The notes under the pieces were generated by a model. It had not been told where the DNA came from, did not search any database, and saw only the letters and a program-made list of their open reading frames with translations. From assembly GCA_964415025.1 (NCBI GenBank), contig CAYPXF010000007.1, positions 1 to 61,653 on the forward strand: a stretch of 61,653 bases of DNA, written 5' to 3'. Both the position numbers and the translations under genes were made by a program. This DNA is from an uncultured Gammaproteobacteria bacterium. Its GTDB lineage: Bacteria > Patescibacteriota > Patescibacteriia > UBA10025 > JAHIVO01. Shown piece by piece: positions 1-61,653 of the stretch. Positions within the stretch are counted from its first letter, which is position 1, and the number at the start of each line of letters is the position of its first letter.

Positions 1-18
1 GGAGCTATCCCCTGTACT

Positions 19-1047
19 TCACTGTGTGATATTTGATTCGTCGTGATTGTTATTGGTAATATCCTTCAAAAATCGCAAGCCAATATTTGATAAAAACATA
101 AGTCCAATACCCACTTTCACGAGCTCCACGACGCGTAAAACTAATGAAAACGCTATTCCTAACGACGGCGTATACTTGAGCGCGCTGAAGACGATGGCTT
201 GGCCGGTCTCCAGTGAGCCGAGTGAGGCCGGAATAGGCACCAGAAAAGCTAAAATCATAAACACCATCATCACTAAAATCTGCCACAGCCCGGCCGTAAT
301 ACCCAGGGCGTAGAGTATTACATAAAACTGGACAAACACCAGAACGCCACCGAGCAGGGACAGCAGCAGTCCTTCGATAAAAAGTTTTGGTTTTTTATTA
401 AAAAAAGTGATAATGAGTTTTTCGAAGTACAAGAACTTGTCCAAATATTTCCTGATTACCTTGAGCTTATCTAAATGAAATATTCGAATAAGCATGGAAA
501 AAAACCCTTTCCCTCGGTAGGTCTGGATATAAAATAATATCAACAGTCCAATCAAAACAATCAGAGCAAGCACAAAAATACTGACCGCACCCCAGGAAAT
601 ATTATACTCAAAAATCGCGTAAATCAGAGCCGCAACCAGGAATGGCAGCGGGTACGTAAAATCCAAAATCTTATCCACCATGATTGAGGCCATGCCGTGA
701 GATAGGCGCACCTTGGTAGTTTTTTTCAGTAAATATGCGCGCACCGGTTCGCCGCCAACGTATAATCCCGGCGTGAGAAAGCTTATTGTATACCCGACAA
801 ACTTTGGTGCTAATAATTTACGGTACGGCACCCTATCCCCCTGGGCCTCCAAAATCAACTGCCAGCGGTAAATCAGCACCGCCATTTGCAGGAGTCCCAA
901 TGCGATGACCGCACCGATAACCGACCAGGAAAAGGTGGAAAAAGATTTCCTGACCTCATCCCAGCCAATATACTGCAGTACGCCGATGAACAAAGTAATA
1001 CCGACAACCAGGGATAGTATGAATAATAAAGTTTTTTTCATGGACAA
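19..1047 (-). CDS. Lysylphosphatidylglycerol synthase TM / flippase-like membrane protein (UPF0104-like)
   Basis: 342 aa, multiple TM helices, family motif P..LYVGGEPVRAYLL. Confidence 0.8.
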   Translation of the reverse strand: MSMKKTLLFILSLVVGITLFIGVLQYIGWDEVRKSFSTFSWSVIGAVIALGLLQMAVLIYRWQLILEAQGDRVPYRKLLAPKFVGYTISFLTPGLYVGGEPVRAYLLKKTTKVRLSHGMASIMVDKILDFTYPLPFLVAALIYAIFEYNISWGAVSIFVLALIVLIGLLILFYIQTYRGKGFFSMLIRIFHLDKLKVIRKYLDKFLYFEKLIITFFNKKPKLFIEGLLLSLLGGVLVFVQFYVILYALGITAGLWQILVMMVFMILAFLVPIPASLGSLETGQAIVFSALKYTPSLGIAFSLVLRVVELVKVGIGLMFLSNIGLRFLKDITNNNHDESNITQ

Positions 1048-1111
1048 GGATAAAAAAAAGAGGCTCTGTGTTTCCTCTTCCTACTATACTCCTTTTTTAA
1101 TTTATATTCAA

Positions 1112-1921
1112 TTACTGTGGATAAACTACTACCACTTCTTGTTCGCCGCTATACACGTCGCCGTCATTCCAATCATGCATGGCGTCCATAACCACCTCAA
1201 TGTCATAAATATAATTTTCTCCGCGCCTAGTCCCCACGTCATTGGTCACGAATGTATCGGCAGTATAGCCACGGATAACAAACATGTGGTACAGCGGTCC
1301 GGGATCAGTAAAATTCGGGTTGCCTAGTTCCCTGCCAGCTGCCGGCACAATGACCGGACGACCGTTGGCCACGTGGATTTTAATATCTTGGACATCCGGG
1401 TTTTCAAATACTTCAACCCTCTCATAGCCCCAATACTCACGTATCAGTTCTGCGGTTTGTTCTGCTGTGGTGTCCTCATACCAGCCAAAATAATTATTTT
1501 CCCAGTCAACGATCGCTAACAGTTCCTGGTCGGCAATATCCTTGGTAAATGTTTTGCCCTGATAAAAATAATGTACGGTCAGCGCTGATGCTTCTTCGCA
1601 GAGCTCCTTGTACGGGTAATCCCAGTTAGCATGCGGCGCTTGGGTGGTGAAGGGCACGTCCAGGTTAAATTCCTCCGGGATATCAGTGATGTCCTGGGTA
1701 GCGGTGTTGGTATTGACTGTATTCGTATGTATTGGCTGGTTGGTGTTGTTATTAGCGTTGACCCGTTGCTGCACAATATCAGTAAACGAAACCGGCTCTG
1801 GTGCTGGCTCGTCCATCCAGTCGTTCCACAGCGAAATAATCCGTCCCCGGCCTAAATAGGCAAATCCGGCGAGGATAATCATGATTAAAAAAGTATTTAG
1901 TAAAATATACCGTGTTTTCAT
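1112..1921 (-). CDS. Membrane-anchored C39-like cysteine peptidase
   Basis: N-terminal TM, Asn/Thr-rich linker, QAP..W....ELCEEAS (Cys), HMFVIRGY (His), NDVG (Asp). Confidence 0.8.
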   Translation of the reverse strand: MKTRYILLNTFLIMIILAGFAYLGRGRIISLWNDWMDEPAPEPVSFTDIVQQRVNANNNTNQPIHTNTVNTNTATQDITDIPEEFNLDVPFTTQAPHANWDYPYKELCEEASALTVHYFYQGKTFTKDIADQELLAIVDWENNYFGWYEDTTAEQTAELIREYWGYERVEVFENPDVQDIKIHVANGRPVIVPAAGRELGNPNFTDPGPLYHMFVIRGYTADTFVTNDVGTRRGENYIYDIEVVMDAMHDWNDGDVYSGEQEVVVVYPQ

Positions 1922-1966
1922 ATGAAGTTGGGAGTATATGCTAACCAGCCTTATTTGTCAATAGTA

Positions 1967-4072
1967 TCACAGCATGCCTCTCTGATAGAGTATGCGCCTG
2001 GTTTGGGGAGAAATTTTATCCAAATATTTACTGTTAATATCTTCACTATCCTCCCGTAACTGCCGTATATCGGATTTACCTTCTTTAAACTCTGTCATAG
2101 CATTATAATATTCTTCCGTGAGCCGTGCTTCTGGCCGGCTGCTGTGTGGCCCGGTTTTAACACCTAACCTATGAGCTAATTTTACCGCAGCTGTTGTTCC
2201 GTCCCAGTCATCTCCATCCCAAGCCCACATACCGCCTGAATGATTTTCATAACCCATATGTGATATCGTCTCTTTTACTGCAATTTTCTTTATCTCGCTT
2301 CTCAAGGCATTTTGTACTGCTTCTCGTAGTTGCGTCTTTTCAGTCTCGTGTAATACTTTGCTTAAACCAGCATTATCAGTCAATTGATTTACCGCGGCAG
2401 ATATACCTTGTTTTTTACACTGGGCCAAGAAAACTGATTTCCAGTCTGACTCCTTCCATAAATCATTAATTACATCCTTCACTTTATGCGCTAATACATA
2501 TCTTTCATTATAATCTTTATTCAATGTTTCATTATCAAACTGCACCCTATGTCTTATTGCATTCTCTATCGCAGTAATTACATTGCTCTCAATCGAATAC
2601 ATTTTTTCCGGAGATATTTTTTGTTCTAATGATGCCAAATCATCTTGCCCTAACTCATTTTCTTGATATACCACTGATCCGTCTTCATTAATCTGAAAAA
2701 GTTCTCCTGCATCCATTTTACCCGGTTGCACTATATATGTCCCCTCCGGTAATGTAAGGGGGGTGTGAGGATTTTGCTCAAAATAAGTATCAACTGTATT
2801 AATATTTGCAGGCTTGCCATTTGTCTCGATCATTTTATCGAACGGTGATAATGCTACATAAGGCGAATGGTCCCAGTTTCCGTACATATGCGAAGCAACA
2901 TGATGATTCAGCGTAAAATGAATGCTGTTTCTCAATGTCTCCCCCTGGCTCGCGTCATACGTAGACTGCATCCTGTATCCATCGCCGACCTTTTTTGGCT
3001 TAAATTTGGTAGTATGTACGGCCACCAGTTCTTTTGGATCCAGCGCCTCTACAGTTTCGTGTTCCCTCGAACCTTTTTTATTCATGCTGGCCGTTTCATC
3101 AACAATCTCTTTTTGTACTTTTTCGTCGTGCTGCCTTAATAATGTCGCTCTTTTTTCTAACTTCTGACTGGCATCGGCATCACCCTGTAGAGCTAATAAT
3201 AACAAAACTTCACCCTCATAATTACGTTTTGTTCTGAAATTGCCCTCACTATCAAATAGTTTACCGGCTATTACCTTATCCATTAATTGTTTAATTTCCT
3301 TATTTGTTTCGCCTTGAGACAGTACTCTGCGCATTTCCCTAAGCCGCTTATCTTCTACTCCCAAATAAAAAGCCATATCTAATAATGCCTGCGGTGAGCT
3401 TTCTACGAAAAAGGAAGCCTTCCCCTGACTGCGCGGTTCATTTATGTCGACGGGATTACCGGTGGTGGGCGAAATATCCGCTTTTGAACCGTGCCTGATT
3501 GTATCACAAAAATCGTTCCATTCTTGATCTGTCCGCGCTTTGGGCCGATCACCGATTATAAAAGCCTGTCGGCCGTCAACCATTTTATCTGAAAATGGTA
3601 ATTCATCGGGGGAATAAAAAAGAGTTTTTACTTCCTTGCCCCCGATGGTAGTAAAATTGTATATGTCTCTTTCTACCCCTTCCTCATCAATAATTTCATG
3701 AGGTTTTAATTGTTCGAACATCTCCTTGCTTGCAGCCTTCTTTTCTGTGATATTTGAAACTTTTCCTTGGTTAGTCGTGACTAAATCATCAATTTTTTTA
3801 TGTACATCTGACAAGCCTTGCCTAACATCCTTCATCTCATCAGGATCGGCTTCATACTTATGGTGGACGCTGCCGACTTCTTCTAAACCCTGTGCCTTCA
3901 CTGATTCTGCGGTCTTTTTTATTTTTTCAGTAGTCTCTGCTGCGAGATGATCTAATTGCTCCGGTGTTTCTATAGTTTTTTCAGGTGATTCTGGTGGTGT
4001 AGTAAAAAATTCTTCCGTTTTTTCAGGTGATTCTGTATTATTTATTGTTTCTTCTTCCGGATCACGTGCCAT
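1967..4072 (-). CDS. Hypothetical protein, 701 aa, acidic low-complexity N-terminus
   Basis: Long uninterrupted ORF; no family recognised with confidence. Confidence 0.75.
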   Translation of the reverse strand: MARDPEEETINNTESPEKTEEFFTTPPESPEKTIETPEQLDHLAAETTEKIKKTAESVKAQGLEEVGSVHHKYEADPDEMKDVRQGLSDVHKKIDDLVTTNQGKVSNITEKKAASKEMFEQLKPHEIIDEEGVERDIYNFTTIGGKEVKTLFYSPDELPFSDKMVDGRQAFIIGDRPKARTDQEWNDFCDTIRHGSKADISPTTGNPVDINEPRSQGKASFFVESSPQALLDMAFYLGVEDKRLREMRRVLSQGETNKEIKQLMDKVIAGKLFDSEGNFRTKRNYEGEVLLLLALQGDADASQKLEKRATLLRQHDEKVQKEIVDETASMNKKGSREHETVEALDPKELVAVHTTKFKPKKVGDGYRMQSTYDASQGETLRNSIHFTLNHHVASHMYGNWDHSPYVALSPFDKMIETNGKPANINTVDTYFEQNPHTPLTLPEGTYIVQPGKMDAGELFQINEDGSVVYQENELGQDDLASLEQKISPEKMYSIESNVITAIENAIRHRVQFDNETLNKDYNERYVLAHKVKDVINDLWKESDWKSVFLAQCKKQGISAAVNQLTDNAGLSKVLHETEKTQLREAVQNALRSEIKKIAVKETISHMGYENHSGGMWAWDGDDWDGTTAAVKLAHRLGVKTGPHSSRPEARLTEEYYNAMTEFKEGKSDIRQLREDSEDINSKYLDKISPQTRRILYQRGML
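3975..4035. repeat. 19-bp direct repeat (GTTTTTTCAGGTGATTCTG) encoding ESPEKT twice
   Basis: Identical copies at 3975-3993 and 4017-4035, 42-bp period. Confidence 0.85.
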
Positions 4073-4079
4073 ATTATTA

Positions 4080-4244
4080 TTATAAAATATGCCTTAATTT
4101 TTCGAGTTTTTCTTTTTCCAGTTTTTCAATGAATTCCTTAATCACTTTATGTTGCTCGAATTTCAGTTGATTTAATTTAGCTTCATACTCCTGATAAACC
4201 CGCTCTATTTGCTTAGCTTTTTTCTGGATTTGTTCTTTTTGCAT
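4080..4244 (-). CDS. Small coiled-coil hypothetical protein (54 aa), missing from the ORF track
   Basis: Manually translated MQKEQIQKKAKQIERVYQEYEAKLNQLKFEQHKVIKEFIEKLEKEKLEKLRHIL; fills the gap between flanking genes with 4- and 7-bp spacers. Confidence 0.75.
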   Translation of the reverse strand: MQKEQIQKKAKQIERVYQEYEAKLNQLKFEQHKVIKEFIEKLEKEKLEKLRHIL

Positions 4245-4248
4245 AGAT

Positions 4249-6147
4249 TTATTTCACTACGACCCCACTATTCCCCAGTGTCCCCCAATTCCAGAGAAAT
4301 GACGACTGGGTAAACGTTTTCTCGCCGGACAGCGGATCCAGCGTGATTATTTTACTCGGATTTTCAGCCGAGCCAATATAGCCGATCACGACGTAGGTGT
4401 GTTCACCGTTGACGGCGACGACGTTATCCCCGTCCGGTGTTTTCCAGTCAATGCGCGAGCCTGATCCGGCCGTACCCCAGACAATGACCGGATGTCCGGC
4501 CTGGATTTCGGCAGTCAGCTGCGGCAGTGACCAGCCGGAAAACCATTCAGCCTCGCGGTAGTGCTGGGCGGCCTGGGCAATCGGCTGCCAATACACGCCA
4601 TAGCCGGTCGATGGCTGGTGGCCGTCGATATCCCCGACAAAAGCAATGTGCGGATTACCCCATACGCCGTCCTGTTTTGGCGTCGAATCAAATCCGATCA
4701 TATTGATAAGCGCTGCTTCAGACACCGAGATGTCATAATACTCCAGCGCCATAACCAGGGTGGCAATCTCACAGCTTAAATTATGCTCCTGACGGTGAAA
4801 TGGAACTGACAGTTTGGTCACGGATAATTCCGTGGCAAAAGAAATCGTCTGTGCCTGTGCCGAAGCCGGACCGTTTGCGCCCTGAATGCCGGCGGCAAGG
4901 GTGATAGTATAGCCGGTATTAAAGCTAAGGTTATCCTGCGGATCAAACACTATGGTCTGACCATCGATCCAGGAAAATGAACCACTGACTGCTGGATTTA
5001 TGGAAAAAGCTTGTTCGGCTGATATTTTATCTACCGGCTGATCAAATAAAATCTCCATGCTGCTGCCGATACTCACTCCAGTAGCGCCATGAGCTGGATA
5101 TGATCTGGTCATCGTAACTGGACCAACAGTCGAAAATTTATAGACGGCATCTTCTATTAGATAACCACCGTTATTTGTTTCCAATCCTGCTGGCAACGTC
5201 ACTGTGTAGGCAGTATCCATGGCCCAGTCATCGGCTGGCTCAAATGTGACGGTTAGATAATCTTGCGTCGACCATTGCCCTTGAATTGCGGGTTCAATCA
5301 CTGCCTGCTCCTGCAAAGAGGCAAATGCAATATTTTCTGAAAATGTAATGAAAAGCGGATCGTCTATAGCTACAGCATCACCGTGTAAACTCACTGACGT
5401 AATTCCCGGTGCTTCGGGTACAGTCCAGCTGCCTTCCCATATAAGCGCTGGCTCTGCCTGGAACCCCAGCTCTTCTGTCCCCCATTTCCACCGTATATGC
5501 TGGCGGGTTACCTTAAGCTGGTAGGTCTGTCCCTGGGACAGGCGTTTGTCTGGTGTAATTCTATATGACGTTGCTTGCTCATCCCACGCAGTGGTAAATC
5601 CAATCTCCGGGCTGATAGAAAAATCATACCGGGCCAATTTGCCCGGAGGATCGCTAAGCATAACGTCCCAGGAAGCTCGCGGCGATATGACAGTGTCTTT
5701 GGCAGGAGAGACACTGGTGACATCAGGTGCGGCTGGCGTGGAAAATACAAACGTATACGTATCAGGCTGGCGATAGGTTGGCAGTGCGCTTTTAACATTT
5801 GTCACAACTACTTCATAGGTTGTATCAGGCCGCCAGGTTAACTCTGGGGTAAAAATAACTTTCCGCGCCAAATGTTCTGACATGATACTGTCGCTGTACC
5901 TAATAGCGCCATACACGTTCGGTGTCACTGAAACTTCTACCTGTCGTGAGACCGGTATGGTGAAGTTAAATTCCAATGGCGCATCAATAGCAAGCACATT
6001 GGAATTGGCGATAGCAAAGCTCGGGCGTGGCGAGATACTGGCTACAATAAAACTAATCAGTGCGGCGATAATAACCACACTGACAATGCTCCAAAAAATA
6101 ATTCTTTTTTTGGTAAAACTTTTTTTCGGATCTGATGATTGAAACAC
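4249..6147 (-). CDS. Surface protein with about four bacterial Ig-like (Big_5/SbsA-like) repeats and a C-terminal C39-like peptidase
   Basis: N-terminal TM; repeated I.FS/F..PV...S and W...T.Y.V/L motifs; RQEHNLSCEIA (Cys), HTYVVIGY (His), LDPL (Asp). Confidence 0.8.
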   Translation of the reverse strand: MFQSSDPKKSFTKKRIIFWSIVSVVIIAALISFIVASISPRPSFAIANSNVLAIDAPLEFNFTIPVSRQVEVSVTPNVYGAIRYSDSIMSEHLARKVIFTPELTWRPDTTYEVVVTNVKSALPTYRQPDTYTFVFSTPAAPDVTSVSPAKDTVISPRASWDVMLSDPPGKLARYDFSISPEIGFTTAWDEQATSYRITPDKRLSQGQTYQLKVTRQHIRWKWGTEELGFQAEPALIWEGSWTVPEAPGITSVSLHGDAVAIDDPLFITFSENIAFASLQEQAVIEPAIQGQWSTQDYLTVTFEPADDWAMDTAYTVTLPAGLETNNGGYLIEDAVYKFSTVGPVTMTRSYPAHGATGVSIGSSMEILFDQPVDKISAEQAFSINPAVSGSFSWIDGQTIVFDPQDNLSFNTGYTITLAAGIQGANGPASAQAQTISFATELSVTKLSVPFHRQEHNLSCEIATLVMALEYYDISVSEAALINMIGFDSTPKQDGVWGNPHIAFVGDIDGHQPSTGYGVYWQPIAQAAQHYREAEWFSGWSLPQLTAEIQAGHPVIVWGTAGSGSRIDWKTPDGDNVVAVNGEHTYVVIGYIGSAENPSKIITLDPLSGEKTFTQSSFLWNWGTLGNSGVVVK

Positions 6148-6197
6148 AGCACGTCGATAACAAGTTGTTTCTTAATTATAACAAAAATATCACAAAA

Positions 6198-6228
6198 TTG
6201 CAACTACTGGTTTTGTTGCTAGTTGCAA
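6198..6228. terminator. Intergenic inverted repeat, possible terminator
   Basis: TTGCAACTA...TAGTTGCAA. Confidence 0.4.
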
Positions 6229-6243
6229 ATACTGTGCTAAAAA

Positions 6244-6477
6244 TTATTCCAAGGTGTCTTCTTCTGTGCGCTCTGATTCTGATCCGATTTCACGCGTAGC
6301 ATTGCTTTTCTTCGTTACGCTGACAATGCCGAGAATGATACCGATCACACCGACGATCAAAGCTAACCCCAAATACCAATTCGGCACAGAAAATCCATCA
6401 ACGTCAAACAGCAGCAGGACGATTGCTTCCAGACAGATTAATATACCGACGACAAGTGTATACCAGGCTGTGGCCAT
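6244..6477 (-). CDS. Small two-TM membrane protein
   Basis: 77 aa, two hydrophobic helices, acidic tail; own sigma70-like promoter. Confidence 0.65.
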   Translation of the reverse strand: MATAWYTLVVGILICLEAIVLLLFDVDGFSVPNWYLGLALIVGVIGIILGIVSVTKKSNATREIGSESERTEEDTLE

Positions 6478-6504
6478 AATGCTTTATTATGAATAATTAG
6501 CCTT

Positions 6505-6533
6505 AGTATACCGCTCGACATAAAGCTCGTCAA
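6505..6533 (-). promoter_or_regulatory. Sigma70-type promoter for 6244-6477
   Basis: TTGACG-17 bp-TATACT on the minus strand. Confidence 0.65.
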
Positions 6534-6572
6534 ACCCTTGCCAAAATTATGTTTTTTTGACTAAATAACAAG

Positions 6573-6632
6573 GCAGGGAAGGAAGAGGCGAATACAGGAG
6601 TCCATATCCGATTCGCCTCCATTCCTCCCTGC
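6573..6632. terminator. Long GC-rich stem-loop just downstream of the ATP-grasp-like gene
   Basis: GCAGGGAAGGAAGAGGCGAAT (6573-6593) is near-complementary to ATTCGCCTCCATTCCTCCCTGC (6611-6632). Confidence 0.55.
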
Positions 6633-6638
6633 GTTTGG

Positions 6639-7958
6639 TTAGGAGGATGCACAGATCGTCTCTACTGCATCAGGCTGGCCGTGTACTTTCCAAAAGTCAC
6701 GGAAATGCACTGGACAGCCCAGCAGTTCGCTGCCGCCCTCACGTGGCAGCGCATAAAACGGGTTAATGCGTGCATACAGCCCTTTAGTCTGTATGGCACC
6801 ATCGTGAGTGTAGTAGGTGACATCATACTGTTTACGGACAATCCGCTGGACAACCCAGGGATTAGCCAAACAAGTATCTGATACGGCATCATTGATCAGC
6901 TGTGCCGCGCGCGACTTAGAACACATACCGAGATGCAGCACGCCTTTGCCCCCGGCCCGCAGTCTGGGATCTAGTCCAGCATACTTGAGCGCGAACAACC
7001 GCTGCTTCGTATTGAGAACGGCAATATCAGAAAGGCGAAGATGCGCTACGTCCCCTCGTTCTTGCTCTACGGCAAGCGTACTGTACGGGTCAGCCACATA
7101 GGTTACTGGAAACAACCGCCGTACCGCATCAGAATACAGCATGAACGTACGGGGATGATACGGCAGCATGGTGGCTACCTTATGATCTGTCAGTACGCTT
7201 GGCGGCGGCTCGATTTCGAGTACGCCCTGCTGATACAACTCCAGTAACTTTTGCCAGCCATCATACTGGATTAATTCCTCGAGATAATGCCGGAACACGA
7301 CATCATACGATGCAATATTTTCCGGGATTTCCTGGATACAGATATCGAAGTCAATACCCTGACCCCGGATAGCTTTGGCAAAGTATGCGGCCTCTGCTCC
7401 GTAAAACCGGTATTTGTGCAACAAATGCACTACTCGGGGGCGCTGTTTTCCGGTAAGTGCACGAAGATGGTATGCGACACGCTCTACAAACCGCCGTCCG
7501 ATAACCTGATAACCCCGGTAACAGTCTGCCAGAGCAGCGTGGTATCCCCAGCCAGAACCTGGCGTTTGCGCTTCGACTGCCACGTTGAAGCTCGGCTGGT
7601 CCATACGCATGAACAGTGGAACACGCGGTATCCGGTGCTCGAATAGTTGCCGGTGGATTGTCTTCAATGTTTCAGGCATGCCGGTTTCAAACAAATCGAC
7701 CAGCCATGACCATGCATCATTATTGACCGCATACTGATACAAGCGATTTGTGGTCTGCGCCCATTCTCTGATAGCAGCGCCGCGCCGAATCAGTAATTGG
7801 TGCTGCTGCGCGGAAATAAAGAACGGTTCAGGACTGACCATTGAGGTGAATGTTTTTTCGTCACCAAATCCTACCTGGGCTTGGTCGAGTTGTTGTTTGA
7901 CAGCCAGCGCCTTTGCTTCCAATGTTTGCTGTTCGGTGTTTAGTGTTACAGTCTTCAC
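6639..7958 (-). CDS. Putative ATP-grasp amide ligase (glutathionylspermidine synthase / circularly permuted ATP-grasp-like)
   Basis: R-x-D (FMRMD) followed by E-x-Q-T-P-G-S-G; EPP...DHK, LKYAG...GGKGV and WVVQR motifs; GTG start with strong SD GAAAGGAGGT. Confidence 0.6.
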   Translation of the reverse strand: MKTVTLNTEQQTLEAKALAVKQQLDQAQVGFGDEKTFTSMVSPEPFFISAQQHQLLIRRGAAIREWAQTTNRLYQYAVNNDAWSWLVDLFETGMPETLKTIHRQLFEHRIPRVPLFMRMDQPSFNVAVEAQTPGSGWGYHAALADCYRGYQVIGRRFVERVAYHLRALTGKQRPRVVHLLHKYRFYGAEAAYFAKAIRGQGIDFDICIQEIPENIASYDVVFRHYLEELIQYDGWQKLLELYQQGVLEIEPPPSVLTDHKVATMLPYHPRTFMLYSDAVRRLFPVTYVADPYSTLAVEQERGDVAHLRLSDIAVLNTKQRLFALKYAGLDPRLRAGGKGVLHLGMCSKSRAAQLINDAVSDTCLANPWVVQRIVRKQYDVTYYTHDGAIQTKGLYARINPFYALPREGGSELLGCPVHFRDFWKVHGQPDAVETICASS

Positions 7959-8000
7959 TGCAACCTCCTTTCAATTGATTGTAAAGAGCGGATTAGTAAT

Positions 8001-8894
8001 TCATCTGACTGGGTGGCCAATGCTACCGAGTAACGTCTCGGCTGACACTGGACCAGGCCGGCGTATACGGATCAGCATTCCTGGTTTTGCTAAAACTTTT
8101 TTTTCTGAATACTCCTTTGAAATAATTTTACCAATGCATTGTTCTGCTCTAGTTGTTTCTCCTAATTTCACCACGGGGATAAAAAGGCCACCCTCCGGGG
8201 CACGGATATCGAACCGTTCAATCAGTTGACTGCTTGGGCGCTGCGGCATAGTTTGATTTGGATTAATACAATGCTGAACAACACGATGCAATCCGGTAAT
8301 TCCCGCTTTTAGCTCTGTTTGGGTCAGCACGTCGAGAGGCGGCAGTTCAGCGCCCACGGCCGGCACGCCGGCGGTAATCGCATTATAGAGCAAGGTGCCA
8401 CTAATCATTTTTTTTGTATTATTAGTCAGTGATATACGCCATATCAGCGGCAACCTGTACGCGTTACAAAGCTGTGCTGTTTGTCGCCGTATATTCGAAT
8501 CGCCGGTATCAACAAAAATTGTTTGGCTAATAGCCGGGTCGGTAAAATTATGCAGGTCAATGACCAAATCACTGCGCCTAACAAGTCCCATAATAACCGC
8601 GGCAATGCGTGCTGATGTGCTGTCATTTCCACCCGGGAAAATTCTGTTCAAATTTTTATTATCTACCGGGTTTATTTCCGTATTATTAGCCAATGCTAGC
8701 GGATTACAGCGCGGTAAGATGATAATCTGCCCGTGTGCCAATACTGACGGTGCGCTGATGAATTGTTTGAGGACGAGCTGCTGACTGAATTCATCACCAT
8801 GAATACCAGCTGTCATCAATATACGCGGTCGCCCTGCGCCAATTGTTATACGCGGTAGCTGTACTGAATCAATTGTTATAGTGTCTTGTTTCAT
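8001..8894 (-). CDS. Succinylglutamate desuccinylase/aspartoacylase family (M14-type) metallo-deacylase
   Basis: GIHGDE (HxxE), NLNRIFPG, DLH, GAEL; C-terminal biotinyl/lipoyl-like GGLF..VKLG region. Confidence 0.85.
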   Translation of the reverse strand: MKQDTITIDSVQLPRITIGAGRPRILMTAGIHGDEFSQQLVLKQFISAPSVLAHGQIIILPRCNPLALANNTEINPVDNKNLNRIFPGGNDSTSARIAAVIMGLVRRSDLVIDLHNFTDPAISQTIFVDTGDSNIRRQTAQLCNAYRLPLIWRISLTNNTKKMISGTLLYNAITAGVPAVGAELPPLDVLTQTELKAGITGLHRVVQHCINPNQTMPQRPSSQLIERFDIRAPEGGLFIPVVKLGETTRAEQCIGKIISKEYSEKKVLAKPGMLIRIRRPGPVSAETLLGSIGHPVR

Positions 8895-8915
8895 ACATTA
8901 AATAAATACCCTAAT

Positions 8916-9009
8916 AAACAAAAAACCTCTTATTGAGCAAAGAGGATGTTAGTACTGGGTATTAAATTAAATTATATAATACGCAAACAGCCCCTTTGCC
9001 TAAGAGGTT
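8916..9009 (-). promoter_or_regulatory. Transcription attenuator with alternative hairpins and a U-tract terminator
   Basis: Minus-strand RNA: 1:2 CCUCUU/AAGGGG; 2:3 GCAAAGGGG/CCUCUUUGC; 3:4 CCUCUU/AAGAGG followed by UUUUUUGUUU. Confidence 0.7.
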
Positions 9010-9053
9010 ACAAACCAATGATAACAATACATTTGTGCTTGCGTGTTGTTCAT
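9000..9053 (-). CDS. Putative attenuator leader peptide MNNTQAQMYCYHWFVTS (17 aa)
   Basis: ATG 9 nt after the -10 box; aromatic cluster YCYHWF; stop codon sits inside hairpin 1:2. Confidence 0.6.
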   Translation of the reverse strand: MNNTQAQMYCYHWFVTS

Positions 9054-9062
9054 AGCACCGTA

Positions 9063-9091
9063 AGAATAATATACCCGGTTAGTTATGTCAA
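9063..9091 (-). promoter_or_regulatory. Sigma70-type promoter of the leader peptide operon
   Basis: TTGACA-17 bp-TATTCT; perfect TTATCCACA box just upstream (9099-9107). Confidence 0.7.
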
Positions 9092-9113
9092 AACAATCTG
9101 TGGATAACTACAA

Positions 9114-9455
9114 CTACCGTGCTTTAGTAATCGCATTGGTGATCCAGGATATTACCCATAGAATCACGCCGCCGATCAGGGCGGTGACAAAGCTGTCGAC
9201 CGCAAATCCCTCGATAAATGAAGCAACAAACCAGATGATCAGGGCGTTAATCACCAGCGTGAACAAACCAAGCGTCAGTATGGTAATTGGCAGAGTCAGT
9301 ACGATTAAAATCGGCTTCAGAATAGCGTTCAAAATACCAAGTACCACGGCAACAATCAGCGCGATATAAAACGAACTAACCTCAAATCCCGGCACCAGGT
9401 AAGCTACCATAAGCAGGGCAGCCGCATTGAGTAATAAACGAAGAAGTAAATACAT
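9114..9455 (-). CDS. 4-TM phage holin superfamily IV / YvlD-like membrane protein
   Basis: LNAILKPILIVLTLPITILTLGLFTLVINAL signature. Confidence 0.85.
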   Translation of the reverse strand: MYLLLRLLLNAAALLMVAYLVPGFEVSSFYIALIVAVVLGILNAILKPILIVLTLPITILTLGLFTLVINALIIWFVASFIEGFAVDSFVTALIGGVILWVISWITNAITKAR

Positions 9456-9460
9456 GTGAT

Positions 9461-9570
9461 GAATTCCTAATTACTAATTACTAATTCCTAGTCAAATCCC
9501 AATTTTTTAATGCTTAATTAATAAATTGAATCATTAACAATTTACTAGAAATTAGATATTAGAAATTATT
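9461..9570. repeat. AT-rich heptamer repeats (CTAATTA)n and inverse (TAGAAAT)n
   Basis: ctaatta ctaatta ctaattc at 9467-9487; tagaaat tagatat tagaaat at about 9546-9566. Confidence 0.6.
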
Positions 9571-9583
9571 AATTAATTTTATT

Positions 9584-9658
9584 TACCGCCTACGGGATTC
9601 GAACCCGTGTTACATGGATGAGAACCATGCGTCCTAGGCCGGGCTAGACGAAGGCGGC
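9584..9658 (-). tRNA. tRNA-Glu (anticodon CTC), CCA not encoded
   Basis: Full cloverleaf: acceptor GCCGCCT/AGGCGGT, anticodon arm CATGG-TTCTCAT-CCATG, T arm ACGGG-TTCGAAT-CCCGT. Confidence 0.95.
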
Positions 9659-9666
9659 TTATTAAA

Positions 9667-9735
9667 CGTCCTAGGCCAGGCTACCTGTCCGCCATCGTCT
9701 ACGGCGAAGCCGTGGCAAGCGGAGACATAGGCGGC
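9667..9735 (-). pseudogene. Degenerate 5' fragment (nt 1-29) of tRNA-Glu interrupted by a 40-nt hairpin insert
   Basis: 26/29 nt identical to 9630-9658 once insert 9684-9723 is removed. Confidence 0.75.
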
Positions 9736-9749
9736 CTAAACGTTTCCGT

Positions 9750-9778
9750 ATCATAGCAAATTAAAGACGGTAAATCAA
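9750..9778 (-). promoter_or_regulatory. Promoter for tRNA-Glu (transcript would include the interrupted fragment)
   Basis: TTGATT-17 bp-TATGAT with extended -10 TG. Confidence 0.65.
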
Positions 9779-9826
9779 GCTCGCCTACCCTGGTAAACAC
9801 AGTATCCGGCCCACGACAAAAAACAA

Positions 9827-10006
9827 TTAATGCTTACGGTAAATCTGGAAAAATATCCCGGCGAGGAAGGACAGCATACCTAGCTGCAAATAGAATGAAG
9901 ACGAAATAATAATAAACTCGTTCTGCACCTCGGTGAAAAAGCCGAATATACCGCACATAATACCGAAAACAGCAAATGCTATTGGAACATATTTATTTTT
10001 CAGCAC
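9827..10006 (-). CDS. Small two-TM membrane protein
   Basis: Hydrophobic 59 aa; GTG at 10006 is preceded by SD GAAAGGGGGT (track start 10015 lies within the SD). Confidence 0.6.
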   Translation of the reverse strand: MLKNKYVPIAFAVFGIMCGIFGFFTEVQNEFIIISSSFYLQLGMLSFLAGIFFQIYRKH

Positions 10007-10042
10007 CTTTGTCACCCCCTTTCCGTATAATCGTTGAAATAA

Positions 10043-11053
10043 TTATTTAATCTTATTGCCGACCTTAGCACACAGACGGACTAGCGCTTCAGAATACCCC
10101 CATTCATTATCATACCAGGCAATAACTTTCGCTAAATTTCCACCGACTACTTTTGTTAATTCCAGATCGACGATTGAAGCGTGCGGATTACCGACAATAT
10201 CAGACGATACGATTGGCTCATCAATGCACGTCAAGATGTCCTGGTATTGGTCGGTGGCCGCGGCCTGTTTGAGCGCTTGGTTAATTTGTTCTTCGGTCGC
10301 TTCTTCCTTCAGCACAATAGTAATATCCGAGAGTGACCCAACCGGTATAGGTACCCGGATAGCCATGCCGTCAAACTTACCTTTAAGATCTGGGATAGTG
10401 GTTGTGGTTGCTTTTGCCGCTCCAGTAGTGGTAGGAACCAAGTTTTCAGCCGCTGCCCGCGCCCGTCGCATATCTTTTTTATGGGAATTATCCACGATGT
10501 TTTGACTGCTGGTATAGGCATGAATGGTTGTCAGCATGGCTTTTTCTATACCAAATACGTCATTAATTACATTGACGATCGGGGCAATGCAGTTTGTCGT
10601 GCATGAAGCATTTGACACTATTGGATCATCACCAAGCTCATCATCGTTGACGCCCAGTACGAATGATTGCACCTCTGTCCCCTTTGGCGGAGCAGATAAG
10701 ACGACTCGTTTAGCGCCGGCATCGAGGTGAGCACTGGCTTTTTCTCGGGTACGAAATACGCCGGTTGACTCGATGACTACATCGACTTCAAGCTCTTGCC
10801 ATGGTAAATCCTTTGGTTCGCGCTCCGAATACACACGATATTTTTTGCCATCGACTATAACATGCTCATCATCATAGGTTACCTCATGCTCATACCGGCC
10901 GTACACTGTATCGTATTTGAGTAAATGAGCCAGCATTTTTGTACCGGATAAATTATTGAGCGCCACTACCTCGAACTGGTCACTGGCATGAGCTATCTTG
11001 AATGCCGCCCGGCCAATACGGCCGACACCATTAATTGCAAGTTTGATTGCCAT
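10043..11053 (-). CDS. gap: Type I glyceraldehyde-3-phosphate dehydrogenase
   Basis: INGVGRIGR, ASCTTNC, WYDNEWGYS. Confidence 0.97.
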   Translation of the reverse strand: MAIKLAINGVGRIGRAAFKIAHASDQFEVVALNNLSGTKMLAHLLKYDTVYGRYEHEVTYDDEHVIVDGKKYRVYSEREPKDLPWQELEVDVVIESTGVFRTREKASAHLDAGAKRVVLSAPPKGTEVQSFVLGVNDDELGDDPIVSNASCTTNCIAPIVNVINDVFGIEKAMLTTIHAYTSSQNIVDNSHKKDMRRARAAAENLVPTTTGAAKATTTTIPDLKGKFDGMAIRVPIPVGSLSDITIVLKEEATEEQINQALKQAAATDQYQDILTCIDEPIVSSDIVGNPHASIVDLELTKVVGGNLAKVIAWYDNEWGYSEALVRLCAKVGNKIK

Positions 11054-11124
11054 AGTTTTTTATTTGTTATTAATAATGTATCAGAATAATGTTTACGACT
11101 GCTGCCTGCTCCACTACATCCTAC

Positions 11125-11994
11125 TCACGAAACAGCACCGTCACTCCCAAATATAACAATCTTTTCCTCCACCACGCGCTGAATAGCTTGAATCGATGGG
11201 CGCAGCACCTCACGTGGATCAAATTCGTCAGGATGTTTGAGCAGGGTCTTGCGCAGTGTGTCGGTAAAAGCCAAACGTATTTCGGTATCAATATTAATGA
11301 TGGAAATGCCATGCTGGATAGCTTCCTGAATCTGTGCTGGTTCAACGCCAGACGCGCCATGCAGCACCAGCGGCGTATCGGGAATGCGGCTGTTGATTTT
11401 TTGCAAACGGTTAATATCCATTTCTGGATTGCCCTTGTGCATTTTCATGATACCGTGGACATTGCCCACTGCAACCGCCAGTGTGTCTACTCCAGTCTTT
11501 GCCACAAATTCCTCGGCCTCATCAGGATCTGTCATATACTTTTCTTTTTCTTCCTTAGTCATTTCTTCGAGACCTTTGACCACCCCGAGCTCACCCTGTA
11601 CAAGCACATTTTTACGGTGCGCAAAATCAACCGCTTGTTTGGTCAGGATAATATTTTCCATCAGCGGCATGTCGGACGCATCCATCATAATCGAGGAGAA
11701 TCCAGCGCGGATGCATTCTGCTACTGACCGAAAACTTTTGCCATGATCCAAATGCAGCGCCACTGGGATGCTGCCTGTTTCTACCGATGCCACGGCCTGA
11801 ACAATACTGGTAATAGCCTTGAGACCAGCATACCGGATGCTTGTTTCTGATACTTGGAGTATGACCGGTGATTTTTTAGCCACCGCGGCCTGAACCACAC
11901 CGAGTGTTGTTTCTAGGTTTTCTATATTAAAAGCACCAACAGCATATGATTTGCCCTTAGCCTCCTCGAGTAATTCCTGTAATCGTACTAACAT
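11125..11994 (-). CDS. fba: Class II fructose-bisphosphate aldolase
   Basis: YAVGAFN, LHLDHG, GELG, GNVHG, LVLHGASG, INIDT. Confidence 0.93.
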   Translation of the reverse strand: MLVRLQELLEEAKGKSYAVGAFNIENLETTLGVVQAAVAKKSPVILQVSETSIRYAGLKAITSIVQAVASVETGSIPVALHLDHGKSFRSVAECIRAGFSSIMMDASDMPLMENIILTKQAVDFAHRKNVLVQGELGVVKGLEEMTKEEKEKYMTDPDEAEEFVAKTGVDTLAVAVGNVHGIMKMHKGNPEMDINRLQKINSRIPDTPLVLHGASGVEPAQIQEAIQHGISIINIDTEIRLAFTDTLRKTLLKHPDEFDPREVLRPSIQAIQRVVEEKIVIFGSDGAVS

Positions 11995-11997
11995 GGT

Positions 11998-12762
11998 TCA
12001 AGCTCCCTCAAATATCGTTATTATTTTATTAAAACTATGCGCTTCCTTTGCCGCGCCGCCAACCAGGGCGCCGTTAATATCGTCCATAGCCGCAAATCCG
12101 CCGGCATTATCTGGATTGACCGACCCACCGTAAATCACCGGCAGGGCAGCAGCTACTGATTTATCAGCCAATGAAGCGACTGTGTGCTTAATAAATTTAT
12201 GAATCACTTGGGCCGATTCGGGCGAGTCGCTTTCCCCGGCATTGTCTACGGCTGTACTGATTGCCCAGCGCGGTTCGTAGGCAATCAGAATTTTTTTCAA
12301 CTGGTGATGCGGTACCTCGGTCAGACACGTACGAACCTGCTGTTCGACGACCTGTTTGGTCTGACCGGCCTGCTTCTCGACCCTGGTTTCTCCTAAACAA
12401 ATAATCGGCCGGAGCCCGCTCTGCAATGCCAGCTTTGCTTTTGCGTTTATGATTTCGTCTGTCTCACCAAATATATCCCGGCGCTCTGAATGTCCAAGGA
12501 TGACGAAACTACCGCCAACCGCCTTCAGCTGACTGGCTGAAACTTCGCCAGTATAGGCACCGCTTTTTTCCCAAAAAATATTCTGGCCGCCGCACGCAGC
12601 TTTATCTGCCGCGCCACAAACATACTCCACGTCAGGAAATGAGGGGCAAAGCACAACTTCAACCAAAGCCGATGTAGAGACCTCCAGCCGCTCAATAAAC
12701 CGCTGCAGCGCTGGCCGATCCATATTCATTTTCCAGTTGGCAATAACGTATGCTGTTGCCAT
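11998..12762 (-). CDS. tpiA: Triosephosphate isomerase
   Basis: ANWKMN, GHSERR, AYEPRWAI, YGGSV, LVGGA. Confidence 0.97.
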   Translation of the reverse strand: MATAYVIANWKMNMDRPALQRFIERLEVSTSALVEVVLCPSFPDVEYVCGAADKAACGGQNIFWEKSGAYTGEVSASQLKAVGGSFVILGHSERRDIFGETDEIINAKAKLALQSGLRPIICLGETRVEKQAGQTKQVVEQQVRTCLTEVPHHQLKKILIAYEPRWAISTAVDNAGESDSPESAQVIHKFIKHTVASLADKSVAAALPVIYGGSVNPDNAGGFAAMDDINGALVGGAAKEAHSFNKIITIFEGA

Positions 12763-12765
12763 ATA

Positions 12766-13263
12766 TTATATAAATGAAGTAATTCCTACGGTCATGGCTG
12801 TCACAACGACTCCGGCAATGAGCACCCCGATAACTAGTGCGGGAAAGGAGCGGCGGAACGGTACGCCGAACAAAAATGCTGCGGCTGCACCAGTCCAGGC
12901 ACCGGTAATCGGCAGTGGAATAGCTACAAACAGCACCAGCGCCACAAATTTTCCGTATTTTTCAGAGGTGACAGAAAAGCGGCGACGTGTCCGGGCGAAA
13001 AGCCATATGAAAAATCGATCAAAGAACCGCGACTGTTTGCGCAACCATTGCGCTACTGGATCGAGAAACAGCAGTAGAAAAAACGCGGGAATAGTATTGC
13101 CGACCACTGCCCAGAAATATGCGCTCACTACTGGCATATCAAACCCAACAATAGCTACTGGAATCGCCCCGCGTAATTCTGCAATCGGCAACATAGCAAT
13201 CAGTAGTGTGGCTAATTCAGGTGCAATACCCTGAAAAATCGACGTATAGTCAATATGTATCAT
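12766..13263 (-). CDS. Small multidrug export-like membrane protein (COG2426-like)
   Basis: PIAELRGAIP and FVAIPLPITGAWTG motifs. Confidence 0.85.
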   Translation of the reverse strand: MIHIDYTSIFQGIAPELATLLIAMLPIAELRGAIPVAIVGFDMPVVSAYFWAVVGNTIPAFFLLLFLDPVAQWLRKQSRFFDRFFIWLFARTRRRFSVTSEKYGKFVALVLFVAIPLPITGAWTGAAAAFLFGVPFRRSFPALVIGVLIAGVVVTAMTVGITSFI

Positions 13264-13284
13264 ATTTATTGTACCATAATTGCA

Positions 13285-14223
13285 TTAAATCGGCCAGAAA
13301 TAAGCTTGCTGCGCCCAGGTGACGAGCGCTTTTGCTTCAGCAAACCGAGCATCACTGCCAATGCTGTGGAACAGCACGACAACAGTACTCTGCTGACCTG
13401 CTGTTTGGCATGCATAGGTAAATCCTGCCTCGTGTAAGTATCCTGTTTTTCCGCCAATTATATCCAGCTCGGTATCGGCCAGTAAACTGTTTGTGTTAGT
13501 AATACGGTAGTGGCGTTTTTGATCAACCGTACTAAACTCATATACTGGCACCTGCAAGGCCTCGTTAATCTTTTCATATTGGAATGCTCGTCTGGCAATA
13601 ACACTATATTCATATACTGTTGAGACATTATCAGGATTCAGTCCCGTCACATCATAAAAAACAGTGTTTGCCAGACCCATTTTATCCACCATCTCATTCA
13701 TACGCTGAATAAACGCCTGTTCAGCAAGTCCGGTAGAGCGAGCCAACGCCTTAGTCGCATTATTTGCCGAGCCGACGAGACTGGAGAAGAACAAATCACG
13801 GACTAATACTATTTCGCCGGGCTGGACATAGAAACGGCTGCCGGGCACGTTACTATTATCAACTCCCTCAATAACAATTTCTGTATCAAAATTCGTATTC
13901 GTCTCCAGAAAAACCATAGCGGTTACCAGTTTTGTGAGACTGGCAATAGGCAATACTGCATCAGGCTGTTTGGACCACAACACCTCACCACTCATGCTAT
14001 CCGTAACAATTCCTGCCTCGGCAGTGACGATACGCCGCGGGCGTACCCATACTGAATCTCGTAATGGTGGGAGCGACTGATATGCATTATGCGCATTGAT
14101 AGTCTGCCGATGCATGAGCGCGGATACTTCACGCGCAAGCGAATTGACAGGGCTGAATAATAATTTCCCTGGCATATCAATATGCTGAATGTGTATCAGT
14201 AATGCAAATAACAAACCGAGCAT
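13285..14223 (-). CDS. Serine-type D-Ala-D-Ala carboxy/endopeptidase (peptidase S11)
   Basis: SLTK (SxxK), SAN (SxN), KTG triad; N-terminal signal/TM. Confidence 0.9.
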   Translation of the reverse strand: MLGLLFALLIHIQHIDMPGKLLFSPVNSLAREVSALMHRQTINAHNAYQSLPPLRDSVWVRPRRIVTAEAGIVTDSMSGEVLWSKQPDAVLPIASLTKLVTAMVFLETNTNFDTEIVIEGVDNSNVPGSRFYVQPGEIVLVRDLFFSSLVGSANNATKALARSTGLAEQAFIQRMNEMVDKMGLANTVFYDVTGLNPDNVSTVYEYSVIARRAFQYEKINEALQVPVYEFSTVDQKRHYRITNTNSLLADTELDIIGGKTGYLHEAGFTYACQTAGQQSTVVVLFHSIGSDARFAEAKALVTWAQQAYFWPI

Positions 14224-14228
14224 ACGAA

Positions 14229-14852
14229 CTATGCATCATGCTTAGTTTTCTCGACCGTTTCTGCCGCGTCAGATTCTGCTTCTGCTGACGGCATATTAGC
14301 AGACTCATCGCGGCCTGCTGATTCCTCGAGCAGTGTCCTGATATTTTCATTATGCCGCAGCGCTTCATAATTCGGCAAATCCTCGACCCGGTCTGCCCCT
14401 AAGAACCGCAGAAAATCAAAGGTGACGGTATATACAGTTGCCATTTTTTCACGGTCTTCGCTCGCTTCGATCAGGCCCTTGATCATCAGGTTGCGGATAA
14501 TCAGGCTGCAGTTAACACCGCGAATCTGCTCTAGCTCGGCTTTGGTGACCGGCCCACGGTAGGCTATGATAGTCAGGGTTTCTAGGGACGGCTTGGTAAG
14601 TTCGCCACTCTGCTCTGCTTTTACGAATTCTTTGATTAAATACGCGCATTCAGGATTTGTGGCCATTTGATATGATGAACCGGCCTGCTGAATATGAATA
14701 CCCCGGTCTGGTGTATTGTACTGTTCCATCAGTGTCTGAACTGCCGCTGCTACTTGTTTTTTATCTTTACCAACGATATCTGACAAACGGCGCAGAGAAA
14801 TCGGTTTGCCAGAAATGAAGAGTAAGCTTTCAATCAGAATTGTTAGATCCAT
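14229..14852 (-). CDS. scpB: SMC-Scp complex subunit ScpB
   Basis: IESLLF, LETLTIIAYRGPVTKAELEQIRGV. Confidence 0.95.
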   Translation of the reverse strand: MDLTILIESLLFISGKPISLRRLSDIVGKDKKQVAAAVQTLMEQYNTPDRGIHIQQAGSSYQMATNPECAYLIKEFVKAEQSGELTKPSLETLTIIAYRGPVTKAELEQIRGVNCSLIIRNLMIKGLIEASEDREKMATVYTVTFDFLRFLGADRVEDLPNYEALRHNENIRTLLEESAGRDESANMPSAEAESDAAETVEKTKHDA

Positions 14853-14867
14853 AGTATGGTGTAAAGG

Positions 14868-15596
14868 TTAAATATCTTGGTTTGGTTGGTCATCTGGGGA
14901 TGACACGGGTTTGACGACGATATCGTCAAAAACACCCTCCTGTGCCACTGCAACAGCGCGCTGCTTGACAAGTTCTAATAAAGCTAAAAATGTGACAATC
15001 ACTTCGGTCTTATTTTTTGACTGCTTCAGCAGCTGGCCAAAATTAATTGTTGCCTGGTCTCTTATCATTTGCTGGATATTGCGGATGCGCTCCTTGATGG
15101 AAATAGTACGCGTAATTACTTCGCTTGGCAATCCGACCCATGGCTCCAAACCACTGATGATGGCTTCCATAATTTCATGCATTTTTTCCTGATTCAGCGA
15201 TGCCGGCGGATTAAAAACTTTATCAACCTGCGTTACCATGCGGTCACGCGTATATAAAAACTTCTTCTTGCCAATCATTTTTTGCAGCACTGTTGAAGCT
15301 TCGTAAAATTCCTTATAAATTTTTAGCTGCTTTTCCAGATCAATCCCCTCTTCCTCATCAATCTCCAGACTGGGCAGTAATACCCTCGACTTGATGAGTA
15401 GAAGTTTGGCCGCGACGACCAGGAAGTCAGCCAGCTCTTCGGGCGAAATACGCTGACTCGAATTCAAGTATTCTAAATATTGGTCAGTCACTGCCGCTAG
15501 ACAAACCTGTGTAATATCCATCTTTTCCTGCTCAATCAGCTGGAGCAGTAGATCAAGCGGACCCTCGAATTGTTCGAGCTGGATGTTATACTTCAT
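14868..15596 (-). CDS. scpA: Segregation/condensation protein ScpA
   Basis: FEGPLDLLLQLI, FLVVAAKLLLIKS, TFLALLEL; start at 15596 forms an ATGA overlap with the upstream stop. Confidence 0.95.
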   Translation of the reverse strand: MKYNIQLEQFEGPLDLLLQLIEQEKMDITQVCLAAVTDQYLEYLNSSQRISPEELADFLVVAAKLLLIKSRVLLPSLEIDEEEGIDLEKQLKIYKEFYEASTVLQKMIGKKKFLYTRDRMVTQVDKVFNPPASLNQEKMHEIMEAIISGLEPWVGLPSEVITRTISIKERIRNIQQMIRDQATINFGQLLKQSKNKTEVIVTFLALLELVKQRAVAVAQEGVFDDIVVKPVSSPDDQPNQDI

Positions 15597-16060
15597 GCCA
15601 CAATATAGATTAAAAGATTGACGATAATAAGCGCCGCCCAATTAGCAGCCGTTATCCAGCGCTTGTCCCACCAATTAACAAAATTAAAATGTATATCAGA
15701 AAAGGGATAAAAAATCCTCGTCGCCCAGAGGCCGCGATGGCTAAAAATATCCATCAGCAAATGCAGGTAATAAGGTACGGTCAGCATAAGGTAAACTGGC
15801 TCAACCGCAGTGAGAACAATTGCCAATATAGAAATTGGGATAAAGCTATGCGTCCAATAGTAAACCGTGACATACGAATCATCTTCCGGAAAATCCTCCT
15901 GCAGCGCGACAACTCCCCTGGTAATCCGGCCCCGTTGTCGCAGCCACATGTAGGTAGCCGGGATAATATCAGGTAAAGCTCCGCTTAGGGCCGCCCACCA
16001 GATAAGCGGAGGTTTTCTGACGATCGTAGCCCCCCAGGCAGCGTGCGCAATCGTATCCAT
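15593..16060 (-). CDS. Membrane metal-dependent hydrolase (YdjM-like)
   Basis: MDTIAH, ALPDI, HS, HLLMDIFSH pattern. Confidence 0.7.
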   Translation of the reverse strand: MDTIAHAAWGATIVRKPPLIWWAALSGALPDIIPATYMWLRQRGRITRGVVALQEDFPEDDSYVTVYYWTHSFIPISILAIVLTAVEPVYLMLTVPYYLHLLMDIFSHRGLWATRIFYPFSDIHFNFVNWWDKRWITAANWAALIIVNLLIYIVA

Positions 16061-16539
16061 TATTTCTTAGATTTATCCCGCTTAGCTACAGTCCCTGTTT
16101 GTGCTTCCTCCAGCTCGACAAAATCCTTTACCTTCATGCGAATACTTTCGGTAAAGCTGCCGGCACTGAATAGCGCTTGACGCACTCGCTTGAGCGCGTT
16201 ATCCACGACCACGCCGACCTTATGCACGGTACCAAAAGGAGTAATAGCTCCTGGTTTCACTTTAAATTTGTTTTTCATCTCCCGCTCTTTGGCAATGCTG
16301 ACTTTTTTGGCCTTGAGCAGTTTTTTTAGTTTTGCCAAGTCTAATTTATAGTGCGCCGGGATAACGACGAGGTAGTATTCCTTATCAGCCTTAACCAATA
16401 ATGTCTTTGCGATTTCCTGCAATTTCTGCTTGGTGGTCTGCGCTAAATCGTAAGCAGTGTAGACGGTTTTATGCTCGACTATGTTATGCTTTATTTTGTT
16501 TTTTTCGAGATGGTTGAGAATTTTTTTTGGTATGGCCAT
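16060..16539 (-). CDS. YbaK/EbsC-family aminoacyl-tRNA editing protein
   Basis: IAKTLLVKAD, GAITPFG, VVVD. Confidence 0.85.
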   Translation of the reverse strand: MAIPKKILNHLEKNKIKHNIVEHKTVYTAYDLAQTTKQKLQEIAKTLLVKADKEYYLVVIPAHYKLDLAKLKKLLKAKKVSIAKEREMKNKFKVKPGAITPFGTVHKVGVVVDNALKRVRQALFSAGSFTESIRMKVKDFVELEEAQTGTVAKRDKSKK

Positions 16540-18730
16540 ATGATTTGTTATCAGTTTTTAATCTTGGTCTGCGGCGCGGCTTCTTTTTTGCATTTTGTGG
16601 AGCTTGTTTATTCTTTTGATCAGGCGTTGCCGGTTTGAGCGGGGTAGGTATGGCTGTTCGCTGATATTGCCGCGGTTTCTTTTGGTAGCGCCGCTGCCAG
16701 ATCATGACAATCGTCATGGTAGACAGTACCACGATAATCGGCAGCATCAAGATAAAAAAGCCGATCACCTGCCTGGTACTAGTGCTCAAATCGTACATCG
16801 GCAAATCATCAAGTGCCTCCCACATGCTTTGGCCGTGGAAAATCGGCACAAACAGCAACACAGCTATCATCAATACATAGCCGGCTATAGCCATGCTCTG
16901 CAGTACCCAAAACACGATGTGTATCGTCCTATTGCGTGATAAAAACTGCAGCAGCGCGCCGACCAGGAACAGCATGCCCCAGGGTGAAAAAATCGAAGCA
17001 ATAACTATGACAATAAAATATATAAACCCATATAAGAGGATGGGACCGATATATTGCTTAAATCTGTCCCAGCCGCTGGGCCCGACTCCTACCTTATCAT
17101 TATTTTCTGCGTCACGAGGAAAGAGATCGTCAGTCATCTCTGAAGTCTGCATGTGGCGCGTCATCTTTGTCAGAAAATACTTATCACTCGGCGGATCTAT
17201 CCACGGAGTACCCTGGTCAGTCAGCGCCATTTCTCGGATGATGTCATGCTCCACCCAGTTAGCCCACTTGGTAGAAAATCCTGGCAAAGTTTTTTTATGA
17301 TCTGCAAATATATACAGCTCGACAGCGATCCGTTCGGGGATGGTATATTCATACGTATTGTATGCATAGCTGATTGTTTCCCCAGAGACTGTTTCGGTCA
17401 GGTTATTGTCAAAAGAAGCGGCAAACAAGGCACCGTCAGGCACAACCGGAGCCTCGCCCTCGAGCACGCGCTGGTATGAACTCTGGATAGCGTCAGCCGA
17501 TGAATAAGCATTTGTGATTTGTACTTCATCAAGTTTGCCACGGAGCGCAGAGCCCCCCTGATCAACACCGCGCTGACCGAGGTGGAGCGTGCCCCTGGTA
17601 ACCTCACGTGGAGTCCAGGTGGTACTGCTGTACGCTGCCTCAAGCTCATAGCCAGTACCATTGATATAAAGCACTGGTGATTGATCGAGCGACCAGGTAG
17701 CGGCAATATGATACCATTTTTCTTGGTCCCAGTTTAATTTAGTGCCCTCAGGCATTCGCCAAGACTGGAACCCGCCATTAGATTTATAAGCGATGAATTG
17801 CAAACCGTCATCATACTCGTCTGACGCGCCGTAGGTGGTCGCCCGGCGCAGCTCAAATACATCCTTGCCGCTGGCATCAACAACATTCAGTAATTCCCAG
17901 TAGCCCCCTTCGGTTTCCCAATCACTACCTGGCTGGACCCAGAGCTCAACCGTGCCGGCGGCGCTATTGAAAAAATTCGTCCCCTCAAATGATAGCTGAT
18001 CATGGCGAGTAACAGACACTGCCTGTCCGCTAACTCCTCCAGTATAGCTAATTGGCGCGGTACGGTCTGGTTCGCTGAAAATAGAGGATATTTTCATGGG
18101 GTAGACGATATTGTCAGCGGCAAAGGTCAGCATTACCGGCGTGGCCCTGCCCTGGCGCAACTTTTGTCCGACATCTACCCAATCAAGACTTTCTGGATTG
18201 ATACGCATAGCCACATAATACCAGCCATTCTCAATATAGCTGTTCAGGATATAGCTGGCCGACTCTGGAAAAGCATACTCATGTTCATTGAGCCAGTCAA
18301 CGAGCGCGTCTTTATTAGTCGAGGAAAGGACTGTCACATCATAATAATCGATTTGCTTCGTCTCGACGACTGTCACGCCCTCTGCTGCGCCAATAGCCTG
18401 TGTATCGAGGCTGTGCATAGGCAGACTGCGATAATACCGTGATCCGGTTAGCTGCTCAAGCGAAATAAAGAGCTCTTCTGATCCTTTGGTAACTTCGGGC
18501 CGGTTCGGGACAGGTATGACCCAGGCAAAATCCTCGGCATCCCCCTGAAATCCTACCGACACTACCATCGTTTCAATCCCTTCATCATACAGAATCACCG
18601 CTTCTTGGCTGGTTTCATACATCCAGTAATGTTCCGGCGGCATAATCATACCGTCAGCCAGTGCTGATAGCGGTGTACTGACTAGACCGACAAGCGCCAG
18701 GTAAAATATAAGTTTTTTAATTCGTTCCAT
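16484..18730 (-). CDS. DUF2330-like surface protein with an inserted LamG/concanavalin-like domain and C-terminal TM segments
   Basis: Signal peptide; FAWVIPVP, DVTVL, ALVDWL, YPMKISS; LamG-like TVELWV, WYHIAATW, LYING, GKLDEVQI; three C-terminal TM helices and a basic tail. Confidence 0.7.
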   Translation of the reverse strand: MERIKKLIFYLALVGLVSTPLSALADGMIMPPEHYWMYETSQEAVILYDEGIETMVVSVGFQGDAEDFAWVIPVPNRPEVTKGSEELFISLEQLTGSRYYRSLPMHSLDTQAIGAAEGVTVVETKQIDYYDVTVLSSTNKDALVDWLNEHEYAFPESASYILNSYIENGWYYVAMRINPESLDWVDVGQKLRQGRATPVMLTFAADNIVYPMKISSIFSEPDRTAPISYTGGVSGQAVSVTRHDQLSFEGTNFFNSAAGTVELWVQPGSDWETEGGYWELLNVVDASGKDVFELRRATTYGASDEYDDGLQFIAYKSNGGFQSWRMPEGTKLNWDQEKWYHIAATWSLDQSPVLYINGTGYELEAAYSSTTWTPREVTRGTLHLGQRGVDQGGSALRGKLDEVQITNAYSSADAIQSSYQRVLEGEAPVVPDGALFAASFDNNLTETVSGETISYAYNTYEYTIPERIAVELYIFADHKKTLPGFSTKWANWVEHDIIREMALTDQGTPWIDPPSDKYFLTKMTRHMQTSEMTDDLFPRDAENNDKVGVGPSGWDRFKQYIGPILLYGFIYFIVIVIASIFSPWGMLFLVGALLQFLSRNRTIHIVFWVLQSMAIAGYVLMIAVLLFVPIFHGQSMWEALDDLPMYDLSTSTRQVIGFFILMLPIIVVLSTMTIVMIWQRRYQKKPRQYQRTAIPTPLKPATPDQKNKQAPQNAKKKPRRRPRLKTDNKSYGHTKKNSQPSRKKQNKA

Positions 18731-18753
18731 ACGGTCTATATTAATTGTTACAT

Positions 18754-19047
18754 TTAAAAAATGAATCGCTGCTGTTCGCCGTACAGCTGCTTAACGGCAC
18801 GTCGGCCGTGCGCTGTCAGTCTGACTTTGGTTATAAACCATTTCTCCGGTGTCCGGCGGCCAAATCCGACTAAATATCCTCTGCTAATTAACCGTTCGAG
18901 ACTGCGGGTAATAATTCCCTGCTGCTCCTGTGGCAGCGATGATTGTTTATGGCGGCTGTAAAATTTGAGAAATACAGCCCGATCAGTACGGCCACGGGTA
19001 GAGGCGGTGGTAAGTAGTATAAATTTCTGCAGTGCGGATAACCGCAT
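18754..19047 (-). CDS. Small basic hypothetical protein, possibly winged-helix
   Basis: 97 aa; RSLERLISRGYL..G and LTAHGRR resemble a wHTH recognition helix and wing. Confidence 0.6.
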   Translation of the reverse strand: MRLSALQKFILLTTASTRGRTDRAVFLKFYSRHKQSSLPQEQQGIITRSLERLISRGYLVGFGRRTPEKWFITKVRLTAHGRRAVKQLYGEQQRFIF

Positions 19048-19048
19048 A

Positions 19049-20449
19049 TTATTTTTTATCTTGCAGAGAAATATGGAGCTCGTTGAGCTGCGCTGTACTG
19101 ACCGCTGATGGTGACCCGGTCATTGGTTCGCGGTTGTCTCCAGTTTTTGGAAAAGCGACAACTTCACGAACATTAGCTTCATTAAACAAAACCATAAACA
19201 GCCGATCAATACCCGGGGCAATACCCCCATGCGGGGGAACGCCGTAGGAAAATGCCTCCAGCATGTAACCGAACTGCTGTTGTGCTTCCTGGTCTGGAAT
19301 TCCGATCAGCCGGAATATGTTTCGCTGGATATCAGGATCAGTAATACGGATACTGCCGCCGCCAACTTCAAATCCGTTGAGCACCATGTCGTGTTGCCAT
19401 GACCGGACCGCATGCGGATTAGTGTTAAGTTTGGCAATATCTTCATCTTTTGGTGAGGTAAACATGTGATGCGCCGGCGCCAAGTGGCCATTTTCCTTTT
19501 CCGGCTCAAACAACGGCCAGTCAACAACAAAACAAAAAGCTAACTCGTCTGGATTGTCCTTGTCCTGACGCAAGTCAGGTCGGTCAGTGCCATACGTGTC
19601 CATTGCCTCCTGGTACGTGAGTCGCGGCCAGGGACTGGCGCTGATTTTTTTTTCAGGAAATATTTTTTTCACCAGGCTGGTAAACAAATTTTCTGTCAGT
19701 ACTAATATGTCTGCCTGATTCGCAAAAGAGAGTTCAATATCCAGCTGATAAAATTGGTCGGGCGCGCGGTCAGCCCGGGCGTCCTCGTCACGAAAACACG
19801 GTGCTATCTGGAAATACCGTTCAAAACCAGCCACCATCAGCATTTGCTTATACTGCTGCGGAGACTGGGGTAGGGCATAAAATTTTCCCTGGTGCTGGCG
19901 CGACGGAACCAGATAATCACGCGCCCCCTCTGGGGTTGATTTAGCCAGAATAGGTGTTTCTATCTCATAAAAATCATGGCCGTGCAAATAGTCGCGCATG
20001 AATTTGATGGCCTGGGAACGTTTGATAATTTTTTGCTGGTTTTTCTGCCGGCGCAAGTCTAAATAGCGATATGTATAGCGCAACTCTTCACTGGGTTCTT
20101 CTTTCGCTGTCTCCCCTATTTCAAATGGTGTAGTCTTGGCCGTAGACAGAATAGTAAGCCCCTGTGCCTGCAGCTCGATTGTGCCGGTGGGCAAATCTTT
20201 ATTTACTAATTTTTCCGGACGTTTATTTACTAGTCCAGTAACAGCTACTACGTATTCGCCGCGGAGCGACTTGGCCTGTTCGAGTAATTCCTTATCCGCT
20301 GCTAAAAAAACTACTTGGACCACGCCCGTAATATCACGTATGTCCGCGAAGACCATTTTACCCATACGCCGGGCAGTATGGACCCAGCCGCGGATAGTGA
20401 CTGTTTGCGAAACATGCTGGGGAGTGTCAGTAATGCGAGTATGCTTCAT
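19049..20449 (-). CDS. aspS: Aspartyl-tRNA synthetase (bacterial type, GAD domain absent)
   Basis: STPEGARDYLVPSR, QSPQQYKQMLM, FRDED, PPHGGIAPGIDR. Confidence 0.95.
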   Translation of the reverse strand: MKHTRITDTPQHVSQTVTIRGWVHTARRMGKMVFADIRDITGVVQVVFLAADKELLEQAKSLRGEYVVAVTGLVNKRPEKLVNKDLPTGTIELQAQGLTILSTAKTTPFEIGETAKEEPSEELRYTYRYLDLRRQKNQQKIIKRSQAIKFMRDYLHGHDFYEIETPILAKSTPEGARDYLVPSRQHQGKFYALPQSPQQYKQMLMVAGFERYFQIAPCFRDEDARADRAPDQFYQLDIELSFANQADILVLTENLFTSLVKKIFPEKKISASPWPRLTYQEAMDTYGTDRPDLRQDKDNPDELAFCFVVDWPLFEPEKENGHLAPAHHMFTSPKDEDIAKLNTNPHAVRSWQHDMVLNGFEVGGGSIRITDPDIQRNIFRLIGIPDQEAQQQFGYMLEAFSYGVPPHGGIAPGIDRLFMVLFNEANVREVVAFPKTGDNREPMTGSPSAVSTAQLNELHISLQDKK

Positions 20450-20451
20450 AG

Positions 20452-21045
20452 CTATGTCTCAATAAAATTAAACGTCGCCAAAACCTTAGCCGCTGTCTGG
20501 TTATACGGCATTTCAAACAAATAACTATTGCCGATAAAATAGATGCTGTCATTTGTATTTATCCCCGGCGTCAGTCGGTATACCAGCGCATCAGTATCAG
20601 CTACCTCCTCGGTAAACGACTGGTAGACGTCTGGGGATACGCCGGTCAGGCGTTCATACGCTTGGGCGATAGTCTCGTTATCAACGGCGGGAAAAGCGCG
20701 TAGCGAGAGTGTCTGTGCGCCCGTCTGCTGAAAATCAAGCAGCTTGCCTTCATACTCACCATATACAATTTGCTCTTCGGTGACACGGTAACCGGCCGGA
20801 TACTGCATACTGAATCCGAGGGAACTATTGGTGTATTGGAGCCAGCCCGTGGTATCGACCTGCTCCGGGATGTTGATGGCGTCATCACGAAACACCCGTA
20901 CCAGCAGAATATTCGAGGTGGGCGTTGGATTCTCTATCCAGAAAAAATACAGTACATAAAAGACAAAAAACACTACCACTGACTCCATCAGAATAATGGA
21001 AATACCCCAGAATGTTGAAATACCTTTTTGATTGTATCGCCGCAT
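20452..21045 (-). CDS. Exported protein with prepilin-like N-terminus and PsbP-like domain
   Basis: NQKG|IST plus hydrophobic helix; W.QYTN...GFSMQYP pattern. Confidence 0.6.
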   Translation of the reverse strand: MRRYNQKGISTFWGISIILMESVVVFFVFYVLYFFWIENPTPTSNILLVRVFRDDAINIPEQVDTTGWLQYTNSSLGFSMQYPAGYRVTEEQIVYGEYEGKLLDFQQTGAQTLSLRAFPAVDNETIAQAYERLTGVSPDVYQSFTEEVADTDALVYRLTPGINTNDSIYFIGNSYLFEMPYNQTAAKVLATFNFIET

Positions 21046-21046
21046 A

Positions 21047-21430
21047 TTATGTGCACAAATTATTAGACTGCAAACAATTGGCGCCCTGGTTATCGTATCG
21101 ATAGTACTGACAAGTTGGCGCCGGGGTATCGAGCGAGGTATAGCCGCACCAATCTACGGTCGCGCCCTGCTTGTCTAAGATCACGTCGCCCACGCCAATG
21201 CAATTGCTCTGAAGTATATAATAATCCTCACACTGGTACAGTCCGGTAATAATACATCCGTCCGGATGGCGTGGATGTGATTCGCCGCAATATCCCAATG
21301 CCGTATTCCTGCCGGCCGCTATCGCGTTTTGCTCGTTAGCAGTGATAACGATAGCATTTGCCAGTACAACAGTCAGCGCCAGGAGGCCAAATAGAATAAT
21401 AGCTGTGCTGCTCATTCCTCGCTGGTTCAT
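21047..21430 (-). CDS. Cys-rich exported protein with prepilin-like N-terminus (127 aa)
   Basis: Start MNQRG|MSS abuts the asnS stop; TM helix; eight Cys in the C-terminal part. Confidence 0.65.
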   Translation of the reverse strand: MNQRGMSSTAIILFGLLALTVVLANAIVITANEQNAIAAGRNTALGYCGESHPRHPDGCIITGLYQCEDYYILQSNCIGVGDVILDKQGATVDWCGYTSLDTPAPTCQYYRYDNQGANCLQSNNLCT

Positions 21431-21431
21431 A

Positions 21432-22724
21432 TTATGGACGTAAACGATTAAGGAGCCGGGGGAAAGGGATAGTCTCCCGCACATGATCCAGGCCGCACAG
21501 CCAGGCGACGGTCCGCTCAAGACCAATGCCAAAACCAGCATGTGGCACTGAACCGTATTTACGCAAATCCAAATACCAGCCAAGTTCATTTTCAGACAGC
21601 TGATGTTCTTTTAGCCGCTGCTGCAATACAGTCGCATCCCAGATGCGCTCTGAACCGCCGATGATTTCACCGTATCCTTCTGGTGCCAACATATCGTTGC
21701 ATAGCGCCAGCTTGGGATCCTCCGGATCAGGCTGCATATAAAACGCTTTTATCGCTGACGGGAAGTGGGTGATAAAAATCGGAGTCTGGTACTCTTTTGT
21801 CAGCAGTGTTTCATCATCACCGCCCAAATCCTCGCCTTCTTTGATATCTGAACCCAGCTCATGCAGTTTTTGTATTGCTTCGCTATACCGTAACCGCGGA
21901 AAATTTCCCCGCGCCTTTGCCAGGAGGCTGGTATCACGCTCCAAAATTTCAAATTCATGGCTGCATGTTGTTAACACCTGTTGTACCACATAGCTGACTA
22001 ATTTTTCCTGAAGTTTCAAACTGTCCTCGTGCTGCATAAACGCGGCTTCAGCATCCAGCATCCAAAACTCCATGAGGTGCCGTCTGGTCTTCGACTTCTC
22101 TGCACGAAACGTAGGGCCAAAATCATATACCTTGCCATGCGCCATAGCCAGCGCCTCTAAATACAGCTGTCCTGATTGGGATAAATACGCAGATTCATCA
22201 AAGTATTCCGTTTCAAACAAGGTAGTCGTACCTTCGCACGATGTCGGGGTCAAAATCGGCGTGTCAGTCAAGACAAATCCCTCTTTCCGGAAAAATTCCC
22301 GCAGGCGCCAGATAATTTCATCCCTGATGCGCACCACAGCCTGCTGTCGCTCTGACCGCAGCCATAAATGCCGGTGATCCAACAAAAAATCCACACCGTG
22401 CTCTTTTTTCCCGAGGGGGTATTCCTCGGCCTGGTGAATCAGCTCAATACCGCTCACCTGCATTTCATAGCCATACGGAGAGCGTTCATCAGCCTGGACC
22501 GTGCCATTCACGCGTACGCTTGATTCAATTGTCAGTTGCTCACAGACAGCCCATGCTGCGTCACTGACTTCATTCTTGGACACGACGGCTTGTATCCGGC
22601 CTGAACCGTCCCGGATTTGCAGAAAATAAATTTTACCAGAGCTACGAAAATTAAAAACCCACCCTTGTAGCAGGACGGGTTTACCAAGATATTTGCTTAT
22701 TTTTTTCAGATGCACTTGCTCCAT
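21432..22724 (-). CDS. asnS: Asparaginyl-tRNA synthetase
   Basis: [47 protein letters not shown]; start placed after the promoter. Confidence 0.95.
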
Positions 22725-22734
22725 AGGTAAAAAT

Positions 22735-22763
22735 ATTATACCTATTTTTGAGTATTTTTGCAA
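22735..22763 (-). promoter_or_regulatory. Sigma70-type promoter of the asnS operon
   Basis: TTGCAA-17 bp-TATAAT. Confidence 0.7.
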
Positions 22764-22818
22764 ACGGCGGTTTCAACAAAACAGACTGCTGACAATAACG
22801 CGGTATATATTACGCGGC

Positions 22819-25518
22819 CTATTTACCGTGGTTATATGAAGCTGCTTTATCCCGGCCGGTGAATTTATTATAGAGATATTTTATCAATTCAGTAGTAATA
22901 ATCGTTATGGTTCCATAGATAAATACCAAAACCCATTCAGATAAATTCAGCGGTGTTACCTTAAAGATATTTTGGAAAAAAGGAGTGTAAATCGCCACCA
23001 ACTGTAAGGCAAACGCCATGATAACGCTCGCTATTAAATATTTATTTGAGAAAAATTTGATTTTATAGATAGGGTTTTTCAGGCTACGGCAAGAAAAGAC
23101 ATAAAACAAAGAATCGACAGCAATAGCCGTAAACACCATGGTTCTGGCTTTGTCCAAATCACCGGTCATCTGCCAAAACCAATAAAATACTCCCAACGCA
23201 ATAACGCCGGTTACCAGACTGACGATGACCACGATAATTTTAATTTCTTTATCCAGGATCGGGGTCTTGGACGAAACCGGGGGCTGCTGCATAATATTTT
23301 TATCACCCGGCTCAAAGGTCAGAGCAATATTTGGAAATCCGTCAGTAATTAGATTAATCCATAAAATTTGCGCTGCCAACAACGGCAAGGGCCAGCCCAG
23401 CGACAATGCGCCTACGATTATGACCATCTCGGTAAAGCTGTCTGACAACAGATATAATATTACTTTTTTTATGTTTTCATAGATAATTCTTCCCTGTTCA
23501 ACAGCAGCCACAATAGTTTTGAAATTATTATCCAGCAAAACCATATCAGCCGTTTCCTTGGCCACGTCTGTGCCAGACCCGAGCGCCACGCCAATGTCAG
23601 CTGATTTAAGTGCCGGCGCGTCATTAACGCCGTCACCTGTCATGGCTACCACTTCATCTTTATGTTGCCAGGCATCGATAATGCGCAGTTTATCCTTTGG
23701 GCTAACTCGCGCATAAACAGAAAAAACTGCAATGCGATCGCGCAGCTCATCTTCATTCAGCGTGGCAAATGCATCACCCTCGATTATATTATCGTCTTCA
23801 TGCAGTAAGCCAAGCTCTTTAGCAATAGCTTGGGCAGTCAGCCGATGGTCACCGGTAATCATTACTGGCCTGATACCGGCCATGAGACACGTTTCGATTG
23901 TCTCCTTCGCGCCCTCCCGGAGCGGATCTTTAATCACGGCAAAGCCGACAAAAACCATGTCATTTAGCAACTTCTCATCTTCCTCTATACCTGCGTAGTC
24001 CTGGGCTACCTGCTTATAGCTAAAAGCTAGCAGGCGCATACCCTGGCTGCTAAGTGTTTCGTATTCTCGCCGTAATTTATCTCGCTTTTTCGAATCAAGT
24101 GTATCGATTTTTCCGTCCAGATCAATCCGGGTAGTATGCCGCAGAATAACTTCCGGAGCGCCCTTGCAGTAAATAGTTTTTTCTTTTTTTGTGTTCTGAT
24201 TAAGCGTGGCCATGAATTTTCTCTCCGAACTAAACGGGACAACTTCTAGCCGCGGATTTTCAGCCCGCAGTTTATCCAGATCAATGCCGGCCTGCGAAGC
24301 CGCCATTACAATAGCTTTTTCAGTGGGCATGCCAATAACTGTCCGGTGCTCCATCGCTTCATCAGGGTTTTCTATGTACGCATCTGATGCCAATACCCCG
24401 GTTTTTAGAGCTGCGAAATAACTGGCTACGGGCTCGGCCTCTGCCGTGCCTGGCTCTGTATGTTTGGTCGAATCGAGTTTTTTATCATGCGTTATTATCC
24501 GTACCACGCGCATTTCCCCTTCGGTCAGGGTACCGGTTTTATCTGTGCAAATAACGGTCGTTGAGCCCAGCGTTTCCGCGGCTACCAGTTTACGTACGAG
24601 AGCATGCTGTCGTAATATCCGCTGCATGCCAATAGCCAAAATGACAGTAACGACCACCACGAGCCCCTCTGGGATAGCGGCTACAGACAAAGCTACCGCG
24701 GTTGTGAAAATTTCTCGTATATCATACCCTAGCACTAACCCCAGCGCAAAAATTATTGCAGAAAGAATCAAAATAATTATACCCAGCCATTTGGCCAACC
24801 GACTCAGCTTGTGCTGAAGCGGGGTCTCTTCTTGCTCTGTGGTTTTAATGAGGCGGGCAATATGGCCCAATTCAGTCTGGTCAGCTGTAGCCGTCACGAC
24901 GCCAGTTGCTGAACCAGTCACCACAGTCGTCCCCATAAACGCCATATTCTTCCGTTCAGCCAGTATGACTGCTGACGGCAAGGCGTCGGTTGTTTTTTCT
25001 ATAGGGAATGATTCTCCAGTCAGGCTTGCCTCATCTATTTTTAAATCAGTTTGTTTCAGGATACGGATATCAGCAGGCACCTTATCTCCGGCTCGCAGAA
25101 TAACAATATCGCCCGGTACCAGCTCGTCTGATTCTATCTTATGCTCATGGCCTCCTCGTTTTACTGAAGTGTACGACGTGACTACCTTACGCAGTTTTTC
25201 GAGTGTGCGCTGGGCCCGGAATTCCTGGATAAAACCGACAATGACATTGAGGATAACCGCGGCCAGAATCACCCACATATCAACAATATCTCCTAACAAA
25301 AAACTTATGCCTGCGGCGATAAGCAGAATATACGTTAGTGTGCTTTTGAACTGCTGAATAAGCAGTCCAAAAATTGAAAACTTTTTTTCTTCAGGCAAGG
25401 CATTATGGCCGTAGCGGGCACGTCGGTGTTTAACCTCCTGCTCATGTAAACCCTCGAGCCTGGCTTGCAAAGATTCCAATACCTGCTCACCTGGTAGATT
25501 ATAGTAATGCTCTCCCAT
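22819..25518 (-). CDS. P-type cation-transporting ATPase (type II, Ca2+-like)
   Basis: TGES, IPEGL, DKTGTLT, MITGDH, GDGVNDAPAL. Confidence 0.95.
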   Translation of the reverse strand: MGEHYYNLPGEQVLESLQARLEGLHEQEVKHRRARYGHNALPEEKKFSIFGLLIQQFKSTLTYILLIAAGISFLLGDIVDMWVILAAVILNVIVGFIQEFRAQRTLEKLRKVVTSYTSVKRGGHEHKIESDELVPGDIVILRAGDKVPADIRILKQTDLKIDEASLTGESFPIEKTTDALPSAVILAERKNMAFMGTTVVTGSATGVVTATADQTELGHIARLIKTTEQEETPLQHKLSRLAKWLGIIILILSAIIFALGLVLGYDIREIFTTAVALSVAAIPEGLVVVVTVILAIGMQRILRQHALVRKLVAAETLGSTTVICTDKTGTLTEGEMRVVRIITHDKKLDSTKHTEPGTAEAEPVASYFAALKTGVLASDAYIENPDEAMEHRTVIGMPTEKAIVMAASQAGIDLDKLRAENPRLEVVPFSSERKFMATLNQNTKKEKTIYCKGAPEVILRHTTRIDLDGKIDTLDSKKRDKLRREYETLSSQGMRLLAFSYKQVAQDYAGIEEDEKLLNDMVFVGFAVIKDPLREGAKETIETCLMAGIRPVMITGDHRLTAQAIAKELGLLHEDDNIIEGDAFATLNEDELRDRIAVFSVYARVSPKDKLRIIDAWQHKDEVVAMTGDGVNDAPALKSADIGVALGSGTDVAKETADMVLLDNNFKTIVAAVEQGRIIYENIKKVILYLLSDSFTEMVIIVGALSLGWPLPLLAAQILWINLITDGFPNIALTFEPGDKNIMQQPPVSSKTPILDKEIKIIVVIVSLVTGVIALGVFYWFWQMTGDLDKARTMVFTAIAVDSLFYVFSCRSLKNPIYKIKFFSNKYLIASVIMAFALQLVAIYTPFFQNIFKVTPLNLSEWVLVFIYGTITIITTELIKYLYNKFTGRDKAASYNHGK

Positions 25519-25619
25519 ATAGACTACAGTATACCATATAATTAAACCGTAATAAAAAGAAGTTTAGCGCAAAAAAACACTAAACTTCCTTATGTAAAAC
25601 TGTTAAGATTATTACTAGA

Positions 25620-25973
25620 TCATTCAGTCCACGTATTTGTCTGACCAACCACAAAGATGACAATCGCCCAGGCTAGGAGGACAACGATCAAGCCAACAAC
25701 TGCAGCGGTGATAGTTTTCTTAGCTTTCGCAATTTTATCCTCATTACCACCTGATGTGAGCCAGAGAAAACCACCGTACAGAATGAAAATAACAGCAATC
25801 AATCCCAAGAAACCAAGTACCCACTGAATAATATTCACCACTGTAGATTCTAAATCAGCAGTGCCCAGTCCAAAGGTAGAACCATAATTACCAGTGCCTA
25901 CTTGCGCTAGAGCCACTGCTGGCAGTGTTAATCCAACAAGCGTCAAGGCGCTGCTTTGTAATATTTTTTTCAT
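25620..25973 (-). CDS. CPR-type pilin (VirB2/TrbC-like)
   Basis: Signal peptide then IIQWVLGFLGLIAVIFILYGGFLWLTSGGNEDKIAKAKKTI; SD GAAAGGGGGT. Confidence 0.85.
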   Translation of the reverse strand: MKKILQSSALTLVGLTLPAVALAQVGTGNYGSTFGLGTADLESTVVNIIQWVLGFLGLIAVIFILYGGFLWLTSGGNEDKIAKAKKTITAAVVGLIVVLLAWAIVIFVVGQTNTWTE

Positions 25974-26010
25974 GCGACACCCCCTTTCATTATCCCGTTA
26001 CACGGACGGA

Positions 26011-26100
26011 TTAGAGCTTTTTTTTAGTATAAAGATAAAAAAACGCCATAAATATTATAAGCAGTAATAGGATAAATATTCCGCCGCCGCTTAGTTCCAT
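26011..26100 (-). CDS. 29-aa single-pass membrane microprotein, missing from the ORF track
   Basis: MELSGGGIFILLLLIIFMAFFYLYTKKKL; lies between the promoter and the pilin gene. Confidence 0.55.
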   Translation of the reverse strand: MELSGGGIFILLLLIIFMAFFYLYTKKKL

Positions 26101-26133
26101 AATGCTAGATTATCACTAATTATGCTTATTCTT

Positions 26134-26161
26134 AGTATAGCAAAAAAAGCATTTTAATCAA
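26134..26161 (-). promoter_or_regulatory. Promoter of the microprotein-pilin unit
   Basis: TTGATT-16 bp-TATACT with extended -10 TG. Confidence 0.6.
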
Positions 26162-26197
26162 TAGCCGGCATATAAACCCAACTACTCTGCAGCACGC

Positions 26198-26270
26198 AAA
26201 AACCTTCTCATCTTTTGGGAAGGTTTTTAATGGTGGGTCGTACAGGTCTCGAACCTGTGACACCCTGCTT
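26198..26270. repeat. 73-bp direct repeat, copy 1 (terminator + tRNA-Lys 3' half)
   Basis: Identical to 26590-26662; similarity resumes at 26295-26312 and 26338-26350 after two insertions. Confidence 0.95.
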
Positions 26271-26350
26271 TACCCCGCCTGAATAGGCGGGGTAAAAAGG
26301 CAGGTGCTCTACTTCACCCCGCCCTTCGTGGGCGGGGCAAGCTGAGCTAA
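26231..26350 (-). pseudogene. Pseudo-tRNA-Lys: nt 7-76 with hairpin insertions in the anticodon loop and D loop
   Basis: Lacks acceptor-stem nt 1-6; inserts at 26271-26294 and 26313-26337. Confidence 0.85.
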
Positions 26351-26575
26351 TTTACTTTTGTATTTACGATTTTTCTTTTTAAGCCACATTTCATGTTTTC
26401 TGGCCTCTCTATAACTTTGATGTCCCTTAACATACACAAGGGTATATGGTCTTTGCCGAGCAGTAAACCAATATTTACCCGAGTTATGCTCTCGTAACCT
26501 TTTGATCGGATTAACAGATATGCCTACATAGTAGGATCTATTTTTCACACAGCAAATTAAATATGTATAAATCAT
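26309..26575 (-). CDS. Stand-alone GIY-YIG nuclease (YazA/UPF0213/Slx1-like)
   Basis: YTYLI..SYYVGIS (GIY-YIG equivalent), KRLREHNSG (Arg, His), EARKHE (Glu). Confidence 0.9.
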   Translation of the reverse strand: MIYTYLICCVKNRSYYVGISVNPIKRLREHNSGKYWFTARQRPYTLVYVKGHQSYREARKHEMWLKKKNRKYKSKLAQLAPPTKGGVK

Positions 26576-26589
26576 AGCGCTAAAACAAT

Positions 26590-26620
26590 AAAAACCTTCT
26601 CATCTTTTGGGAAGGTTTTT
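26590..26620 (-). terminator. Intrinsic terminator after tRNA-Lys (duplicated at 26198-26228)
   Basis: AAAAACCTTC...GAAGGTTTTT. Confidence 0.75.
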
Positions 26621-26662
26621 AATGGTGGGTCGTACAGGTCTCGAACCTGTGACACCCTGCTT
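26590..26662. repeat. 73-bp direct repeat, copy 2
   Basis: Identical to 26198-26270. Confidence 0.95.
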
Positions 26663-26698
26663 AAAAGGCAGGTGCTCTACCAACTGAGCTAACGACCC
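26623..26698 (-). tRNA. tRNA-Lys (anticodon TTT), CCA encoded
   Basis: GGGTCGTTAGCTCAGTTGGTAGAGCACCTGCCTTTTAAGCAGGGTGTCACAGGTTCGAGACCTGTACGACCCACCA, 76 nt. Confidence 0.97.
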
Positions 26699-26726
26699 AT
26701 ATACATCATGATTCTAGATGTAGCCA

Positions 26727-26777
26727 ATAGTAACAAATAAATACTAATTTGACAAGGCCATACAATATGAGTATATG
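26727..26777. promoter_or_regulatory. Divergent overlapping promoters for tRNA-Lys and dnaB
   Basis: Minus: TTGTCA-17-TACTAT (26755 to 26727); plus: TTGACA (26749)-17-TATATG. Confidence 0.55.
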
Positions 26778-26856
26778 GTGGACAAAATGTGTATAGACAG
26801 TGCTAAAAACAGCAGTTGAAAAAATTTAATAACCAGAGTACAATACATACACTATT

Positions 26857-28224
26857 ATGCGAAAAAAGGACGCCTCCATAGAAAAATTACCCCCGCAAAA
26901 CCTAGAAGCCGAGACCTCATTGCTCGGTGCTTTGCTGATAGATAAAAACGCCATTACCAAGATAGCTGACATTATCCGTCCCGATGATTTTTATAGGGAT
27001 AGTAATGGCATGATTTATGAAGCAATGGTTGATCTATATGAGCAGCGAGAGCCTATTGATGTTGTCTCACTGTCAAATCGCTTGAGTGAATGTAAGCAGC
27101 TGGAAACTATCGGCGGTCGGAGCGCCCTGGCCGGTCTGGCGAATTCTGTTCCCAGTTCATCGCATATTGTCACCTATGCAAATATTATCCAGAAAAAAGC
27201 AACCTTGCGCAGACTCTTGTCAGTGGCTTCAGAAATTACTGATCTAGGCTACCAGGAAACAGACGAGATTGAGGTGTTACTGGATAAGGCCGAACAGCAG
27301 ATTTTCGGCGTGTCCCAAAAATACCTGAAGCAAAACTTTATCCCCATCAAATCCGTGCTGACTGATGCCTTTGACCGGATTGATGAGTTGCATCGTGAAT
27401 CAGGCAAACTCCGCGGCATCCCGACAGGATTTACTGAAATGGACAATCTCTTGGCAGGCTTACAAAAATCTGACCTCGTCATCTTGGCCGCACGCCCCTC
27501 ACTCGGCAAAACTACCCTGGCCCTCGATATCGCCCGCCAAGTTGCCATTGATAGCAAAATACCGGTCGGCATCTTCAGCCTGGAAATGTCTAAGGAACAA
27601 TTAGTCGACCGAATGCTCTGTGCCCAGGCACATGTTGACCTGTGGCGGATGCGTACCGGACGGCTGTCTGACGACGAGGACTTCAGCAGTATTGGCAATG
27701 CTATGGGAATCCTGTCCGAAGCGCCGATTTACATTGACGATTCAGCAAATTCTACGATTATGGAAATACGGACTAAGGCACGGCGCCTGCAGGCTGAACA
27801 CAATCTAGGGCTCATCATCCTGGATTATCTCCAGCTAATGCAGGGCGACACTTATACTGACAACCGCGTACAGGAAATCAGCCAGATTACCCGTTCACTA
27901 AAAGGTATTGCCCGTGAGCTGAACATACCCATCCTGGCTCTATCACAGCTGTCGCGTGCCGTAGAATCCCGCACCCCGCCGGTGCCTAAGCTGGCTGACC
28001 TGCGCGAATCCGGCTCTATTGAACAGGATGCTGACGTGGTGATGTTTATCTACCGAGAGGCAATGTATAAGAAAGATATCGACGCTGAACGCAAGCATAT
28101 TTCAGAAATTCATGTTGCCAAACACCGCAATGGACCGACTGGTGTTATCCAGCTGTACTTCGACGAAAACCGCGTCAGTTTCAAAAACCTAGAAAAGAAA
28201 ATTCAATCAGAACCTTCATTTTAG
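26857..28224 (+). CDS. dnaB: Replicative DNA helicase
   Basis: PQNLEAE, ARPSLGKT, LDYLQL, LRESGSIEQDAD, KHRNGPTG. Confidence 0.97.
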   Translation: MRKKDASIEKLPPQNLEAETSLLGALLIDKNAITKIADIIRPDDFYRDSNGMIYEAMVDLYEQREPIDVVSLSNRLSECKQLETIGGRSALAGLANSVPSSSHIVTYANIIQKKATLRRLLSVASEITDLGYQETDEIEVLLDKAEQQIFGVSQKYLKQNFIPIKSVLTDAFDRIDELHRESGKLRGIPTGFTEMDNLLAGLQKSDLVILAARPSLGKTTLALDIARQVAIDSKIPVGIFSLEMSKEQLVDRMLCAQAHVDLWRMRTGRLSDDEDFSSIGNAMGILSEAPIYIDDSANSTIMEIRTKARRLQAEHNLGLIILDYLQLMQGDTYTDNRVQEISQITRSLKGIARELNIPILALSQLSRAVESRTPPVPKLADLRESGSIEQDADVVMFIYREAMYKKDIDAERKHISEIHVAKHRNGPTGVIQLYFDENRVSFKNLEKKIQSEPSF

Positions 28225-28300
28225 TTAATGCTGTATAGTGAACTTATCTCCCCCGCAACGTTTTTGCGCCTTATTAATCAATATAACCCTACCAAATACC

Positions 28301-28597
28301 ATGTTTGACAAAGTAAAACAGCTCAAAGAGCTCCGCGATCAGGCTTCGCAGATGAAAAAAATGCTGGCCGAAGAAACAGTTCATGCTGAAGCAGCGGACG
28401 GTAAAATAACGCTGGTCATGGACGGCAATATGGACGTGCTTTCCATAGACATCGATGACTCCATGCTGCAACCAGACCAAAAAGATACGCTGCAGCAAGC
28501 CATGCAACAGGCAGTCAATGACGGAATTAAAAAGGCACAGCACGTCATGGCCCAAAAAATGCAAAGCATGGGCGGACTCAATATGCCTGGCATGTAG
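28301..28597 (+). CDS. ybaB: YbaB/EbfC nucleoid-associated protein
   Basis: MFDKVKQLKELRDQASQMKKML, G.ITLVMDG; sits immediately before recR. Confidence 0.85.
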   Translation: MFDKVKQLKELRDQASQMKKMLAEETVHAEAADGKITLVMDGNMDVLSIDIDDSMLQPDQKDTLQQAMQQAVNDGIKKAQHVMAQKMQSMGGLNMPGM

Positions 28598-28602
28598 TAC
28601 GT

Positions 28603-29211
28603 ATGGAGCAGTACCCAGATTCAATCAATCAGCTGATAAAACTGTTTATCAAATTACCTGGCTTTGGTCCGAAAAGTGCCGAGCGGGCAGTGTTTTATTT
28701 AATCAAACAGCGTCCCGACTATACCCATGCGATTCAATCAGCACTGCATCGCTTGCGGGATGAAGTAAAAATCTGCAGTGTTTGCCACACCGTGGATACT
28801 GCCGATCCCTGCCGTATATGCAGCGATACGAAACGAGAGCAACGCATCATTTGTGTGGTTGCCACACCCCAAGATGTACTGACTATTGAAAAGACTGGCG
28901 AGTACACCGGCTTGTACCATGTCCTGGGCGGGGTATTAAATCCAGTGGACAACGTCACTCCTGATAAGCTCCATATCCGATCACTATTACAGCGAATACA
29001 GACAAACAAGCCGCGATTCCGCGAAGTTATCCTGGCGACAAATCCAGATCTCGAGGGAGAATCAACCGCGCTTTACCTTCATCGTCAGCTAAAGGAAATG
29101 CCGGTCAAGGTAACCCGGCTGGCAAAAGGACTGCCCATGGGCGCTACTATAGAATATGCTGACGATGTTACTATCGCCAGCGCGATGCAGGGCCGACGCG
29201 AATTACCATAG
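28603..29211 (+). CDS. recR: Recombination mediator RecR
   Basis: LPGFGPKSAER, CSVC..CRIC zinc finger, ATNPDLEGEST. Confidence 0.97.
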   Translation: MEQYPDSINQLIKLFIKLPGFGPKSAERAVFYLIKQRPDYTHAIQSALHRLRDEVKICSVCHTVDTADPCRICSDTKREQRIICVVATPQDVLTIEKTGEYTGLYHVLGGVLNPVDNVTPDKLHIRSLLQRIQTNKPRFREVILATNPDLEGESTALYLHRQLKEMPVKVTRLAKGLPMGATIEYADDVTIASAMQGRRELP

Positions 29212-29213
29212 AC

Positions 29214-29257
29214 AAAAACACAGCCTACCCGGATACGGTGCGTGTGGCTGTGTTTTT
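29214..29257. terminator. Bidirectional terminator between convergent recR and rplU
   Basis: AAAAACACAGCC...GGCTGTGTTTTT. Confidence 0.75.
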
Positions 29258-29572
29258 TTAGGCGGAAATTTTATTGATGCTTACCTTAGTATAGGCTTGC
29301 CGGTGCCCTTTAGTCCGGCGGTACCGTGTCTTGGATTTATATTTCACGACAGTAACTTTTTTACTGCGCCCCTGCTCCTCAACAGTGCCGCGTACTTGAG
29401 CGCCACTTACATCTGGCATGCCTACTTTAACAGTGCGTCCGTCAGCATAAAGCAGCACTTCCTTAAACATGATATCTTTGCCAGCTTCAGCGCTGACCTT
29501 TTCAGTACGGATGGTCTGGCCTTCAGTTACCACGTACTGTTTACCGCCTGTTTTGATAACTGCAAGTTTCAT
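29258..29572 (-). CDS. rplU: 50S ribosomal protein L21
   Basis: AVIKTGGKQY, KGHRQAYT. Confidence 0.97.
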   Translation of the reverse strand: MKLAVIKTGGKQYVVTEGQTIRTEKVSAEAGKDIMFKEVLLYADGRTVKVGMPDVSGAQVRGTVEEQGRSKKVTVVKYKSKTRYRRTKGHRQAYTKVSINKISA

Positions 29573-29628
29573 ATAAGCAATAATTAATGCGACTCCCCGC
29601 CGGGGCGAGCGTTTAGATAGTACGAACT

Positions 29629-29657
29629 AGTGTATCATGGCCCGTATTATTTGTCAA
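29629..29657 (-). promoter_or_regulatory. Promoter of rplU
   Basis: TTGACA-17 bp-TACACT. Confidence 0.65.
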
Positions 29658-30129
29658 AACTAATTCCTACCTCATCACCGATCTGCCAGCCATGGTCAGC
29701 GGCGGTGCCGGCCGACACTTCCAGAACATAGGTCGCTGGTGCTGCTGGATCGATTGTTTGAGCTCCTGGCTGAGCACGTTCCGTCAGGCCAGTAATCATA
29801 CCCTCGTGTATCCAGATAATATCTAACGATATCGCCATGTCAGCCATGCTGAATGTATATTCGCCTGGCTGGTCAAAAACAAAAAGCATGCCCCTGCCTG
29901 GGGCAAGGTAGGCGCGTCCTGATAGCCCTTTGGCCCGGGCGGCCGGAGTACGGGCAACTTCGGCTTCGATGTTTACCCCGTCAATAGTCACTGTCGCGGT
30001 TTGCTTGAGCGCATCCTTAATATAATACGGCGCCTCATCCTTAATCCGGTTCCCGCCCGCGCTCCATAAAAACACACTGGCTAGGATTGCGACGAGGAGA
30101 AAAATAAGTAAATATGTTTTTGAATACAT
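29647..30129 (-). CDS. DUF192 family protein
   Basis: AEVARTPAARAKGLSGR, GMLFVF, LDIIWI, YVLEV; N-terminal TM. Confidence 0.85.
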   Translation of the reverse strand: MYSKTYLLIFLLVAILASVFLWSAGGNRIKDEAPYYIKDALKQTATVTIDGVNIEAEVARTPAARAKGLSGRAYLAPGRGMLFVFDQPGEYTFSMADMAISLDIIWIHEGMITGLTERAQPGAQTIDPAAPATYVLEVSAGTAADHGWQIGDEVGISFDK

Positions 30130-30133
30130 AAAA

Positions 30134-31252
30134 TTATGAATGTGTACGTTGCCGACGTTTGAGCACGATGGTAATAGTGCCAAGCACTGCCATGACAATG
30201 CCCGCCACAATAAGCAAGGTTAGCTTTTCGCGACCGCCGGAAAATAAGGCAATACCGCCAAACAGCAGACTGATACCATACAGCAGCAGTACGGCCTGAC
30301 GATGCGATAAACCGATGTCCAGCAGCCGGAAGTGTAAGTGTTTTTTATCTGCAGTCCGGAACGGCGATTGTTTTTCGAAAAATGCCCGCCTTATAATCAC
30401 CCAGACCACATCAAGAATCGGTATCCCCATAATCAGGAGTGCGGTGGCAATTTTTGCACCTGACAATATCGCCAACACACCGAGCATAAACCCTGCCAAT
30501 AAGCTCCCTCCTTCGCCTAAAAATATTTTAGCTGGATGGAAATTCAATATTAAAAATCCAGCCATGCTGCCGGCTAATATGACAGATAGCAGCGCTGTCT
30601 CTGGCTGGGCCACTTCCTGATTCAGGCTTAAGAAGAACAATACAAAGGCGCCAATTGTGGTGATCCCCGCTACCAGTCCGTCCAGGCCGTCTAAAAACTT
30701 GGTCGTGTACATCATACCCATGAGCCAGCAAAAAGCAAAAATATCGGCAAACAAAGTCAGTACGTATGGGGTGCTATTCCAGCTGAAAAGCTCGATACTA
30801 ACCGTATCCAGCTGAATAACACCGCCCAGCGGATTGGTGATGTAGGTGATGCCAATTCCCACGCTGATTACAGCCAGTGCCGCCAGGATTGGCCAGATGA
30901 TTTGCTGAACCGGTTTTCTGTTGTGCAGGTCGTCCAGCGCCCCGCCAATCATTAAAAATACTCCGGCTATACCGATCCCGATTAAGTGTTTTGGTAAAAG
31001 ATAACCGCCAAATAGCCTGTCCGAAAAAAAAGCGTACACTCCTGTAGTAAAAATCAACGCGCCAAAAATTGCTATACCGCCAATTAACGGCACTGGTCGG
31101 CGGTGGATTTTGCGCTCGGGCGCCTGACTCGGATGATCAACAATACCGCGTCGCAGCGCAAACCGGCGCACGCCATAGCTCAAAACCAGAGCACTACCAA
31201 AAGCAATGCCAAATGGGATGATATAATGATGCCAGGCAAGCGGATTATCCAT
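30134..31252 (-). CDS. Undecaprenyl-phosphate GlcNAc-1-phosphate transferase (WecA/TagO, MraY-like GT4)
   Basis: GALDD, KFLDGLDGL, IFLGEGGS, DKKHLHFRL; many TM helices. Confidence 0.9.
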   Translation of the reverse strand: MDNPLAWHHYIIPFGIAFGSALVLSYGVRRFALRRGIVDHPSQAPERKIHRRPVPLIGGIAIFGALIFTTGVYAFFSDRLFGGYLLPKHLIGIGIAGVFLMIGGALDDLHNRKPVQQIIWPILAALAVISVGIGITYITNPLGGVIQLDTVSIELFSWNSTPYVLTLFADIFAFCWLMGMMYTTKFLDGLDGLVAGITTIGAFVLFFLSLNQEVAQPETALLSVILAGSMAGFLILNFHPAKIFLGEGGSLLAGFMLGVLAILSGAKIATALLIMGIPILDVVWVIIRRAFFEKQSPFRTADKKHLHFRLLDIGLSHRQAVLLLYGISLLFGGIALFSGGREKLTLLIVAGIVMAVLGTITIVLKRRQRTHS

Positions 31253-31658
31253 GATGACTGTCTAAATATGTTTGCAAAATTATTCGAGCTGCTGATCGAT
31301 CACGCAAGCCTTTGTTTCTCGGCCGGGGGTTGCGCTGCGATAAAAGCGTATCAGACTCCTGACTGGTAAAACGTTCATCCTGATACGTTACTGGAATATC
31401 AAGCTGTGTTTGTATGAGCTCGCCAAATAATTTAACCTGTTCTGCGGCTTTCCCTGATCGGCCCTGCTGGTCAAGCGGCAATCCGATCACGATCAAATCC
31501 ACTGATTCAGCGCGGCATACTGCATGGATTGCTGGCAATGCTTCTTCAGCGTTTGCTATCGCTATCGTCTCCCGCGGAAACGCATAGCGATGCTCATCAT
31601 CTGAAATCGCAACGCCGATTCGCTTGGTCCCTGGGTCCAAACCCAACACTTTTGGCAT
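31245..31658 (-). CDS. ruvX: YqgF/RuvX family RNase H-fold nuclease
   Basis: LGLDPGTKRIGVAISD, DERFTS, DRSAARIILQ. Confidence 0.93.
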   Translation of the reverse strand: MPKVLGLDPGTKRIGVAISDDEHRYAFPRETIAIANAEEALPAIHAVCRAESVDLIVIGLPLDQQGRSGKAAEQVKLFGELIQTQLDIPVTYQDERFTSQESDTLLSQRNPRPRNKGLRDRSAARIILQTYLDSHHG

Positions 31659-31660
31659 TG

Positions 31661-32410
31661 TTATAATCGGGTTAATATTTCTGGTCCCTGTTCAGTGATC
31701 GCTACCGTATGTTCATAGTGCGCTGATAAAGATCCGTCTGCGGTTACTGCTGTCCAGCCGTCTGTTTCAGTCTGCACTGCCTCGCTGCCCAGATTAAACA
31801 TTGGTTCAATAGCAATAACCATGCCAGACACCAAATTCGCGCCACTGCCCGATTGTCCAAAATTCGGTACACGTGGTTCTTCATGAACTGCATGACCGAC
31901 CCCATGGCCTACCAGCGAACGGACGACGCCATAATTGTATTTTCGTGCCAACTGTTCAATCGTATTGCCAATATGCCCGACCGTGTTACCCGGGATTGCC
32001 TGATTAATCGCCTGATCCAGGGATTGTTTGGTAATAGACAGAAGCTGTTTTGCTTCAGGCGTAATAGCGCCGATCGCTGCGGAATATGACATATCGGTGA
32101 AAAGCCCTTTGTACTCCAGGCCAACATCCACGTCAACTATATCTCCTTCCTGGATAATTTTATCCGACCGGGGGATACCGTGTACCACTTCATGGTTTAC
32201 TGAAATACAGACTGCGGCAGGAAAGCCGTTGAATCCCTTAAATGACGGCTTGCCTCCTGATTTGGCAAACAGTTTTTCCGCATATGCGTTGATTTCAGCC
32301 GTTGACTGACCAGGCTGCATAAAATCAAGCGTACGTGCCAAAATATAAGCCAGCCGCTTGCCGCCCTCACGTAATAGTTTTATTTCAGTATCGCTTTTTT
32401 TGAGGCTCAT
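31661..32410 (-). CDS. map: Type I methionine aminopeptidase
   Basis: VVHGIP, GHGVG..HEEP, AIEPM, AHYEHT. Confidence 0.97.
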   Translation of the reverse strand: MSLKKSDTEIKLLREGGKRLAYILARTLDFMQPGQSTAEINAYAEKLFAKSGGKPSFKGFNGFPAAVCISVNHEVVHGIPRSDKIIQEGDIVDVDVGLEYKGLFTDMSYSAAIGAITPEAKQLLSITKQSLDQAINQAIPGNTVGHIGNTIEQLARKYNYGVVRSLVGHGVGHAVHEEPRVPNFGQSGSGANLVSGMVIAIEPMFNLGSEAVQTETDGWTAVTADGSLSAHYEHTVAITEQGPEILTRL

Positions 32411-33069
32411 AAATCGAGTTGTTTAACCAGTGCGCGATATACTTCCTGAATAGGAGGCTCGCCGTCAACAGTAATCAGCAAGCCTTTTCGACGGTAGTAC
32501 TGCAGTACTGGCTTTGTCTGCTTATTAAATATTGCCAGGCGTTGAGCAATCGCTCGCGGCATATCATCCTCGCGCTGGTACAGCTGGCTCTTGCACGTCG
32601 GACAGTCAGCTGTCCCGGCCGGGAAATCAATACCATCAATAAATACACGCCCGCAGCGACGGCAGGTGCGCCTGGCGGCTAGCCGCTTAATAGTTGTTTG
32701 CCTGCTAATCGGCAAATAAAACACATGACTTAACTGCCGATCAGCTTGCTGTAAGACACGGTCAAGTGCACGAGCCTGCGTAGCATTCCTGGGAAACCCG
32801 TCAAATATAATGCCGCGTTGGCGGCTAACCTTATCTACTCTATCCTGTATCATGTGGTTGATTAATGACGAAGGCACCAGCCTACCCTGTTTATTTATTA
32901 GCGTATCGATTTTCCGGCCGAGCGGCGTGCTCTGTTTAGCGACAGTGCGCAATAATTTCCCCGCCTCGACATGGACGAGATTATAATGTTCAGCGAGCAG
33001 CTCGGCTTGGGTTCCTTTACCCGAGCCTTGCGGACCAATAATTACGATATGGTAAGGAAGTTGCTTCAT
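32407..33069 (-). CDS. adk: Adenylate kinase with zinc-type LID
   Basis: GPQGSGKGT, DGFPRN, CRRC..CPTC, QREDD; canonical position before map. Confidence 0.9.
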   Translation of the reverse strand: MKQLPYHIVIIGPQGSGKGTQAELLAEHYNLVHVEAGKLLRTVAKQSTPLGRKIDTLINKQGRLVPSSLINHMIQDRVDKVSRQRGIIFDGFPRNATQARALDRVLQQADRQLSHVFYLPISRQTTIKRLAARRTCRRCGRVFIDGIDFPAGTADCPTCKSQLYQREDDMPRAIAQRLAIFNKQTKPVLQYYRRKGLLITVDGEPPIQEVYRALVKQLDL

Positions 33070-33662
33070 AGTGAAATTATTTGTTCGATAATTTTCTGCG
33101 CCTCCTGATGCAGCTGGTCCAGTGTACCCGTATTGACAATAGTATAATCCGCTATAGCGATCGGGCCGCCTTTTTCAATATTTTCAATCTCCTTATAGTC
33201 CCGTTCGGCAGCCTGCTCCCTGCTCAATGAGCGAAATTTAACTTCAGCATCGTCCGTATGCTGCCGATGACGGTTTTCGAGTCTGCCATACCGTACTGCT
33301 GGCGGCGCATAAACACAAACAACGATCAAATGCTGTCCGTATTTTTCTTTGAGCATTTTGTATTCTGACCAGCTGTATAATCCGTCTGCTAGTACATCCT
33401 TACCCATAGCAAAGTTGGCTTCAAATTTAGGCGTGTTAAGTTTGGCAAATGCGGCCATACCATGCTGGGCGCGTAGTTCTTCGCGAATTTTTCTCTCATT
33501 TATTTCACTGATTTCCAGCCCTCTGTTTTTAATTTCATCAATCGTAATCTGGCCTAATCGCACATACGCATACCCAGCGTTTACGAATTGCTCGGCTACT
33601 TCGCTTTTGCCAGCACCGCACATACCCACAACCGCAACTATGTTTTTTTTGATTTGTGTCAT
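33066..33662 (-). CDS. P-loop nucleotide kinase (archaeal-type dephospho-CoA kinase / UPF0200-like)
   Basis: GMCGAGKS, DGLYSWSE, RD..EI....KGGPIAIADY.IVN. Confidence 0.75.
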   Translation of the reverse strand: MTQIKKNIVAVVGMCGAGKSEVAEQFVNAGYAYVRLGQITIDEIKNRGLEISEINERKIREELRAQHGMAAFAKLNTPKFEANFAMGKDVLADGLYSWSEYKMLKEKYGQHLIVVCVYAPPAVRYGRLENRHRQHTDDAEVKFRSLSREQAAERDYKEIENIEKGGPIAIADYTIVNTGTLDQLHQEAQKIIEQIISL

Positions 33663-33749
33663 ACGTATAGTATACCTTAATTTATAATACTATTAAAACA
33701 AACTTTTCGGACAGGAAAAGCCGTATTAATGCACATGTATTACCAATAC

Positions 33750-35024
33750 TTAAAAACCCTCGTAATTCCGCATTACCAATTGTGACTCTACTTGCTTGAC
33801 TGTTTCAATAACGACGCTAACCACAATCAACAGGCTCGTACCGCCGATAACTAATGTGTTAATATTTGTTGCCGACTGCACAATATTGGGCAAGACGGCT
33901 ACCAAGCCGAGAAATAGCGCCCCGCCAAGTATGATTCTGTTAGAAACATAGCTTAAAAATTGAGCGGTCGGTCGGCCAGGGCGTATCCCTGGTATAAATC
34001 CGCCCTGCTTTTGCAAATTGTCTGCAATTTGATTGGGATGAAAAATAACCGCAGTATAAAAATAGGTAAATGCGACTACCAGAATGAAATAAAGCAAACC
34101 ATAGAAAAGCTGATTTTCAAATAGGGTAACAACGCCACTGGAAAGATTGGCCAGCCAGCTGACCGAAGAATTCATAAAATACCGCGCAATCATCGGTGGA
34201 AACAGTACAAATGAAATAGCAAAAATAATAGGGATAACCCCAGCCTGGTTCACGCGTAATGGCAAGTGCGTATCTACCCCGCCATACATACGGTTGCCCC
34301 TGATACGCTTAGCATAGGAGACCGGGATATTACGCTGCCCTTCTGTAATTATTACGATCGCTGCCACGGTGATAATACCGATAATGATAAAGGCAATAAC
34401 ACCACCCAGCTGACTTGCGTCAAACGTGGCGATCGTCTGCTGCACACTGGTTGGCACTGACGCCACAATGCCGGCAAAAATAAGCAGGGAGATGCCGTTC
34501 CCAATATGTTTTTCCGAGATCAATTCGCCCAACCACATCAAGAATATTGCGCCACCAGTAATAGTCACAATGGCTGTAATCAGACTAAAGGTGGAAATTT
34601 CCCCGACAATACTTGCTCCGGATTGCTGTAAAAATGTGATCATGCCATAGGCCTGCAGGATTGCCAGTGGTACGGTGGCGATCCGGGTATACTGGTTGAT
34701 TTTTGCCCGGCCAGCTTCCCCCTCTTTTTGCAATTCCTCGAGCTTAGGGATGACCATGGTCAATAATTGAAAAATAATCGATGCGGTAATATAGGGGCTT
34801 AGGCCAACCATTACTACAGAAAAGTTATCCATGCCGCCACCCGAAAATATATTTAGTAACCCGAGTAGCTGGTTTGATTCAAACAAATTACGTAAATTCT
34901 CAATATTCACTCCTGGAATTGGAATATGCGCAGCAAAACGAAAAATCACCAAAATCCCCAGAACAAATAAAATCTTGTTACGGATTTCTTTTACATACCA
35001 GATTTGGCGTAGTTTTTCCCACAT
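33750..35024 (-). CDS. secY: Preprotein translocase subunit SecY
   Basis: [37 protein letters not shown]. Confidence 0.97.
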
Positions 35025-35035
35025 ACGGACTAAGC

Positions 35036-35518
35036 CTAGTTAGTATTTTTCTCCTTAGTAATGTTCGAAGCGGTTGGTGCGGTTTCCTGCACACTGCCGC
35101 CCGCTTCTAGAATAGCCTGTTTTGCTGATTGTGAAAAGGCGGCTGCCTGCACTGTAAATTTTTTCTTCATTTGGCCCTGGCCCAGTATCTTTGCCGGACC
35201 GCCGTGTCGATTAATCAATCCATGCTCAATCAGTTTGCTGCGATTAATAACAGTACCTTCTTCAAACACTTTGTCGAGTTTGCCAATATTTACCGGCTGC
35301 ATCGGCGGATGAGGACTTTTAAATCCACGATTTTTAGGAAGTTTTTGCAACACCTGCCGCAGACCGCGGCGTTGTAGGCCCTTTTTCCCGCCAGAACGTG
35401 ATCGCTGTCCTTTTTGCCCACGGCCGGAATACGTACCGCGGCCTGAACTATTGCCGCGACCGCGGCGCTTTTTACGGGACTGCCCTGGTGATACTAATGA
35501 ATGCAGTGATAATACCAT
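35036..35518 (-). CDS. rplO: 50S ribosomal protein L15
   Basis: [32 protein letters not shown]. Confidence 0.95.
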
Positions 35519-35519
35519 A

Positions 35520-36023
35520 TTATTTCTTTCTCAATGCCTTTATTTGTTCGCGTGTCAGAAGCCCCTCTAGGGCAGCTATAGTCGCCTTGACGTTGTTAAT
35601 TTTACTCTTTGAGCCTAATATTTTTGCTACCACATTCTTAATACCGGCTAACTCTAACACTGCCCGGATTGGTCCGCCGGCAATAACACCAGTACCAGCC
35701 GGTGCCGGCTTAATCAGCACGCGGGCGCCTCCGTATTTTTTCTCGACCACCTGTGGTATCGTTCCTTCTACCAGATTAACCTTGATCAGGCTTTTTTTCG
35801 CAGCACGGACGGCTTTATTGATTGCCATTGATACATCCGCGCCTTTGCGCAGACCCACGGCCACGCGACCCTTGCGGTCACCAATCACTACACAGGCTCT
35901 AAAACTCATCCGCTTACCACCAGCCATAACACGAGTAACCCGAGAAATTTCAATAAGCTTTTGATCAAATTCGTCATCTTTGCGCTGTCCGCGACGTTTG
36001 TTATGTGGATTTTTATTAGCCAT
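35520..36023 (-). CDS. rpsE: 30S ribosomal protein S5
   Basis: RVTRVMAGGKRMSF, PAPAGTGVIAGG. Confidence 0.97.
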   Translation of the reverse strand: MANKNPHNKRRGQRKDDEFDQKLIEISRVTRVMAGGKRMSFRACVVIGDRKGRVAVGLRKGADVSMAINKAVRAAKKSLIKVNLVEGTIPQVVEKKYGGARVLIKPAPAGTGVIAGGPIRAVLELAGIKNVVAKILGSKSKINNVKATIAALEGLLTREQIKALRKK

Positions 36024-36034
36024 AATTCCTGAAT

Positions 36035-36394
36035 TTATAATGTTAATCCGCCCTGTTTCATGCCTGCTGCAATTGCTTTGACGCGGCCGTGAAATTTCTT
36101 ACCACGACGGTCAAAGACGACCGCTTTAATATTTGCTTTGGCAGCTTTTTCCGCAATTAACACTCCGACCGCCTGGGCTTTTTCTGTTTTAGTTCCCTTT
36201 TTGTTCTTCAGTTCTCGGTCACCTGCCGCTGCAAGAGTAACGCCTGCTTCGTCATCAATAAGCTGGACTGTATTATGCCGCAAACTACAGTATACGGCTG
36301 CTCGCGGACGTACAGCCGTGCCCCGCACTTTGCTGCGGACCCGATTAGCGCGCCGCTGATATGTTTCACGTTTTGTTTTAATATGTTTATACAT
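36035..36394 (-). CDS. rplR: 50S ribosomal protein L18
   Basis: QLIDD, VVFDR..KFHGRVKAIA. Confidence 0.95.
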   Translation of the reverse strand: MYKHIKTKRETYQRRANRVRSKVRGTAVRPRAAVYCSLRHNTVQLIDDEAGVTLAAAGDRELKNKKGTKTEKAQAVGVLIAEKAAKANIKAVVFDRRGKKFHGRVKAIAAGMKQGGLTL

Positions 36395-36411
36395 AGTAGT
36401 ATGAGATTTAT

Positions 36412-36963
36412 CTAACCAGCGCTGGCAGATTTGACAACTTTTCCGGCCTTACGGCGGATTACTTCATCAATATATTTTATGCCTTTACCTTTATACGGTT
36501 CGGGCTTGCGTACGCTGCGTATTTGCGCAGCCACCTGGCCGACTGACTGCTTATCAATACCGCTTACCGTAATAATATTTTTTTCAACCTTAATATCTAT
36601 TCCTGCTGGCGGCTCAAAATTAACTGGATGCGAGTATCCGACATTAAGTGTCAATTTTTTCCCTGATACGGCAGCTCGATAGCCAACACCATTGACTTCC
36701 AGCTTTTTACTGTATCCTTTTGTCACGCCTTCTACCATATTTGACAGCAGCACTCGAGACGTCCCCCATAATTCTCTGGACGTTTTCTCATCAGGAGATG
36801 AAACAGAGACAGCTACTTGATTATCACTCTGGTCAAAGGAAATCCGCTCGTGAAAATCACGCTCGAGTGTTCCTTTTGGCCCCTGCACAGTGACATGCTG
36901 TCCGTCAATTGTCATGGTCACGCCATCAGGTATGACTACTGGCTGTTTACCGATTCTCGGCAT
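36412..36963 (-). CDS. rplF: 50S ribosomal protein L6
   Basis: RIGKQP, GVGYRA, PEPYKGKGI. Confidence 0.97.
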   Translation of the reverse strand: MPRIGKQPVVIPDGVTMTIDGQHVTVQGPKGTLERDFHERISFDQSDNQVAVSVSSPDEKTSRELWGTSRVLLSNMVEGVTKGYSKKLEVNGVGYRAAVSGKKLTLNVGYSHPVNFEPPAGIDIKVEKNIITVSGIDKQSVGQVAAQIRSVRKPEPYKGKGIKYIDEVIRRKAGKVVKSASAG

Positions 36964-36975
36964 ATCTAAATTAAA

Positions 36976-37371
36976 TTAATATATTTCACAAATTATTTCC
37001 CCGCCTGTTTTTTCTTTCTTTGCCTGGATATTAGTCTTCAGTCCATGTGAAGTCGATAATATCCAAATGCCCAATGACGGCAATACGGTGGGAATATCTT
37101 TATAGCCGCGATATACGCGACGGCCGGGCTTGCTGACACGCTTCAGTCCCCTGATCACTGAACCGCCCTGTTTGTATCGCAAGCCAATTCGTAATACCGA
37201 CCAACCGTTGTCTTCCTGCGTATCTTTTTCAACACGCTCAATAAACCCCTCATTAACGAGAATTTCTGCAACCTGGTGACGTAATTTTGAGTACGGCATG
37301 GCAACCTCATCCTGGCGCGCCATTAGCGCGTTCCTGATTCTGGTAAGCATGTCTGCGATAGTATCGGTCAT
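36976..37371 (-). CDS. rpsH: 30S ribosomal protein S8
   Basis: DTIADMLTRIRNA, SKPGRRVY, GGEIICEIY. Confidence 0.97.
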   Translation of the reverse strand: MTDTIADMLTRIRNALMARQDEVAMPYSKLRHQVAEILVNEGFIERVEKDTQEDNGWSVLRIGLRYKQGGSVIRGLKRVSKPGRRVYRGYKDIPTVLPSLGIWILSTSHGLKTNIQAKKEKTGGEIICEIY

Positions 37372-37395
37372 ATGTTTAATAGTAGGGATTAATAT

Positions 37396-37581
37396 TTACC
37401 AGCTGGACTTCTTAATACCCGGGATCTCACCGTTATTTGCCAACTCACGAAAACAAATCCGACACAGATTAAAATCTCTCATATAACCGCGATTTCGACC
37501 ACAGCGCCAGCAACGACGCACAATTCGCGTAGAATATTTTGGCTTTTTTTTCGATTTTGCTATTTGAGATACTTTAGCCAT
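37396..37581 (-). CDS. rpsN: 30S ribosomal protein S14, zinc-binding (type Z)
   Basis: RCWRCGR..LCRICFRE..GEIPGIKKSSW. Confidence 0.97.
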   Translation of the reverse strand: MAKVSQIAKSKKKPKYSTRIVRRCWRCGRNRGYMRDFNLCRICFRELANNGEIPGIKKSSW

Positions 37582-37589
37582 AAATCTAT

Positions 37590-38138
37590 TTACTGTTTTT
37601 TAAATGGAATACCTAGCTTGGCAAGCAGGACTCGCCCTTCTTTGGCTGTTGTCGCGGTCGTGATAATGGTCGCCTCTAGCCCATGAACGCGCTCGACCGC
37701 ATCATGCTCAATTTCTGGAAAAACAATATGCTCCTTAAATCCGATTGTCAGATTGCCGTTTTTATCAACGCTCGTCGGATTAATACCGCGGAAGTCTCTG
37801 ACACGCGGGAGAGCAATATTAATTAGTTTATCCACGAAATAATACATATATGCTCCGCGCAGTGTTACCGATGCACCGACTGTCATGCCTTCCCGTATCT
37901 TAAAAGCGGAGATTGATTTTTTCGCCTTTGTCTTGACCGGCCGCTGTCCAGTAATGCGTCGCAGGGTGTCGATGACCATATCAATAAATTTATCATCCTG
38001 CAACCCCTGTCCAGCGCCGACATTGACAGTAACTTTTTGCAGATGTGGCACGCTCAAGGGATTTATATACCCGAATGCTTTTTTCATAACGGGTATTATT
38101 TCATCCTGATATTTTTTCTGTAATCGTGGTTTAGCCAT
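37590..38138 (-). CDS. rplE: 50S ribosomal protein L5
   Basis: ITGQRP, FKIREG, LPRVRDFRG. Confidence 0.97.
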   Translation of the reverse strand: MAKPRLQKKYQDEIIPVMKKAFGYINPLSVPHLQKVTVNVGAGQGLQDDKFIDMVIDTLRRITGQRPVKTKAKKSISAFKIREGMTVGASVTLRGAYMYYFVDKLINIALPRVRDFRGINPTSVDKNGNLTIGFKEHIVFPEIEHDAVERVHGLEATIITTATTAKEGRVLLAKLGIPFKKQ

Positions 38139-38144
38139 ATAGTA

Positions 38145-38447
38145 TTATTTGCTGTTTGCTGATTTCTGCTTAAGCATAGTGGGAGAAGATTTTTTTGCCG
38201 GTTGGGGGCTCGGTTTGGCAGGGGTTTTTTCGTCTACGCGTTTTACATTGGAAGCATGGATAGGGGCATTAAACCTGACAACCTGCCCTTTTTCTCCCAT
38301 TTTCTTTGGTCGGACATTTTTTGCCAGCATATTGACGCCCTCAACCACAACACGATTCTCACCAGGCAAAACCTGCAGTACTTTTCCTTTTTTACCCTTA
38401 TCCTTGCCAGTAATAATTTTTACTATCTCATTCTTCTTAACATGCAT
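38145..38447 (-). CDS. rplX: 50S ribosomal protein L24
   Basis: IITGKDKGKKG, VEGVN, IHASNV. Confidence 0.95.
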   Translation of the reverse strand: MHVKKNEIVKIITGKDKGKKGKVLQVLPGENRVVVEGVNMLAKNVRPKKMGEKGQVVRFNAPIHASNVKRVDEKTPAKPSPQPAKKSSPTMLKQKSANSK

Positions 38448-38451
38448 ATGA

Positions 38452-38823
38452 TTAAAGTACTTCAGGGGCTAGTGAAATAATCTTATTATATCCTTGGCCG
38501 CGCAATTCCCGGGCAATTGGCCCGAAAATACGGGTACCACGCGGCTCCTTGTTCTGGGGGTTTATGATCACACCTGCGTTTTCATCGAAGCGGAGATATG
38601 ACCCATCAGGACGTCTGATTTCCTTACGCTGACGCACGATCACCATTTGTACCACTTCTCCTTTCTTAACCATAGCGTGCGGTATAGCTTCCTTAATCGA
38701 GACGGTTACTACGTCGCCGATTCTGGCATAACGTTTACGGTTCCCGCCCAGGACCTTAATAACTTCTGCTTTTCGGGCGCCGGTATTGTCGGCGGCATTT
38801 AGTTTTGTGTGGGGTTGAATCAT
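38452..38823 (-). CDS. rplN: 50S ribosomal protein L14
   Basis: [32 protein letters not shown]. Confidence 0.97.
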
Positions 38824-38825
38824 GG

Positions 38826-39077
38826 TTATGAACTAATTTTTTCGATAACCCGCCACCGTTTTTCTTTACTCATTGGCCGTGTTTCCTCGATGACGACAAT
38901 ATCACCAACCTGATACGCATTATCCGGATCATGGACTTTGAATTTCTTATCCATGGTGTATTGTTTATGATATTTGGAATATGCCTTACTCCGGACAATT
39001 TTAACAACTATTGTCTTATCCATGGTATTACTGACAACGGTTCCCTGCAGACGACGATGGTGGGCTGAAGTAGCCAT
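38826..39077 (-). CDS. rpsQ: 30S ribosomal protein S17
   Basis: [23 protein letters not shown]. Confidence 0.97.
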
Positions 39078-39080
39078 AAA

Positions 39081-39326
39081 TTACTTAGTGTTAGTTTGTT
39101 TATCTGGTGACGCTGCGGCATCTGGTTGTACCTGCTTGAGAAAATCTTTTTCTTTCAGTACTGTCAAAATGCGGGCAATCGTACGTTTTGACTCGCGTAA
39201 TTCACGAACATCCTTGTGCTGTTTCGAGGCAATACGGAATGTTAAATCACGCCTTGCTTCTCGTTCTGCTTTTAGCATTTTTTGGAGCTCGCTTTCTGAT
39301 TTTTTACGCAGCGTTTCTATATCCAT
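39081..39326 (-). CDS. rpmC: 50S ribosomal protein L29
   Basis: LRKKS..EL, RESKRTIARILT; position between rplP and rpsQ. Confidence 0.93.
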   Translation of the reverse strand: MDIETLRKKSESELQKMLKAEREARRDLTFRIASKQHKDVRELRESKRTIARILTVLKEKDFLKQVQPDAAASPDKQTNTK

Positions 39327-39327
39327 A

Positions 39328-39732
39328 TTATTTGCTGATAAACCTTGTCTTAGTCGGTAGTTTGTGCGCTGCCAAACGGAATGCTTCCCGGGCTACTTGC
39401 TCCTCTACGCCATCCATCTCGAACATGACTGTGCCGGGCTTGACTACGGCCACGTAATGATCAACAGAGCCCTTGCCCCCGCCCATCGGAACCTCTGAAC
39501 CGTGTGTTGTCACTGGTTTGTCCGGGAAAATTCGAATCCATATTTTACCGCCCTTGTGCATATAGCGCGTCATAGCACGTCTCGCTGACTCGATCTGCCG
39601 TGAGCTAACCCAGGCGGCTGATATCGCTTTCAGGCCGTAGCTCCCAAAATCAAGCGACGTCTTCGAGCTGGCTTTACCGCGCATGCGACCCTTGTGCCAT
39701 TTTCTATGTTTTACTTTACGTGGGATTAACAT
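39328..39732 (-). CDS. rplP: 50S ribosomal protein L16
   Basis: [27 protein letters not shown]. Confidence 0.97.
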
Positions 39733-39737
39733 ACTTA

Positions 39738-40409
39738 TTATTGTTTCTCCTTATTGTCATCATCAGAAAACTTCTCGCCCCGATTAATCCAGACCTTAAC
39801 ACCGACAGCGCCATAGGTCGTATGTGCCGCGCCGCGGGCATAATCAACATCCGCCCGGAGGGTATGCAGCGGTACGCTCCCTTCTGAAAATTTTTCCTTA
39901 CGTGCGATTTCTGCTCCGTTCAGCCGTCCGCCTACAATAATGCGCACGCCTTTTACTGAACCTGACTGCATCACCTGATCAATGGCCCGTTTGGCTGCTC
40001 GTCTGAAAGGAATGCGTTTTTCCAGCTGCTCAATAATATTGCAGCACACTAACTGCGCATTGGCATTGGGATTACTGACTTCGTGAATATTGACCGTGAG
40101 CTTCGTCTTCTTATCTAAAAAATTCTTCTTTATCTCTTTTTTCAGGTCATCAGCGCCAGCGCCGCCGCGACCGATAACAATGCCAGGCTTCGAAGTATGG
40201 AGGTTGATTATCACCTTACCCCCGCCAGAGCGTTCGATTTCAATCTTGGCAATACCGGCTGCGCGCAGCTTGTGCTGTAAATATTTCCTTATTTTGATGT
40301 CTTCCTCGAGCTTAGCAGCATACTCACCTGGCTTATTAGAAAACCATTTTGATTTCCAGCCCTCGATAATGCCGATGCGAAATGCTCGTGGATGTACTTT
40401 TTGTCCCAT
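39738..40409 (-). CDS. rpsC: 30S ribosomal protein S3
   Basis: [28 protein letters not shown]. Confidence 0.97.
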
Positions 40410-40410
40410 A

Positions 40411-40956
40411 CTATCGTTCTCCTAAACGTCGACTAAATTTATCTTTGAGACCGCTAAAACCCTTGTCCGCTTTTTTCTGCTGTGGCTGCTCTTCACCTAG
40501 CGCCGGTTCCTCGGTCTTTTTACCCTTGGCTTCCTGCTTAATATCCTGATAATCAACCACCGGACCGTCCTGTGACTTGCCTTTTTTCTGCTTGGAGCTA
40601 GCTGACGCGCTTGCTTTTGTCGCTTTTATTTCATCGAGTACGATGACCACATGCGATGAGCGTTTGCGGATTTCTGCGGCGCGGCCAAAAGCTCGTGCTC
40701 GCCATCGCTTCAATGTTGGCCCCTGATCTACCGTTATCTGTTTTATATATAAATTATTCTTATCAAGTTTGAAATTATTTTCTGCGTTAGCAATCGCCGA
40801 GCGTAATAACTTCAGGATGGGCCTGGATGCAGCTTTTGATAAATACATAAGCTGGTATTCGGCTTCCTCGGTCGTCATCCCGCGGATAACATCAGCTACT
40901 AACCGTACTTTTCGCGGTGACATGCGCAGGTGGCGTAATTTTGCGTTAACTTCCAT
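40411..40956 (-). CDS. rplV: 50S ribosomal protein L22 with C-terminal extension
   Basis: SPRKVRLVAD, SAIANAENN, RAFGRA. Confidence 0.95.
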   Translation of the reverse strand: MEVNAKLRHLRMSPRKVRLVADVIRGMTTEEAEYQLMYLSKAASRPILKLLRSAIANAENNFKLDKNNLYIKQITVDQGPTLKRWRARAFGRAAEIRKRSSHVVIVLDEIKATKASASASSKQKKGKSQDGPVVDYQDIKQEAKGKKTEEPALGEEQPQQKKADKGFSGLKDKFSRRLGER

Positions 40957-40974
40957 AGAGATGTCTGTTTGGGC

Positions 40975-41292
40975 CTATTTAGATTCTTCCTTCTTCGGTG
41001 CAGCGGCGCCGGCAGCGGCTTCTTGTTCCCGCTGCATGCGGCCGCCATGGCGTACAAATTTGCGCGTTGGTGAAAATTCACCCAATCGGTGTCCAACCAT
41101 ATTCTCATCCACCGAAACATTGACGTGCTCCTTGCCATTATGCACCCCAAAAGTAAAACCGATCATTTCTGGTGTAATCACTGAATCGCGGGACCATGTC
41201 CTGATAACAGTTTTATCGCCAGATTTAAAATTTGACAGCTTTTTCAGCAGTTTTGGATCTGTGTATGGTCCTTTTTTCAGACTTCGTGACAT
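40975..41292 (-). CDS. rpsS: 30S ribosomal protein S19
   Basis: [22 protein letters not shown]. Confidence 0.97.
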
Positions 41293-41322
41293 ATGCTTAT
41301 GTTAGGGCAATAAAGTATAGCT

Positions 41323-42165
41323 TTACTTTTTTCTGCCTTTTCTTTTTTTAATAATATATTTATCAGAGGGTTTGTATTTTTTTCGCGTTTTGACTCCCAG
41401 CGCAGGTTTGCCCCATGGCGTCTTAGGATGCTTCAGGCCGATCGGCGAATGCCCCTCACCGCCGCCGTGCGGATGGTCAACCGGATTCATCGATTTACCT
41501 GTCACTGTCGGACGGATTCCAAGCCAGCGCTTTTTACCGGCCTTACCCATGCGGATATTTTTCTGATCAATATTTGATACCTGTCCAATAGTCGCCATGC
41601 AGTCGCCGCTGAAAATTCTCACCTCTCCAGATGGCATCTTAAGCTGCACTTTACCGGCATCCATTGCCTGGATAATAGCGCCAGTACCAGCTGATCGGAC
41701 AATCGTGCCGCCACTGCCAGGATTTAATTCTATGTCATGGACAGTTACCCCCAACGGAATCTTCATAAGCGGTAGCCGGTTTCCCGGTGCTATTTCGGCT
41801 TGGTCTTTGGAACATATCACAGTTGCCCCTTTTTGCAAACCATCAGGAGCCAGGATATAGCTTTTTTCGCTGTCTTCGTATTGGATCAACGCTATCCAGG
41901 CGGTTCGGTTTGGATCATATTCAATAGCTAGTACTGTCGCCGGCTGATCATGTTTATCCCGCAGACGGTCAATCATGCGATAAAAACGCTTATGTCCCCC
42001 GCCCCGATGCCGTACTGTAATCTTTCCCTGGGTATTACGGCCGGCTTTGCTCTTAATAGGCTGCCGTAGTTTTTTTTCAGGACGCTTTTTATCCAGGAGG
42101 GTATGATCGACAACACTGGCGTGTCGACGGCCGGGAGTGGTTGGTTTGTAATGCTTAACTGCCAT
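41323..42165 (-). CDS. rplB: 50S ribosomal protein L2
   Basis: RGGGHKR, EYDPNRTA, MNPVDHPHGGGEG. Confidence 0.97.
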   Translation of the reverse strand: MAVKHYKPTTPGRRHASVVDHTLLDKKRPEKKLRQPIKSKAGRNTQGKITVRHRGGGHKRFYRMIDRLRDKHDQPATVLAIEYDPNRTAWIALIQYEDSEKSYILAPDGLQKGATVICSKDQAEIAPGNRLPLMKIPLGVTVHDIELNPGSGGTIVRSAGTGAIIQAMDAGKVQLKMPSGEVRIFSGDCMATIGQVSNIDQKNIRMGKAGKKRWLGIRPTVTGKSMNPVDHPHGGGEGHSPIGLKHPKTPWGKPALGVKTRKKYKPSDKYIIKKRKGRKK

Positions 42166-42171
42166 GATGAT

Positions 42172-42206
42172 TAGTAATTGGTAATTGGATATTGGTAATT
42201 GGAAAT
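42172..42206. repeat. Five tandem heptamers (TGGTAAT-like) filling the rplW-rplB spacer
   Basis: tagtaat tggtaat tggatat tggtaat tggaaat. Confidence 0.75.
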
Positions 42207-42212
42207 TTGTTT

Positions 42213-42710
42213 TTACAGTCCTTCTTGGATATCAATCTTCTGTCCCTGCGGTAATGTAATGATAGCCTTTTTCCAATGCTTGGTTGATCCCTCGGTACGG
42301 CCATAGCGTACATACTTACCGGCCATAGTGACTATATTCACCTGTTGTGCTGAAACACCGTAAACATTTTTTATGGCTTTACGTACTTCAGTTTTATTTG
42401 CCCGCGGCGTTACTTCAAAAACATATTTATTCAGGGCGCTAAGTGATGATGCTTTTTCAGTGATGAGCGGCCGTACCAGTACTCGATATGCATTGCCCGT
42501 ATCCTCTTTTTTTGCTTTAGCTTTTTTATCTTTGGCGCTGACTTTTTTCTTAACCGTGGCCAGACTGCCGTCAGGTCGGACAACAGTCTCTGTTTTTTCT
42601 TCTTCCTTTTTGGGTGGCTGTTTCTGGGCAGACTTATCTACGGCAGCTTTTTTCTGTTTTTTCTTATCCTCGGACCTTTTAGGGCTTTTTATTTTGTCTA
42701 AAATTCCCAT
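42213..42710 (-). CDS. rplW: 50S ribosomal protein L23 with long Lys-rich N-terminal extension
   Basis: PLITEKAS, ANKTEVRKAI, WKKAIITL. Confidence 0.93.
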   Translation of the reverse strand: MGILDKIKSPKRSEDKKKQKKAAVDKSAQKQPPKKEEEKTETVVRPDGSLATVKKKVSAKDKKAKAKKEDTGNAYRVLVRPLITEKASSLSALNKYVFEVTPRANKTEVRKAIKNVYGVSAQQVNIVTMAGKYVRYGRTEGSTKHWKKAIITLPQGQKIDIQEGL

Positions 42711-42719
42711 ATATATATA

Positions 42720-43349
42720 TTATGCAGTATAGGTTTTTATCATTACATCGAGTGATGGTTTTGGCGCGAGTAACACCTCAGGTCGTAGTACTGCTACCGT
42801 ATTCAGGCTGTTTGCCGGCAGTATAGACACCTGTGGCATGTTTCGCGCTGATTTTGCCAGGATAGCATCTGCGCCCGGCGTGATGATGAGCACTTTCGTA
42901 CCAATAGAGAGCGCCTGTAGCAGTCCGGCTAATTGCTTCGTCTTAATAGATTTGAATTGCAAATCCTCGAGAATTACTATTTTATTGCGCTGGGCTTTGT
43001 CAGTCAGCGCCATGCAGAGCGCCTTGCGCCGGGCTTTTTTATTCATTTTCAAGGTATAATTTCTGTCCTGACGCGGACCAAAGGTGACACCGCCACCGCT
43101 CCAGAGCGGCGAACGGATAGAACCATGGCGCGCCCGTCCGGTTCCTTTTTGGCGCCAGGGTTTGCGGCCGCCACCGCGCACTTCAGATCGATCCTTGGTA
43201 TGGGCTACCGTGGTGCGTGCATTGGCCATGTGCGTGCGGACTGCCTGCTGCACAAGTTCTGGATTTATTTCAACCCCGAATAATTTCGGCTCCAGCTCAA
43301 GACTGCCTTTTTTCTCGCCTGCTTGATTATAAATATCTGCTTTAGCCAT
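42720..43349 (-). CDS. rplD: 50S ribosomal protein L4
   Basis: GGGRKPWRQKGTGRARHGS, GGGVTFGP. Confidence 0.97.
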   Translation of the reverse strand: MAKADIYNQAGEKKGSLELEPKLFGVEINPELVQQAVRTHMANARTTVAHTKDRSEVRGGGRKPWRQKGTGRARHGSIRSPLWSGGGVTFGPRQDRNYTLKMNKKARRKALCMALTDKAQRNKIVILEDLQFKSIKTKQLAGLLQALSIGTKVLIITPGADAILAKSARNMPQVSILPANSLNTVAVLRPEVLLAPKPSLDVMIKTYTA

Positions 43350-43355
43350 GGTATA

Positions 43356-44171
43356 TTATTTATTAGCTTCAGGTTTTTTGGTGTCAATCTTTTTTGATGC
43401 TTCGCTGTTTTCTGAAGAAATTTTTTGATTATTTGCTGCGTTACCGGGCTGCTCTTCTTTTTTTTGTGATTTCTCTGGTTGCTCTGATTTTGGTGCTGAT
43501 GTATTCTCTGCTGCTTGACCGGCGCCACCAGATTCCTGCTTAGCAGGCTGATTTAATGCCATATCGCCTTCAGCAGTAATACGTACGAGACTATTGCGAG
43601 CACCGGGAACAGCTCCCTTGATATATAGTAAATTTTTCTCTCCATCTACTTCGATAATTTCTAAATTTTTTACGGTTACCGTCGCGTTGCCCATTTGACC
43701 GCCCATACGCGTGCCCTTAAATACCCGAGCCGCATCAGTCGCACCGATTGATCCAGGCATGCGCAATTGGTCTTTATCGCCATGAGAACCTTTGCCGCCC
43801 TTAAAACCGTGTCGACGTACAACTCCCTGAAATCCCTTACCCTTACTGTTCCCAGCAATACGAACTGTATCACCTGGGGCAAAGACATTGGCTGTTATCA
43901 CGTCACCGCGATCAAGGTCAGCAGCTTGGTCCAGCCGGAATTCACGAAAATAGCCAAATGTATCAAGTCCCTTAACATGTCCCTGCTGCGGTTTTGGTAA
44001 ATGTTTTTTCTGGCCAAAACCCACCTGTACCGCATCATATGAATCGACCGCGGCTGTTTTAACCTGTGTAACCGTACACGGTCCAGCCTGCACCACTGTT
44101 ACGGGAACAGCTGCGCCGTCTTCTTGAAAGCGCTGAGTCATGGTTATTTTTTTACCGAGAATAAATTTCAT
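43356..44171 (-). CDS. rplC: 50S ribosomal protein L3 with C-terminal extension
   Basis: PVTVV, KGKGFQGVVRRH, GSIG, KGAVPG. Confidence 0.97.
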   Translation of the reverse strand: MKFILGKKITMTQRFQEDGAAVPVTVVQAGPCTVTQVKTAAVDSYDAVQVGFGQKKHLPKPQQGHVKGLDTFGYFREFRLDQAADLDRGDVITANVFAPGDTVRIAGNSKGKGFQGVVRRHGFKGGKGSHGDKDQLRMPGSIGATDAARVFKGTRMGGQMGNATVTVKNLEIIEVDGEKNLLYIKGAVPGARNSLVRITAEGDMALNQPAKQESGGAGQAAENTSAPKSEQPEKSQKKEEQPGNAANNQKISSENSEASKKIDTKKPEANK

Positions 44172-44187
44172 AAAAATCTAATAACTA

Positions 44188-44348
44188 AAAAACCGGTCAT
44201 GTATGCTTACAATTCGACTACCAGGAGTATGAAGTCGAACTCTTTCGACCGGCTTTCATCCTGCTGGTAAATCGTTATCCGGGGATTAGCGCATACTATA
44301 TTTGGATTTTCATCCCCAGAACCTATCCACCTAACAAAGTATTGTCAA
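44188..44348 (-). promoter_or_regulatory. Internal promoter and structured 5' leader upstream of rplC
   Basis: TTGACA-17-TAGGTT (44348 to 44320); hairpin CTGGGGAT/ATCCCCGG; two mutually exclusive downstream folds, one ending in a U tract. Confidence 0.6.
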
Positions 44349-44355
44349 TCATTCA

Positions 44356-44709
44356 TTACATTTTGATTTCTACATCAACACCGGCAGGCAGGTTCAAACT
44401 CATCATGGCATCAATAGTCTTTGGTGTTGGGTTCAGAATATCAATCAAGCGTTTATGTACGCGCATTTCATACTGCTCACGAGCGTCTTTATGCACAAAA
44501 GTTGAGCGGTTAACGGTGTATTTTTTCTTTTCTGTGGGAAGCGGAATAGGGCCACGGGTGATCGCGCCACTACGCGCGGCGGTATCCAGAATCGTACGCG
44601 TCGACTGATCAATAATCTTGTGATCATAGGCACGAATCCTAATCCGTATGCGCTGCTGGATTTCTTCATCATTATTGCTTGTATTTTTTGCTGATTGCTC
44701 GTCTGCCAT
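44356..44709 (-). CDS. rpsJ: 30S ribosomal protein S10
   Basis: [32 protein letters not shown]. Confidence 0.97.
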
Positions 44710-44788
44710 TACCTAAAATTGATGTAGTTTTTTAAATGTCAATTTATAATGCAGAAAATCCTGGGCTAGTGCCCAGAATTTCCATGAT

Positions 44789-54998: not shown

Positions 54999-55774
54999 CG
55001 TTTGCCCAGATTAATAACTATGGAATGCAATCGTGTGTTGTTAGTTACGATAAAACGGTCATTCATATCATTCTTTTCCCCTTTACCGCAAAAGTCAGTA
55101 ATTCGGGCGCCTGCTTCCCTGGCTATTAGCTTGCCGGCTAGAAAATCGTACGGTTCGCACGCATTATTAATAATAACATCAAACGTGCCCCGAGCCAGCA
55201 AACAAAAATCCAGTGCCGGCGACCAGTTGGTCATGGCCCGCATGGACGCAAACCGCGCACGATCCAGTATTTTCAATCCCGTGGGATGATGCCGACTAAC
55301 ATCATATGAGCCGTTATACGCTACGGCCGCGCGCGGTAGTGTGGTGGTTTTACTGACACTTATTTTTCTGCCATTCATGCGCGCGCCTTTGCCGGCTTCT
55401 GCATAATACAGTTGGTTAAGTATTGGATTATATACCGTGCTGGCAATGACCGTGTCATTTCGTAATAAAGCAATAGCCACGGAAAAATATGGGATGCCCA
55501 CCACAAAGTTAAATGTCCCATCCAGAGGATCAATGATAAAGGTATATACGCTATCCTTCATATCCTGACCGCTTTCTTCGGCGATGATACCATAATCAGG
55601 AAACGATCGTCGGATAATTTTCAGAATTTCCCGTTCTGATCCCGTGTCCGCCTGCGTGCGCACGTCATGGGCTGCGGTTTTTTCGGTGATGCGTAAACTA
55701 CGGCCAAAGTATTTGGTGATAATCTTGCCGCCAGCACGTGCTGCCTGGTTCATGACGGTACCATGTCTGGTCAT
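54995..55774 (-). CDS. Inositol monophosphatase family protein (SuhB-like)
   Basis: AEE, IDPLDGTFNF, YDFLAG; ATGA overlap with the nnrE stop. Confidence 0.9.
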   Translation of the reverse strand: MTRHGTVMNQAARAGGKIITKYFGRSLRITEKTAAHDVRTQADTGSEREILKIIRRSFPDYGIIAEESGQDMKDSVYTFIIDPLDGTFNFVVGIPYFSVAIALLRNDTVIASTVYNPILNQLYYAEAGKGARMNGRKISVSKTTTLPRAAVAYNGSYDVSRHHPTGLKILDRARFASMRAMTNWSPALDFCLLARGTFDVIINNACEPYDFLAGKLIAREAGARITDFCGKGEKNDMNDRFIVTNNTRLHSIVINLGKR

Positions 55775-56469
55775 ATGCACAGCAATAAATCATCAAAGTT
55801 CGGCCGGCTATGGGCCCTCACTTTATCGTACAGCCATGACGGAATACCGATATCACCGACATATATCTTTCCACTGACCGCTTTACCCGCTTTTGTCCGG
55901 AATGCCTTTTTGGGGTACGCTAACGTCAACGTAGCTGCCGCCCGTATTGTCGGTTCATGGCACTCACCCGTCGTGCTGTCTAATCCTGACGGTATGTCAT
56001 AAGCAATAACCCTACCTGGCACCGCGTTCATTAATTCGATTACTGTTTTAAAATCACCGCGTGGCGCTCCGTGCAAATGGTATCCAATCAGCGCGTCGAC
56101 CAAAATATCAGCCGTGGCAATTGCCTGCATGGCTTTGCTTTTGACGCGCGGAAAAAAGATAATACGTGCTTTCATCTTTTGCAATAGCCCGCACTGATGT
56201 TTCGCGTCAGGACTTAACTTCCGCGAAATTAAAACCACCGTGACGTTATAGCCATGGTTTATCAAATGCCTGGCCGCGCATAATCCGTCCCCTCCCTTAT
56301 TGCCTTTGCCAGCAATGACGACTATTTTCTTATCTTTTTTTATATGCAGTGCTTTCAAAACCGCGATGCTGTGCCAGCCGGCCAGCTCCATCATCTGTCT
56401 GATAGCAAGACCGTGTTGCACAGCCAGCTTGTCCAGCCGCTCTAATTCTTTTTCTGTCGCGTAATGCAT
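55771..56469 (-). CDS. nnrE: NAD(P)HX epimerase (YjeF N-terminal domain)
   Basis: MELAG, GKGNKGGDG, VDALIG, DIPSG. Confidence 0.9.
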   Translation of the reverse strand: MHYATEKELERLDKLAVQHGLAIRQMMELAGWHSIAVLKALHIKKDKKIVVIAGKGNKGGDGLCAARHLINHGYNVTVVLISRKLSPDAKHQCGLLQKMKARIIFFPRVKSKAMQAIATADILVDALIGYHLHGAPRGDFKTVIELMNAVPGRVIAYDIPSGLDSTTGECHEPTIRAAATLTLAYPKKAFRTKAGKAVSGKIYVGDIGIPSWLYDKVRAHSRPNFDDLLLCI

Positions 56470-56501
56470 AATGCTAATTTTATCACAAAAGGCGGGAAAC
56501 C

Positions 56502-56534
56502 AAAAACCGCATGCTGAATCAGCACACGGTTTTT
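56502..56534 (-). terminator. Terminator after the class I aldolase
   Basis: AAAAACCG..TGCT..AGCA..CGGTTTTT. Confidence 0.6.
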
Positions 56535-56577
56535 ATATAAATATTAACCTAAATTACTAATCACCAATTACTAGCTA

Positions 56578-57585
56578 CTACCCCTCATACTCCCCCTTAT
56601 TCGCCACCTTGACCGCTTTCATCCGCTTGGTAAATTCTGTCTGCGCTGCATCAATATTCTCCTCTTTCCCGGCCCATACCTGTAGCGCGTCTCCCTGCAG
56701 CGCGCGTCCGTAGGAAAAACTTATGTTCCATGGTCCGGGATTAACTTTGTTAACGGCGTTTAAATTAACAGTAGCCTGCTCACCTGATTGACCGCCGGAA
56801 AGAAAGACAATACCCGGCACTTCTTCGGGTACGGCTTTTTTGAAGCAGCGAACGGTAGCTTCAGCAATTTCCTCGGGTGTTGACTGCGGTTCGAATTTCT
56901 TACTAGCCAGCACCATGCTGGATTTCAAAATAACGCCGGACAAATCGACCCGGTGTTCCCGCAGCGCGGCAAACGTCGCTTCCAGCGCCTGGGTAGTGTA
57001 TTTTTCGGCTGTGGCCAAATCATGACTGCCTTTATCATACAGTACTTCTGGTTCAACCACCGGCACGATGCCTGCTTCCTGTGACAGCGCCGCATAACGA
57101 GCCAATGCATGTGCATTAGCCTGGATGCAAAAATCCGTAGGTAAGGATTTTTCCTGGTCAATCAGGATAACAGCCCGCCATTTGGAAAAACGACAGCCGA
57201 TTGCATAATATTCGGCCAGCCGGTCGCGCAGCTTATCCAGCCCCTCGGTCACCTTTTCCCCCTCAAAAAAAGCAAGATCCTTAGCTCCTTTGTCTACCTT
57301 TATGCCAGGAATTACGCCCTTATCCTGCAGCAGCTCGACAAACGGCTTGCCGTCATCACTTTTCTGGTGAAGTGTTTCCTCAAACAGGATGACCCCGGAA
57401 ATATAATTTTCCATACCTTCAGTAGCAAGGAACACATTGCGGTATTGGCGTCTGGTCTCTTCGGTTGATTCCATGCCGATTGAATCCAGTCGTTTAGTGG
57501 CGGTCGGCGTGCTTTCGTCAGCCGCCAGCAGGCCTTTGTGGTCAGCAACCATTTGTTTGGCAATTGATTGTAATGATTCTGCCAT
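56578..57585 (-). CDS. Class I fructose-bisphosphate aldolase (glycolytic, eukaryote-like family)
   Basis: GLLAADES, GIKVDKG, FSKWR, VEPEV, LKSSMV (Schiff-base Lys), FLSGGQS, FSYGRALQ. Confidence 0.93.
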   Translation of the reverse strand: MAESLQSIAKQMVADHKGLLAADESTPTATKRLDSIGMESTEETRRQYRNVFLATEGMENYISGVILFEETLHQKSDDGKPFVELLQDKGVIPGIKVDKGAKDLAFFEGEKVTEGLDKLRDRLAEYYAIGCRFSKWRAVILIDQEKSLPTDFCIQANAHALARYAALSQEAGIVPVVEPEVLYDKGSHDLATAEKYTTQALEATFAALREHRVDLSGVILKSSMVLASKKFEPQSTPEEIAEATVRCFKKAVPEEVPGIVFLSGGQSGEQATVNLNAVNKVNPGPWNISFSYGRALQGDALQVWAGKEENIDAAQTEFTKRMKAVKVANKGEYEG

Positions 57586-57617
57586 ATGTTTTTCTTTAAT
57601 TAACTTCTTAAACTAAC

Positions 57618-58577
57618 TTAACTTAATGAATGTTTCTTAAATGCATCATGGTGCGTGGTAATATAGCGCATGGTGCCGGACAGGCCGCGCAATACCATAG
57701 AATGCGTGATAATCCGATCTTTTTGGAACACGACGCCGTCCAATAACGGTCCCTCGATAATGCCGGTAGCCGTAAAGGTCAACGTATCCCCCCGGGCCAT
57801 ATCGTCCGCGCTGTACACCTTGGATAAATCAGTAAACCCAAATGACTCGACTTTTGCTTTATGCTGGTCGTCTTTTGGCTGGAATCGGCAGTACAGCTGG
57901 CCGCCCATGATTTTTACCGGGGCCGCCGCCAGCACCGCCTCGGTGCTGCCGCCCGTGCCCAGCAGCATGTCGATTTCATTGTCCGGCATCACGGCGGCAA
58001 TTGCCGCGGCCACATCGCCGTCGGTAATCAGCCGCACGCGCGCACCGGCCGCGCGGATTTCCTTGATCAACTCCTCATGCCGCGGGCGGTCCAGTACCAC
58101 CACGGTGATCTCGCCGACATCTTTGCCGATGACTTTGGCAGTCTTGCTAATGTTATCCTTGACCGGCGCGTCAATATCGATAATACCGGCCGCTTCTCGT
58201 CCCACCGCGATCTTTTGCATGTACGTATCCGGCGCGTTTAATAATGATCCTTTTGGACCGGTGACGACTACTGAAGTCGCGTTATATCTGCCCCAGGCCA
58301 CGCTTGAGGTGCACTCCAGCGGATCCACGGCAATATCCATTTCCGGCCCACTTCCTTTACCTACCACTTCTCCGGTGTAGAGCTCTGGCGCTTCATCCTT
58401 TTCCCCTTCGCCAATGACCACAGTGCCCTTGAAATCAATTTGATTAAAACGGTCGCGCATCTCGTCCACAACCGCGCCGTCTGCTTTTTTCTTGTCCCCG
58501 CGGCCGATCCATTCTGCCGCGGCAATTGCGGCGGCCTCGGTCACCCGGACAAATTCGAGTGCTAAATTTCGATCCAT
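57618..58577 (-). CDS. glpX: Class II fructose-1,6-bisphosphatase (FBPase/SBPase)
   Basis: VRVTEAAA, IGEGEKDEAP, DPLECT, DRPRH, DGDV, GGSTEAVLAA. Confidence 0.95.
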   Translation of the reverse strand: MDRNLALEFVRVTEAAAIAAAEWIGRGDKKKADGAVVDEMRDRFNQIDFKGTVVIGEGEKDEAPELYTGEVVGKGSGPEMDIAVDPLECTSSVAWGRYNATSVVVTGPKGSLLNAPDTYMQKIAVGREAAGIIDIDAPVKDNISKTAKVIGKDVGEITVVVLDRPRHEELIKEIRAAGARVRLITDGDVAAAIAAVMPDNEIDMLLGTGGSTEAVLAAAPVKIMGGQLYCRFQPKDDQHKAKVESFGFTDLSKVYSADDMARGDTLTFTATGIIEGPLLDGVVFQKDRIITHSMVLRGLSGTMRYITTHHDAFKKHSLS

Positions 58578-58602
58578 ATTTTCTCTAATTACTTATTACC
58601 AA

Positions 58603-60456
58603 TTACTTATGACTAATACATAACAACTCTTTAACCGTTCTCACGATCGCTGCACTGTCAATACCTTCATAGGCATACAATTCCTCCTTCATCCCGCTGC
58701 GCGGCATTTTTTTGACTGCTAATGAGACAATCGGCACCCGGCTGGCCGTAAACAGCCCCTTGACCGCTTCTCCCAGTCCGCCGGCCGGATAATGGTCTTC
58801 AACAGTGATAAGCGCTCGTGTCTGGTTAGCCGCCGCTTCCAGCGTTTTAATATCAAGCGGTTTGATACTATAGCAGTCAATAACACGGATAAAAATACCC
58901 TCGGCCTGCAGTTTAGCGTAGGCAGCGAGCGCCTCATGCACAGTTAATCCAGCTCCGATAACAGCAATCGTATCATTAGTATTCTTTCGGAGCACTTTGC
59001 TGCCACCTATTTGAAATTTTTCTCCTTTTTTATACAAGATAGGCGTGGCAGGGCGCAACGTACGCAGATAAGCAATGCCCTCATGGACGGCCATAGCTGC
59101 GGTTAATTTTTCTGTGGCTGCCGCATCAGCCGGATGGAGTACCACGCTATTATGGATCGAGCGGAACATGGCAATATCTTCCAGTCCCATTTGTGAAAAT
59201 CCGTCATGGCCGATCGACACCCCGGCGTGTGATCCGACAAATTTTATATTAGCATTTGAATACGCAGCCATGCGGATCTGGTCATACGCCCGCGACCAAA
59301 AGGCGGCAAAGGTGGAGGCAAACGGGATTTTGCCACGCTGGGCCAAGCCAAGCGCTACACCAGCCATATTTTGCTCGGCAATAAACATTTCGAAAAAATG
59401 TTTGGGATTGAATTCGCCAAACGTCTGGCTATAAGTCGAGTTGCTGGTTTCTGCATCTAGCGCTACGATATGTGGGTATGTTTTTCGTAAACGAGCCAGG
59501 GCAATTCCGTATGCTTTGCGGGTAGCGAGCGCTTTTGAAGCTGTCACTGCGGGCGCCCTTTTGCTGGCTACTATCGTAGCCGGCTCTCGGCGGAGCGGCC
59601 GTTTGATTGAGCCGCGCACTGTTTCATCGATTGGATCGAGCTGTTTGACAGCTCGGACTAATTGTTTTGGTTCCAGCGACCTGCCGTGCCAATTGCTTTT
59701 ATCTTCGAGAAAGGAAACTCCTTTGCCTTTTACTGTCTTGGCGATAATCATGGCTGGCTTTCCTTTTACTTTAAGCGCTTTCGTATACGCGCGACTAATA
59801 CTGCTCATGGCATGCCCTCGGCTGGTAGTGATTACTTCCCAGCCAAACGATGCAATGCGTTTTTTATAGGCATTGATGTCATGGCCATACATGGTTTCGC
59901 CACACTGACCCAAGCGGTTAACATCAATAATGCCAATCAGATTATCTAATTTATAATACGCGGCGAGCTGGATTGCTTCCCAGACTGAACCCTCGGCCAT
60001 TTCACTATCACCTAATAAAACAAATGTGCGATACGACAGTTTATCGATATATTTCGCGTTAATGGCCATACCGACGCCAATCGACAAACCTTGGCCAAGC
60101 GAACCGGTGGCTGCTTCGGTATAGGGGAATTCCATGGCCGGATGGCCCTGGAACGGGCTGTCAAACTTACGAAGCGTCAATAGATTTTCCTCATCGATAG
60201 CAACGTCTTCGTCGGCCGCCCATAGCGCGTACAAGAGCGGTGCGGCGTGCCCTTTTGAGAAAATCAACCGGTCGTTATTCGGCAATTCTGGCTGGCGTGG
60301 ATCAAAACGGAAAAAACCGCCATACACCAGCGCGGTCATGAGGTCAGTAGCGGACAATGAAGAAGTTGGATGTCCGGAACCCGCTTCAGTCGTAGAGATT
60401 AAAACCCAATAGCGGATAAGTTTGGCTAATTTTTCTAGCTGTACATACTTGCCCAT
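58603..60456 (-). CDS. tkt: Transketolase (single-chain, short type)
   Basis: GSGHPTSSLS, KGHAAP, GSLGQG, GDSEMAEGSVWEA (TPP motif), IAEQNM, HDGFSQM. Confidence 0.95.
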   Translation of the reverse strand: MGKYVQLEKLAKLIRYWVLISTTEAGSGHPTSSLSATDLMTALVYGGFFRFDPRQPELPNNDRLIFSKGHAAPLLYALWAADEDVAIDEENLLTLRKFDSPFQGHPAMEFPYTEAATGSLGQGLSIGVGMAINAKYIDKLSYRTFVLLGDSEMAEGSVWEAIQLAAYYKLDNLIGIIDVNRLGQCGETMYGHDINAYKKRIASFGWEVITTSRGHAMSSISRAYTKALKVKGKPAMIIAKTVKGKGVSFLEDKSNWHGRSLEPKQLVRAVKQLDPIDETVRGSIKRPLRREPATIVASKRAPAVTASKALATRKAYGIALARLRKTYPHIVALDAETSNSTYSQTFGEFNPKHFFEMFIAEQNMAGVALGLAQRGKIPFASTFAAFWSRAYDQIRMAAYSNANIKFVGSHAGVSIGHDGFSQMGLEDIAMFRSIHNSVVLHPADAAATEKLTAAMAVHEGIAYLRTLRPATPILYKKGEKFQIGGSKVLRKNTNDTIAVIGAGLTVHEALAAYAKLQAEGIFIRVIDCYSIKPLDIKTLEAAANQTRALITVEDHYPAGGLGEAVKGLFTASRVPIVSLAVKKMPRSGMKEELYAYEGIDSAAIVRTVKELLCISHK

Positions 60457-60463
60457 AATGATT

Positions 60464-61096
60464 TTATGAAATTATTTTTTTCATTTTTTCCACAGTGGCA
60501 GCCGGGTCTTCAGACCCAAATATAGCGCTCCCCACGCACATGTTTTCTGCCCCGGCTTCGACGACAGACCGAATATTGTCCAGATTGATTCCTCCATCCA
60601 CACTGATAACGGCTGTCGGCATCATTTTCTTGAGCTGTTGGATACGTTCAGGCGTTTCAGGGTGGTATGCGCTTCCCTGCCAACCGGGATCAACGCCCAT
60701 GATCATATAGTGCTGTACTTTATTCTGGTACTGCATCAGCTCGGCTAGGTCCGTGCCCGGATTAATCGCTATGCCCAGGGTAAAGGCATATACACTGACT
60801 GCCTGGAGAAATGTGACCGCGTCTTCGATAACTTCAGCATGAACATAGACTCGCTTCGCGCCGATATTTTGGCAGCTGCGGAAATGCTCGGTCGGATTAT
60901 AGACCATGAGGTGTACTTCTTTTTGGGTGGGGGTGGACAGGTTAGCCGTATCCGCCACACTGACGGTAGTATTATTGACAAATGCGCCGTCAGCTATGTC
61001 GAGCTGTACCCATTCTGTCAGCTGGGCAACGGTATCCAGCTGATGCTGTAATTCATCCTTATCATTTGAAAGTAATGCTGGTATTATTTGGCGCAT
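60464..61096 (-). CDS. rpe: Ribulose-phosphate 3-epimerase
   Basis: QLDIADGAFV, EVHLM, MGVDPGWQG, SVDGG, VGSAIF. Confidence 0.93.
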   Translation of the reverse strand: MRQIIPALLSNDKDELQHQLDTVAQLTEWVQLDIADGAFVNNTTVSVADTANLSTPTQKEVHLMVYNPTEHFRSCQNIGAKRVYVHAEVIEDAVTFLQAVSVYAFTLGIAINPGTDLAELMQYQNKVQHYMIMGVDPGWQGSAYHPETPERIQQLKKMMPTAVISVDGGINLDNIRSVVEAGAENMCVGSAIFGSEDPAATVEKMKKIIS

Positions 61097-61545
61097 TATT
61101 GTTTTTGCTCCAGCAGTTTAATTTTCTTCAGCCGCCTTTGGTGCCGCTTAGCTGTACTGGCCCTGGCATTGAGCCAGACAGTAATTATTTTTGCGGCCTG
61201 TTTAAATGTGACGTAGTCAGCACCGAGACATAACACATTGGCATCATCATCCTCTCTCGACTTACGTGCCATAGTGGTATTCAATGCCTGACCGGCGCGT
61301 ATGCCTTTGATTTTATTAGCTGCTATACAGGCTCCCACACCCGAACGGCAAATAATTATGCCCCGGGCTGACCGCTTGCCTGCCACCATACGGCTGACTG
61401 CCACTGAAAAATCAGGATAATCATCTCGCGGCTGGTACGTATGATTGCCCATGTCTTCATACGGAATGCGCTGTGCCTCGAGCCAGCGTATTATCTTTTC
61501 TTTGAGACGAAATCCGCCATGATCAGCGCCAATATATACTTTCAT
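61096..61545 (-). CDS. rpiB: Ribose-5-phosphate isomerase B
   Basis: GADHGG, DYPD, CRSGVG, ANKIKGIRA, ANVLCLG, RHQRR. Confidence 0.95.
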   Translation of the reverse strand: MKVYIGADHGGFRLKEKIIRWLEAQRIPYEDMGNHTYQPRDDYPDFSVAVSRMVAGKRSARGIIICRSGVGACIAANKIKGIRAGQALNTTMARKSREDDDANVLCLGADYVTFKQAAKIITVWLNARASTAKRHQRRLKKIKLLEQKQ

Positions 61546-61653
61546 ATATTCAAATTATTGCTACTTATACTATACCTTATTTACTGAAATAATTAAACCT
61601 GTATAGTTAACAGTCAATGGTGACACTTTGGAGCACCTTTTCACGCGGGGTGA

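Follow-up and report, generated by a model that had tools for sequence, protein, structure and literature searches.

A probable ribosome-mediated transcription attenuator with aromatic codons upstream of a deacylase/ligase gene pair in Patescibacteria

The locus and its genes

The window studied here, that is, the whole stretch of 61,653 nucleotides analysed, carries on its minus strand two neighbouring genes preceded by a short leader region (Table 1). The first gene encodes a protein related to the zinc deacylases of the AstE/AspA family, with 2qj8, 3cdx and DoeB as relatives in the PDB. The product of the second gene is a ligase that belongs to no family in Pfam or NCBIfam and for which a sequence search of the PDB returned nothing. 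Its fold was recognized from an AF2 model that reaches a pLDDT of 92 and a pTM of 0.91 with a 37-sequence alignment (pLDDT 56 with a 7-sequence alignment), the best Foldseek match being human GSH synthetase (TM 0.67, E 2e-14). The ligase family comprises about 333 cluster representatives at E <= 0.001; the close relatives are a handful, and every named one comes from a Patescibacteria or Kerfeldbacteria MAG, these names being the sole basis on which the analysis assigned the window to the CPR.

Table 1. Coordinates of the leader elements and of the regulated genes in the window
Feature	Position	Strand	Basis or remark
-35 hexamer, TTGACA	9086-9091	-	motif scan; kept in close loci
-10 hexamer, TATTCT, 17-nt spacer from the -35	9063-9068	-	motif scan
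Leader sORF, 17 codons + TAG, MNNTQAQMYCYHWFVTS then stop	9000-9053	-	homologous sORFs in all close loci
Six-codon aromatic/His/Cys run, Y9 C10 Y11 H12 W13 F14	9012-9029	-	
Helix P0, 5' arm, ACGCAAGCA	9036-9044	-	sORF codons 4-6; pairs with 8989-8981
Segment 1, AACCUCUU ((AA)CCUCUU)	9002-9009	-	overlaps codons T16-S17-stop
Segment 2, GCAAAGGGG	8991-8999	-	begins 1 nt past the stop codon
Helix P0, 3' arm, UGUUUGCGU	8981-8989	-	duplex energy
Outer stem, left arm, AAUACCCAGUA	8953-8963	-	within the 2:3 loop; includes AAUACCC (8963-8957)
Segment 3, CCUCUUUGC	8937-8945	-	terminator scan, duplex energies
Segment 4, AAGAGG (8931-8926) + U6 tract (8925-8920)	8920-8931	-	3' half of the terminator
Outer stem, right arm, UAUUAGGGUAUU	8905-8916	-	10 nt 5' of the AstE-like start codon; includes GGGUAUU (8911-8905)
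First regulated gene, AstE/AspA-family zinc deacylase-like protein, 297 aa, GIHGDE motif	8001-8894	-	Pfam PF24827, 8.6e-20
Second regulated gene, 439-aa ligase, eukaryotic-type glutathione-synthetase fold (circularly permuted ATP-grasp)	6639-7958	-	predicted structure

Promoter, leader ORF and alternative RNA pairings

The best promoter-like site between positions 8000 and 10200 is TTGACA-17-TATTCT, with 10 matches out of 12. Since the end of its -10 hexamer lies only 9 nt from the ATG (9053-9051) of a small open reading frame (sORF), the latter would be leaderless or nearly so, with a leader of at most 3 nt. The encoded peptide has neither acidic residues nor Lys, and the codons designated as candidate sensors by the ribosome-mask modelling described below are W13 (9017-9015) and F14 (9014-9012, minus strand). 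Taken by itself, the aromatic sORF is not significant inside the window, which holds 6 sORFs with a run of at least five F/W/Y/H/C codons, against about 1.5 in shuffles. None of the remaining candidates is linked to any leader; one of them (19998-20066, plus strand, run of at least 6) lies antisense within a 466-aa gene and was put down to chance. The significance of the leader stems from its conservation at all homologous loci, not from the rarity of such sORFs within the window.

The 3' end of the sORF overlaps the first of four RNA segments. In free RNA, segment 1 pairs with segment 4 (8 bp); its other partner, weakly bound, is segment 2. Segments 2 and 3 form a 9-bp core, GCAAAGGGG:CCUCUUUGC, and the extended 2:3 duplex (-20.8 kcal/mol) was equalled in none of 1000 shuffles. 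The stretch 8945-8926, together with the T-run that follows, was called as a terminator by the scanner, and the motif CCTCTT-N(2-14)-AAGRGG-T4 has one site in the 61.6-kb window versus 0 expected. The minimum free energy fold of 9062-8895 is a long hairpin in which segments 1 and 2 pair with 3 and 4 (-44.9 kcal/mol, z = -4.1); 0 of 200 shuffles were as stable. This extended pairing had been proposed in the preliminary description of the locus, and the promoter, the sORF, the four segments, the U6 tract and the AAUACCC/GGGUAUU complementarity were likewise all recovered on the minus strand where it had placed them. In addition, helix P0 was calculated at -12.6 kcal/mol (p = 0.017). Only 26 nt separate the U-run from the AstE start codon, which leaves no room for a separate promoter. 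A cmscan of 7500-10500 against Rfam (E <= 10) detected no leader or riboswitch family and no T-box (RF00230); a PyrR match (21.9 bits, gathering score 54) and matches to miRNA models were far under their thresholds and were discarded as chance.

Conservation of the leader in close loci

The leader was compared in eight close loci belonging to five lineages of Patescibacteria MAGs: the window and the loci L001-L005, L007 and L010. At all eight, the AstE-like/ligase pair is preceded by one common leader design, in which TTGACA or TTGACT sits 37-38 nt 5' of the sORF ATG, a run of 6-9 consecutive F/W/Y/H/C codons stops just before segment 1, and CCUCUU/AAGAGG-type segments are accompanied by a U-run. 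The 3:4 hairpin with its U-run is present once per locus and at no other site. A comparable leader, whose absence from homologous loci had been named in advance as one observation that would speak against an attenuator, is found at every close locus. The genes upstream vary or are divergent, indicating that the leader travels with the operon.

The variety of upstream neighbours bears on the simplest rival reading, according to which the hairpin and its U-run are a plain terminator of the upstream membrane-protein gene (9455-9114), the sORF and the alternative pairings being fortuitous. Between the stop codon of this gene at 9114 and the hairpin there is indeed no other terminator, and, as noted above, aromatic sORFs are not significantly rare in the window alone. 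However, the leader is kept where the upstream gene is unrelated or divergent (PFK in L002 and L004, a divergent gene in L003, TrmB in L007), L001 has a separate terminator upstream of the promoter, the promoter-to-ATG spacing is conserved and the aromatic run shows codon-level selection. Indeed, between L002 and L004 the run has undergone 3 synonymous and 0 non-synonymous changes, compared with 3 synonymous and 9 non-synonymous changes in its flanks. This indicates that the aromatic codons are kept as codon identity and not as nucleotides; conservation of aromatic codons upstream of homologues had been proposed as a check. A plain upstream-gene terminator is already contradicted by these comparative data, and we regard it as scarcely credible.

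Helix 2:3 is found at all eight loci (-16.4 to -25.2 kcal/mol, 11-20 bp, p <= 0.005), with extensions that are lineage-specific. Helix 3:4, which shares segment 3 with it, ranges from -6.9 to -11.9 kcal/mol, and a weak 1:2 hairpin has -3.4 to -6.7 kcal/mol. In the five short leaders, the stop codon lies anywhere between 2 nt inside the core of segment 2 and 3 nt ahead of it. The RNAalifold consensus structure consists of 1:2 plus 3:4. As aligned by MAFFT, the five short leaders are structurally inconsistent, which makes the RNAalifold covariation counts weak; per-locus duplex energies with shuffles and anchored segment cores were used in their place. Since the core segments CCUCUU/AAGAGG hardly vary, covariation in the classical sense is confined to the extensions of the helices and to accessory helices. 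A helix equivalent to P0 exists in L001 and L005 (p = 0.02) and, with other sequences, in L002-L004; it is not significant in L007 or L010. The complementarity of the outer stem is kept with differing sequences in the five short-ORF leaders, where it ends 8-15 nt before the start codon, and is absent in L002-L004. What these loci show directly is the presence of the sequence elements, the extent to which they are conserved and complementary, and the way the model behaves thermodynamically.

The outer stem raises the possibility that control is mainly post-transcriptional, its two arms (8963-8953 with 8916-8905) and the leader structures governing, once read-through RNA has been made, the initiation of translation or the stability of the AstE-like mRNA. 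Its complementarity across five leaders, so close to the start codon, speaks in favour of such control, as does the precedent of mycobacterial leaderless sORFs, which act by sequestration of the ribosome-binding site (bioRxiv 10.1101/834739). Against it, the right arm of the stem contains no Shine-Dalgarno sequence, the stem is missing from three of the close loci, and a canonical hairpin with a U-run is present at every one. Post-transcriptional control is therefore very unlikely to be the main function; it may well add a further layer to transcription attenuation instead of replacing it.

Ribosome stalling and the proposed mechanism

Partition-function scans were performed with a ribosome mask whose A site was moved codon by codon, segment 4 being counted as unpaired at P < 0.15. 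In the window, the probability that segment 4 is paired drops from 1.00 to 0.04 with W13 and 0.05 with F14 in the A site when the footprint is masked, and to 0.02 and 0.01, respectively, when the whole 5' side is masked. The modelling thus agrees with the earlier proposal that stalling at W13/F14 would give read-through. Just 1-3 A-site codons per leader (one in L002) have this effect: W13 and F14 in the window, W and F in L001, H/F/Y in L002-L004, W and Y in L005, and two F codons in both L007 and L010. These codons are stable for 3' footprint edges from A+11 to A+15, except for two marginal codons that are non-aromatic, V15 of the window at A+11 and D12 of L005 at A+15. Under A+9, the shortest footprint assumed, V15 takes their place in the window and T15 in L007 and L010, and in L001 the stretch extends to S16. 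In L002-L004, the sORF of which continues 36 nt beyond segment 2, read-through is predicted solely with an additional mask on the RNA lying 5' of the ribosome. The sensitive stretch predicted in this way holds 2-3 of the 6-9 aromatic codons, which leaves the conserved upstream Tyr-Cys codons unaccounted for by the simple model.

On the strength of the sequence comparisons and of this modelling, the element of the window is most likely a ribosome-mediated transcription attenuator. What we infer is where transcription starts, that the sORF is translated, that termination and read-through take place in vivo, and which physiological signal is read; the scheme would be as follows. A sigma-70-type promoter would produce a leaderless RNA starting at, or about 3 nt from, the AUG of the 17-codon leader ORF. 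When this RNA is untranslated, or free after ribosome release, 2:3 and 1:4 would both pair, forming a long hairpin that abuts the U6 tract and stops transcription near 8920. A ribosome positioned at the stop codon would mask segment 2, in which case the short 3:4 hairpin would form and termination would again ensue. If charged tRNA-Trp or tRNA-Phe became scarce, the ribosome would stall with W13 or F14 in the A site, masking segment 1 and leaving segment 2 free. Helix 2:3 alone would then form, segment 4 would have no partner, and RNA polymerase would read through into the genes for the AstE-like deacylase and the glutathione-synthetase-fold ligase.

The predicted logic involves two terminator conformations and one antiterminator. 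Of the three pairings initially described, 2:3 and 3:4 are found at all close loci and hold up; the 1:2 pairing, being weak, is unlikely to be the chief anti-antiterminator, and the long 2:3 + 1:4 hairpin would be the default terminator. At the level of sequence, each testable prediction of the attenuator hypothesis was borne out.

Tryptophan-related devices in distant homologues

Homologous operons at 31-32% identity carry other devices related to tryptophan. Leader peptides with two consecutive Trp codons (WW), a terminator and an antiterminator are present in L011/L014, L012/L015 and L020, and in L022 a comparable leader has its two Trp codons apart from each other. In L013 the leader position is occupied by a T-box (RF00230; 100.7 bits, gathering score 93) with GAA-UGG-A in its specifier loop (for the rule of a purine after the specifier, see PMC7583486). 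TrpR-family genes accompany the operon in L011, L012, L021 and L022, and operator-like palindromes of the TGTACTAGTACA type were found in L011, L012, L020 and L021. A tRNA-Trp gene lies within or just after the operon in L011, L012, L014, L020, L022 and L023, and a TrpB-like gene is located nearby in L023. These devices lend independent support to an amino-acid-responsive control of this non-classical operon. The window and the close loci contain no TrpR-like gene and no full TrpR-type palindrome GTACTAGTAC, L005 having just a shorter core, TACTAGTA, at 7465. The window lacks a tRNA-Trp gene, the tRNA at 9584-9658 being a tRNA-Glu. The most distant relative, L024, has a methyltransferase context and no AstE-like gene, and was left out of the evidence.

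The same loci help to weigh the proposal that the product of the sORF is a small peptide with a function of its own (a RiPP-like precursor, a substrate of the ligase or an aromatic micropeptide), the hairpin and U-run acting as a constitutive partial terminator that sets the peptide:enzyme ratio. The peptide gene lies directly 5' of genes for a ligase and a peptidase-like hydrolase, Y-C-(W/Y/F) recurs in 6 of the 8 close-locus peptides, and the majority of the aromatic codons fall outside the predicted sensor stretch. Nevertheless, the peptides of homologous operons have in common only their aromatic/Trp codons, with termini that vary and lengths of 16 to 35 aa, and in L013 the T-box stands in place of the leader 5' of the ligase gene, no leader sORF having been noticed at this locus. 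By its fold, the ligase is akin to the small-molecule enzyme glutathione synthetase and not to the ATP-grasp enzymes of the RimK/microviridin type known from RiPPs; the peptide core is devoid of the Asp, Glu or Lys required for graspetide cross-links, and no precursor or leader family of NCBIfam matched the leader peptides. The features that define graspetide/microviridin RiPPs (a conserved core with Thr/Ser/Lys and Asp/Glu as cross-link residues, a conserved recognition leader and an ATP-grasp enzyme of the RimK/MdnC type) were not found at the locus. Finally, a functional peptide would leave unexplained both the mutual exclusivity of 2:3 and 3:4 and the position of the stop codon at segments 1/2. 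A RiPP precursor had been put forward as the alternative in the preliminary description; it is disfavoured by peptides that are unrelated across loci, by the ligase fold and by the varied Trp devices of the distant homologues, and a functional small peptide in general is unlikely.

Comparison with known regulatory systems

The attenuator proposed here resembles the leaders trpL, pheL (pheA) and pheM (pheST) of the E. coli type in having a short ORF with regulatory aromatic codons just 5' of segment 1, mutually exclusive 2:3 and 3:4 pairings, and a hairpin with a U-run ahead of the structural genes; in both, termination would be the default, relieved by a ribosome stalled at hungry codons (a prediction in the present case). 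The pheM leader controls non-biosynthetic genes, those of an aminoacyl-tRNA synthetase (pheST). The differences from trpL and pheL are several. There is no homology of sequence or structure, the Rfam leader families being unmatched even at E <= 10, so that the qualification 'TrpL-like' given initially stands for an analogy of mechanism rather than for homology. The sORF of the window would be leaderless, whereas trpL and pheL are led by a Shine-Dalgarno sequence, and its codons are mixed (W and F, with Y, C and H upstream) instead of answering to a single amino acid. In addition, 2:3 is the most stable helix here, segment 1 would be a co-terminator and not primarily an anti-antiterminator, and the target is an uncharacterised ligase/deacylase pair of Patescibacteria.

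Stalling could also have another cause. In an arrest of the TnaC type, the aromatic-rich nascent chain, perhaps together with Trp or Phe bound as free amino acid in the exit tunnel, would halt the ribosome, and the free amino acid would be sensed instead of tRNA charging. TnaC is a conserved arrest peptide that senses free Trp and blocks Rho. The tnaC leader of the tryptophanase operon is a Trp-related peptide controlling non-biosynthetic genes, as the window leader may be; aromatic-rich nascent chains and a conserved Trp are broadly TnaC-like, and whatever made the ribosome stall over segment 1 would operate the structural switch. On the other hand, no conserved arrest motif is apparent (L007 and L010 encode peptides without any Trp or Cys), and neither the W12, D16 and P24 residues of TnaC nor its Rho-dependent terminator were found, the terminator here being intrinsic. 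The response predicted for the window is to starvation, and the T-box of L013, which senses uncharged tRNA and is ON in starvation, points in the same direction as classical attenuation; the WW leaders of the distant loci resemble classical trpL. Nascent-peptide arrest is thus quite unlikely.

The T-box of L013 shares with the proposed attenuator the choice between terminator and antiterminator and the ON state with uncharged tRNA-Trp. It differs from the window leader in that the RNA senses the tRNA directly, with neither ribosome nor sORF. Polycysteine leaderless sORFs of mycobacteria offer a further parallel: upon Cys limitation, stalling unmasks a ribosome-binding site and raises operon expression (Canestrari et al., bioRxiv 10.1101/834739). 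As predicted here, a leaderless sORF is found at the 5' end of the operon, and a stall in a run of codons of one class remodels the downstream RNA. The mycobacterial elements are translational, respond to Cys and belong to another phylum, whereas the window has a canonical intrinsic terminator and aromatic codons.

Role of the operon and significance

The regulation and genomic surroundings suggest, as a weaker inference, that the operon serves to salvage or handle aromatic amino acids, be it Trp or others; an aromatic conjugate of the N-acyl or peptide-like kind might, for instance, be formed and cleaved by hydrolysis. This suggestion comes solely from regulatory and genomic associations; the linkage of the operon to Trp is itself one of association, with tRNA-Trp, TrpR, the T-box and the TrpB-like gene in homologous loci. 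That a ligase which possibly consumes an amino acid should be induced during starvation is odd.

A broader proposal, to which we give slightly less than an even chance, is that the deacylase/ligase pair, often with an embedded tRNA-Trp, forms an unrecognised module for the acquisition or salvage of Trp and other aromatic amino acids in amino-acid-auxotrophic Patescibacteria. In the course of evolution, this module would have come under sensors of no fewer than three interchangeable kinds, namely TrpR-like repressors, a Trp T-box and leader peptides. In the lineage of the window, the sensor would have been broadened from Trp to Trp/Phe (Tyr/His elsewhere) and built as a leaderless attenuator with two terminators and one antiterminator. 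If this proposal is correct, it would provide the first documented case of ribosome-coupled transcription attenuation in the candidate phyla radiation.

How genes are regulated in the candidate phyla radiation has hardly been explored, and a search of the full-text literature retrieved no paper joining Patescibacteria or CPR with leader-peptide attenuation, transcription attenuation or T-box riboswitches. If the attenuator reading is true, it would mean that these reduced, largely unculturable bacteria read tRNA charging through the coupling of transcription and translation. The regulation would also provide two uncharacterised enzyme families with a context, that of Trp or aromatic limitation, from which testable hypotheses on their substrates follow. 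With a leaderless start, mixed aromatic codons and segment 1 as a co-terminator, the design space of attenuators would be widened, and this could improve automated searches for leaders.

Leader anatomy in the window

The candidate attenuator lies in a 219-nt intergenic gap on the minus strand. The promoter, the ORF, the mutually complementary segments 1 to 4, the U6 tract and the AAUACCC/GGGUAUU pair of the preliminary description were all recovered at their reported positions. The extended pairing of 1+2 with 3+4, proposed there as an alternative, turned out to be the long hairpin of the minimum-free-energy fold of the leader RNA (-44.9 kcal/mol, z = -4.1, equalled by 0 of 200 shuffles). The terminator motif has 1 site in the whole window against 0 expected by chance. 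An Rfam scan of the leader region gave no family match, even at E <= 10.

Past the ligase stop codon there is a GC-rich hairpin of ~60 nt without a clear U-run (6632-6573, minus strand); 3' of it, a promoter-like TTGACG...TATACT precedes a gene for a 77-aa two-helix membrane protein (6477-6244, minus strand), kept downstream in the homologous loci L001 and L005 (46-73% identity) and not in L003. The window also encodes a 701-aa protein without a Pfam or NCBIfam match, near two Peptidase_C39_2-like proteins, one of which has Big_5 domains (region 1970-4072, 4249-6147 and 1112-1921, minus strand); L001 and L005 have a comparable C39_2/Big_5 gene in synteny.

Features of the leader in the window and at homologous loci (sensitive, A-site codons at which a stalled ribosome is predicted to free segment 4)
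Locus	Feature	Position	Strand	Detail
Window	Upstream gene, PF04020 membrane protein	9455-9114	-	Pfam family
Window	-35 TTGACA	9091-9086	-	best promoter-like site in region
Window	-10 TATTCT	9068-9063	-	17-nt spacer to TTGACA
Window	sORF ATG	9053	-	9 nt past -10 hexamer
Window	Leader ORF MNNTQAQMYCYHWFVTS, then stop	end at 9000	-	sensitive W13, F14
Window	Segment 1	9009-9002	-	
Window	Segment 2	8999-8991	-	
Window	AAUACCC	8963-8957	-	
Window	Segment 3	8945-8937	-	
Window	Segment 4	8931-8926	-	
Window	U6 tract	8925-8920	-	
Window	GGGUAUU	8911-8905	-	
Window	Downstream gene 1, AstE/AspA family	8894-8001	-	PF24827, E 8.6e-20
Window	Downstream gene 2, 439 aa	7958-6639	-	no Pfam match
L001	Leader peptide MNSKQLQMNHYCWFFSFTR			sensitive W13, F14
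L002	Leader peptide MNNTFPQLKNLFHYCWHFYFSSVEEVYLRSGKIMV			sensitive F18; H17 partly (P 0.33)
L003	Leader peptide MNTTFPQLKNLFHYCWHFYFSSVGEVSLRSGKIMV			sensitive F18; H17, Y19 partly (P 0.30-0.39)
L004	Leader peptide MNNTFPQLKNFRHYCWHFYFSPGEEVSLRVRKSMA			as L003
L005	Leader peptide MQLRQTHFYCFDWYFSS			sensitive W13, Y14
L007	Leader peptide MKTIQTNSYYYFFFTS			sensitive F12, F13
L010	Leader peptide MKNFHTNNNYYFFFTSY			sensitive F12, F13
L011/L014	Trp-codon sORF MENNLKMNISMKSWWGANTYVFASIF, terminator, antiterminator			tandem WW
L012/L015	Trp-codon sORF MNLFKTYWWQLILSPYR, terminator, antiterminator			tandem WW
L020	Trp-codon sORF MKQIQCWWGTKAIARVPLC, terminator, antiterminator			tandem WW
L022	Trp-codon sORF ..CKIWRAWFNFKLSPV, terminator, antiterminator			no tandem WW
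L013	T-box	460-758		100.7 bits vs gathering score 93
L011	tRNA-Trp(CCA)	2058-2132		
L012	tRNA-Trp(CCA)	2744-2818		
L014	tRNA-Trp(CCA)	1471-1545		
L020	tRNA-Trp(CCA)	1660-1735		
L022	tRNA-Trp(CCA)	4829-4903		
L023	tRNA-Trp(CCA)	4801-4877		
L023	TrpB-like PLP enzyme gene	1-1094		NF009057, 654 bits; 1.4 kb upstream of pair
L011, L012, L021, L022	PF01371 Trp-repressor-family gene			adjoining operon
L011, L012, L020, L021	TGTACTAGTACA-type palindromes			two copies in L012

Conservation among close homologues

A search of 5.8 billion clusters gave only six relatives of the ligase, 48-59% identical, two of which have a source name (a Patescibacteria MAG and a Candidatus Kerfeldbacteria MAG); a metagenome scan supplied one further locus, L010. 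The distinct close loci number eight: the window, L001 to L004, L005 (identical to L006 and L017), L007 (identical to L008, L009 and L019) and L010. The genes and synteny of L017 (CAZJUO010000028.1) fit the Patescibacteria loci despite its title, 'uncultured Gammaproteobacteria bacterium', which probably stems from faulty binning or labelling.

In every close locus the AstE-like gene is directly followed by the ligase gene, and the neighbours upstream of the pair are different or divergent. A leader comparable to that of the window is present upstream of the AstE-like gene in all eight. The distance from TTGACA/TTGACT to the sORF ATG is 37-38 nt throughout, so the leaderless geometry is conserved; each sORF has 6-9 consecutive F/W/Y/H/C codons, 3' of which CCUCUU-type and AAGAGG-type segments and then a U-run are found (8/8). 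The aromatic codons themselves, whose conservation had been named as a check, are maintained: between L002 and L004 the eight-codon run differs by 3 synonymous and 0 non-synonymous changes, whereas the flanking 27 codons differ by 3 and 9, respectively. This pattern indicates, at the sequence level, selection on codon identity, that is, an sORF that ribosomes would read. The L002 locus has a reverse-transcriptase (RVT_1) gene at 878-1864, some 4 kb upstream from its leader.

RNA pairing and predicted switching

Duplex energies in the close leaders bear out the proposed 1:2, 2:3 and 3:4 pairings, the first weakly (-3.4 to -6.7 kcal/mol). Helix 2:3, the putative antiterminator, is the strongest in all eight (-16.4 to -25.2 kcal/mol, 11-20 bp, p <= 0.005 vs shuffles), with extensions that differ in sequence per lineage, and 3:4 is a canonical short hairpin adjoining the U-run (-6.9 to -11.9 kcal/mol). 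In the free RNA, 1:4 lengthens 2:3, giving a long hairpin with its base directly against the U-run. The consensus structure that RNAalifold derives from a plain MAFFT alignment consists of 1:2 and 3:4. Stop codons of the five short leaders fall between 2 nt within the core of segment 2 and 3 nt ahead of it.

Two further helices were found. In P0, sORF codons 4-6 pair with the stretch immediately 3' of segment 2 (p ~0.02 in the window, L001, L005 and L002). An outer stem flanks the terminator (8963-8953 with 8916-8905 in the window; equivalents in L001, L005, L007 and L010) and is absent in L002-L004; its complementarity is kept with a different sequence in each of the five short-ORF lineages (individual p 0.012-0.13), and it might affect how the AstE-like mRNA is processed, how stable it is or how it is translated.

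The ribosome footprint was then masked codon by codon and the pairing probability of segment 4 computed. The terminator is predicted for free RNA and also with the ribosome at the stop codon, as the 3:4 hairpin in short leaders. Each leader has no more than 1-3 A-site positions (L002 has one) at which segment 4 is left unpaired (P < 0.15); in the window they are those, W13 and F14, where stalling had been supposed to give read-through. With 3' footprint edges from A+11 to A+15 the sensitive codons stay aromatic or His, apart from V15 in the window at A+11 and D12 in L005 at A+15, both marginal; with the edge at A+9, sensitivity shifts to, or extends into, the next codon downstream (V15 takes over in the window, T15 joins F14 in L007 and L010). 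In L002-L004, whose sORFs extend 36 nt beyond segment 2, freeing segment 4 requires that the RNA 5' of the ribosome be unavailable. In L002 and L003, sORF codons 10-12, ahead of the aromatic run, contain a third CCUCUUC copy, to which segment 4 can pair in free-RNA folds, complicating the simple model there.

These simulated outcomes lead us to propose two terminator conformations and a single antiterminator: free RNA would adopt 2:3+1:4, a ribosome at the stop codon would leave 3:4, and a ribosome stalled on the sensitive codons would leave 2:3 alone.

Tryptophan-linked devices at distant loci

Relatives at 31-32% identity retain the ligase/AstE-like pair, usually in reversed order, and are linked to tryptophan by several different devices (see table). 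In L012 and L022 the 3' end of the sORF reaches into the antiterminator's 5' arm. The T-box of L013, a short metagenomic contig, has an apparent UGG specifier: its specifier loop is GAA-UGG-A. The final A agrees with the conserved purine that T-boxes carry 3' of the specifier codon (PMC7583486), so that UGG, for Trp, is taken as the specifier. This T-box occupies the leader position, so the enzymes there are probably independent of any peptide. It thus argues strongly against the alternative raised earlier, that the 17-mer is a RiPP-like precursor and substrate of the ligase.

In several independent distant loci a tRNA-Trp(CCA) gene separates the ligase and AstE-like genes or comes right after them, which suggests co-regulation of tRNA-Trp with the enzymes. 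At the same position, L013 (~2132-2205) has a tRNA-like sequence whose anticodon loop is enlarged and includes CCACCAA; neither ARAGORN nor Rfam calls it, and it could be a degenerate tRNA or an unusual one. In L023 the tRNA-Trp is directly adjoined by a serine-recombinase gene (region 4812-6380), so this site is possibly a hotspot of integration. The ligase relative furthest removed (26% identity; L024, 2810-5628) is flanked on both sides by PCMT-type methyltransferase genes, lacks an AstE-like partner gene and probably has a different function.

The presumed target enzymes

The AstE-like protein carries an HxxE zinc motif (GIHGDE); in the PDB it is related to AstE/AspA proteins from structural genomics and to the deacetylase DoeB. 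The predicted model of the ligase (pLDDT 92, pTM 0.91, 37-sequence alignment) best matches eukaryotic-type glutathione synthetases over the full length (TM 0.67, E 2e-14), followed by E. coli YgiC/YjfC and glutathionylspermidine synthetase; this classes the 439-aa protein, as modelled, with the carboxylate-amine ligases of circularly permuted ATP-grasp type. Its family, ~333 representatives at 50% clustering (E <= 0.001), is without a Pfam model. From association only, we infer a role of the operon in Trp or aromatic amino-acid salvage.

Relation to known attenuators

In its mode of action the window leader would resemble the attenuators trpL, pheL and pheM, but it belongs to none of the curated leader families. 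In the trp scheme 1:2 is the anti-antiterminator, whereas the window leader appears to be a variant with two terminator conformations and one antiterminator. It shares a leaderless sORF with the mycobacterial polycysteine attenuators, which, however, target access to the ribosome-binding site rather than a terminator (10.1101/834739). In full-text literature searches, no paper describing attenuation or T-boxes in Patescibacteria/CPR came up, and none connecting the AstE-like/ligase pair with tryptophan.

Conservation, selection at the codon level, thermodynamic simulation and the convergent Trp-responsive devices of homologous operons thus support, as a prediction, the reading of the locus as a TrpL-like attenuator. 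It would represent a known mechanism in a new form, in a poorly understood phylum and upstream of an uncharacterised enzyme pair.

Follow-up and report, generated by a model that had tools for sequence, protein, structure and literature searches.

SegB, a free-standing GIY-YIG homing endonuclease from the tRNA cluster of T-even phages, makes double-strand breaks in tRNA-containing DNA (PMC13096335). In CPR bacteria, some insertion sequences within rRNA genes encode GIY-YIG proteins and resemble neither group I nor group II introns (PMC11270868). The text of that paper has 0 occurrences of 'tRNA', and the only tRNA-related mention in a 2006 survey of GIY-YIG proteins is an Slx1-like domain fused to a TrmH-type tRNA G18 methyltransferase. 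Our literature search did not find a description of small GIY-YIG cassettes nested in tRNA genes. Here we analyse a 61,653-nt stretch of contig CAYPXF010000007.1 (the window, that is, the whole stretch of DNA under study), in which a 69-bp feature at positions 9667–9735 lies beside a tRNA-Glu gene. On balance, this feature is probably what remains, without an ORF, of a self-healing GIY-YIG cassette, one that breaks a tRNA gene within its D-loop and rebuilds the gene next to the break.

The structures considered here are like SegB in that a GIY-YIG ORF stands beside tRNA genes and outside any intron, but they are cellular (Patescibacteria), lie within a single tRNA transcription unit, and are accompanied by fixed GC-rich hairpins and by a partial, broken copy of the tRNA. 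SegB is also the longer protein, as indicated by a reported C-terminal truncation of 28 residues and by its overall size, compared with the 81–91 aa of the ORFs discussed below. The CPR rRNA-gene insertions come from the same bacterial group and likewise break structural RNA genes at the tops or bases of stem-loops (PMC11270868); they lie inside the rRNA, however, and need to be removed from the RNA, whereas the tRNA here would be rebuilt in the DNA itself, through duplication of a piece, and its broken copy stays outside the mature RNA. At integrase att sites a tRNA gene is also the target, inserted DNA supplies the missing part and a partial copy lies at the other end. In contrast, the element here measures 0.3 kb or is absent (as in the window), its breakpoint is in the D-loop, and 5' as well as 3' partial copies occur, with hairpin inserts. 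Duplication at an att site was rejected: there is no recombinase among the proteins scanned around either tRNA locus of the window and no element body, the copies being separated by 8 nt (Glu) or by a 267-nt GIY-YIG ORF (Lys). REP/RAYT systems combine GC-rich hairpins of 20–40 nt with a small nuclease-type gene (PMC3733652), as is the case here, but the window contains no dispersed high-copy family, its hairpins occur only in tRNA fragments, and the associated protein is a GIY-YIG nuclease rather than a Y1 transposase. Archaeal split or intron-bearing tRNA genes and bacterial group I tRNA introns share the loop-interrupted tRNA gene and the short hairpin-forming insert; here, in contrast, an intact copy stands beside each interrupted one. 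A tRNA intron or split tRNA was also rejected, since neither interrupted copy is complete (the Glu copy covers nt 1–29 alone; the Lys copy is without nt 1–6), the insert boundaries lie within continuous helices rather than in a bulge-helix-bulge (from predicted folds and inspection), and the Rfam intron families were unmatched.

The tRNA-Glu unit of the window is made up of the following features, in order of reading:

9778–9750, minus strand: promoter-like site TTGATT-17 nt-TATGAT, from a consensus scan
9749–9736, minus strand: short leader ACGGAAACGTTTAG, from the sequence; ACGTTTA recurs before the intact gene
9735–9723, minus strand: fragment part A', copy of tRNA-Glu nt 1–13, 11/13 identical, GCCGCCTATGTCT, from sequence and alignment
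9722–9683, minus strand: 40-nt insert CCGCTTGCCACGGCTTCGCCGTAGACGATGGCGGACAGGT at the D-loop break, from the sequence
9682–9667, minus strand: fragment part B', copy of tRNA-Glu nt 14–29, 15/16 identical, AGCCTGGCCTAGGACG, from sequence and alignment
9666–9659, minus strand: 8-nt spacer TTTAATAA from fragment to gene, from the sequence
9658–9584, minus strand: intact tRNA-Glu(CTC), from ARAGORN and Rfam (RF00005, 55.6 bits)

The intact tRNA-Glu(CTC) has a G1-U72 pair and no encoded CCA. Its nucleotides 1–29 are duplicated upstream of the gene with 26 of 29 positions identical, part A' providing a decoy 5' acceptor strand and the 5' strand of the D-stem. Gapped local alignment of the 150 nt upstream with the tRNA scored 33.05, compared with 14.1 ± 2.3 in shuffles (z = 8.1; 0/5000 as good). 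The repeat unit of 37 nt consists of TTTAATAA plus tRNA nt 1–29, ACG is common to the junctions, both of which read ACG/TTTA, and parts B' and A' stand exactly 37 and 77 nt, respectively, from their counterparts in the gene. The locus has the head-to-tail repeat and junction microhomology of a simple tandem duplication. Placement of the insert is ambiguous between after C12 and after T13, and it lacks a target duplication. Rfam at gathering thresholds matched only two tRNAs in the whole window, and at permissive thresholds nothing beyond tRNA, and no intron family, was matched at 9300–10000. No GIY-YIG ORF or remnant was found at the window's tRNA-Glu locus, where the similarity search gave only the Lys ORF.

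The 40-nt insert comprises a 5' part with an inner hairpin (ACGGC-TTC-GCCGT), an inverted copy of tRNA nt 2–21 (GCCG---TAGACGATGGCGG) and a terminal ACAGGT. Its inverted match to tRNA-Glu scored 23 compared with 13.0 ± 2.4 in shuffles (p about 0.002), and the inverted copy differs from tRNA nt 2–21 by one base and a 3-nt gap. In the predicted fold, ACGGC-TTC-GCCGT is enclosed by outer CCGC/GCGG pairs. Being an inverted copy of the tRNA 5' end, the 3' half of the insert is complementary to the decoy acceptor strand; their pairing turns the whole fragment into an 82-nt leader hairpin of −37.1 kcal/mol (z = −3.24; 0/200 shuffles as stable). A T-arm origin of the insert was rejected, since that match (CACGGCTTCG----CCGTAGACG, p about 0.015) is weaker than the inverted-copy match. 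No second copy of the insert was found within the 61 kb, and it has no sequence in common with the Lys hairpins beyond CCGC/GCGG. A search of viral contigs gave 0 matches to TAGCTCAGCTTGCCCCGCC and 21 to GRCAGGTAGCCYGGCC, all by chance in unrelated coding DNA.

The −35/−10 arrangement of the Glu unit also stands upstream of tRNA-Glu in the syntenic relatives L081, L162 and L168, and because the promoter-like site lies 5' of the fragment and is kept in relatives, the fragment would be part of the transcribed leader. In L162, GACGTTTAG likewise stands before the intact tRNA-Glu on the side of the cassette. The motif GACGTTTA(G) precedes the intact tRNA on the L162 cassette side and both Glu copies in the window, but the native leaders of L081 and L162 lack it. 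A preliminary description of this DNA had reported a half copy of nt 1–29 (26/29 identical), split by a 40-nt insert and lying 8 bp from the gene, an anatomy that the sequence and the shuffle test confirm. Its insertion site without target duplication also stands, with placement after either C12 or T13; its nested hairpin agrees with the predicted fold, and its location of the fragment between the −10 box and the intact tRNA is borne out by the predicted promoter and its retention in relatives.

The window has two tRNA genes, and hairpin-bearing fragments occur at both. At the second, tRNA-Lys, the features are:

26698–26623, minus strand: intact tRNA-Lys(UUU), CCA encoded, from ARAGORN and Rfam
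26622–26590, minus strand: 33-nt terminator block 3' of tRNA-Lys, from the sequence
26575–26309, minus strand: intact ORF for an 88-aa GIY-YIG endonuclease between two tRNA-Lys copies, from translation, tblastn and Pfam
26350–26231, minus strand: partial tRNA-Lys, nt 7–76, hairpin-bearing, from sequence comparison
26350–26338, minus strand: D-arm-like module TTAGCTCAGCTTG of the Lys fragment
26337–26317, minus strand: Lys hairpin 1, CCCCGCCCACGAAGGGCGGGG, followed by TGAA
26312–26295, minus strand: Lys fragment nt 19–36
26294–26271, minus strand: Lys hairpin 2, 24 nt, between nt 36 and 37
26270–26231, minus strand: Lys fragment nt 37–76, with a second identical terminator downstream

The 3' end of the ORF overlaps the D-arm-like module and hairpin 1, and the same module and stem, with other loops, are present in L169, L170 and L173. 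Hairpin 2 has a unique placement without target duplication (by inspection). For the Lys fragment, the predicted fold (−69.8 kcal/mol, z = −7.9) turns the D arm and the anticodon arm into long closed helices. This fragment contains the only two perfect GC-rich hairpins (stem at least 7 bp) found outside long ORFs in the 61 kb, and no CCCCGCC..GGCGGGG hairpins were found elsewhere in that length.

The Lys-locus ORF matches Pfam PF01541 (2e-14), and its nearest solved structures are UPF0213 (1YWL, 1ZG2), then SLX1. Within the GIY-YIG nucleases, the tRNA-associated ORFs fall into the UPF0213/SLX1 branch and, at 81–91 aa, are essentially the bare catalytic domain. Identity between the Lys-locus ORF and the ORF of the L162 tRNA-Glu cassette is 40% (tblastn, E 6.5e-12), and the ORFs of L162, L175 and L029 are 52–56% identical among themselves. 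Homologues of the Lys ORF exist at 55–74% identity, and the three that were looked up all adjoin tRNA genes. In some cases the ORF's ATG lies 1–2 nt past the tRNA 3' end, so that tRNA processing may release a leaderless mRNA. Within a small locus sample, gathered through the ORFs themselves, all CPR-type homologues of either ORF with readable DNA (L162, L169, L170, L173, L175–L177 and L029) occur at a tRNA gene with a fragment; the exception is L199, a more distant homologue on a GC-rich non-CPR contig, which lies among REP-like hairpins without a tRNA.

Useful relatives were reached through protein homologues and then through the contigs that encode them. No close relative of the window's organism was found by way of its GAPDH, which has no record elsewhere: GAPDH-based scans of genome and metagenome contigs gave only proteins 48–60% identical. 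The survey of GAPDH loci contained only 20 tRNAs in 1.37 Mb, and among the 21 top GAPDH loci tRNA-Glu synteny was found in none apart from L029 (Kerfeldbacteria). Fragments of the tRNA-Glu 5' end, broken after nt 12/13 and lying upstream of an intact tRNA-Glu, occur in four other Patescibacteria lineages (after nt 13 in L162 and L029, after nt 12 in L168 and L175), so that with the window five lineages share a fixed breakpoint in a conserved target. All four fragments are followed by GC-rich hairpin inserts and lie between the conserved promoter and intact tRNA-Glu. In three (L162, L175 and L029) a GIY-YIG ORF of 81–91 aa stands between fragment and gene. Such an ORF is present within the element at the window's Lys locus too, and absent at its Glu locus; L168 has a fragment with a 41-nt insert and no ORF. 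Global alignment of the L168 insert with the window insert, at the same site, gave p about 0.004, and the two have in common the 3' end CAGGT and a GCTTCGC core. In L168, unlike the window, the insert does not repeat its own tRNA in inverted form, so the inserts may not all share one origin. The outer stem reads CCGC/GCGG in the window and CCCC/GGGG in L168, one possible compensatory change as judged by eye.

Occupied and empty alleles of one site exist among close relatives. At tRNA-Glu nt 13/14, L162 is longer by about 330 nt, with repeated CGTGCCGCCTTCGTCT on either side of the extra sequence, and L081 represents the empty site, with flanks mostly identical outside the insertion. The Glu cassettes, and those at tRNA-Ser in L176 and L177, share an upstream layout of promoter, 5' fragment, hairpins, ORF and intact tRNA. 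A downstream layout of intact tRNA, ORF and hairpin-bearing 3' fragment characterizes the Lys, Phe and Thr cassettes, all of which join at a common D-arm sequence, TAGCTCAG..GTAGAGC. In L173, pairing of the 5' acceptor strand is perfect to the 3' strand of the downstream fragment but contains a T-T mismatch to the 3' strand of the upstream copy, as expected if the intact gene is a chimera of native and cassette sequence. A run of Ns in L171 falls exactly within the repeated D-arm.

The preliminary description had seen in the Glu fragment a scar of the same process as at tRNA-Lys, with an intact copy kept or regenerated next to the damaged one. This view gains support, in that both loci fit a recurrent breaking of tRNA genes in a loop beside an intact copy: the tRNA-Lys locus does have a hairpin-bearing partial copy beside the intact gene, and comparable structures occur at Glu, Ser, Lys, Phe and Thr loci in relatives. 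A unique insert with no like structures at other tRNA loci had been named as the result that would speak against it; the search for a related insert found one at the same site in L168, and together with the structures at other tRNA loci this means that no such result was obtained. The agent proposed, an independent short palindromic element, fared less well, since the Glu insert is single-copy in the 61 kb, is unlike the Lys hairpins, and is half made of inverted tRNA nt 2–21. It is a GIY-YIG ORF, instead, that accompanies the structures, and the ORF at 26575–26309 had been missed.

In the cassette reading that we favour, the tRNA-Glu(CTC) gene would have been broken at the start of the D-loop, after nt 13, and an intact gene rebuilt directly beside the break, leaving its displaced 5' part (nt 1–29) in the pre-tRNA leader as the 69-bp feature. 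In an unoccupied tRNA gene, the nuclease would cut within the conserved D-loop region, and repair would copy in the ORF and the missing tRNA piece, with gene function retained. The ORF would then be expressed from the tRNA promoter, and the displaced piece would stay as a fragment with its target site destroyed by the hairpin. The 40-nt insert may be a patch at the break, its 3' half a fold-back copy of the tRNA 5' end. The Glu ORF may have been lost, in that deletion between two GACG motifs would yield the present TTTAATAA junction; alternatively, a nuclease like that still encoded at the tRNA-Lys locus may have made the break in trans. Homology of architecture is what would tie the window's Glu feature to the ORF-bearing cassettes. 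The intact tRNA still has the presumed D-loop target, so the immunity of an occupied allele is not accounted for by this reading. We put forward more tentatively the wider proposal that Patescibacteria carry a new class of miniature cleave-and-restore mobile cassettes, in which an Slx1/UPF0213-type GIY-YIG gene (81–91 aa) would invade the tRNA D-loop, supply the missing tRNA part, use the tRNA promoter and leave hairpin-closed fragments, the window's Glu feature being an ORF-less member.

An exact 37-nt tandem unit with ACG microhomology and a tRNA-templated insert can form without a cassette, which counts against the cassette reading. Local replication errors without an endonuclease could begin with slipped-strand duplication of the 37 nt between ACG microhomologies and continue with a template switch at D-loop palindromes (CCGG, GGCC, CCTAGG) that writes inverted nt 2–21 into the upstream copy; the exact 37- and 77-nt spacings, the identical ACG/TTTA junctions and the absence of an ORF all agree with such a course. 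A nuclease-induced break can also be repaired as a microhomology tandem duplication (PMC13096335), so the 37-nt repeat fits both slippage and a cassette. Local errors nevertheless seem unlikely, if worth keeping in mind, in view of the nt 12/13 breakpoint that recurs in four other lineages (with a GIY-YIG ORF lying in the gap in three), the alignment of the window insert with that of L168, the cassette-type leader motif, and the fact that both tRNA genes of the contig are affected, one with an ORF. Rather improbable, in our judgement, is the entry into tRNA-like loops of non-autonomous REP- or MITE-like palindromes, perhaps mobilised in trans by the GIY-YIG protein, that survive only in redundant partial copies. 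CCCCGC(C)/(G)GCGGGG stems with differing loops do occur at D-loop, anticodon loop, variable loop and T-arm positions of fragments (window, L169, L170 and L173), TCCGCC-N3-GGCGGA recurs in L165, L167/L168 and L177 (with one other match, L120, in the 1.66 Mb scanned), and the L199 ORF is flanked by inverted REP-like hairpins. Dispersed copies of the kind such palindromes should leave were not found, however: in the 61 kb the Glu insert is unique and CCCCGCC hairpins are confined to the Lys fragment. The Glu insert is, moreover, partly tRNA-derived and different from the Lys hairpins, neither it nor Lys hairpin 2 has a target duplication or flanking tag (TA, GTAG, CGTC), and the Lys-type hairpin 1 is a fixed part of the ORF 3' end in L169, L170 and L173, not an independent insertion.

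Selection on the leader itself, with the hairpin either aiding processing or stability or insulating the tRNA 3' end from the decoy acceptor strand, would suit the unusual stability of the 82-nt hairpin (z = −3.24). Equilibrium folding gives the true acceptor stem a probability of 0.82 with the insert, equal to the value without the duplication; removal of the insert lowers it to 0.60, and with a pristine duplicate it is about 0. The L162 and L175 inserts also hold a stretch complementary to their own decoy acceptor strand (by eye), which is paired in the predicted folds. Yet 41% of shuffled 40-nt inserts reach the actual acceptor-stem value in the window, decoy pairing still dominates in the L162 equilibrium model, which shows no protection there, and the relatives L081 and L165 have leaders without a 5' half copy or hairpin. 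Such selection would account for maintenance, not origin, and we consider it quite improbable as the explanation of the feature. Inverted-repeat chimeras are typical of some amplification methods, and the fold-back character of the insert could call to mind an assembly or amplification artefact. This is hardly credible here, as homologous structures occur in independent assemblies from other samples; with 3/29 mismatches between the direct copies, and one base and a 3-nt gap separating the inverted copy from the tRNA, none of them is freshly made.

Very small Patescibacteria genomes probably carry few spare tRNA copies. If the cassette reading is true, the tRNA genes of such genomes are homing sites for a minimal selfish nuclease gene, and the killing of a host gene is avoided by partial gene duplication rather than by splicing, which would be a third route beside introns or inteins and integrase att sites. 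The same reading would account for isolated pieces of tRNA and unusual hairpins seen beside tRNA genes in metagenome-assembled genomes. Fragments and hairpins of this kind can also break assemblies, as with the Ns of L171, and the ORF at 26575–26309 and the two tRNA fragments of the window deserve marking in its annotation. The widespread but functionally obscure UPF0213 branch would gain a concrete role and a predicted substrate, and the cassettes would offer a natural model for the splitting or rearrangement of tRNA genes.

Both tRNA genes of the window lie on the minus strand, and tRNA-Glu is preceded by a half copy of itself that is split by a 40-nt insert, for which every descriptive statement of the preliminary description holds.

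Features of the two tRNA loci (window coordinates)
9778-9750, minus: promoter-like site TTGATT-17-TATGAT of the tRNA-Glu unit
between promoter-like site and half copy part 1, minus: ACGGAAACGTTTAG
9735-9723, minus: GCCGCCTATGTCT, half copy part 1 (tRNA-Glu nt 1-13, 11/13 identical)
9722-9683, minus: 40-nt insert
9682-9667, minus: AGCCTGGCCTAGGACG, half copy part 2 (tRNA-Glu nt 14-29, 15/16 identical)
spacer from half copy to intact tRNA-Glu, minus: TTTAATAA
9658-9584, minus: tRNA-Glu(CTC)
26698-26623, minus: tRNA-Lys(UUU)
26575-26309, minus: intact 88-aa GIY-YIG ORF, in the 270 nt separating two tRNA-Lys copies

Gapped alignment of the upstream 150 nt with tRNA-Glu scores 8.1 SD over shuffles, and 0/5000 shuffles equal it. 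Together, TTTAATAA and tRNA nt 1-29 make a repeat unit of exactly 37 nt whose two junctions read ACG|TTTA, and insertion without target duplication, as originally proposed, is confirmed with placement possible after either C12 or T13. The intact tRNA-Glu has a G1-U72 wobble at the top of its acceptor stem, as at four loci on contigs of other organisms (L081, L162, L029, L168), and does not encode CCA, unlike tRNA-Lys of the same contig. An AT-rich imperfect inverted repeat with 53-nt arms (72% complementary) occupies the spacer between tRNA-Glu and a holin-like gene (9459-9577), in which no terminator-like site was found.

The insert had been regarded as a copy of a palindromic element, which its composition does not support. 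It occurs once within 61 kb and bears no relation to the hairpins at tRNA-Lys. The 3' half, GCCG-TAGACGATGGCGG, is tRNA-Glu nt 2-21 inverted, differing by one substitution and a gap of 3 nt (p ~0.002 against shuffles), and is closer to the 5' end of the intact gene than to that of the half copy. A direct match to the T arm is weaker (p ~0.015). This inverted copy makes the half copy plus insert fold back on itself: the predicted fold of 9745-9664 (82 nt) has -37.1 kcal/mol (z = -3.24), and 0/200 shuffles are as stable. To judge from sequence, the inverted copy resembles the product of fold-back synthesis from a broken end. By eye, part of the L162 insert and part of the L175 insert are likewise complementary to the acceptor strand of the same locus, and predicted folds pair them. 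In the window, the true acceptor stem has a modelled probability of 0.82 when the insert is present and 0.60 when it is removed, falling to ~0 for a pristine duplicate; these values would fit a leader hairpin protecting tRNA folding. The effect is not specific, with 41% of shuffled inserts equalling the real one, and no such protection was seen when L162 was modelled.

Farther downstream, past the intact tRNA-Lys and its terminator, nt 7-76 are present a second time, with 100% identity over 18 + 40 tRNA nt, followed by the same terminator (identical by eye). CCCCGCCCACGAAGGGCGGGG breaks this copy in its D-loop, and a 24-nt perfect hairpin separates nt 36 from nt 37; no other perfect GC-rich hairpins (stem ≥7 bp) occur outside long ORFs in the 61 kb. 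The stretch between the two copies is not spacer, a point that the preliminary description missed: it encodes an intact 88-aa protein with a GIY-YIG catalytic domain (Pfam PF01541, 2e-14). Among solved structures, UPF0213 proteins 1YWL and 1ZG2 are nearest to this protein, then SLX1. The ORF starts 14 nt past the terminator block with no recognisable ribosome-binding site, and its 3' end extends through TTAGCTCAGCTTG and the first hairpin. The exact protein is absent among the matches of a protein-collection search, so gene calling may have missed the ORF. Two paralogous class II aminoacyl-tRNA synthetase genes (Asp/Asn/Lys type) occur ~1 kb apart elsewhere in the window (19049-20449 and 21432-22763).

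Homologues of the Lys ORF have 55-74% identity, and the three examined, from sources whose names indicate CPR groups (e.g., Berkelbacteria, Nomurabacteria), directly follow a tRNA gene: tRNA-Lys in L169, which has P-type ATPase and pilin genes in common with the window, tRNA-Phe in L170 and tRNA-Thr in L173. The ATG is 1-2 nt past the tRNA 3' end in L170 and L173. Lys-type ORFs end in a common module, TTAGCTCAGCTTG - CCCCGCC - variable loop of 7-10 nt - GGCGGGG - TGAA - GTAGAGC, after which the remainder of the local tRNA follows. Its stem is constant across loci while loop and stop codon position differ, so the hairpin is maintained as a nucleic-acid feature. Additional same-stem hairpins occur in the anticodon loop (window), in the variable loop (L173) and in place of the T arm (L169). 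The 5' acceptor strand of L173 pairs perfectly with the 3' strand of the downstream fragment and has a T-T mismatch with that of the upstream copy, the pattern to be expected of an intact gene that combines native and imported parts.

Several further observations concern these cassettes, that is, small GIY-YIG ORFs nested at a tRNA gene with a displaced, hairpin-bearing tRNA fragment. Measured against the pilin and P-type ATPase genes that flank it, the L169 tRNA-Lys block has the opposite orientation to that in window 25600-26900, and a 93-nt unit (spacer, hairpin and TACGACCCACCA) is repeated on each side of its cassette. Directly downstream of the tRNA-Thr cassette (L172-L174, 1919-2266) is a '23S rRNA intervening sequence protein' family gene (PF05635), a type known from insertions in structural RNA genes. 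L171, otherwise identical to L170, has an N run precisely within the D-arm of its upstream copy of tRNA-Phe (~1440-1460); duplicated tRNA segments of cassettes appear to break short-read assemblies.

The window organism is a Patescibacterium with no close relatives in collections; no protein on record exceeds 68% identity to its GAPDH. Several relatives (64-68% GAPDH identity) keep the gene order ScpA-ScpB-peptidase S11-TIM-aldolase-GAPDH-small ORF-tRNA-Glu-holin-like.

Layouts at tRNA loci of relatives
L081: promoter, 29-nt leader and tRNA-Glu, nothing further
L162: promoter and leader, GCCGCCTTCGTCT (nt 1-13), 30 nt of hairpins, AGTCTGGC (nt 14-21), ORF, GACGTTTAGCACTTTTCGT, intact tRNA
L175: L162 layout, at tRNA-Glu(TTC)
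L029 (Kerfeldbacteria): L162 layout, fragment GCCGCCTTCGTCT again broken after nt 13
L168: no ORF; promoter and leader, GGCGCTTTCGTC, 41-nt insert, AGCCCGGCCAG, second 5' fragment (nt 1-37), intact gene
L176, L177: fragment-hairpins-ORF-tRNA layout, at tRNA-Ser

The L162 ORF encodes 81 aa of GIY-YIG type (Pfam 7.6e-18), between flanks mostly identical to those of L081. In L175 (1440-1467) and L029 (4960-5005) the ORF enters the intact tRNA-Glu by ~25 nt and ends at the D-loop TAG, so that the tRNA gene itself encodes the C-terminus of the protein (..PSS..). The GIY-YIG ORFs form two clades matching the two layouts, Glu/Ser 'upstream' (43-58% identity within) and Lys/Phe/Thr 'downstream' (57-74%), with 28-45% identity between them. 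Fragments of tRNA-Glu broken after nt 12/13 occur in five lineages, three with the ORF. A related insert is present in L168: it aligns with the window insert (p ~0.004), at the same site, with near-equal length (41 versus 40 nt), a common 3' end CAGGT and one possible compensatory change in the outer stem. GACGTTTA(G), a cassette-side motif in L162 that is absent from the native leaders of L081 and L162, stands before both Glu copies of the window.

L168 (4775-5095) has three different tRNA-Glu alleles in tandem: fragment 1 (nt 1-12, insert, nt 14-24), fragment 2 (nt 1-37, with another acceptor stem) and the intact gene. This series suggests serial replacement at one locus. Downstream is a T-arm-like fragment, CGGGTTC...AAATCCCG, with two hairpins filling the T loop. 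Partial 3' copies of tRNA-Glu (17-22 nt; T loop and acceptor strand) also lie 105-140 nt downstream of the intact gene in L029 (5060-5225) and L165 (5425-5580), with GC-rich hairpins between or after them, one being TCCGCCTCAGGCGGA in L165.

A small GIY-YIG cassette is the simplest account for all loci. The cassette would occupy a tRNA gene at the D-loop and carry, or regenerate, the missing tRNA part; what it displaced would persist as a fragment whose original sequence at the break would be destroyed by the hairpin. The Glu feature of the window is, with somewhat better than even probability, a relic of such a cassette that lacks the ORF. Deletion between the fragment ...GGACG and GACG of the GACGTTTA leader would leave exactly the present junction; alternatively, the break could have been made in trans and repaired by microhomology, a repair route already reported for the tandem tRNA-segB repeats that SegB induces in phage T6 (PMC13096335). 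We infer the steps of cleavage, homing and ORF loss. The earlier reading is partly right: a scar beside a retained gene, left by the same process as at tRNA-Lys, stands, and comparable structures occur at tRNA-Lys in the window and at Glu, Ser, Lys, Phe and Thr genes in relatives; the agent, taken for a palindromic element, was misidentified.

No remnant of the ORF was found at the window Glu locus, which counts against the cassette and in favour of local replication errors; slippage and template switching alone can produce the Glu structure. The idea that the hairpins are separately mobile is kept alive by the recurrence of CCCCGCC and TCCGCC-N3-GGCGGA hairpins and by L199 (660-1240; also L200-L202), a GC-rich non-CPR contig without a tRNA. 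There a 93-aa GIY-YIG homologue lies between inverted copies of a REP-like hairpin (GGGTCCCTGCTTTCGCAGGGAC), with more solo copies nearby and an adjoining IS110-family transposase gene, which hints that this GIY-YIG branch is tied more generally to GC-rich hairpins.

Three known systems come closest to the tRNA-nested cassettes: the free-standing GIY-YIG homing endonucleases, above all SegB of phage tRNA clusters (PMC13096335); insertions that encode GIY-YIG proteins in rRNA genes of CPR bacteria (PMC11270868, a paper in which tRNA genes are never mentioned); and integrase att sites in tRNA genes. The present element differs from all three: its protein is a bare UPF0213/Slx1-type domain, it is confined to a single tRNA transcription unit in a cellular genome, partial duplication restores the gene, and fixed hairpins belong to it. 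No description of this arrangement was found in the literature searched, although absence there is no proof of novelty. The Glu feature itself is a degenerate relic; its interest is as a signpost to a family of tRNA-nested GIY-YIG cassettes.

Follow-up and report, generated by a model that had tools for sequence, protein, structure and literature searches.

An 88-aa GIY-YIG gene sits between an intact tRNA-Lys gene and a broken second copy of it in the window, the 61.6-kb stretch of DNA analyzed here. We consider the chances about even that this feature belongs to a large class of selfish nuclease cassettes on the tRNA genes of Patescibacteria, and possibly beyond, which are spread or amplified by break repair. 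The proposal builds on the anatomy of the locus, its recurrence, its linkage to tRNAs and palindromes, purifying selection, a patchy distribution, and the fold relatives of the protein. These point to a widespread selfish element at many CPR tRNA genes, for which we found no earlier description in the literature. Full-text searches did not return the architecture; the relevant papers dealt only with SegB and with integrase-type partial tRNAs, and no report was found of a tRNA linkage for UPF0213 proteins.

Layout of the locus

All parts of the feature lie on the minus strand (Table 1). A preliminary description had listed an intact tRNA-Lys gene with its terminator, 14 nt, and an 88-aa GIY-YIG gene, and ARAGORN, Rfam, and Pfam agreed with it. 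The ORF (26309–26575) matched Pfam GIY-YIG PF01541 over residues 1–71 (E = 2e-14, 54.1 bits vs. a cut-off of 22.6). Its ATG is separated from hairpin copy 1 by a 14-nt spacer and from the tRNA 3′ end by 47 nt, with no Shine–Dalgarno sequence visible ahead of it. The promoter scan found no promoter-like site between tRNA-Lys and the ORF. The sole minus-strand candidate suitably placed for a tRNA–ORF unit was at 26755..26727. Hairpin copy 1 was not flagged by a strict terminator scan, so this terminator is probably leaky. In the Rfam scan, tRNA was the only RNA family matched. The neighboring genes encode DnaB, RecR, a P-type ATPase, aminoacyl-tRNA synthetases, SecY, and Adk.

Table 1. Parts of the tRNA-Lys/GIY-YIG feature, in the direction of transcription.
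Feature	Position	Strand	Basis or remark
Promoter-like site TTGTCA-17-TACTAT with TG	26727..26755	minus	consensus match only; upstream of tRNA-Lys
Intact tRNA-Lys(UUU), encoded CCA	26623..26698	minus	ARAGORN tRNA-Lys(ttt); Rfam RF00005, 72.6 bits
Terminator-like hairpin copy 1 (AAAAACCTTC..GAAGGTTTTT)	26590..26620	minus	in 73-nt repeat; DNA fold −9.1 kcal/mol, z −5.0
GIY-YIG catalytic core, codons 1–76	26348..26575	minus	PF01541 profile match, invariant residues, AF2 model
ORF tail AQLAPPTKGGVK and TAG stop	26309..26347	minus	encoded by tRNA′ D arm and palindrome 1
tRNA-Lys′ piece a, nt 7–15 (TTAGCTCAG)	26342..26350	minus	sequence comparison with intact gene
Palindrome module 1, 29 nt, CTTG-CCCCGCCCACGAAGGGCGGGG-TGAA = CTTG-CCCCGCCCA CGA AGGGCGGGG-TGAA	26313..26341 (core 26317–26337)	minus	takes the place of D-loop nt 16–18
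tRNA-Lys′ piece b, nt 19–36	26295..26312	minus	same sequence as intact gene; 18-nt repeat D2
Palindrome module 2, 24 nt, TA-CCCCGCCTATTCAGGCGGGG-TA = TA-CCCCGCC TATTCA GGCGGGG-TA	26271..26294 (core 26273–26292)	minus	between anticodon-loop nt 36 and 37
tRNA-Lys′ piece c, nt 37–76 including CCA	26231..26270	minus	same sequence as intact gene
Terminator-like hairpin copy 2	26198..26228	minus	closes 73-nt repeat; from 26197 the sequence is unique again

As first described, identical repeats of 73 bp are offset by 392 bp. The match is exact (26198–26270 and 26590–26662) and covers tRNA nt 37–76 and the terminator-like hairpin. The second tRNA-Lys copy had been read as running from nt 7 to CCA with the same terminator. 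Its ends and its terminator held, but it is not continuous: nt 7–15, 19–36, and 37–76 form three pieces separated by two palindromes. Nucleotides 1–6 are missing, and therefore the acceptor stem cannot form. Module 1 folds into a 9-bp stem (−12 kcal/mol), and module 2 into a 12-bp stem (−14.4 kcal/mol) stacked on the anticodon stem. These two are the only CCCCGCC-N(4–10)-GGCGGGG palindromes in the window, where shuffles gave an expectation of 0. Neither ARAGORN nor Rfam called the interrupted copy a tRNA. With its 5′ end missing and GC-rich palindromes in its arms, the downstream copy is dead as a tRNA. It serves the ORF instead: its D arm and palindrome 1 encode the final 13 codons (LAQLAPPTKGGVK) and the TAG stop of the ORF.

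An exact 73-nt repeat within a short-read metagenome contig may raise the suspicion of a false duplication made in assembly. A second, independent assembly of this organism, from Logan, breaks exactly 30 nt (k−1) inside the repeat, and its contig L330 starts within hairpin copy 2. This break shows that the repeat is present in the reads; it does not confirm the order of the parts. We regard an artefact as barely conceivable. More than 70 independent assemblies share the architecture, among them one submitted as a full chromosome (CP181398, L009, L231, L269), and the two copies differ by two structured inserts, which a collapse or expansion error cannot produce.

Tyrosine-integrase islands and prophages use a tRNA gene as their site and leave an intact and a partial tRNA copy as direct repeats at their ends (PMC9897764). 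The identical 73-nt repeat with the tRNA 3′ half, next to one intact and one partial gene, is the textbook signature of such an event. The feature could then be the remnant or minimal form of a classical island in the tRNA-Lys 3′ end, with attL and attR left as repeats. This is very improbable. No integrase or transposase lies between the repeats or within ~10 kb, as had been noted before, and the related loci contain no integrase. The interval measures 392 bp and not kilobases. The repeat extends beyond the tRNA into the terminator, and the homology reaches back to nt 7 with two inserts, in a partial copy that is fused to the ORF and interrupted by palindromes. The fusion of the ORF to the 5′ part of a tRNA recurs at many tRNAs. 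The anatomy is not that of an integrase-style regeneration of the tRNA 3′ end, a process named in the preliminary description: the second copies of the family begin at nt 1–8, are fused to the ORF, and are always broken by a D-loop palindrome. An origin of the second tRNA as a retro-copy was also rejected, because the repeat spans the terminator past CCA and the copies of CCA-less genes also lack CCA.

The predicted nuclease

Residues Y5, Y16, G18, R26, H30, N31, and E62 were invariant in an alignment of 29 sequences. The AF2 model (pLDDT 87) runs strand, strand, helix, helix, strand, helix, helix, in agreement with the three-stranded sheet between helices that makes up the GIY-YIG fold. Tail residues 80–88 had low pLDDT values and were disordered in the model. 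The best Foldseek matches were all GIY-YIG domains, with UPF0213 and Slx1 as the nearest structures. Superposition on Slx1 yielded an rmsd of 1.6–3.1 Å over ~70 residues at 27–34% identity, and Slx1 chains gave profile matches with E values of 9e-6 to 1e-4. The best sequence matches were likewise UPF0213/YhbQ-type proteins (PDB 1YWL, 1ZG2; E = 1e-10) and the Slx1 nuclease domain (E = 1e-5 to 1e-6). I-TevI was a weak fold match only (Foldseek E ~0.7).

The window protein shares single-domain size and the best sequence and fold match with UPF0213/YhbQ, whose members have no established function. Slx1 differs in having a C-terminal zinc finger and the partner Slx4. A RING/PHD-type zinc finger is absent from the C-terminus of the 88-aa single-domain protein and the partner is lacking too; the protein is therefore a relative of the Slx1 domain and not a member of the Slx1 family. 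A search for an additional DNA-binding domain found none (TIGR01453, E = 0.06, 13 bits vs. a cut-off of 56). The preliminary description had referred to GIY-YIG domains as homing endonucleases; the window protein, with a ~76-aa Slx1/YhbQ-type core and no DNA-binding domain, is not a classical one.

The dN/dS values were 0.1–0.4, and third codon positions vary freely. The ORF is under purifying selection; together with the invariant catalytic residues and the confident fold, this indicates a functional gene. Third-position conservation was higher in the tail (0.73) than in the core (0.57). The tail motif LAQLAPP..GGVK is conserved among homologues, and tail-less homologues also exist (L018–L027). 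The exact 88-aa protein was not found in any other record by database search. An origin in a defense system or a phage was considered and dropped: PADLOC and PHROG gave no matches for the window protein, and its relatives in viral contigs are distant (34–40% identity).

Recurrence at other tRNA genes

The search of related genomes for small GIY-YIG ORFs flanked by tRNAs, suggested in the preliminary description, showed the linkage of the nuclease gene to tRNAs to be a property of the family. GTDB species representatives provided 30 homologous loci. In 22 of them, an intact tRNA on the same strand ends at most 141 nt upstream of the ORF, and in 4 more, an intact tRNA lies just downstream. For 18 of the 22 upstream-tRNA loci, the gap between the tRNA 3′ end and the start codon measures −1 to 14 nt, which leaves no room for a separate promoter. 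Together with the promoter scan of the window, this upholds the earlier view that the nuclease has no promoter of its own.

In most of the 30 loci, the ORF continues into a second copy of the same tRNA, the D loop of which is split by CTTG-CCCCGCC..GGCGGGG-TGAA. The D loop always contains a conserved GC-palindrome, and further ones are often present in the T or anticodon arm. The set covers at least 10 tRNA species: Thr (cgt, ggt, tgt), Val, Lys (ttt, ctt), Phe, Ile (gat, tat), and Met. Tandem units (L017, L418) and truncated ORFs (L032, L031) fit a cycle of gain and decay.

Presence and absence were scored at the family level, with the closest relatives at 68–72% DnaB identity; GTDB representatives and JGI metagenomes contained no closer relative. 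Most relatives with tRNA-Lys(ttt) divergent from dnaB have no such ORF, and others carry different subfamilies. All ORF pairs in species representatives differ by at least 20% at the nucleotide level. Near-identical ORFs in different tRNA contexts were not found among them (pairs ≤80% identical). Several sites are syntenic across lineages, for example tRNA-Val–ORF–tsaD in L003, L008, and L011. As far as these comparisons indicate, long vertical persistence is as visible as mobility. Recent activity or gene conversion had been deduced earlier from the identity of the repeats; given the ≥20% divergence of the ORFs and several sites that look vertically inherited, recent activity is unproven.

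The same data bear on whether anything here is mobile now. The ORF could encode a resident, domesticated UPF0213-type housekeeping or repair nuclease, co-transcribed with tRNAs and surrounded by the old debris of local duplications and of an unrelated repeat family. Purifying selection, invariant catalytic residues, tRNA–ORF arrangements syntenic in several lineages, the lack of near-identical copies in differing contexts, and the lack of defense-system or phage-family matches are all in keeping with this explanation. Nevertheless, we find it improbable. Most relatives lack the ORF at the orthologous locus and some hold other subfamilies there, the same junction logic is found at more than 15 tRNA species when all sets are taken together, and tandem units and truncated copies occur. 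Palindromes are strongly enriched beside the ORF (see below), and a housekeeping gene would not have to end in a stop provided by a broken tRNA.

Blocks shared by L272/L297/L303 and by L275/L294 stop at tRNA and module borders, for which tRNA conservation alone could account. In the Thr(cgt) set, the mean identity was 0.84 for interrupted copies and 0.78 for intact copies, and the interrupted copies of L004 and L016 were nearly identical. These values weakly suggest that the interrupted copy may travel with the ORF, the intact copy being that of the host. The two tRNA-Lys copies of the window are identical and uninformative as to which copy travels. An altered D arm might make the intact partner a resistant allele. 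This was rejected, as variant D arms were not enriched near modules (canonical/variant, 56/22 near modules vs. 57/32 elsewhere; p = 0.32).

The palindrome modules

Module density fell from 1.05 per kb at distances up to 450 nt from the ORF to 0.024 per kb in the rest of the same loci (~43-fold), and modules outside tRNA contexts were rare in the sampled loci. In other genomes, 74 non-redundant low-GC sites carried the module 1 type at this position of the D loop. This set was collected by a D-arm-plus-arm pattern, which replaced a generic palindrome scan swamped by chance matches in high-GC genomes (103 of its matches). An ORF reads into 16 of the 74 modules and lies at most 140 nt downstream in 8 more; most have no ORF in cis.

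The CTTG..TGAA flanks dominate, and 91.6% of the stem cells are paired, with 13 double changes at one pair. Compensatory changes maintain the module stem: 22 modules have U-A and 12 have C-G as the eighth pair, and covariation is greater than in all but 4 of 500 shuffles. Pair 9–21 shows six G-U and no A-C, meaning that G-U is accepted on the sense strand alone.

The sense-strand preference hints at a folding transcript, and the inserts are located in loops, some of them near the canonical 37/38 intron position. The interrupted copy might accordingly be read as a functional tRNA gene with intron-like inserts, which are removed from the RNA with the help of the GIY-YIG protein. We hold this to be very unlikely. 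The window copy has no acceptor stem, many other copies carry deletions or truncations, and an intact partner tRNA is adjacent almost always. The D-loop module removes the conserved GG. By inspection, neither a bulge-helix-bulge nor a 3-4-3 geometry was present, the module being flanked by 4-nt unpaired stretches. In addition, GIY-YIG enzymes are known as DNases.

Modules occupy the apex of the D, anticodon (36|37), and T arms. They always point in the sense direction of the tRNA, and homology is lacking at their flanks. Their loops are found in both flip orientations. In L018, L019, and L023, the ORF lies between CCCCGCCAA and TTGGCGGGG, an arrangement that is not seen in the window or in most loci. 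Nested tRNAs occur in at least 11 loci: the D loop of one copy contains another, intact tRNA enclosed by palindrome arms, which are 3–12 bp longer there and continuous with the acceptor stem. In L320 and L322 the inner tRNA has the sequence of the outer one. L259 carries an empty perfect palindrome, CCCCGCCAAATTTGGCGGGG, that equals the arms in L238.

These observations would suit palindrome-bounded transposable cassettes, in which CTTG-CCCCGCC..GGCGGGG-TGAA is the mobile unit (REP/MITE-like) and the GIY-YIG protein its hydrolytic, structure-specific partner (RAYT/TnpA-like). Units with self-complementary ends (a mini-palindrome, a tRNA, or an ORF) would insert at the single-stranded hairpin tips of tRNA genes, and the intact tRNA would be cargo or a rescue copy. 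Slx1, the nearest structural relative, cuts branched and hairpin DNA, and the many D-loop modules with no ORF in cis are what non-autonomous copies would look like. We rate this explanation as possible but doubtful. The ORF of the window is not placed between palindrome arms, and neither a target-site duplication nor defined ends could be derived. The rarity of modules outside tRNA contexts fits targeting, and it equally fits survival only in dead tRNA copies. GIY-YIG enzymes hydrolyze DNA, and we know of no strand transfer by them.

The likeness to REP/RAYT and IS200/IS605 elements consists of multi-copy short GC-rich palindromes with conserved flanking tetranucleotides, a small nuclease gene that in L018, L019, and L023 lies between inverted palindromes, and a strand-specific orientation suggestive of a single-stranded intermediate. 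However, the only ORF of the window unit encodes a GIY-YIG protein and not a HUH/Y1 transposase, and the modules are concentrated in tRNA-gene copies instead of being dispersed intergenically.

Proposed mechanism

From the above results, we infer a nuclease activity, its cleavage target, homing or amplification, and a role for the palindromes. The cassette is little more than the ORF, a ~76-aa Slx1/YhbQ-type core with no promoter, evident ribosome-binding site, or stop codon of its own. The upstream intact tRNA copy would supply transcription, and the downstream copy provides the final codons and the stop. The start codon directly adjoins the tRNA 3′ end in most relatives, where tRNA 3′ processing would leave a leaderless-type mRNA. 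At the window locus, expression would instead need read-through of the weak terminator. The nuclease is envisaged to break or nick tRNA-gene DNA, or palindromes or cruciforms within it. Repair of the break from a cassette-bearing template would recreate the tRNA–ORF–tRNA′ arrangement, with both tRNA copies as homology arms. Such arms should be usable across strains and species, because tRNA sequences are highly conserved. The same process may yield tandem tRNA + nuclease units, as experiments have demonstrated for phage T6 SegB. The intact copy would preserve host viability. The palindromes may be nuclease-linked mobile or recognition modules that disable the spare copy and interrupt the repeat, and they probably stabilize the mRNA 3′ end.

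Several points run counter to this mechanism. No cleavage site, circle, copy-number variant, or empty allele in a close relative came to light, the nearest relatives being at 68–72% DnaB identity. Known homing endonucleases depend on a DNA-binding module to recognize long sites, which sets them apart from this 76-aa domain without such a module. The D arm of the intact partner tRNA is usually canonical; therefore, self-cutting is unexplained if the D arm is the target. Homing by gene conversion also leaves unexplained the constant palindromes in anticodon and T loops with no flanking homology, and the tRNAs and ORFs nested between palindrome arms.

A tentative alternative, less probable in our estimation, is an unrecognized class of mobile elements. 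Palindrome-bounded cassettes would enter the hairpin tips of tRNA genes, as folded ssDNA or cruciforms, and would be moved by a Slx1-like GIY-YIG protein with no recombinase, carrying the nuclease, a fresh tRNA copy, or nothing. If this were true, the insertion would be viable because of the rescue tRNA, and its loss would be difficult. Selfish tRNA genes would replace the resident allele, and the nuclease would be an ORF-only passenger of the tRNA transcript.

For the selfish nuclease cassette spread by break repair, the closest tested analogue is phage SegB, a comparison made here by analogy. As far as the cited accounts describe it, SegB is a free-standing GIY-YIG homing endonuclease of the T-even tRNA cluster that cuts tRNA-gene DNA and promotes co-conversion (PMC2330249; PMC13096335). 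In phage T6, SegB drives the tandem amplification of a 718-bp tRNA-Tyr + segB unit with a junction between the segB 3′ end and the tRNA 5′ end (PMC13096335). In both systems, the GIY-YIG gene adjoins tRNA genes, and the T6 junction type matches the fusion of the window ORF to tRNA nt 7 together with the 392-bp period. The differences are also clear. The phage protein has more than 200 aa and a DNA-binding region, as opposed to the cellular (CPR) 76-aa core of the Slx1/UPF0213 branch. SegB loci have neither palindrome inserts in a disabled tRNA copy nor nested tRNAs, and their amplification is a transient escape, whereas the arrangement here is stable and conserved.

Collaborative homing is a second point of comparison. 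In the cyanophage psbA case and the T-even mobE/intron cases, a free-standing endonuclease acts together with an insert that protects the target. The window locus resembles these in having a nuclease gene beside its presumptive target and a short insert that splits the presumptive site. In contrast, the known inserts are self-splicing introns that leave the gene functional; here, a 24–29-nt palindrome sits in a dead copy, and a separate intact copy is present.

If confirmed, the cassette would be a very small autonomous selfish unit (~230–400 bp). It would lack its own promoter, ribosome-binding site, stop codon, and recombinase, and would exploit the most conserved and most transcribed genes of the cell. 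The SegB principle, in which a nuclease drives the duplication of tRNA genes, would then apply to cellular genomes as well as to phages. The cassette would also account for tRNA pseudogenes and odd GC-rich hairpins in CPR genomes. There are consequences for tRNA annotation and for MAG assembly, the latter because the repeats break contigs. The cassette offers a testable system for the site preference of a structure-specific nuclease that has no DNA-binding domain.

More distant relatives

A search of 1.84 billion proteins gave 1,622 clusters at E ≤ 1e-10. Six proteins were sampled among the 150 best matches, and the layout was found in all six, at His, initiator-type Met (CGCGGGG 5′ end), Ala, Asp, and Arg tRNAs. 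Confirmation of the cassette would supply a function for part of the large, uncharacterized UPF0213/YhbQ-type family. Among the sampled distant loci, L415 has a GC content of 57%; it and L420 may be cases from outside Patescibacteria. Two of the six loci carry two GIY-YIG genes each: L418 has a tandem tRNA + ORF repeat, and L419 a second, non-tandem ORF.

Other distant small GIY-YIG ORFs lie amid an intact tRNA and its palindrome-riddled fragments at tRNA-Glu, Met, Leu, and Tyr. In L334, L339, and L032, such ORFs are found at the dnaB/tRNA-Lys locus itself, with other palindromes. The tRNA-Lys′ of L339 has a different palindrome in the position of module 2 of the window.

Organization of the window locus

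An intact tRNA-Lys, a terminator, a 14-nt gap and an 88-aa GIY-YIG ORF had been proposed for the minus strand, and the ARAGORN, Rfam and Pfam results bore this out (see the table). The terminator-like hairpin remained unflagged in a strict terminator scan. The cassette relies on the tRNA transcription unit. The 73-nt repeat offset by 392 nt also proved exact and real. The second tRNA copy, which the preliminary description had read as continuous from nt 7 to CCA, turned out to consist of three pieces (nt 7–15, 19–36 and 37–76), all matching the intact gene at 100%. The pieces are interrupted by two GC-rich palindromes (modules 1 and 2), for which DNA folding predicted stems of 9 and 12 bp, respectively. 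The 61.6-kb window contains just these two such palindromes, and shuffled sequences contained none. This copy, tRNA-Lys', cannot be a tRNA because nt 1–6 are missing; neither ARAGORN nor Rfam called it. To read the modules as intron-like inserts is less likely. Its D arm and module 1 supply the last 13 codons and the TAG stop of the ORF.

Parts of the element and nearby genes in the window
Feature	Position	Strand	Remarks
Promoter-like site	26755..26727	minus	first part in reading order
Intact tRNA-Lys(UUU)	26698..26623	minus	ARAGORN; Rfam 72.6 bits
Terminator-like hairpin	26620..26590	minus	DNA fold −9.1 kcal/mol, z −5
Spacer, 14 nt	between hairpin and ORF	minus	
ORF, 88 aa	26575..26309	minus	Pfam GIY-YIG match, E 2e-14
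Module 1, 29 nt	in place of D-loop nt 16–18 of tRNA-Lys'		CTTG-CCCCGCCCACGAAGGGCGGGG-TGAA
Module 2, 24 nt	between nt 36 and 37 of tRNA-Lys'		TA-CCCCGCCTATTCAGGCGGGG-TA
117-aa protein	25620-25973	minus	just downstream of the element; signal or transmembrane segment; PF18895 T4SS_pilin match (precomputed annotation); followed by 899-aa P-type cation ATPase
Class II aminoacyl-tRNA synthetase paralogue, Asp/Lys/Asn type	21432-22763	minus	PF00152 and OB anticodon-binding domain
Class II aminoacyl-tRNA synthetase paralogue, Asp/Lys/Asn type	19049-20449	minus	PF00152 and OB anticodon-binding domain; ~1 kb from the other, two ORFs without Pfam match between them

A contig of the same organism from an independent assembly (Logan L330, SRR7048225; its nt 1–30 correspond to window ~26198–26228) ends exactly k−1 = 30 nt inside the terminator repeat. 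This break confirms the existence of the repeat, not the order of the parts of the locus. An assembly artefact is, in our view, a less likely reading. The position of the contig end also implies that elements of this type fragment short-read assemblies at tRNA genes.

The element is surrounded by housekeeping genes (DnaB, RecR, P-type ATPase, aminoacyl-tRNA synthetases, SecY and Adk). Integrase-type partial tRNAs are a known tRNA-targeted arrangement (PMC9897764). In line with the claimed absence of an integrase or transposase, no recombinase was found within ~10 kb of the element, and an integrase remnant is a less likely reading. DnaB placed the host among Patescibacteria, the closest species representative reaching at most 69%. 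MAGs titled 'uncultured Gammaproteobacteria' or 'Alphaproteobacteria' with CPR-type genes and a DnaB nearest to that of the Patescibacteria window include L002, L015, L026, L027, L014 and several dnaB loci (L-numbers denote loci or contigs retrieved from other genomes or assemblies); their Proteobacteria labels look wrong.

The encoded protein

AF2 modelled the 88-aa protein confidently (pLDDT 87), with a disordered tail (residues 80–88). The best matches in both sequence and fold were UPF0213/YhbQ-type proteins (1YWL, 1ZG2), followed by the Slx1 nuclease domain (rmsd 1.6–3.1 Å, 27–34% identity); I-TevI and UvrC matched much more weakly. The protein has no DNA-binding domain and scored far under the threshold of the intron-endonuclease model TIGR01453. 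The ORF is selected as a protein, the dN/dS of the core being 0.1–0.4. In the core, third codon positions vary freely (0.57); in the tail they are constrained (0.73), as expected if the tail is kept as DNA or RNA. The window protein gave no defence-system or phage-family matches, and its viral-contig relatives are just 34–40% identical.

Layout across the family

Homologues of 78–97 aa from CPR metagenomes share the invariant residues Y5, Y16, G18, R26, H30, N31 and E62, as well as a conserved C-terminus, LAQLAPP..GGVK, which is the translated D arm and palindrome. The preliminary description had suggested searching CPR genomes for small GIY-YIG ORFs beside tRNA repeats. Thirty loci were examined in GTDB species representatives. 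In 22, the start codon comes within 141 nt of the 3' end of an intact tRNA on the same strand (gap of −1 to 14 nt in 18 of the 22); four others have an intact tRNA just 3' of the ORF. A further three have the ORF flanked by CCCCGCCAA and TTGGCGGGG, and no tRNA is nearby. The tRNA species used are Thr (cgt, ggt, tgt), Val (gac), Lys (ttt, ctt), Phe, Ile (gat, tat) and Met. The 3' end of the ORF enters a second copy of the same tRNA (tRNA'), which starts at nt 1–8, is often truncated and has its D loop split by the same module; further modules are often found in the anticodon loop, variable region or T arm. About one-third of the loci have tRNA' pieces that match the intact gene at 100%; in the rest, the pieces have diverged. 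Across these loci, the tRNA–ORF–tRNA' layout is a family trait and not an accident of the window locus, and the cassette is tied to the disabled second copy and its palindromes. In L003, L007, L008, L014 and L025, modules occur on both sides of the tRNA+ORF pair. L017 carries two complete tandem units of 390 bp (866-1720). In L003/L158, the modules flanking the pair have a flip loop on one side and a flop loop on the other.

All sampled ORFs are at least 20% diverged and several ORF sites look vertically inherited, which leaves current mobility unproven.

Other nuclease subfamilies and tRNAs

At the orthologous dnaB/tRNA-Lys locus, most relatives carry no more than tRNA-Lys, with tRNA-Thr usually next; there are three exceptions. 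L334 has tRNA-Lys, a 35%-identical GIY-YIG ORF and tRNA-Lys' with TCCGCCGGCTGGCGGA; this palindrome type recurs in L032, where the ORF is truncated. The order in L339 is tRNA', a 44%-identical ORF, tRNA-Lys and tRNA', and twin flip/flop palindromes occupy position 36|37 and the T loop. At tRNA-Lys 36|37 in L339 (~1300-1400 and 800-900, minus), TCCGCCAGAGGCGGA and TCCGCCTCTGGCGGA are adjacent and their loops are reverse complements.

An HMM search of all fetched loci revealed distant GIY-YIG ORFs in a like setting at tRNA-Glu, Met, Leu and Tyr. Searching 1.84 billion representative proteins gave 15,091 matches at E<=1e-3, 1,622 at E<=1e-10 and 10 at E<=1e-30. All six proteins looked up among the 150 best matches lie beside or overlap a tRNA with palindrome-interrupted fragments (His, initiator-type Met with a CGCGGGG 5' end, Ala, Asp and Arg; a 3' fragment on one short contig). 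The cassette is found on many tRNA species and is patchy at the orthologous locus; that the gene is a domesticated nuclease strikes us as quite improbable. L418 contains a tandem tRNA+ORF repeat with two units of 533 bp (179-1025), L419 has a second, non-tandem GIY-YIG ORF, and L420 reproduces the exact window layout (tRNA, terminator, ORF, tRNA', terminator). Two different GIY-YIG ORFs are consecutive in L329 (~7114-7899). L420 (GCA_031398055.1, beside an acetyl-CoA carboxylase gene) and L415 (a 921-nt JGI contig, 57% GC), both with a tRNA, an ORF and a palindrome-split tRNA, may be non-Patescibacteria.

A rule emerges from these loci: the start codon comes after a tRNA 3' end and the following tRNA copy provides the stop, so the cassette consists of essentially the ORF alone. 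The last 6–13 codons lie within an intact tRNA in the distant members L417 (1201-1514), L421 (1201-1513) and L158 (3701-3958). RNase P cleavage there would remove the stop codon, and tRNA maturation and nuclease translation would thus be mutually exclusive for a single transcript.

Mechanism

As the likeliest mechanism, we propose that breaks are made by the nuclease in tRNA-gene DNA or in its palindromes. Repair off a cassette-bearing template would then rebuild tRNA–ORF–tRNA', with the tRNA copies as homology arms, and unequal repair might yield tandem units. Among tested systems, the nearest is SegB, a GIY-YIG enzyme of the T-even tRNA cluster that has tRNA genes as its cutting targets; in T6, a 718-bp tRNA-Tyr+segB unit undergoes SegB-driven, recombination-dependent amplification in tandem, and at the junction the 3' end of segB meets the 5' end of the tRNA (PMC13096335; PMC2330249). 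The data give a weak indication as to which tRNA copy is the element's own. The idea of a resistant D arm in the intact partner tRNA failed its test.

Full-text literature searches returned no account of small GIY-YIG genes placed between a tRNA and a copy interrupted by palindromes. SegB, integrase-type partial tRNAs and the REP/RAYT logic are the known neighbours. We file the cassette with free-standing selfish nucleases at tRNA genes; that it represents a new class of palindrome-bounded, recombinase-free elements is less likely than not but has a genuine chance.

Modules beyond the ORF

Module density was 1.05 per kb within 450 nt of the ORF and 0.024 per kb elsewhere in the same loci, a ~43-fold difference. 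At the eighth pair, 22 modules have U-A and 12 have C-G; stem cells were paired in 91.6% of cases as compared with 43–56% when partners were slid. By this covariation, the stem is maintained by compensatory change. One stem pair showed six G-U and no A-C, a bias hinting at folding of the sense strand, either as RNA or as single-stranded DNA.

The exact string AGCTCAGCTTGCCCCGCC occurred in 101 stretches of GTDB representatives. After 33 sites in high-GC genomes were set aside as chance, 74 non-redundant low-GC sites were surveyed. The ORF reads into the module at 16 of these and lies within 140 nt 3' of it at eight. At 24 sites, a 5' tRNA fragment with the module is followed by an intact tRNA no more than 110 nt away, and at least 11 have an intact tRNA between two palindrome arms within the D loop of another copy; 15 sites remain. 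The D-loop palindrome is commoner than the ORF. In the nested loci (L320, L322, L272, L297, L303, L235, L238, L271, L306, L318, L319 and L325), the arms (CCCCGCC/GGCGGGG) are lengthened by 3–12 bp and continuous with the acceptor stem, leader and trailer pairing as its extension, and CCA is not encoded. The inner and outer tRNAs are identical in L320 and L322, and L259 has the corresponding palindrome, perfect and empty.

Alternatively, cassettes with self-complementary ends might insert where single-stranded tRNA DNA forms hairpin tips, an Slx1-like enzyme cutting structure and not sequence. Such insertion would explain better than homing does why tRNAs are nested, ORFs lie between arms, modules sit in loops that lack flanking homology and module orientation is fixed. 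It requires a joining activity, which GIY-YIG enzymes are not known to possess. We regard palindrome-centred insertion as the main rival and as less likely than homing with repair; both can hold together.

One genome, CP181398 (Kerfeldbacteria, titled chromosome; L231, L269, L009), has three or more sites: the ORF is present at one of them, tRNA-Lys(ctt), and two others are tRNA-like genes that lack an ORF and have a pair of D-loop palindromes each.

What the first reader, a model, noticed from the sequence alone, without database searches (positions are those of the whole stretch)
26271..26337. Two related CCCCGCC/GGCGGGG hairpins inserted precisely into tRNA loops
Seen: insert 1 (26271-26294) is the perfect 10-bp hairpin TACCCCGCCT-GAAT-AGGCGGGGTA, placed at TT^AA between anticodon positions 36 and 37 with no target duplication. 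Insert 2 (26313-26337) is TTCA + CCCCGCCC-TTCGT-GGGCGGGG in the D loop between G18 and G19. The intact tRNA has neither. Established: REP elements and IS200/IS605 end hairpins are short GC palindromes mobilised without target-site duplication. Inference: these are non-autonomous elements, or deliberate changes that immunise the element's own tRNA copy against its nuclease, since homing elements disrupt their own recognition site.
Basis: partly seen in the sequence, partly recalled or inferred. Interest (0 to 1): 0.78.

Follow-up and report, generated by a model that had tools for sequence, protein, structure and literature searches.

The report
Mobile GC hairpins in a dead tRNA copy
The two hairpins are copies of a tiny GC-rich palindromic insertion element, common in the ultra-small CPR/Patescibacteria bacteria, that travels with a minimal GIY-YIG nuclease gene colonising tRNA genes; I found no description of this pairing in the searchable literature.

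Summary
An intact tRNA-Lys(UUU) is followed by an 88-aa GIY-YIG gene and a 5'-truncated tRNA-Lys copy. That copy carries one GC hairpin in the D loop and one in the anticodon loop (between positions 36 and 37, no target duplication).

This is a family trait, not a local oddity. Across the 47 distinct related nuclease genes found in CPR genomes, metagenomes and this window:
- 39 lie within 120 nt of an intact tRNA on the same strand.
- 26 read through a near-invariant "tRNA D-arm::hairpin" module that supplies their last codons and stop codon.
- The neighbouring tRNA copy carries one to three hairpins in its loops.

Hairpins with the same signature also occur away from tRNAs. Some sit in frame inside protein genes; the RecG site is present in a few relatives and absent in 60. 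One site lies just upstream of 23S rRNA.

In three loci the nuclease gene sits between the two hairpin arms. The protein is of the Slx1/UPF0213 type, which cuts DNA structures, not the I-TevI or Seg type.

The "non-autonomous mobile element" reading is supported. A REP/IS200 relationship is not. The "immunising change" idea stays possible only for the D-loop hairpin. How the elements move is inferred, not shown.

The parts
26727..26755 (-). Promoter-like site (TTGTCA-17-TACTAT with TG) about 30 nt upstream of the intact tRNA-Lys
   Evidence: Consensus scan only. The number of such sites is not above the shuffled expectation, so this is weak.
26623..26698 (-). Intact tRNA-Lys(UUU) with encoded CCA; the functional copy
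   Evidence: ARAGORN; Rfam tRNA 72.6 bits.
26590..26620 (-). Terminator-like stem-loop plus T run after the intact tRNA (first copy of the duplicated segment)
   Evidence: Inverted repeat I2 and direct repeat D1; folds as a long helix in its twin copy.
26309..26575 (-). 88-aa GIY-YIG nuclease gene of Slx1/UPF0213 type. Its last 13 codons (LAQLAPPTKGGVK) and its TAG stop are encoded by the tRNA D arm plus the D-loop hairpin.
   Evidence: ORF. Pfam PF01541 E=2e-14. All family-invariant residues present. PDB profile hits UPF0213 at E about 1e-10 and SLX1 at 1e-5. AlphaFold pLDDT 87 with the tail (residues 84-88) below 50; Foldseek best hits 1zg2, 1ywl and Slx1, with I-TevI and UvrC far behind.
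26231..26350 (-). 5'-truncated, non-functional duplicate of tRNA-Lys(UUU), positions 7-76, interrupted by two hairpins
   Evidence: Gapped alignment to the intact gene; 100% identical outside the inserts from position 22 on; not called by ARAGORN or Rfam.
26313..26341 (-). D-loop hairpin unit: CTTG-CCCCGCCC-ACGAA-GGGCGGGG-TGAA on the tRNA strand. It is part of the family-wide 'D-arm::hairpin' module that ends the nuclease ORF.
   Evidence: The same module is in 26 of 47 nuclease ORF tails. Third-codon-position entropy is 0.25 bit there against 1.00 bit in the catalytic motif.
26271..26294 (-). Anticodon-loop hairpin: a 24-nt clean insertion between U36 and A37 with no target duplication; stem extends to 26269-26296
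   Evidence: Absent from the closest relative L002. Among the 255 fetched loci its 14-nt inner core (CGCCTATTCAGGCG) recurs only inside a nested D-loop hairpin of another tRNA-Lys locus, L027.
26198..26228 (-). Second copy of the terminator-like stem-loop; end of the duplicated segment
   Evidence: Direct repeat D1, 100% identical; helix in the RNA fold.

Best explanation
The two hairpins are copies of a family of about 25-30-bp GC-rich palindromic insertion elements. The element has an 8-bp stem CCCCGCCY/RGGCGGGG, a 3-10-nt loop, and usually a CTTG or TTTA leader and a TGAA or TAAA trailer. The family is widespread in CPR/Patescibacteria and genetically tied to a minimal GIY-YIG nuclease gene of the Slx1/UPF0213 type that colonises tRNA genes.

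In this window the nuclease gene and a dead, 5'-truncated duplicate of tRNA-Lys form a 392-bp unit placed directly behind the intact tRNA-Lys and its terminator.
- The D-loop hairpin is a fixed end-module of that unit. The tRNA D arm plus hairpin supplies the nuclease's last 13 codons and its stop codon.
- The anticodon-loop hairpin is a later, separate insertion without target duplication.

Proposed working (inferred):
1. The nuclease breaks DNA at tRNA-gene or hairpin (cruciform) structures.
2. Recombinational repair, using the highly conserved D-arm sequence as homology, duplicates the tRNA segment and copies the nuclease gene with it. This was shown experimentally for phage SegB.
3. An intact tRNA is kept or brought along, so the cell survives.
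4. The redundant tRNA copy, next to the source and free of selection, collects further hairpins.
5. As a side effect the hairpins kill the copy and break up its homology with the intact gene and any nuclease sites in it.

Shown here: the anatomy, the family-wide recurrence, the link to the nuclease gene, insertion without duplication, polymorphism at one protein site, and the nuclease's clade. Inferred: who cuts what, and how the hairpin is copied.
For: Anatomy of the window.

Family-wide recurrence:
- 31 CPR genome loci were found through the nuclease. In about 20 of them the ORF tail runs into a copy of the same tRNA as the intact neighbour. That copy carries 1-3 hairpins in the D loop, at position 26, in the anticodon loop (35/36, 36/37, 37/38), in the variable loop or in the T loop.
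- Of 47 distinct nuclease ORFs, 39 have an intact tRNA within 120 nt on the same strand and 26 read through the D-arm::hairpin.
- The tail is conserved as DNA, not as protein: third-position entropy is 0.25 against 1.00 bit, and it is predicted disordered.

Architecture:
- In L007 and L014 a 5' tRNA fragment upstream pairs with the 3' acceptor strand of the hairpin-bearing copy downstream, not with the intact tRNA between them. So a resident tRNA was split and the intact one came in as cargo.
- About 14 'solo' loci keep only the 5' fragment::hairpin in front of an intact tRNA.

Hairpins as independent insertions:
- 130 hairpins were found in at least 120 metagenome contigs. 68 lie within 500 nt of an intact tRNA (67 on the same strand). 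42 lie within 1 kb of the nuclease gene (41 on the same strand). 36 lie in frame inside long ORFs.
- The RecG insertion is an 8-residue gap against the solved RecG structure 1gm5. It is absent from 60 of 65 CPR RecG homologs whose sequence spans the insertion site.
- In L018, L019 and L023 the nuclease ORF lies between the arms CCCCGCCAAT...ATTGGCGGGG. This is the usual relation between an autonomous element and its miniature derivatives.
- Nested forms exist: a hairpin inside a hairpin (L027) and an intact tRNA inside a hairpin loop (L021).

Stem: pairing is kept through double changes at position 1 (CG to TA, 6 hairpins), position 5 (GC to AT, 2) and position 8 (TA 22, CG 21).

Nuclease clade: UPF0213 and Slx1, which cut DNA structures.

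Precedent: SegB cuts inside tRNA genes and drives recombination-dependent tandem amplification of segB plus a tRNA gene (PMC13096335).
Against: - No cleavage, binding or transposition data exist for this protein.
- The 88-aa protein has no DNA-binding domain, so its target choice is unexplained.
- 60 of 130 hairpins have neither a tRNA nor a nuclease gene nearby. Contigs are short, so action from a distant gene cannot be judged.
- An intact, presumably cleavable tRNA persists next to the nuclease gene.
- Hairpins within one locus have different loops, so simple local copying does not explain them.
- The window holds only these two hairpins in 61.6 kb, so there is no sign of genome-wide activity in this organism.
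- I found no empty-site relative of this particular locus.
Confidence: 0.6

Rival explanations
1. Immunity only. The nuclease is a homing endonuclease that recognises tRNA-gene sequence. The hairpins are selected changes that destroy its sites in the cassette's own tRNA copy, and they reduce recombination that would delete the gene. On this view they are not themselves mobile.
For: The D-loop hairpin is present in nearly all tRNA-linked cassettes and flanks them on both sides. SegB cuts at several places inside tRNA genes, which would fit several hairpins per copy. The hairpins do interrupt the repeat between the two tRNA copies.
Against: The same unit occurs in frame in protein genes, upstream of 23S rRNA and in terminator loops far from any tRNA or nuclease gene. 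The RecG site is polymorphic. An intact tRNA with an unbroken D arm sits 0-140 nt from the gene in 39 of 47 cases, and many of these have the canonical D arm. Immunity does not explain a conserved stem sequence, nested hairpins, or an ORF placed between the arms.
Confidence: 0.18
2. Independent repeat. The hairpins are a REP/MITE-like family moved by some other enzyme or by replication slippage. They pile up in any dispensable tRNA duplicate. The GIY-YIG gene merely creates such duplicates and has no role in moving hairpins.
For: 46% of the sampled hairpins have no nuclease gene on the same contig. 15 of 47 nuclease ORFs have no hairpin in their tail. G.T and A.C mismatches in the stems are equally frequent, 10 against 9, as expected for a plain DNA palindrome.
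Against: The ORF is nested between the arms in three loci, each labelled as a different CPR lineage, with identical 10-bp arms. The ORF tail is fused to a hairpin in 26 of 47 cases. 41 of 42 nearby hairpins share the gene's strand. No HUH transposase lies within about 7 kb in the window. In the window the only two hairpins in 61.6 kb lie within 100 nt of the nuclease gene's end.
Confidence: 0.14
3. RNA-level role. The hairpins act in the transcript: as intron-like or expansion segments of a still functional tRNA, as a 3' stabiliser of the nuclease mRNA, or as a block to RNase P/Z processing of the tRNA-like mRNA tail.
For: In the RNA fold each hairpin stacks on the D stem or the anticodon stem, so the arms of the cloverleaf are simply lengthened. 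Insertions in tRNA copies are in loops and nearly always in sense orientation. The nuclease mRNA ends inside the tRNA-like region.
Against: The window copy lacks the 5' acceptor strand, and an intact tRNA is always adjacent. The insertion position varies (35/36, 36/37, 37/38), there is no bulge-helix-bulge motif, and no Rfam family matches. There is no excess of G.U over A.C mismatches. In protein genes both orientations occur. No U tract follows the hairpins.
Confidence: 0.06
4. Chance palindromes or an assembly artefact.
For: Generic CCCCGCC...GGCGGGG hairpins occur elsewhere, for example in 104 stretches of viral contigs.
Against: The folding z-scores are strong. The same module with the same flanks occurs in dozens of independent assemblies. 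None of the 105 viral hairpin matches has the family's CTTG leader or a D-arm context.
Confidence: 0.01

Closest known systems
SegB, the free-standing GIY-YIG homing endonuclease in the tRNA gene cluster of T-even phages
   Same: A GIY-YIG nuclease gene embedded among tRNA genes. SegB cuts inside tRNA genes and drives recombination-dependent tandem amplification of the segB-plus-tRNA segment (PMC13096335). Here the nuclease gene likewise sits between tandem tRNA copies.
   Different: SegB is a larger phage protein; truncating its C-terminus abolished the toxicity of overexpression. My own knowledge puts it at about 220 aa with a C-terminal DNA-binding part. The CPR protein is 80-95 aa, catalytic domain only, chromosomal, and closest to UPF0213/Slx1, with I-TevI-type enzymes far behind. 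No palindromic hairpins are reported for SegB.
Rickettsia palindromic elements (RPE)
   Same: Palindromic repeats inserted both between genes and in frame inside protein-coding genes, and tolerated there (PMC1779305). The CPR hairpins do the same in RecG, a membrane protein and others.
   Different: RPEs are 100-150 bp, occur in Rickettsiales, and I know of no linked enzyme gene for them. The CPR unit is 25-30 bp, favours tRNA-gene loops, and is linked to a nuclease gene.
REP/BIME sequences with RAYT, and IS200/IS605 end hairpins
   Same: Short GC-rich palindromes; insertion without target duplication; an associated enzyme gene sometimes flanked by the repeats.
   Different: The partner here is a GIY-YIG nuclease, not a Y1 HUH transposase. 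There is no GTAG head and no fixed target tetranucleotide. The elements occur inside genes, and only two copies lie in 61.6 kb.
Mitochondrial GC clusters and hairpin elements (yeast GC42; Neurospora PstI palindromes flanking tRNA genes)
   Same: Small GC-rich palindromes in AT-richer genomes, mobile, merging and nesting, often next to tRNA genes (PMC4478555; the Neurospora case is from its reference list and my own knowledge).
   Different: They are organellar, their sequences are unrelated, no dedicated nuclease is established for them, and they are not reported inside tRNA loops of a duplicated gene copy.
Integrative elements that target tRNA genes and restore the gene
   Same: A tRNA gene is the landing site and a working tRNA is preserved. 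In L007 and L014 the intact tRNA is imported and the resident one is split.
   Different: No integrase is present. The junction is in the D arm, not the 3' end. A whole tRNA is carried, and the cassette is only about 0.4 kb.

Membership tests
REP/RAYT (REPtron) | Associated Y1 HUH transposase (RAYT) gene | tested here: not met
   Pfam on 13 ORFs within about 7 kb of the element finds aminoacyl-tRNA synthetases, RecR, RuvX, a glycosyltransferase, an M24 peptidase, DUF192, a pilin and the GIY-YIG gene; the P-type ATPase and DnaB calls there rest on reading the ORF translations only. There is no Y1_Tnp. In related loci the linked gene is GIY-YIG. The rest of the window was not scanned.
REP/RAYT (REPtron) | Many extragenic copies per genome with a conserved GTAG-type head | tested here: not met
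   Two copies in 61.6 kb, both inside a tRNA copy. The head is CTTG, CTCG or TTTA. Copies occur inside ORFs.
IS200/IS605 | TnpA (Y1) gene, different subterminal hairpins at the two ends, insertion 3' of a fixed tetra- or pentanucleotide | tested here: not met
   No TnpA nearby. The unit is a single hairpin. The bases left of the insertions have no common motif.
IS200/IS605 | Insertion without target-site duplication | tested here: met
   Clean 23-26-nt insertions against the intact tRNA in the window, L009, L012, L015, L017 and L028.
Free-standing GIY-YIG homing endonuclease (Seg type) | GIY-YIG catalytic domain with the catalytic residues | tested here: met
   PF01541 E=2e-14; the family-invariant Y5, Y16, G18, R26, H30, N31 and E62 are present; confident fold.
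Free-standing GIY-YIG homing endonuclease (Seg type) | Separate DNA-binding domain that gives a long recognition site | tested here: not met
   The protein is 88 aa. Residues 1-79 form the catalytic domain and the remaining tail is low-confidence, with pLDDT below 50 for 84-88. The nearest structures are UPF0213 and Slx1; I-TevI scores E=0.7.
Free-standing GIY-YIG homing endonuclease (Seg type) | Cuts the allele that lacks the gene; own allele is resistant | not testable with these tools
   Needs a cleavage assay. The D-loop hairpin would fit 'resistant allele', but an intact tRNA sits alongside.
Protein-coding palindromic repeats (RPE-like) | In-frame insertion in conserved protein genes, absent from orthologs | tested here: met
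   For the hairpin family, not in this window. In RecG there is an 8-residue gap against 1gm5 at the hairpin peptide. 60 of 65 CPR RecG homologs lack it, 3 carry it and 2 carry longer, unrecognisable inserts.
Protein-coding palindromic repeats (RPE-like) | RPE sequence families, 100-150 bp, Rickettsiales | tested here: not met
   The unit is 25-32 nt and the hosts are CPR. RPE size is taken from PMC1779305.
tRNA introns (group I; archaeal bulge-helix-bulge) | Ribozyme core or bulge-helix-bulge motif, a fixed position, and an otherwise complete tRNA | tested here: not met
   No Rfam match other than the intact tRNA. The fold is a continuous helix with 1-nt bulges. The position varies from 35/36 to 37/38, and the 5' acceptor strand is missing.

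The most novel reading that the evidence does not exclude
A new class of bacterial mobile element. A domain-only, Slx1-like GIY-YIG nuclease would act as the mobilising enzyme of hairpin-ended DNA: the autonomous form is hairpin arms flanking the gene, and the miniature form is the 25-30-bp hairpin alone. It would recognise DNA structure rather than sequence and insert into single-stranded loops of folded DNA. tRNA-gene cloverleaves would be the preferred target, and the hairpin loop itself a landing pad for cargo such as a replacement tRNA.
Probability: 0.25. Interest if true: 0.9.

Novelty: new variant of a known kind. Interest (0 to 1): 0.77.

Why it matters
CPR/Patescibacteria make up a large share of bacterial diversity and have tiny genomes in which many tRNAs are likely encoded only once. 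A selfish cassette that lands in tRNA genes, splits them and brings or keeps a working copy would be a distinct strategy for surviving in such genomes.

The hairpin family would also explain small lineage-specific peptide inserts in conserved proteins such as RecG (FSPRxxxGGAS) and the LAPPxxGGVK peptide in a membrane protein. It would also explain tRNA-like fragments that confuse gene callers.

If the minimal Slx1-type GIY-YIG protein really moves the hairpins, two things follow. It would give a function to members of the widespread but uncharacterised UPF0213 family. It would also add a nuclease type not so far known, to my knowledge, to drive DNA-only transposition.

Tried and rejected
1. 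RNA-only constraint. I compared G.T with A.C mismatches in 51 distinct stems. The counts were 10 and 9, so there is no wobble excess and no support for an RNA-specific structure.
2. Bare core as a signature. A scan of viral contigs with CCCCGCC-N3-11-GGCGGGGTRAA gave 104 stretches. None has the CTTG leader or a D-arm context and none has the nuclease gene. The core alone is not diagnostic, and the family was not seen in IMG/VR.
3. Known RNA families. Rfam finds only the intact tRNA in the region.
4. 'Insertion only into loops of existing stem-loops'. Flank complementarity of 50 non-tRNA insertions is above permuted pairs (mean -3.88 against -2.72 +/- 0.31 kcal/mol; 0 of 300 permutations reach it). 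The effect comes from about 10 sites, so it is at most a partial preference.
5. Source of the window. The exact nuclease protein is not on record in the contig index, so I found no second copy and no empty site.
6. NCBIfam has no model for the protein.
7. ARAGORN calls over two hairpin-bearing copies (L157, L183) turned out to be poor models built partly from hairpin bases.
8. Literature. Seven full-text searches found no description of this system.
9. Loop flip. Some hairpins have reverse-complement loops, for example TGAACTA and TAGTTCA in L003, but one orientation dominates. I drew no conclusion from this.

Full report
**1. The observation**

- On the minus strand the region reads: promoter-like site, intact tRNA-Lys(UUU) (26698-26623), a terminator-like stem-loop, an 88-codon ORF (26575-26309), a second tRNA-Lys-like stretch (26350-26231), and the same terminator again.
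- The second stretch matches the intact gene from position 7 to the CCA end.
- From position 22 on it is 100% identical to the intact gene apart from one block, a 24-nt perfect hairpin lying exactly between U36 and A37 with no duplicated bases (26271-26294). A direct repeat of 18 + 73 nt confirms the identity.
- The other block is a hairpin in the D loop (core 26317-26337). The D-loop change is not a plain insertion: CAG-TTG-G became CAG-C-TTG-[CCCCGCCC ACGAA GGGCGGGG]-TGAA-G.
- The copy has lost the 5' acceptor strand and is not called as a tRNA.
- Both hairpins are far more stable than shuffles: z -7.3 and -4.1. They are the only ones of their kind in the 61.6-kb window.

**2. The gene between the copies**

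- The ORF is a GIY-YIG nuclease (Pfam E=2e-14) with all residues that are invariant in its family.
- By profile search and by predicted structure (pLDDT 87) it is closest to the uncharacterised bacterial UPF0213 proteins and to the nuclease domain of Slx1, an enzyme that cuts branched DNA. I-TevI and UvrC score far behind.
- It has no DNA-binding domain.
- Its last 13 codons (LAQLAPPTKGGVK) and its TAG stop are encoded by the tRNA D arm and the D-loop hairpin. APP is GCC-CCG-CCC and GG is GGC-GGG. The model gives the last residues (84-88) no confident structure.

**3. It is a family trait**

- The 28 protein homologs come from CPR bacteria, and most end in LAQLAPP-xx-GGVK with only the two 'loop' residues varying.
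- I fetched 31 genome loci. In nearly all, an intact tRNA ends 0-15 nt before the start codon. The tRNAs are Thr, Val, Lys, Phe, Ile or Met; tRNA-Val reads ...CCCAC(C)ATG.
- The ORF then runs into a second copy of the same tRNA carrying CCCCGCC/GGCGGGG hairpins.
- The D-loop module TAGCTCAG-CTTG-hairpin-TGAA-GTAGAGC is nearly invariant. Further hairpins lie at position 26, in the anticodon loop (35/36, 36/37 or 37/38), in the variable loop or in the T loop, up to three per copy (L017).
- Counting all 47 distinct ORFs from genomes, metagenomes and the window: 26 read through the D-arm::hairpin, 3 have another hairpin in the tail, 3 contain only the right arm, and 15 have none. 31 have an intact tRNA within 120 nt upstream and 8 have one downstream.
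- The tail codons are conserved at silent positions: 0.25 bit against 1.00 bit in the best-conserved catalytic motif, n=18. The constraint is therefore on the DNA, not on the peptide.

**4. Architecture of the cassette**

- The fullest loci (L003, L007, L013, L014, L025, L027) read as follows: [5' tRNA fragment, positions 1 to about 26, with a D-loop hairpin] - spacer - intact tRNA and nuclease ORF in either order - [tRNA positions 8-76 with a D-loop hairpin and often more].
- In L007 and L014 the acceptor strand of the 5' fragment (GCGCGAT, GCCGATG) is complementary to the 3' acceptor strand of the downstream hairpin-bearing copy. It is not complementary to the intact tRNA lying between them, which differs by compensated stem changes. 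A resident tRNA was thus split and the working tRNA came in as cargo.
- About 14 metagenome loci keep only the 5' fragment::hairpin 20-140 nt in front of an intact tRNA.
- The window has the simplest form: intact tRNA, ORF, hairpin-bearing 3' copy. Its two copies are identical, so I cannot say which is resident.

**5. What the hairpins are**

- From 51 distinct hairpins the unit is an 8-bp stem CCCCGCCY/RGGCGGGG, a 3-10-nt loop, a leader (CTTG, CTCG or TTTA) and a trailer (TGAA or TAAA).
- Pairing is kept through double changes at stem positions 1, 5 and 8. G.T and A.C mismatches are equally rare, 10 against 9.
The counts:

| Class of hairpin | Count (of 130) |
|---|---|
| In a tRNA D-arm context | 44 |
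| Within 500 nt of an intact tRNA | 68 (67 on its strand) |
| Within 1 kb of a nuclease homolog | 42 (41 on its strand) |
| Neither tRNA nor nuclease gene nearby | 60 |

- Of the 60 with neither nearby, 36 lie in frame inside long ORFs.
- In a RecG helicase the hairpin peptide (FSPRPEAGGAS) falls in an 8-residue gap against the solved T. maritima RecG. Of the 65 CPR RecG homologs whose sequence spans the insertion site, 60 lack it, 3 carry it and 2 carry what may be decayed versions.
- Other sites are a membrane protein (LAPPEIGGVK), about 30 nt upstream of 23S rRNA (seen in three contigs, L145, L153 and L196; confirmed by Rfam only in L145), and the loop of a terminator.
- In L018, L019 and L023, each labelled as a different CPR lineage, the nuclease ORF itself lies between the arms CCCCGCCAAT and ATTGGCGGGG. 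In L021 an intact tRNA-Thr lies in the loop of a D-loop hairpin. In L027 one hairpin lies in the loop of another.
- Among the 255 fetched loci, the 14-nt inner core (CGCCTATTCAGGCG) of the window's anticodon-loop hairpin recurs only in that nested L027 hairpin, at another tRNA-Lys locus.
- Phage contigs hold generic GC hairpins but none with the family's flanks or gene.

**6. How it most likely works**

Shown: a small palindromic unit that inserts without target duplication, is polymorphic at one protein site, is tolerated in frame in proteins, and is tightly linked in position and strand to a structure-type GIY-YIG gene that lives at tRNA genes between an intact and a disrupted copy.

Inferred:
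- The nuclease makes breaks at tRNA-gene or hairpin (cruciform) DNA.
- Repair by recombination, using the conserved D arm as homology, duplicates the tRNA segment and copies the gene. Phage SegB does experimentally the same: it cuts inside tRNA genes and, through recombination, tandemly amplifies segB plus a tRNA gene (PMC13096335).
- The short hairpins are miniature derivatives of the arm-flanked gene.
- The redundant tRNA copy, unselected and next to the source, collects them. The window has two in 120 nt against none in the other 61.5 kb.
- The effect on the cassette is to kill the copy and to break up both its homology with the intact gene and any nuclease sites. Whether that effect is selected is open.

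**7. Rivals**

- Pure 'immunity' is weakened by the non-tRNA contexts and by the intact tRNA sitting beside the gene. It remains possible for the D-loop hairpin.
- An unrelated mobilising enzyme cannot be excluded, because contigs are short. The arm-flanked ORFs, the fused ORF tails and the shared strand speak against it.
- An RNA-level role (intron, expansion segment, mRNA end) is unlikely. The 5' acceptor strand is missing, the position varies, there is no splicing motif, there is no wobble excess, and both orientations occur in ORFs.

**8. Comparison and novelty**

- The system works partly like SegB-type tRNA-linked homing endonucleases and partly like palindromic repeats that invade genes, such as RPEs (PMC1779305), and like mitochondrial GC clusters (PMC4478555).
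- It fails the defining tests for REP/RAYT and IS200/IS605: no HUH enzyme nearby, a different head, no target motif. It also fails those for Seg-type enzymes (no DNA-binding domain, a different clade) and for tRNA introns.
- Seven full-text searches found no description of it.
- I rate it a new variant of known kinds. It carries a real chance of being a new type of mobile element if the nuclease proves to move the hairpins.

Noticed in passing
L231, L239 and L255 (metagenome loci), and proteins P0029, P0047 and P0069: A RecG helicase of some CPR bacteria carries an in-frame hairpin-encoded peptide (FSPRLETGGAS and variants) between helicase motifs. 60 of 65 CPR RecG homologs that span the site lack it. 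P0030 and P0114 have longer inserts at the same site that may be decayed copies.
   Followed up: yes
L021:2213-2320: An intact tRNA-Thr(GGU) sits exactly in the loop of a D-loop hairpin (CCCCGCCAGA[tRNA]TCTGGCGGGG) inside another tRNA-Thr copy. This suggests the hairpin loop is itself a landing site for cargo.
   Followed up: partly
L018:1985-2240, L019:1980-2240, L023:1978-2225: In three loci, each labelled as a different CPR lineage, the GIY-YIG ORF lies between 10-bp inverted arms CCCCGCCAAT/ATTGGCGGGG with no tRNA nearby. In L018 and L019 the flanks suggest the ORF is antisense to the usual hairpin orientation.
   Followed up: partly
L145:2202-2229, L153:9366-9393, L196:100-127: A hairpin of the family lies about 30 nt upstream of the 5' end of 23S rRNA, between flanks that pair with each other (GCCCGC/GCGGGC). 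These flanks may be the rRNA processing stem. The 23S match was run only for L145; L153 and L196 are inferred from near-identical flanks.
   Followed up: partly
L003:1853-1873 against 2233-2253: The two D-loop hairpins of one locus have reverse-complement loops (TGAACTA and TAGTTCA) between identical stems and flanks, so the loop has flipped. Across the metagenome set one orientation dominates, for example TGAGCTA 6 against TAGCTCA 1.
   Followed up: partly
L002:1900-2460: The closest relative of the window's cassette (also tRNA-Lys, protein 74% identical) has three repeated fragments made of a hairpin fused to the last 13 nt of the tRNA (GTACGACCCACCA). It also has an AT-rich replacement of the anticodon and T arms. 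These loci are rearrangement hot spots with hairpins at the junctions.
   Followed up: partly
L006:2239-2285 and L218:647-729: Tandem duplication of the hairpin (L006), or of the whole 5'-fragment::hairpin module (L218), directly in front of an intact tRNA.
   Followed up: no
window 19049-20449 and 21432-22763 (both -): Two class II aminoacyl-tRNA synthetase genes of the Asp/Lys/Asn type lie about 1 kb apart, separated by two ORFs (197 and 180 aa) with no Pfam match.
   Followed up: no
window 25620-25973 (-): A 117-aa signal-peptide protein matches the type IV secretion pilin family (PF18895, E=6e-13), which I recall being common in CPR bacteria. It lies just downstream of the cassette.
   Followed up: no
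L002, L014, L015, L026, L027 (record titles): Several MAGs carrying the same CPR-type cassette are labelled Gammaproteobacteria or Alphaproteobacteria in their records. The contigs may be misbinned or the labels wrong.
   Followed up: no
L239:4535-7228 (-): The CPR RecG ORF has about 150 residues (473-622) between the two helicase lobes that do not align to the solved RecG. Many database homologs are called as 100-300-aa fragments even on long contigs, so gene calls for this protein seem to be broken.
   Followed up: no
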